From Caecitellus pseudoparvulus (Eukaryota; Protista; Bigyra: Bicosoecida): a DNA stretch of 19,666 bases. How positions within the stretch are numbered: position 1 is the first letter of the stretch; every line of letters starts with the position of its first letter. Below, piece after piece: positions 1-19,666 of this stretch. The position numbers were made by a program, and so were the translations under genes. Below the pieces are notes generated by a model. That model was given only the letters and a program-made list of their open reading frames with translations. It ran no database searches and was not told the DNA's origin. The DNA lies in assembly GCA_965644315.1 (NCBI GenBank), contig CBFFRQ010000157.1, positions 1-19,666 on the forward strand. Reading direction: 5' to 3'.

Positions 1-2445
1 GGCTGCCTGCCTAGCCAACCCTCCAGCCTCAAGGCATGATTGCAGTGAGATGACTCGATCACCCGTCAGAGCCAGCAGCTCACACACAACAGCCAAGTGT
101 CCGTTCTCACAGGCAACCCTGAAGGCAGCCTCAGGACTACCCTTGAATGCGGCATGGACATCCACGGCTCGATCACCTGTCAGCGCCAGCAGCTCACGCA
201 CCACGTCAATGTGCCCGTTCGCACAGGCACGTCGGAAGCCATACTCAGGGTCACCCTTGACCCCTGCATGCACATCCACGGCTCGATCACCCGTCAGAGC
301 CAGCAGCTCACGCACCACGTCAATGTGACCGTTCTGGCAGGCAAGCAGGAAGCCCCACTCAGGGTCGCCATTGACCCCTGCATGCACATCCACGGCTCGA
401 TGTCCGCTCAGCGCCAGCAGCTCACGCACCACCTCCACGTGGCCGTTCTGGCAGGCAATCAAGAAGCCGTGCTCAGGGTGGCCCTTGAAGCCTGCATGCA
501 CATCCACGGCTCGATGTCCGCTCAGCGCCAGCAGCTCACGCACCACGTCAATGTGGCCGTTCTCACAGGCACGTCGGAAGCCCCACTCAGGGTCACCCTT
601 GACCCCTGCATGCACATCCACGGCTCGATGTCCGCTCAGCGCCAGCAGCTCACGAACCACGTCAATGTGCCCGTTCGCACAGGCAAGTCGGAAGCCCCAC
701 TCAGGGTCACCCTTGACCCCTGCATGCACATCCACGGCTCGATCACCCGTCAGCGCCAGCAGCTCACGCACCACGTCAATGTGCCCGTTTTGGCAGGCAG
801 CCAGGAAGCCCCACTCAGGGTCGCCATTGACCCCTGCATGCACATCCACGGCTCGATCACCCGTCAGCGCCAGCAGCTCACGCACCACGTCAATGTGCCC
901 GTTCTGGCAGGCAAGTCGGAAGCCATACTCAGGGTCGCCATTGAAGCCTGCATGCACATCCACAGCTCGATCACCCGTCAGAGCCAGCAGCTCACGCACC
1001 ACCTCCACGTGCCCATTCGCACAGGCAAGTCGGAAGCCATACTCAGGGTCCCCCTTGACCCCTGCATGCACATCCACGGCTCGATGTCCGCTCAGCGCCA
1101 GCAGCTCACGCACCACGTCAATGTGCCCGTTCGCACAGGCAGCACGGAAGCCGTACTCAGGGTCGCCCTTGACCCCTGCATGCACATCCACGGCTCGATC
1201 ACCCGTCAGCGCCAGCAGCTCACGCACCACGTCAATGTGCCCGTTCGCACAGGCAAGTCGGAAGCCATACTCAGGGTCACCCTTGACCCCTGCATGCACA
1301 TCCACGGCTCGATCACCCGTCAGCGCCAGCAGCTCACGCACCACGTCAATGTGCCCACACGCACAGGCAAGTCGGAAGCCAGCCTCAGGGTGGCCCTTGA
1401 CCCCTGCATGCACATCCATGGCTCGATCACCCGTCAGCGCCAGCAGCTCACGCACCACCTCCACGTGGCCGTTCTGGCAGGCAAGTCGGAAGCCATACTC
1501 AGGGTCGCCATTGAAGCCTGCATGCACATCCACGGCTCGATGTCCGCTCAGAGCCAGCAGCTCGCGCACCACGTCAATGTGCCCATTCGCACAGGCACGT
1601 CGGAAGCCATACTCAGGGTCGCCCTTGACCCCTGCATGCACATCCACGGCTCGATCACCCGTCAGCGCCAGCAGCTCACGCACCACCTCCACGTGGCCGT
1701 TCTGGCAGGCAAGTCGGAAGCCATACTCAGGGTGGCCCTTGACCCCTGCATGCACATCCACGGCTCGATGTCCGCTCAGCGCCAGCAGCTCACGCACCAC
1801 GTCAATGTGCCCGTTCGCACAGGCAAGTCGGAAGCCATACTCAGGGTCGCCCTTGACCCCTGCATGCACATCCACGGCTCGATCACCCGTCAGCGCCAGC
1901 AGCTCACGCACCACCTCCACGTGGCCGTTCTGGCAGGCAAGTCGGAAGCCAGCCTCAGGGTGGCCCTTGACCCCTGCATGCACATCCACGGCTCGATGTC
2001 CGCTCAGCGCCAGCAGCTCACGCACCACGTCAATGTGGCCGTTCTCACAGGCAAGTCGGAAGCCAGCCTCAGGGTCGCCCTTGACCCCTGCATGCACATC
2101 CACGGCTCGATGTCCGCTCAGAGCCAGCAGCTCACGCACCACCTCCACGTGGCCGTTCTGGCAGGCAGCCAGGAAGCCATACTTAGGGCCAACCTCATCT
2201 TGTGCATGTATGTCCACAACAAGATCCCCCTCCAAAGCCAACAGCCCACGCAGCAGCCCAACGTTTCCTTTCTTGCACGCCACCAAAAAGCCAGCTGACA
2301 TCTCCTCGCTTGACAAGCCTCCCAGACCCACACCCGCACCACCACCGCACCTCTCAAGTATGCTCAGCAATACATCTACCTGCTCACCATCACATGCAGC
2401 CTTCCATCGACCCACCAACGACTGACTGCCGCTGTCGTCGTCCAT
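1..2445 (-). CDS. Ankyrin-like repeat protein A (38-aa repeats, ~20 units), 3' end outside the window
   Basis: Translated by hand; not in the ORF track because there is no stop in the window. ATG at 2445 in context CCACGCCATGG, reading MDDDSGSQSLVGRWKAACDGEQVDVLLSILE..., then repeats like AVDVHAGVKGDPEYGFRLACANGHIDVVRELLALTGDR, ending ...VISLQSCLEAGGLARQAA at base 1 in the same frame (>=815 aa). The A-C-x-x-G-H-x-D-V-V-R-E-L-L motif fits the ankyrin consensus; N- and C-terminal parts match paralogues B-E. Confidence 0.9.
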   Translation of the reverse strand, partial: MDDDSGSQSLVGRWKAACDGEQVDVLLSILERCGGGAGVGLGGLSSEEMSAGFLVACKKGNVGLLRGLLALEGDLVVDIHAQDEVGPKYGFLAACQNGHVEVVRELLALSGHRAVDVHAGVKGDPEAGFRLACENGHIDVVRELLALSGHRAVDVHAGVKGHPEAGFRLACQNGHVEVVRELLALTGDRAVDVHAGVKGDPEYGFRLACANGHIDVVRELLALSGHRAVDVHAGVKGHPEYGFRLACQNGHVEVVRELLALTGDRAVDVHAGVKGDPEYGFRRACANGHIDVVRELLALSGHRAVDVHAGFNGDPEYGFRLACQNGHVEVVRELLALTGDRAMDVHAGVKGHPEAGFRLACACGHIDVVRELLALTGDRAVDVHAGVKGDPEYGFRLACANGHIDVVRELLALTGDRAVDVHAGVKGDPEYGFRAACANGHIDVVRELLALSGHRAVDVHAGVKGDPEYGFRLACANGHVEVVRELLALTGDRAVDVHAGFNGDPEYGFRLACQNGHIDVVRELLALTGDRAVDVHAGVNGDPEWGFLAACQNGHIDVVRELLALTGDRAVDVHAGVKGDPEWGFRLACANGHIDVVRELLALSGHRAVDVHAGVKGDPEWGFRRACENGHIDVVRELLALSGHRAVDVHAGFKGHPEHGFLIACQNGHVEVVRELLALSGHRAVDVHAGVNGDPEWGFLLACQNGHIDVVRELLALTGDRAVDVHAGVKGDPEYGFRRACANGHIDVVRELLALTGDRAVDVHAAFKGSPEAAFRVACENGHLAVVCELLALTGDRVISLQSCLEAGGLARQAA
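60..2290. repeat. Tandem coding array of 114-bp units (19 near-identical plus 1 degenerate)
   Basis: GCCAGCAGCT recurs at 71, 185, 299, 413 ... 2123 (period 114), with a degenerate copy at 2237. Confidence 0.95.
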
Positions 2446-2760
2446 GGCGTGGTGGGGTTGCGTATGGCGGAAGGGCTGCCGCCAAACACCTCACCTGCAC
2501 AGCTACACAAGCGGCACAGGAAAGCATCTCAGGTGTAGATGTTTCTCACTGTCCTGTGCAGGAAGAAGTCGTGGGTGTTTGTTTTGACACAGTCGTGACA
2601 GTGTCCCACCTGCCTGCGGATTACTGCTGCCTGGCTCGCTCACGCCCATCCATGCAGACTTGCTCAAGCACTGTGCTCCCGAGGCGTGCTGGACAGACCT
2701 CACCCAGGCACACCCACCTCACCAGCACCTCCACCAGCGATATCAATGCTTCGCTGCACA
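2443..2760 (-). promoter_or_regulatory. Conserved 5' flank of the ankyrin genes (5'UTR/promoter, possibly with a splice site)
   Basis: Minus-strand GCTGTGCAGG(T/C)GAG sits 45-48 nt upstream of the ATG in A (2490-2503), B (14694-14707), C (16012-16025) and D (18639-18652); all four share CCACGCCATGG. Similarity between A and C extends ~300 bp upstream. Function is inferred. Confidence 0.5.
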
Positions 2761-3064
2761 CCATGGTGTCCCAAGCTGCTCGGGAGGCCAACGCCCTACC
2801 CCGCTCGGCGACCCCCCCCTCACATGGAACCCGACGAGGTACCGACCTCAAGCTCTGCCGCCTTCCGACGCTAGCGGACGACTCCACATCCCTTGCCGAC
2901 CCCCCCCCCTTCACCCCAATCTAGCCAAGAAAACTTGCCCGCCCCCTGGCTTGGCTGCCTGCATGAACACGGACATCTGTAGCGGAGGCTGCATTCTTGC
3001 CACCTGCCATGACCCCCCCACCTTCCACTTTGTGTGGGTATGCGGGGGGCACACTGTGCCTTTG

Positions 3065-5632
3065 CTACTCATCGGTGCTCTTTGCCAGCAGCTTCAGCAC
3101 TGCCTGGCGCATGGCCTCCGGCAACGCCTCCAAGTCGCTTTCGCGGCCGTACGAAAACGCCACCATGTCGTGCGCCTTGTGCACGGCTGCCTCCTCCAAC
3201 CCTCCTTCACTCGCCAGTGCCAGGAGTCGCATGGCCTGTGCCAGGTCTGGCTCCTGCTGGCCACACCCAGCTCCCAGCAGGCGTGCGTAGTGCAGGTGCC
3301 CGAGGGGAACGCCGGCTTCGGAAGCTGAGCGGATGAGGTCTGCTTCCCGCTCGGCAGCATCCACAGCGCCCCCGTGCAGCTCCTCCCGCATCCAGCACTC
3401 GGCACAGGCTGCAAGGGGGTGGCCCAGGTCAGCTGCCCGGACCATGCACTGGAACGCCGCGGGCCAGCTCGCTTCCACACCCTCGTCTGTGCCGAGGATG
3501 TGACTGAGGCCCAGCCGGAACAGCGTCTCGGCATTGGCATCCTCCCCTGCCTCCAGCATGGCGCTGGCGTCAAAGGGGCTGCTGTCACGGGTGGCCGTGA
3601 CCTCTTCGATGAGCAGCACGGCGCCAGTCTGGCCATATGCAGCTGCTTGCCGCCAACACTCCAGGGCTGCTTCCTCGTCCACCGCCTTGCCGCCGGCACC
3701 TCGCCAGTGTGCCAAGCCCACCAAAACGTGAAGTTCCAGCAGCTCGTCCTGCTCATCGGCTGTCGCGCGGTCCATGATTTCGACTGCCTTGGCAACTGCG
3801 CCGTCAAAGTCCGCCTCCGTCCCCCGCCCTTCCGACATCATCACGGCGACGTAGGATCCTGAATGGATGCAGCCGTACCGCTCATACGCCTCCGACATCA
3901 GTTTATAGCCCTGCGCGTCGTCCGTGGGGCCGCCATACCCGTGCAGGTGAACAAGGGCTGGGTACGTCAGGGCTATGGAGTCATCGCAGCCAGATTCCTG
4001 CAATGCAAGCCACCACCTGCGCACAGCAGCACCGTCCCACACACCGCCGTCCCCGATGGAATAGATCAGACCAGCGCGCATCATGCAGTAGGATGCTCCC
4101 GCCTCTGCGCCCTTCAACCACCAGTGTCGTGAGGCGCGGGCGTTGCGCTGGAAGGAGTGCGTGCCGCTCTCAAACGCAGCACCCATGAAGGTCATGGCAG
4201 AGGAGTACCCCCGCTTGGCCGCAACGTGGGCCCACTTGCCCTCCAGCGCCTCGTCCGCCTCCAGGCCGTGCCCGCCGTGCTCGTACATGATCTTCAAATT
4301 CCACGCGGCGGTGTCGTGGCCAGCCTCCACTGCAGCCTCGTAGTGCTTGGCTGCCTCCACCCAGTCCCGCTCCATGCCGATGCCGGCGTGGTACAGGCGC
4401 CCGATGGCGTTCATGGACTTGGCGTCGCCGCGTGCCGCCGGCTTCGACAACCACTTCAGCGCGCCAGGCCCATCCACCCCGTTCGGCCCACGCCCGTTGG
4501 ACAGCATGTGGCCCAGGTTGTACGCTGCGTTCATGTCGCCCAGCACCGCCGCCTGCTCCATCCACGCACACGCCTCGCCGTCAGACGCCGGCACGCCGGG
4601 CTTGCCTGACGCGTAGATGAACCCCAGCTGCCCACACGCCCGCACATGCCCCGCACTGCCCGCCATACGAAACCACTTCACCGCCTCCGCCATGTCCTTC
4701 GGCACGCCCCGCCCAAAGTAGTACTTGACGCCCAGCTCGAATGCCGCGTCAGCTGCCGTCTGTCCGCCCCCTGTCGCTGTCTGCGCCACCTGCCACAGGC
4801 CCGCCTGCTCCGGCCCCAACGCCTCCTCACACTGCCGCAGGAGGTCCACGCCTTGCTCTGCGCCCAGCTCCCCTGCGATGCGGGCCCACTGCACGGCCCG
4901 GAGGGGGTCCACGGGGACCCGGCCCAGCTCCGCCACCGCATCCACACCCTCCTCCGGTGGGGGCAGCTCCGCCCCATCCGGCCCGGTGGGTGGGTTGCCA
5001 CGGCTGAACAGGTGCGCCATGTCCACAGCCGCTGCTCGGGCGATGCCGGGCTCCAGCGACACGGACGCGCGCTTGAAGAAGGCCAGGCTGTCAGCCGGTG
5101 ACACGTTGCAGGCAGGCACGCCAGGCGGCGGCGGCGTCAGCCCAGCTCGCCCCAGCAAGAGAGACGCTTCCCCTGAGCCGTGCTTGGAGGCGAGGCGCAG
5201 GAACACCTCGGCTTGTTCCGGGTCCACTGGCAACGCCCCTGCTCCGTCGCGGTACACTGCCGCCAGAGCCAGAGCTGCGTTGGCGTCGGCTGAGGAGTGA
5301 GCGGCCTCCAACCAGTCCCACGTGTCAGCGACAGTCGGCCCATCTCCCGCATCCATCAACATCGCCTTTTCAAACGCGTCTGCAGCGCCCTCCACCTCTG
5401 CCTCCATGGCCATGTGCAGGAACTTGCAGGCTCGCAGGGGGTCTGTCGGCGCGCCGTCGCTCCCGGCAAGGAAAGCCGAGCCGACAGAAAACGCCGCCTG
5501 AGCGTCGCCGCCCTCCGCTGCTGCCAAAGACTCCGAGAATGTACGTGTGGGCGCCATGGGTGCGTCCTCTCCGTCCTCTACGCTGGCAGGTGGCCCTCCT
5601 GCCGTCGTTTCCGCGGGTGCAGCAACAGCCAT
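3065..5632 (-). CDS. Sel1-like (SLR/TPR) repeat protein, ~855 aa
   Basis: Long uninterrupted ORF with many Sel1 motifs: AAFELGVKYYFGRGVPKDMAEAVKWFRMAGSAGH, AAYNLGHMLSNGRG, SMNAIGRLYHAGIGMERDWVEAAKHYEAAVEAGH, TLFRLGLSHILG. First ATG (GACATGG) at 5632; the track's 5674 start is not an ATG. Confidence 0.9.
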   Translation of the reverse strand: MAVAAPAETTAGGPPASVEDGEDAPMAPTRTFSESLAAAEGGDAQAAFSVGSAFLAGSDGAPTDPLRACKFLHMAMEAEVEGAADAFEKAMLMDAGDGPTVADTWDWLEAAHSSADANAALALAAVYRDGAGALPVDPEQAEVFLRLASKHGSGEASLLLGRAGLTPPPPGVPACNVSPADSLAFFKRASVSLEPGIARAAAVDMAHLFSRGNPPTGPDGAELPPPEEGVDAVAELGRVPVDPLRAVQWARIAGELGAEQGVDLLRQCEEALGPEQAGLWQVAQTATGGGQTAADAAFELGVKYYFGRGVPKDMAEAVKWFRMAGSAGHVRACGQLGFIYASGKPGVPASDGEACAWMEQAAVLGDMNAAYNLGHMLSNGRGPNGVDGPGALKWLSKPAARGDAKSMNAIGRLYHAGIGMERDWVEAAKHYEAAVEAGHDTAAWNLKIMYEHGGHGLEADEALEGKWAHVAAKRGYSSAMTFMGAAFESGTHSFQRNARASRHWWLKGAEAGASYCMMRAGLIYSIGDGGVWDGAAVRRWWLALQESGCDDSIALTYPALVHLHGYGGPTDDAQGYKLMSEAYERYGCIHSGSYVAVMMSEGRGTEADFDGAVAKAVEIMDRATADEQDELLELHVLVGLAHWRGAGGKAVDEEAALECWRQAAAYGQTGAVLLIEEVTATRDSSPFDASAMLEAGEDANAETLFRLGLSHILGTDEGVEASWPAAFQCMVRAADLGHPLAACAECWMREELHGGAVDAAEREADLIRSASEAGVPLGHLHYARLLGAGCGQQEPDLAQAMRLLALASEGGLEEAAVHKAHDMVAFSYGRESDLEALPEAMRQAVLKLLAKSTDE

Positions 5633-6143
5633 GTCGGCGTGGTGGCGCAAGAGCAGTGCCGCAAGCAGCACCAAGCAGGCAGCGGGTCCGCCCAGCCTTT
5701 CCCGGGCGTAAAGGGGAGGGCTCTCTCAGGCGTGCATACTGTGCTGGTGTGGTGGGGATTGAGTTCATGTGTGTTATATGGAACAGTGCACTTGGATCGA
5801 GTTGTTGGTCCTGACCAGCGGCAACTCACAGCTGCTTCCAATCGTCTTGTGCTGTGAGCGAATTTCCGCAACTACGATGATCATCCACATTTCGCTTCAG
5901 TGCACGCCAATGGCAAACAAAACCCACCCAGCTGACGACCCAGCGAGTGCCCTTGCCGAGACTCCCTTGCCTGAATCTCCAGGGTGTGGCAGGCCGCCCT
6001 CCGGCCGCCCAAACTGCCCGCACCCGCACCAGCTCGTCGTCATGCTGGGTGCGCAGCGCAACGGCAGCGCAGCGCATACCCTCGGGCCGTGCAGCAGGGC
6101 TTTCCGGAGACATGCAGGGCGCCTGGCTGGCAGCATTCGGCGA

Positions 6144-8327
6144 ATGGAGCGTGGCAAGCGCCTGTCCTTGGCTGCCTGCGTCGTGCTGAGCTGCGTGGCC
6201 GCGGTTGTGGGCGGGGTGTGGACGGTGTGGAGCATGTTGGCGGGAGGCGGTCCTGGCGCAGCCGCAGCGTCACTGCAGCGCGCTCGGGCTTGGCAGAAAC
6301 AACTAGGAGATCCGTCCCTACCCGGAAGCAACGGGCGGACGATTGTGCAGTGCCTGGAAGCGGCAGCTCGGCGGCCAGCAAGGTCACCTGCGGAAATTCG
6401 TTCAGCGTTCAGCGGCGCAGGCCACGACAAGCTGCACATCGCAGTGGGATTCGGCACCACCACTCGTGGAGTGGAGGTGCGTGCAGATGCACACTTGACA
6501 GACCTGCCCCTCATGCAGGTGGTGGTGCCGACTCTCTTCATCACTGCCGACGACGGCTTCCGGTACAGCGTTGTGGCTGCGTTTGACGATGACGACCCAG
6601 TGCTGGCCAGCCCGGCACAGCGGGCCATGCTGCAGGCCAGCTTTGCCGCCTTCGCACACTGTGCCCGCCCTGGCCTGGCCGTGCAGCTGTTGCTGGTGCC
6701 ATCTGGCTCCCACCACGCACCCAGTCTGGCACACGCAGCTGCCATGGCGGCAGGGGCTGCAGCGGGTGCAGACTTCCTGTACCGCATCAACGATGATACA
6801 TCGTTCGTCAGCGGCGGCTGGGCGGGGGCCATGGTCCAGGAACTGCTGCTGCGCCGCTGGCCGCCGCTGGTGGGCATGACTGGGCCGAAACACGACAACG
6901 GCAACACGGCCATTCTCACTCACGATTTCACACACGCCACTCACCTGGAGGTGTTCCCTGCGTACTACCCCCACCAGCTGCGCACGTGGTTCACAGACGA
7001 CTGGGTGTCCCATGTGTACGGCATGCGGGGCGGCGTAACGCATGGCGTGGTGGTGGACCACACAACGGGATGGGGGCAACGGTACTCCTCACGCGGCGGC
7101 GACTGCCGCACAATGCTTCGGCTGGTGCGACAGGGCCAGGGCATGCTGCGGGCGTTTCTGCGGTCGCCCCGCCCTGATGCGTTCTGGAGGACCGTCGTGG
7201 ACGTGGCGCGGCGCCTGCCCCGCCCACTGCGCCCGGCGCGCCCCCTCAATGAGTCAAGCCTGCCCCAGGTGCAGGGGTGGCTGGCCCCGAACCCCCCCCT
7301 GACACCCCTCAAGCAGGCCCTGGCTGAGGTGGTGGCGGCAGCAGAGGCGATGGGGGAGCCCCTGACCACGGGGGCCGTGGCCATGTCCTTGCCTGAAACG
7401 CACGAGTCCACTACGATGCTCGCTGCAGTGCGTGCTGCGTTGGCCAGCACTGCAATCATGTACCCACGGTGGCAGCTGTGGCTGTACGCCACGCCACCCG
7501 TGCTGCGTCTGGCAGAAGTCACAGTGCAAGAGGTGCTGGCGGCAGCGGCGCAGGGGGGGGGCGTGGCCGAACTGGCCGCTGCAACGCAGCACGCCCTGCC
7601 AGCTGACTCCTCCATGCCAGACGCGCTGCACTCGCTGCCCCTGGTGCGAGTGCTGCCAGTGCAGGGGTGGCCCGTGGGCGCAGGGCACCTGGCTGCACTG
7701 TCTCAAGCGCCAGCCTTCAATGTGCAGCGGCTGGTGTTCCGGTCGCCCGCGGCCGTTCCGACCTGGCGAGAAGCCGTCGCGGTGGCATCGTGGGTCAACC
7801 GCCAGGACGCAGTGCACGTCATGCGCGATCACAGGTCGCGCCATGCGACACCCCTCGTGGCGGACTTGTGGGGTGTGTTCCTGCGCCCTCGGGGCCGCCA
7901 GCGTACTATGGCCGGTGTCGCGGCAGAGTGGGCGGCGACGCTCAAATTCCGCCTATGCCCCGCTGCGCACAGCAACGGCTCGCCCTGCGACCGCCTGCCC
8001 ACCAGGGCACTGTCGGCAACCCTGTCGGCAGTGGTGTGGCCGTGGGTGCTGGCCACTGGGGACGCCATGGTGCACGACGCGGTGAACTGTGACACGCTTC
8101 GGGGAGGAGCGTTCCCGCTGCCCCGCTCCGAAGGCCCAGATGTCGAGTGGGTGGGCATGCCTCACAAAGGAGGCACAACAGTGCACAGCGCCGTGGCACG
8201 GGAGGAACTGGCGGAGGTGTGTCATCCATGCGACCTGAGGTCGTGCCAGGGCCCCTTGAACGGCCAGGAGCTGCTGCCCTTGCTCCAGGCCACTGCGGGC
8301 GGGTGGGGCCACGCCCCCGCCTGCTGA
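6144..8327 (+). CDS. Putative type II membrane glycosyltransferase-like protein with two GT-A-like domains
   Basis: Basic residues plus a hydrophobic signal-anchor (MERGKRLSLAACVVLSCVAAVVGGVWTVW). Domain 1 (~6550-7025) has VVAAFDDDD, ADFLYRINDDTSF, GMTGP, ILTHDF, TWFTDDWVSHVY (GT2-like). Domain 2 (~7455-8160) has YPRWQLWLY, REAVAVASW, HVMRDH, LWG, VWP, HDAVNC, FPLPR, WVG. Family assignments are from motif recall, not a search. Start uncertain: in-frame upstream starts at 6042, 5910 and the track's 5769. Confidence 0.72.
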   Translation: MERGKRLSLAACVVLSCVAAVVGGVWTVWSMLAGGGPGAAAASLQRARAWQKQLGDPSLPGSNGRTIVQCLEAAARRPARSPAEIRSAFSGAGHDKLHIAVGFGTTTRGVEVRADAHLTDLPLMQVVVPTLFITADDGFRYSVVAAFDDDDPVLASPAQRAMLQASFAAFAHCARPGLAVQLLLVPSGSHHAPSLAHAAAMAAGAAAGADFLYRINDDTSFVSGGWAGAMVQELLLRRWPPLVGMTGPKHDNGNTAILTHDFTHATHLEVFPAYYPHQLRTWFTDDWVSHVYGMRGGVTHGVVVDHTTGWGQRYSSRGGDCRTMLRLVRQGQGMLRAFLRSPRPDAFWRTVVDVARRLPRPLRPARPLNESSLPQVQGWLAPNPPLTPLKQALAEVVAAAEAMGEPLTTGAVAMSLPETHESTTMLAAVRAALASTAIMYPRWQLWLYATPPVLRLAEVTVQEVLAAAAQGGGVAELAAATQHALPADSSMPDALHSLPLVRVLPVQGWPVGAGHLAALSQAPAFNVQRLVFRSPAAVPTWREAVAVASWVNRQDAVHVMRDHRSRHATPLVADLWGVFLRPRGRQRTMAGVAAEWAATLKFRLCPAAHSNGSPCDRLPTRALSATLSAVVWPWVLATGDAMVHDAVNCDTLRGGAFPLPRSEGPDVEWVGMPHKGGTTVHSAVAREELAEVCHPCDLRSCQGPLNGQELLPLLQATAGGWGHAPAC

Positions 8328-8762
8328 TGAAACGGCATGCAATGTGACCGAGCGTACACGGTGTGTACTAGATGACGGTATCCACAGTCACCTGGCAAGG
8401 CGCTGTGCATTGAAGGTGCTGCTGCCATGCTTTTCATGCTCCCCATTCACTCTACCGCCCCAAGGCACGGGCAAGGGCGCCGGCCTCCAGCGGAATGCAC
8501 ACCCATCGTCTGTTCGCTGCATTGCTCCATTGTTGATGCTCACGAGTTCCACTTTGCCCGTCAACAACCCAAGCCGCCTGGCCTCGGAACTGCCAAGCTT
8601 TGGAGGCAGCACCCTCCTCCAAGGGTTGGTACTCAGGCTCAAGCTCCAAGCCACGCACGCCACAAGTGGTTTGAATAGCTCACACACGCTGGTCATTCCG
8701 AAGGTGACAGTGGCCGTGGCGACTTGCGCCGTGCAGCGTGGAGCCCACACATGCACCGCCCT

Positions 8763-11230
8763 TCAGTCCGAGCGTGGAGCCTTCCCTGATGGAGACACCA
8801 ACGCTGAGCCGGTCTGTGGCCGTGGACGCTTCCTTGCCCTCTTTGCGCTCCGTAGCAGCAGCACGGCTTTCCGGCCTTGCCGAGTGCTGGTACCGAGCCA
8901 GACGGCATCTCTAGCTGCCTGCATAGCTAGGTCTCCAGCCTCAAGGCGTGATTGCAGTGGGATGGCTCGATGGCCTGTGAGGCCCAGCAGGTCGCGAACA
9001 ACATTCAAATGCCTGTTTTTGCAAGCAAGTCGAAAGCCAGCCTCAAGCTCACCATCAGCCTCGGCATGCACATCCACCTCACGATGTCCAGTCAGCGCCA
9101 GCAGCTCCCGCACCACGTCAACGTGCCCTTCCTGACAGGCAGCTCGAAAGGCACCCTCAGGCCCCAAATTGTCCGAAGCATGCACGTCCACCTCACGATG
9201 CCCAGTCAGCGCCAGCAGCTCCCGCACTACAACAATATGGCCATTCTCACAGGCAGCTCGAAAGCCGTACTCACCATCCACATGTACGTCCACCTCACGA
9301 TGCCCGGTCAGCGCCAGCAGCTCCTGCAGCACGTCGATGTGCCCATGCTTACAAGCAAGCAGGAAGCCTTGCTCAGGGTAACCCTCAGGCCCAGCATGCA
9401 CATCCACCTCTCGAGCACCAGTCAGCGCCAACAGCTCTCGCACCACATCAAGATGGCCTTCATGGCAGGCCTTTTGGAAAGCACACTCAGGATTGTCCCC
9501 GACCCCTGCATGCACATCCACCTCTCGAGCACCAGTCAGCGCCAACAGCTCTCGCACCACATCAAGATGGCCTTCATGGCAGGCCTTTTGGAAAGCACAC
9601 TCAGGATTGTCCCCGACCCCTGCATGCACATCCACCTCGCGATGCCCGGTCAGCGCCAGCAGCTCCCGCACCACGTCAATGTGCCCATGCATACAAGCAA
9701 GCAGGAAGCCTTGCTCAGGATTGCCCTCAGGTCCAGCATGTACGTCCACCTCACGATGCCCAGTCAGCGCCAGCAGCTCCCGCACTACAACAATATGGCC
9801 ATTCTCACAGGCAGCTCGAAAGCCGTACTCACCATCCACATGTACGTCCACCTCACGATGCCCGGTCAGCGCCAGCAGCTCCCGCACCACGTCAATGTGC
9901 CCATGCATACAAGCAAGCAGGAAGCCTTGCTCAGGATTGCCCTCAGGTCCAGCATGTACGTCCACCTCACGATGCCCAGTCAGCGCCAGCAGCTCCCGCA
10001 CTACAACAATATGGCCATTCTCACAGGCAGCTCGAAAGCCGTACTCACCATCCACATGTACGTCCACCTCACGATGCCCGGTCAGCGCCAGCAGCTCCTG
10101 CAGCACGTCGATGTGCCCATGCTTACAAGCAAGCAGGAAGCCTTGCTCAGGGTAACCCTCAGGCCCAGCATGCACATCCACCTCGCGATGCCCGGTCAAA
10201 GACAGCAGCTCCCGCACCACGTCGATGTGCCCATGCATACAAGCAAGCAGGAAGCCTTGCTCAGGATTGCCCTCAGGCCCAGCATGCACATCCACCTCTC
10301 GAGCACCAGTCAGCGCCAACAGCTTTCGCACCACATCAAGATGGCCTTCATGGCAGGCCTTTTGGAAAGCACACTCAGGATTGTCCCCGACCCCTGCATG
10401 CACATCCACCTCGCGATGCCCGGTCAGCGCCAGCAGCTCCCGCACCACGTCAATGTGCCCATGCATACAAGCAAGCAGGAAGCCTTGCTCAGGATTGCCC
10501 TCAGGTCCAGCATGTACGTCCACCTCACGATGCCCAGTCAGCGCCAGCAGCTCCCGCACTACAACAATATGGCCATTCTCACAGGCAGCTCGAAAGCCGT
10601 ACTCACCATCCACATGTACGTCCACCTCACGATGCCCGGTCAGCGCCAGCAGCTCCTGCAGCACGTCGATGTGCCCATGCTTACAAGCAAGCAGGAAGCC
10701 TTGCTCAGGGTAACCCTCAGGCCCAGCATGCACATCCACCTCGCGATGCCCGGTCAAAGACAGCAGCTCCCGCACCACGTCGATGTGCCCATGCATACAA
10801 GCAAGCAGGAAGCCTTGCTCAGGATTGCCCTCAGGCCCAGCATGCACATCCACCTCTCGAGCACCAGTCAGCGCCAACAGCTCTCGCACCACATCAAGAT
10901 GGCCTTCATGGCAGGCCTTTTGGAAAGCACACTCAGGATTGTCCCCGACCCCTGCATGCACATCCACCTCGCGATGCCCGGTCAGCGCCAGCAGCTCCCG
11001 CACCACGTCAATGTGCCCATGCATACAAGCAAGCAGGAAGCCTTGCTCAGGATTGCCCTCAGGCCCAGCATGCACATCCACCTCGCGATGCCCTCTCAGC
11101 GCCAGCAGCTCTCGCACCACATCAATGTGCCCATTGTGACAGGCAGCTCGGAAGCCCCACTCGGGCCGGCCCTCAGGCCCAGCATGCACATCCACCTCAC
11201 GATGCCCCGTCAGCGCCAGCAGCTCTCGCA
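8763..11230 (-). CDS. Ankyrin-like repeat protein B, 3' part (about 20 repeats plus basic tail), downstream of the insertion
   Basis: Open frame begins mid-repeat (RELLALTG; the track start is a TTG straddling the junction), lacks the family N-terminal cap, ends ...RSAKRARKRPRPQTGSALVSPSGKAPRSD*. Confidence 0.88.
9850..11085. repeat. Higher-order repeat: 558-bp block (4 x 114 bp plus one 102-bp short unit), ~2.2 copies
   Basis: Diagnostic GGTCAAAGACAGC at 10194 and 10752 (558 apart); unit order PEGNPEQ/VGDNPEC/PEGNPEQ/PEGYPEQ/VDGEY occurs twice in the translation. Confidence 0.9.
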
Positions 11231-11239
11231 AAATCCAAC

Positions 11240-11279
11240 GGCCTTCGGCCTATGCCTTCGGCATGGGAGGTCTACTCCC
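11240..11279. repeat. Three adjacent mini-hairpins at the element end
   Basis: GGCC-TTC-GGCC (11240-11250), ATGCC-TTC-GGCAT (11252-11264), GGGAG-GTCTA-CTCCC (11265-11279). The first two have GAA loops on the minus strand. Confidence 0.9.
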
Positions 11280-12483
11280 CGTCCCTCTGTGCCCGGCTGC
11301 TGGCCCTTCAGAAAGCCACGGCAAAGGCTGCAGGCGTGGGGGGCGCTGCGCCAGTATGGGCGCTGCGCCGCACGACGCACCACCGCACGCAAGGCAAGTC
11401 AGGTACAAGCTGGTCGGCCTTAATGTAAATGCTCCACCAGGCGCACCAGGCTGCAACACTGGCGTATCACAAGCGGTAAGCCTGGTCTCACCCTTCACCA
11501 CAACAAATCGGTCAGGCAGCCTGGCCGCTTTGATGTGTCCACTGAGTCACAGCAAGCCCCGTGGAGCGACCATGGCCATGGCATTGCGCCCAGCGTCTGC
11601 ACCCACATACACCTTGAAATGTCTAGGTGCTTTGCAGGGTGATCCGTGCACCCTTTAGGCATGAGCCCGATGAACAGTCCAGACTTTGATTGCTCACGAA
11701 AATGCGATCTCATGCTGCAATGCACTGGCACACCCTCCGGGATGGCCGACGGAAAAGACAACACAGGGTACACAAAGCTCACTAACGCTTGGAGGGCGGG
11801 GCCTCGTGCTCTGCGGGACGGGACGTACGAGCACATGCTTTCGGAGCAACAAGGTGCCACTTCCACGCACAAGGCCACAGGGCAGGGCTGTGCCCCAACG
11901 GCACTACAAGTGCCATGCGCCTGGCCTGTGGATACAACACTGCATGGCCAGTCTACTGCTTGCTGCACAGTGGCCACTCCTGTGCCGTTGGCTTGTGCAG
12001 GTCTTGCTGTATAGGCGTGCTGACTCTTTTCCGTGCTCGGTGAGCCAGTGCAAGGCCGCTTGAGCACACTGGCGCACTGGCAAGGCGATTCAGGGCATTG
12101 GTAGGTCGTGTAACAAAGGTGATTGTGCTGGTAGACTCGGTTGTGCTTGCTGTAGCTTTGAGCAGTGCTGCATTGCTGAGCCTTGCCCTGGCCTGGTGAT
12201 TGGCTGGCGTCTCGCACAGCGCCTTTGTGCTTGCGCAAGCGTACGAGCTCTGATGGCTTGTGCTATAGAGCCATGTGCACTTGCTTGCATCAGTGCCTTG
12301 GTGGCGTGATTGGGGTGGTGCAGGGAGTGCTGTCCGATCCAGGTCGAGGCCTTGCTTGACGGGCCAGTGATTGCTCGGCAGCGGCGTCAGGCCGCCGAGC
12401 TGGGGCTGCAAGCTTGGGCGCCGACTCGTCCATGTGCATGTGCTTGAACTGTATGCATTGCTTGGTATGCGGCAAATGGAACA

Positions 12484-12555
12484 GCTGCCGTCGGTCTCGC
12501 TGCCATGCGCGCTGCGCCAGCAGCGCGCATGGCAGCGAGACCGACTGAAGGCAGC
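12484..12555. repeat. Perfect 26-bp inverted repeat with 4-nt loop
   Basis: GTCGGTCTCGCTGCCATGCGCGCTGC (12490-12515), loop GCCA, GCAGCGCGCATGGCAGCGAGACCGAC (12520-12545); extended by GCTGCC/GGCAGC (12484-12489/12550-12555) across a 4-nt bulge. Confidence 0.95.
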
Positions 12556-13430
12556 GCACTTGCTTGAGAATAGCAGTCCGGCCATGGCGTGGCCTGCGTG
12601 TGGTCCATGCTGGACCCAGGCATGAGCGGTGGGCGTGATGCCTCTGGCTACGCCGCCAGCACATGGAGGAGAATGCCAGCTTCCTCTGCTGCCTTGGGCT
12701 TCGAAGCCATCGCCACGCAATGCAGGGCCAATCGAAGGTGGTTCAGGCCATTGGCTACTGTCGCAGCGGAGGGGGGCGCGATTGGCATACCAAGCTTCCT
12801 ACAATGCATACAAGCTGGTTCCAGATGCAGCACTTGCACAGTGCTTCGCACACGCTGCACAGCGCAAGCAATCATGACGTCATCAATGCGTTTCGCGACA
12901 ATATCAGCCTGGAAACCTGCGCATTGACAGATTCCTGCACGGTGAGCGCGCCGCGGAACGGAAGAAGCCTGACAATATAGACTTACACACGAAACACAGG
13001 CGCAGTCTGTGAATCGGAGAGTTGGAGCACAGCCGTCGCAAGCAGGGCGAGTCTGCGTTTGCCGTGAAACTCGACTAAGAAGGGCCAGTGCAGCGCGAGG
13101 GGTGGCTCTGCCCAGACCGCTACACATGCAAGAAGACAGACAATACTGAATGAGATTGTGTCTAAGGGTCCAATGTGGGATTGCCTGTCTGATCGGAGTG
13201 CAGGCACGGCCTGGAGTTCGACAGGCAAGCAATTTCCGCCTCAACAAGACCGCCTCACGCACACCAAAATGCCAGAGACTGCGAGCATTGACTCTGTTTA
13301 GCCTATTCGGTGTCTGATGTATCTGTTGAATGCATTGTCTTGTCGAGAACTGCCCGCATGCCAACCTTTATGTGCCCCATTGACAGGCCTGTCCCCCCAG
13401 ACCCCCACACCCTAGGACGGGGATTAGGAA

Positions 13431-14649
13431 CAACATCAATGTGCCCATGCTTACAAGCAAGCCGGAAGCCAGCCTCTGGCCAGCCCTCAACCCCAGCATG
13501 CACGTCCACCTCACGATGCCCGGTCAGCGCCAGCAGCTCTCGCACCACGTCAATGTGCCCATGCTTACAAGCAAGCCGGAAGCCAGCCTCTGGCCAGCCC
13601 TCAACCCCAGCATGCACGTCCACCTCACGATGCCCGGTCAGCGCCAGCAGCTCCCGCACCACGTCAATGTGCCCTCCCTGACAAGCAAGCAGGAAGCCTC
13701 GCTCAGGATTGTCCTCAGGCCCAGCATGCACATCCACCTCACGAAGCCCGGTCAGCGCCAGCAGCTCCCGCACCACGTCAATGTGCCCGAACTCACAGGC
13801 AAGCCGGAAGCCATGCTCAGGATTACCCTCAGGCCCAGCATGCACATCCACCTCGCGGTGGCCGGTCAGCGCCAGCAGCTCCCGCACCAAGTCAATGTGC
13901 CCTTCCTGACAGGCAGCTCGGAAGCCAGCCTCGGGCCGGCCCTCAGGCCCAGCATGCACATCCACCTCGCGGTGCCCGGTCAGAGCCAGCAGCTCACGCA
14001 GCACATCAATGTGCCCGTTCTGACAGGCAACCTGGAAGCCAGCCTCTGGCCAGCCCTCAACCCCAGCATGCACATCCACCTCGCGGTGCCCGGTCAGAGC
14101 CAGCAGCTCCCGCACCACGTCGATGTGCCCATGCTTACAAGCAAGCAGAAAGCTTTGCTCAGGGTAACCCCTGAGAGCAGCATGCACGTCCACCTCGCGA
14201 TGCCCGGTCAAAGACAGCAGCTCCCGCACCACGTCGATGTGCCCATGCTTACAAGCAAGCCGGAAGCCATGCTCAGGATTACCCTCAGGCCCAGCATGCA
14301 CATCCACCTCGCGGTGGCCGGTCAGCGCCAGCAGCTCCCGCACCAAGTCAATGTGCCCTTCCTGACAGGCAGCTCGGAAGCCAGCCTCGGGCCTGCCCCC
14401 AACCCCAGCATGCACGTCCACCTCCCGATGCCCGGTCAGCGCCAGCAGCCCACGCAACAACCCAACGTGCCCCGTCTTGCAAGCAACCACAAAGCCAGCC
14501 GAGGTGTCAGCACTCGACAAACCTCCCAACTCCACACCCACACCATCTCCACACCCGTCCAGGATGCTCATCAGCTCATCTGCCTGATCACCATCACATG
14601 CAGCCTTCCATCGCCCCTCCACTGACTCACTGCCGCCCTCGTCAGCCAT
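13431..14649 (-). CDS. Ankyrin-like repeat protein B, 5' part (N-terminal cap plus ~10 repeats), upstream of the insertion
   Basis: ATG at 14649 (CCACGCCATGG; MADEGGSESVEGRWKAACDG). Repeats run to GHIDVV, after which the ORF reads about 40 unrelated codons into the element to a stop at 13303; the family C-terminal tail is absent. Confidence 0.88.
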
Positions 14650-14853
14650 GGCGTGGCGGGATTGCAGATGGCGCAAGTGCTTTCGCCAACCAACTCACCT
14701 GCACAGCAGCACAGGCGGCACAACACAGAATCAAAAGAGTAGCCGATTTCCGATGTACAATCAGGGAGAAGACATGGGTCTTGATTTTGACACAGCCATC
14801 ACAATGCCGCACCTACCTGACCTGCATTGAGGCCAACACCAGCTCCGCCACCC

Positions 14854-15966
14854 TCAGTCAGAGCGTGGAGCCTTCCCTGATGGAGACACCAACGCTGAGC
14901 CGGTCTGTGGCCGTGGACGCTTCCTTGCCCTTCTTGCGCTCCGTAGCAACAACACGGCTTTCCGACCCTGCCGAGTGCTGGTGCCGAGCCAGACGGCATC
15001 CTTGGCCGGCTGCACGCCTACCTCTCCAGCCTCAAGACGTTCCTGCAGTGGGATGGCTCGATGACCAGTGAGGCCTAGAAGCTCGCGCAGTACATGCTTA
15101 TGACCACCAAGAAGGGCATACTGGAAGCCATAGCCGGGCCGATTTTGGCGTCCCGCGTGTACGTCCACGGCTCGATGTCCGCTCAGGCCCAGCAATTCCC
15201 GTACCACATCAATGTGCCCATTCTGACAGGCAAGTCGGAAGCCAGCCTCAGGTCCAAGCCAATCTTCTGCGTGCACGTCCACCTCACGATGCCCGGTCAG
15301 CGCCAGCAGCTCAAGTGTGACGGCCACGTGGCCGTTCTCACAGGCTTTTCGGAAGCCAGCCTCAGGCCTTCCCTCAGGTCCAGCATGTACGTCCACCTCA
15401 CGATGCCCCGTCAGCGCCAGCAGCTCCCGCACCACGTCAATGTGTCCGTTGGCACAGGCCTGTCTGAAGCCTGCCTCAGCGGCAAGCCAATCTTCTCCAT
15501 GCACATCCACTTCACGATGGTCAGTCAAGGCCAACAGCTCACGCACCACATCCGCATGCCCGTTCTCACAGGCAACTCGGAATCCGTACTCAGGATTGCC
15601 CTCAGGCCCAGCATGCACATCAACTTCACGATGCCCAGTCAAAGCCAGCAGCTCGCGCACGGTTTGCACATGCCCATTCGCACAAGCCTCACGGAAACCA
15701 GTCTCAGGGTAGCCATCGAGTCCTGCATGTACGTCCACTGCAAGCCCCCCCTCCAATGCCAACAGCCTACGTAGCAGCTCAACATGCCCTGTCACACAAG
15801 CAACCACAAAGCCAGCCGTTGTCTCCTCACTTGACAACCCATCCAGCCCCGCACCCGCACCACCACCAAAGCCCTCAAGCATGCTCATCAGCATATCTGC
15901 CTGCTCTCCATCACATGCAGCGTGCCATCGATTCACCACCGTCTGGTTGTCGCCACCAACGGCCAT
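14854..15966 (-). CDS. Ankyrin-like repeat protein C (370 aa, ~7 repeats)
   Basis: Family-conserved start MAVGGDNQTVVNRWHAACDG at 15966, 38-aa repeats, full basic tail. The track's upstream extension to 16647 is not supported by the paralogues. Confidence 0.88.
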   Translation of the reverse strand: MAVGGDNQTVVNRWHAACDGEQADMLMSMLEGFGGGAGAGLDGLSSEETTAGFVVACVTGHVELLRRLLALEGGLAVDVHAGLDGYPETGFREACANGHVQTVRELLALTGHREVDVHAGPEGNPEYGFRVACENGHADVVRELLALTDHREVDVHGEDWLAAEAGFRQACANGHIDVVRELLALTGHREVDVHAGPEGRPEAGFRKACENGHVAVTLELLALTGHREVDVHAEDWLGPEAGFRLACQNGHIDVVRELLGLSGHRAVDVHAGRQNRPGYGFQYALLGGHKHVLRELLGLTGHRAIPLQERLEAGEVGVQPAKDAVWLGTSTRQGRKAVLLLRSARRARKRPRPQTGSALVSPSGKAPRSD

Positions 15967-16794
15967 GGCGTGGTGAATACAGTTTCCGCGCATGTCACCC
16001 TTGCCACCCAACTCGCCTGCACAGCACAGTGTTTCTGAAACAGCCGCTTTCCAGTGTCCCATGCAGGAAGTGGCGTTGATTTTGACGCAGCCCCGACAAT
16101 ATCGCAGCTGCCTGACTTGCATTGCTGCCTGGCCCATTAGACTGGGTGCAAGCGGACTCCAGCACAGCACAGCGCTCCCGAGGTGTGCTGGTTCGGCCTC
16201 GTCCTGACGCCCCTGCCCCAGCACTTCCACCAGTACCTCCACTGCACCAAGAGTCACCGTGCCATCACCGCCTGCCTGGGGGGCCTGCATCCTGCCCAAC
16301 CCAGCATGCCGCTGTCCGAGCTGAGGGAGTGGCGGGGCGCGGGCTCCCCACCCCGCCTCCAATGATGGCTGGTCCGAAGAAAGCACCATCATCCTGCACT
16401 CGGCCCTGCACCGACGGCCGCCCCAGCCCCTGCACCCCCGACACACACATAGGCCACAGCGGCCAGGACCAGCCACGGCACCCTCCCTCACGTCAGCTGC
16501 CACACCGCCACCATGCAGGTACCACTGCACATCACCTGCCCGCAGCAGCATGGGCGACGCGCGGATGACCACAAGGCCCGCCTGATGGATCACTGCGCCC
16601 AGCCGCCCTGCCACAGCCCTGTCACGCTGTCGGTGCAGAAGTCGCACTTGGGAGGGTTGGCACTCAAGCCCCAGCTCCTAACTGTGCGCATCTCAGGAGA
16701 GTATAATTGCTCACGTTTACTGGTCATCCCCAAGCCCGGCCATGGTGGCAGCGACTGACAAAGTGCAGCATGGAGTCCACAACAGCTCCGCCCC

Positions 16795-18591
16795 TCAATC
16801 AGAGCGTGTACCCTTTCCTGGTGGAGACACCAACGCTTGGCAAGTCTGTGGCCACGATCGTGCTTGTGCTGCTCGGGAAGCCCGCAGCAGCAGGACGGCC
16901 ACGCGACCTCGCCGAGTGCTGCTGCCAGCCCACACAGCATCCTTGGCAGGCTGCACAGCTACCTCCCCAGCCTCAAGGCGTGCCCGGAGGGGAATGGCCC
17001 GATGGCCAGTGAGGCCCAGCAGCTCACACAGCACGTATAGATGCCCATCCTCGCACGCACGGCGAAAGCTAGCCTCAGGTCCACACCAGTCTTTAGCGTG
17101 TACATCCACTTCGCGATGTCCGCTCAGAGCCAAAAGGACGCGCACAACATCAACATGCCCAAACCAACAGGCAACCTGGAAGCCTTGTTCAGGCCTATCC
17201 TCAGGTCCAGCATGCACGTCCACCTCACGATACCCGGAAAGTGCCAATAGCGCACACACAACATCAGTGTGGCCGCTCCGACAAGCTGCTAGGAAGCCAG
17301 CCTCAGGGTCACCATTGAATGCAGCATGAACGTCTACCTCACGAGCTCCTGTAAGAGCCAGCAGCTCATGCACCACATCCAAGTTACCATTGCTGCAGGC
17401 AGCTCGGAAGCCAGCCTCAGGCCAGCCCCCAGCTCCGGCATGCACGTCCACCTCACGATGCCCAGACAAAGCCAGCAGCTCCCGCACCACGTGAATGTGC
17501 CCATGCTGACAGGCAAGCTGGAAAGCATACTCAGGCCCGCCCTCAGGCCCAGCATGCACATCCACCTCGCGATGCCCGGTCAATGCAAGAAGCTCGCGCA
17601 CCACATTCAGATACCCGTACATGCAGGAAACTCGAAGGGCGGCCTCAGGCCCAACAACGTCCCTTGCATGCACGTCCACCTCACGATGCCCGGTCAAAGC
17701 TAGCAGCTCCCGCACTACATCAATGTACCCGAACTCACAGGCAAGTCGGAAGCCAGCCTCAGGCCAGCCCCCAGCTCCGGCATGCACGTCCACCTCACGA
17801 TGCCCAGACAAAGCCAGCAGCTCCCGCACCACGTGAATGTGCCCATGCTGACAGGCAAGCTGGAAAGCATACTCAGGCCCGCCCTCAGGCCCAGCATGCA
17901 CATCCACCTCACGGTGCCCGGTCAATGCAAGAAGCTCGCGCACCACATTCAGATACCCGTACATGCAGGAAACTCGAAGGGCGGCCTCAGGCCCAACAAC
18001 GTCCCTTGCATGCACGTCCACCTCGCGATGACCGGTCAGCGCCAGCAGCTCGCGCACTGCTTCAATGTGTCCATTCGCACAAGCAAGCCGGAAGCCAGCT
18101 TCTGGAGCACCCTCAGGACCCGCATGCAAGTCAACCTCGCGATGCCCGGTCAAGGACAACAGCTCTCGCAGCACCGCTAGATGTCCATTCATGCAAGCTA
18201 GCTGGAAGGCACCCTCAGCAGCATCCCAGAGACCAGCATGCACGTCCACCTCGCGATGACCCTCGAGACCCAACAGCTCGCGCATCAGATCAAGATGCCC
18301 GTTTTCACAGGCAAGCTTGAAGCCAGCCTCAGGCCCATCCTCATCTTCTGCATGTACATCCACTGCCAGATCCCCCTCCAACGCCAACAGCCCACGCAGC
18401 AGCCCAACATGCCCAGTCTTGCAAGCAACCACAAAGCCAGCCGTTGTCTCCTCGCTTGTCAATCCTCCCAGCTCCGGCCCCGCACCGCCACCGCACCTCT
18501 CAAGCATGCTCAGCAGCACATCTGCCTGCTCTCCATCACATGCTGCCTTCCATCGACCCACTACCGACTGCCTGTCGCTGCCAACGGCCAT
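16795..18591 (-). CDS. Ankyrin-like repeat protein D (598 aa, ~13 repeats)
   Basis: Conserved start MAVGSDRQSVVGRWKAACDG at 18591, 38-aa repeats, diverged tail ...RASRAAQARSWPQTCQALVSPPGKGTRSD*. Confidence 0.9.
   Translation of the reverse strand: MAVGSDRQSVVGRWKAACDGEQADVLLSMLERCGGGAGPELGGLTSEETTAGFVVACKTGHVGLLRGLLALEGDLAVDVHAEDEDGPEAGFKLACENGHLDLMRELLGLEGHREVDVHAGLWDAAEGAFQLACMNGHLAVLRELLSLTGHREVDLHAGPEGAPEAGFRLACANGHIEAVRELLALTGHREVDVHARDVVGPEAALRVSCMYGYLNVVRELLALTGHREVDVHAGPEGGPEYAFQLACQHGHIHVVRELLALSGHREVDVHAGAGGWPEAGFRLACEFGYIDVVRELLALTGHREVDVHARDVVGPEAALRVSCMYGYLNVVRELLALTGHREVDVHAGPEGGPEYAFQLACQHGHIHVVRELLALSGHREVDVHAGAGGWPEAGFRAACSNGNLDVVHELLALTGAREVDVHAAFNGDPEAGFLAACRSGHTDVVCALLALSGYREVDVHAGPEDRPEQGFQVACWFGHVDVVRVLLALSGHREVDVHAKDWCGPEASFRRACEDGHLYVLCELLGLTGHRAIPLRARLEAGEVAVQPAKDAVWAGSSTRRGRVAVLLLRASRAAQARSWPQTCQALVSPPGKGTRSD
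17404..18038. repeat. Higher-order 342-bp (3-unit) duplication within gene D
   Basis: CAATGCAAGAAGCTCGCGCA at 17581 and 17923; units RDVVGPEA/PEGGPEY/AGGWPEA occur twice. Confidence 0.9.
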
Positions 18592-18729
18592 GGCGTGGTG
18601 GCTCCACTTTCCGCACCTGATCAGCCTTCGCCACCCAACTCGCCTGCACAGCGACACGGGCGTCACAGCGCAGTATCGCAAGAGTTGCCGATTCCAATGC
18701 CCAATGCAGGGGAATACAATGGATGCTAC

Positions 18730-19666
18730 TTTTGAGGCAGTCATGACAATGTCGTACCTGTTTGACCTGCACTGAGGCTGACACCAGCTCCGCCACCCTC
18801 AGTCAGAGAGTGGAGCCGTCCCTGCTGGACAGCACGAACAATTGGCCGGTCTGTGGCTTGAAAATGGTCTATGCTGCTGGGGCTGCTCGTAGCAGCAGCA
18901 TGACGTTGCGACCCTGTCGAGTGCTGGTGCCGGCCCACGCAGCATCCTTGGCTGCCTGCACAGCTGCCTCTCCAGCCTCAAGGCGTTCCTGCAGTGGGAT
19001 GGCCCGATGGCCAGTGAGGCCCAGCAGCTCCCGCAGTACATGCTTATGACCACAAAGAAGCGCATACTGGAAGCCATAGCCGGGCCTATTTTGGCGTCCC
19101 GCGTGCACGTCCACGGCTCGATGTCCGTTCAGAGCCAGCAGCTCACGCACCACATCAATGTGCCCATTCTGACAGGCAAGTCGGAAGCCAGCCTCAGGTC
19201 CAAGCCAATCTTCTGCGTGCACGTCCACCTCACGATGCCCAGTCAGGCCCAGCAGCTCAAGTGTGACGGCTATGTGGCCGTTCTCACAGGCTTTTCGGAA
19301 GCCAGCCTCAGGCCTTCCCTCAGGTCCAGCATGTACGTCCACCTCACGATGCCCCGTCAAAGCCAGCAGCTCCCGCACCACATCCAAGTGCCCGTTGGTG
19401 CAGGCTTGTCGAAAGCCTGCCTCAGCGGCAAGCCAATCTTCTCTATGAACGTCCACCTCACGATGGTCAGTCAAGGCCAACAGCTCACACACCACATCCG
19501 CATGCCCGTTCTCACAGGCAACTCGGAATCCGTACTCAGGATTGCCCTCAGGCCCTGCATGAACATCAACTTCACGATGCCCAGTCAAAGCCAGCAGCTC
19601 GCGCACGGTTTGCACATGCCCATTCGCACAAGCCTCACGGAAACCAGTCTCAGGGTAGCCATCGAG
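18730..19666. repeat. Segmental duplicate of ~14785-15720 (offset ~3946 bp)
   Basis: AGCCATCGAG ends at 15720 and 19666; spacer motif AGCTCCGCCACCCTCAGTCAGAG at 14841 and 18786. Confidence 0.85.
18869..19666 (-). CDS. Ankyrin-like repeat protein E, 5' end outside the window; close paralogue of C with a shortened tail
   Basis: Frame is open from the window edge (LDGYPETGFREACANGHVQTVRELL...) to TAG at 18869; repeats nearly identical to gene C at offset 3946. Confidence 0.88.
   Translation of the reverse strand, partial: LDGYPETGFREACANGHVQTVRELLALTGHREVDVHAGPEGNPEYGFRVACENGHADVVCELLALTDHREVDVHREDWLAAEAGFRQACTNGHLDVVRELLALTGHREVDVHAGPEGRPEAGFRKACENGHIAVTLELLGLTGHREVDVHAEDWLGPEAGFRLACQNGHIDVVRELLALNGHRAVDVHAGRQNRPGYGFQYALLCGHKHVLRELLGLTGHRAIPLQERLEAGEAAVQAAKDAAWAGTSTRQGRNVMLLLRAAPAA

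Follow-up and report, generated by a model that had tools for sequence, protein, structure and literature searches.

The recognition of intruders and viruses by single-celled eukaryotes is largely an open subject, and the nearest described systems come from fungi and brown algae. Fungal NLRs include proteins with highly conserved ANK, WD40, or TPR repeats, such as the HNWD products of het-d and het-e in Podospora and the ANK NLR Pa_3_8560 (PMC4986451, PMC12222747); repeats are counted as HiC repeats when internal repeat identity is at least 85% over 100 aa. In Ectocarpus, ROCO-LRR and NB-ARC-TPR proteins are candidate receptors (PMC3341825), in which one repeat corresponds to one exon, and it is complete exons, adjacent to a GTPase or NB-ARC domain, that are shuffled. 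Here, we describe an ankyrin-repeat gene of a small marine protist (gene A) that shows the diversification regime of fungal NLRs, a homogenized scaffold with a remixed face, within a receptor-like family that has no NOD switch. By analogy, its array may be said to work as HiC repeat domains do in fungal NLRs, yet the gene is not an NLR, because NOD and effector are absent.

The stretch of DNA analyzed here (the window, 19,666 bp) is the complete small contig C157 of an assembly of 30.6 Mb in 215 contigs, and it is syntenic with C54:235-257 kb. Its features are as follows:

1..2445, minus strand: gene A coding sequence, with its ATG at 2445 and no stop before the contig end (815 aa in the window)
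1..51, minus strand: start of the family's conserved C-terminal cap, 17 aa
52..165, minus strand: unit 19, the divergent last unit
166..2103, minus strand: units 2-18, 17 distinct mosaic ankyrin units of 114 bp/38 aa
2104..2217, minus strand: unit 1, the divergent first ankyrin unit
2218..2445, minus strand: leader of 76 aa, modeled as two helix pairs and taken as a degenerate ankyrin-like N-cap
2446..3064: upstream intergenic DNA, 619 bp, 91-92% identical to two counterparts on C54
3065..8327: Sel1-repeat gene (minus strand) and unclassified gene (plus strand), the synteny anchors, 97% identical to C54:247203-252838
8763..14649, minus strand: gene B, a paralogous ankyrin array split in mid-unit by a 2.2-kb insertion
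11230..13429, minus strand: the insertion in gene B, 2200 bp, non-autonomous and Helitron2-like, with a boundary ambiguous by 1 base
14854..15966, minus strand: gene C, a short paralog with diverged units
8766-8840 and 14857-14930, minus strand: basic NLS-like tails
16795..19666, minus strand: two further ankyrin paralogs, one truncated at the contig end

Gene A contains 19 in-frame ankyrin units, each of exactly 114 bp (38 aa) and none with an indel; TRF likewise reports a period of 114, 18.7 copies, and 0% indels. The 17 internal units all differ from one another, at a mean identity of 89.4% in DNA and 85.8% in protein, and thus share with fungal NLR repeats an internal identity above 85%. 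The first-pass annotation, made from the letters alone, had described a 19-unit array with a nearly invariant scaffold and a small set of recurring alleles at each of a few sites, and this description was confirmed: the loop comes in five types, position 13 is Y/W/A/H, positions 16-17 carry six different dipeptides, position 20 is A/Q/E, and the alternatives HID/HVE and SGH/TGD are both present. The variable unit positions are 7, 8, 10, 13, 16, 17, and 20, on the loop and helix-1 face, together with 24-25, 34, and 36 away from it; M1 and C21 are singleton alleles. Ankyrin is the sole Pfam match (Ank_2, E 1e-68, 228 bits against a cut-off of 27), and the first 304 residues, when modeled with AlphaFold (pLDDT 89), form an ankyrin solenoid whose best structural match is the designed protein ANK-N5C (4o60; Z 23.2, rmsd 2.5 A, 227 residues aligned), so that the proposed fold is upheld by both profile and model. 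We regard gene A as an atypical member of the ankyrin-repeat proteins: relative to the canonical 33-aa TPLH ankyrin, its unit has 38 aa, replaces TPLH by x-G-F-x, and carries a longer outer loop with ~4 additional residues past helix 2. The sites that vary most occupy the place of the TPLH motif. The C-terminal tail probably runs for ~50 aa beyond the contig end, judging from the frame of the C54 counterpart, which has ~66 aa past its last unit. Neither a signal peptide, nor a transmembrane stretch, nor a Pfam domain was seen in the leader, to which the genome holds at least 150 matches (150 scored, haplotigs included). A plus-strand frame of 733 aa at window 97-2298, antisense to gene A, was considered as a real gene and rejected, the ankyrin frame being the one with the coding pattern (heterozygosity by codon position 0.23/0.21/0.47); we read the antisense frame as a by-product of codon usage. 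An Rfam search of the window found nothing.

The internal units are mosaics of one another. Among informative site pairs, 203 of 300 are incompatible, at least nine exchange points are needed within 114 nt (Rm = 9), and incompatibility is lower between neighboring sites than between distant ones (p about 1e-4). For five of the six pairs of multi-nucleotide blocks, every one of the four possible combinations is found, and since blocks of two to four linked substitutions are unlikely to arise twice, this points to shuffling rather than to recurrent mutation. When a history without exchange was simulated (500 runs) along the maximum-likelihood tree, with rates allowed to vary strongly, 0.6% of runs attained the observed incompatibility, and none reached the eight perfectly linked close pairs of gene A (simulated mean 0.07). 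The earlier proposal of recombination or conversion between units is therefore well supported, a tree-only history is rejected, and we consider recombinational shuffling very likely. Alleles at the SGH/TGD marker that closes one unit are linked to codons 19-25 of the following unit, among them a silent site (family-wise p 0.0013), and show no linkage to the intervening codons 6-17, some of which have little power. This is the pattern expected if short patches of conversion had overwritten the loop and the start of helix 1 within an older two-unit frame. The evolutionary mechanism itself is already known; what is new is the copy-to-copy comparison, the signs of short-patch conversion, a repeat lineage held in common with a gene that has a long N terminus, and the existence of giant-virus relatives.

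The copy-to-copy comparison depends on how the window relates to contig C54. Because synteny with C54 holds at 97% identity over the Sel1 gene and its neighbor, and because other strains show heterozygous bubbles (short contigs, Logan), C157 is probably a second haplotype; the alternative is that the C157/C54 pair is a recent duplicate. Between the two copies, the arrays differ in both unit number (19 in gene A vs 24 in the C54 counterpart, C54:253462-256624) and, as assembled, unit order, with non-monotonic best unit matches and a positional identity of 90.5% vs 89.1% for all pairs; for this counterpart, the letters read cover all units up to the last seven, and the paralog at C54:260125 and the C50 array are known by coordinates and identities. 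Some colinearity remains (p 0.01-0.02), 21 minor codon alleles are common to the two copies, and the C54 counterpart contains an exact in-register duplication of 383 nt. Leader and upstream DNA differ by 7-9% between the copies, and with leaders 7% apart the lack of identical units proves little on its own. Gene B is scrambled too, its C54 counterpart (a 1867-aa frame) having a different unit order, whereas gene C, whose units have diverged, is colinear with its C54 counterpart at 99.3% identity and serves as an internal control. In all this, the array resembles fungal NLR repeats, in which repeat number differs between copies and shuffling takes place within and occasionally between genes. 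The regions C54:242425-263500 and window 1-9017 differ in gene content: C54 carries two additional ankyrin genes in the interval that separates gene B from the Sel1 block, and a second partial Sel1 copy followed by an ankyrin gene whose repeats are 76-78% like those of gene A, while the DNA upstream of that extra gene is nonetheless 92% identical.

A more distant comparison is provided by a contig in the assembly of Symbiodinium sp. KB8 (CAJNDU010012395.1, GCA_905221625.1), which is 93-94% identical to window 1971-8927 and apparently represents DNA of a co-cultured relative of the protist, not of the dinoflagellate, since 30.6 Mb of genome with long frames free of introns is unlike a dinoflagellate. 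The coding parts of the Sel1/unclassified-gene region are 96-97% identical to it, and a neighboring gene is 93% identical to a protein of that assembly. At the position of gene A, the first units are 75% identical, vs 96-97% for the neighbor genes. The KB8 gene is, however, closer to a tandem paralog on C54 (84%) than to gene A (80%), so replacement by a paralog is as likely as rewriting. The long plus-strand gene at window 5769-8327, which has no Pfam match, has its single close relative in the same KB8 assembly.

Exchange with other loci appears to be limited. In the other genes whose letters were read, units are at most 77% identical to those of gene A and have at most 48 exact bases in common with them, which indicates that homogenization acts mainly within the gene. 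Unit 19 has matches of 90-93% in two non-allelic genes on C205 and in one of the internal units of the C54 counterpart. Closer to the units of gene A than any cap-only paralog are the ~26 repeats of a 1643-aa frame at C50:45540-50206 (minus strand), at 84-87% identity. They follow a long N-terminal module that has 81 matches in the genome and no Pfam match, and one repeat lineage may thus serve two architectures, cap-only in gene A and long-N-terminus on C50.

Faces of the unit were assigned from DSSP, helical periodicity, and the ankyrin register. Helix 1 spans unit positions 13-21 in the model; the variable positions 13, 16, 17, 20, and 21 form a single 140-degree arc of it, and the fixed positions 14, 15, 18, 19, and 22 the opposite arc. 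By established ankyrin geometry, the concave groove is lined by the variable arc together with loop positions 7, 8, and 10, and in fungal NLR repeats, too, the variable sites fall on the hairpin loop and on the inner helix of the concave side. Across 309 units from ~40 genes of the family, the seven positions 10, 20, 7, 8, 17, 13, and 21 vary the most, and the exposed helix-2 positions 28-29 are nearly fixed. The first-pass annotation had placed the variable sites on the binding face; this stands for the loop and for a single face of helix 1 but not for HID/HVE and SGH/TGD, which map to helix 2 and the outer loop, away from the binding face, and serve instead as markers of shuffling.

The scaffold is clearly under purifying selection. 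For gene A, pN/pS reaches 2.24 on the helix-1 stripe (bootstrap 1.07-4.78), compared with 0.58 for the outer face and 0.13 for the core; the corresponding values in gene B are 1.82, 0.17, and 0.07. The non-synonymous excess that had been anticipated is thus borderline on the stripe, and there is none in the class of sites equivalent to the randomized positions of DARPins (0.8-0.9). A site class defined from other genes gave 1.7 (P 0.06-0.09, several classes tried, uncorrected). The selection signal on the groove of gene A is therefore modest, positive selection is suggestive, which is a further difference from fungal NLRs, and we lean toward diversifying selection on the groove. Under neutral turnover, near-identical units would recombine by likeness, the groove would vary as the least constrained surface, and long homogeneous arrays would be short-lived results of runaway unequal crossing-over in a family that evolves by birth and death. 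This account, which we think rather unlikely, sits well with a whole-unit pN/pS of 0.55, with the DARPin-equivalent class, with the family-wide value at the top variable sites (~0.95, saturated), with silent diversity that is also raised at the groove codons, with the shuffling of off-face markers, and with a neighboring gene split by a transposon. It does not explain, however, why the exposed outer positions 28, 29, 32, and 37 are fixed while groove alleles are chemically radical, or why pN/pS is ~2 on the helix-1 stripe of two genes that use different vocabularies.

Classical DARPins are randomized at consensus positions 2, 3, 5, 13, 14, and 33. For ANK-N5C, the positions are 2, 3, 5, 10, 13, and 33 (PMC8683736, PMC4308713). 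With gene A placed in the DARPin register (the hairpin uncertain by 1), positions 33, 3, and 13 vary, 2 and 5 are fixed, and 14 is nearly fixed. The likeness to DARPins that had been drawn from the letters is accordingly partial: it holds for the architecture and for three of six positions, and fails at the remaining ones and in the pN/pS of the class. Like DARPins and ANK-N5C (PMC8683736, PMC4308713), the protein combines an N-cap, self-compatible near-identical internal repeats, and a C-cap, and varies at residues of the turn and of helix 1, 4o60 being its best fold match. Unlike them, it is natural, has a 38-aa unit, 19 repeats per chain, and two to five alleles per site, and its variable set overlaps the randomized set in part and takes in positions of the TPLH motif. 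The term library, which had also been applied, does not fit, as gene A is one polypeptide and a repertoire exists only across copies and paralogs. As a self-compatible natural scaffold with a 38-aa unit, it is of interest for binder design, and gene A and its counterpart are a natural pair with the same scaffold and different grooves, in which specificity is directly testable.

The comparison with fungal NLR repeats, also made at the outset, is supported for the array (PMC4986451) and ends at its borders. Gene A has no match to NACHT or NB-ARC; its leader has 76 aa, the upstream gap of 619 bp is too short for a NOD domain, and the tail of the C54 counterpart has ~66 aa. No N-terminal effector domain was found, the leader folding as two helix pairs without a Pfam match. 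Other differences are the 38-aa non-TPLH unit, the non-fungal host, and a leader with at least 150 matches. With the Ectocarpus receptors (PMC3341825), the family shares rapid birth-and-death turnover, shuffled repeats, and a diversified set of binding repeats, again in a marine eukaryote that is not an animal, plant, or fungus, but in gene A the array is a single open frame and exchange takes place inside units rather than by whole exons.

The best overall explanation, and in our judgment a probable one, is an intracellular ankyrin binder that is remixed by recombination and has a variable groove and, perhaps, a foreign ligand. As neither a signal peptide nor a membrane segment was seen, and no NOD or effector domain either, we read gene A as encoding such an intracellular binder, which would be a stand-alone solenoid of N-cap, 19 repeats, and C-cap. 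In this account, ordinary homologous recombination between misaligned in-register units homogenizes and remixes the repeats: unequal crossing-over alters the unit number and copies blocks of units, as the two copies show, and conversion patches of tens of bases, seen in the linkage statistics, swap alleles, most visibly in the loop and in the first half of helix 1. Units may occasionally pass between loci. Selection keeps the scaffold fixed and may tolerate or favor change in the concave groove, and each copy could then present another long binding groove, if ankyrin structure is a guide. The likeliest use would be the binding of fast-changing foreign proteins, for example, of giant viruses, virophages, or intracellular bacteria, by a protein that, having no switch itself, may act as a decoy, an inhibitor, or a sensor partner, possibly partnered by the long-N-terminus genes. 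A foreign ligand is suggested by analogy with the fungal NLRs (PMC4986451) and the brown-algal receptors (PMC3341825) and by the repeat type of giant viruses; for the non-self ligand taken by itself, we rate the chance as somewhat below even. A broader scheme, in which at least 150 stand-alone binders and ~80 long-N-terminus ankyrin genes form two tiers of NOD-free recognition that draw on shared repeat pools, with groove patches rewritten in an arms race with giant viruses, we consider doubtful.

With the same shuffling, the proteins could instead do another job, as adaptors or effectors for endogenous or prey proteins, for instance as FEM1-like substrate receptors of ubiquitin ligases or as nuclear regulators. 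FEM1B/C are among the fold matches of the gene A model, the conserved C-terminal cap could dock a partner, and a basic NLS-like tail is present in about a third of members. The fold matches are, however, generic ankyrins; the caps have no match to F-box, SOCS, PRANC, or any other Pfam family at E up to 5 (the tail model is of low confidence), and rapid change of the groove is unexpected for conserved endogenous targets, so that we rank this reading, like neutral turnover, as rather unlikely beside a recombining binder of foreign proteins.

Chimeric repeats can arise in short-read assemblies (PMC12222747), the array lies at a contig end, and the runs from other strains consist of short contigs that are unable to phase units, all of which invites the suspicion that the mosaic was created when so repetitive an array was assembled or polished. 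We regard this as very unlikely, given 19 units without a frameshift, alleles private to one copy that recur in up to five units of that copy only, rare alleles kept in phase by the 383-nt duplication, ordered linkage across ~80 nt with a silent site included, and coverage of every array bin by four other runs. The least probable alternative by our reckoning is a programmed diversifier (cassette conversion, a site-specific recombinase, or a diversity-generating retroelement that rewrites units per cell lineage), which the high density of exchange (Rm 9 in 114 nt) and the centering of patches on the binding face might recall, since there is no adenine bias or adenine-specific variation (variable sites G14, C11, T8, A7, matching composition), no introns, signal sequences, donor cassettes, reverse transcriptase, or recombinase were seen in the window, breakpoints are spread over the unit, and gene C is stable.

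The wider family extends to a giant-virus MAG, GVMAG-S-1103017-74, in which four or more proteins (UniRef A0A6C0AUN4 among the relatives) have related repeats at 42-59% identity. They bear the same non-canonical repeat signature as the gene A family and differ in their 34-aa units, few and diverged repeats, and other termini, and no homogenized arrays were seen among them. Gene exchange between the host lineage and a virus is a possible source of these repeats, as is a contaminated bin; the nearest atlas clusters are mostly viral, which we treat as a lead only. A degenerate pattern for the gene A haplotypes had no match in metagenome contigs, a set that may leave out near-identical genomes, a protein scan of such contigs gave generic ankyrins only, and a literature search found no paper on this ankyrin family or on the giant-virus MAG. 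The NLS-like tails of about a third of the family lie past the conserved C-cap, and the C54 counterpart of gene A has room for one. In the distal part of gene B (window 8763-11230), there are multi-unit block duplications and recurring short units of 34 aa, which is the unit length of distant relatives.

The insertion that splits gene B has asymmetric inverted repeats of 13 bp, an ATTTT end, no target duplication, and a hairpin with 31-bp arms at 12485-12550; its ORFs match no Pfam family. The ATTTT end resembles that of non-canonical Helitron2 elements (PMC5148889). Near-identical copies occur on C175, C68, and C56, and the same junction is found in ankyrin units on C68, C175, and C202, which points to a fixed target site for the Helitron2-like insertion.
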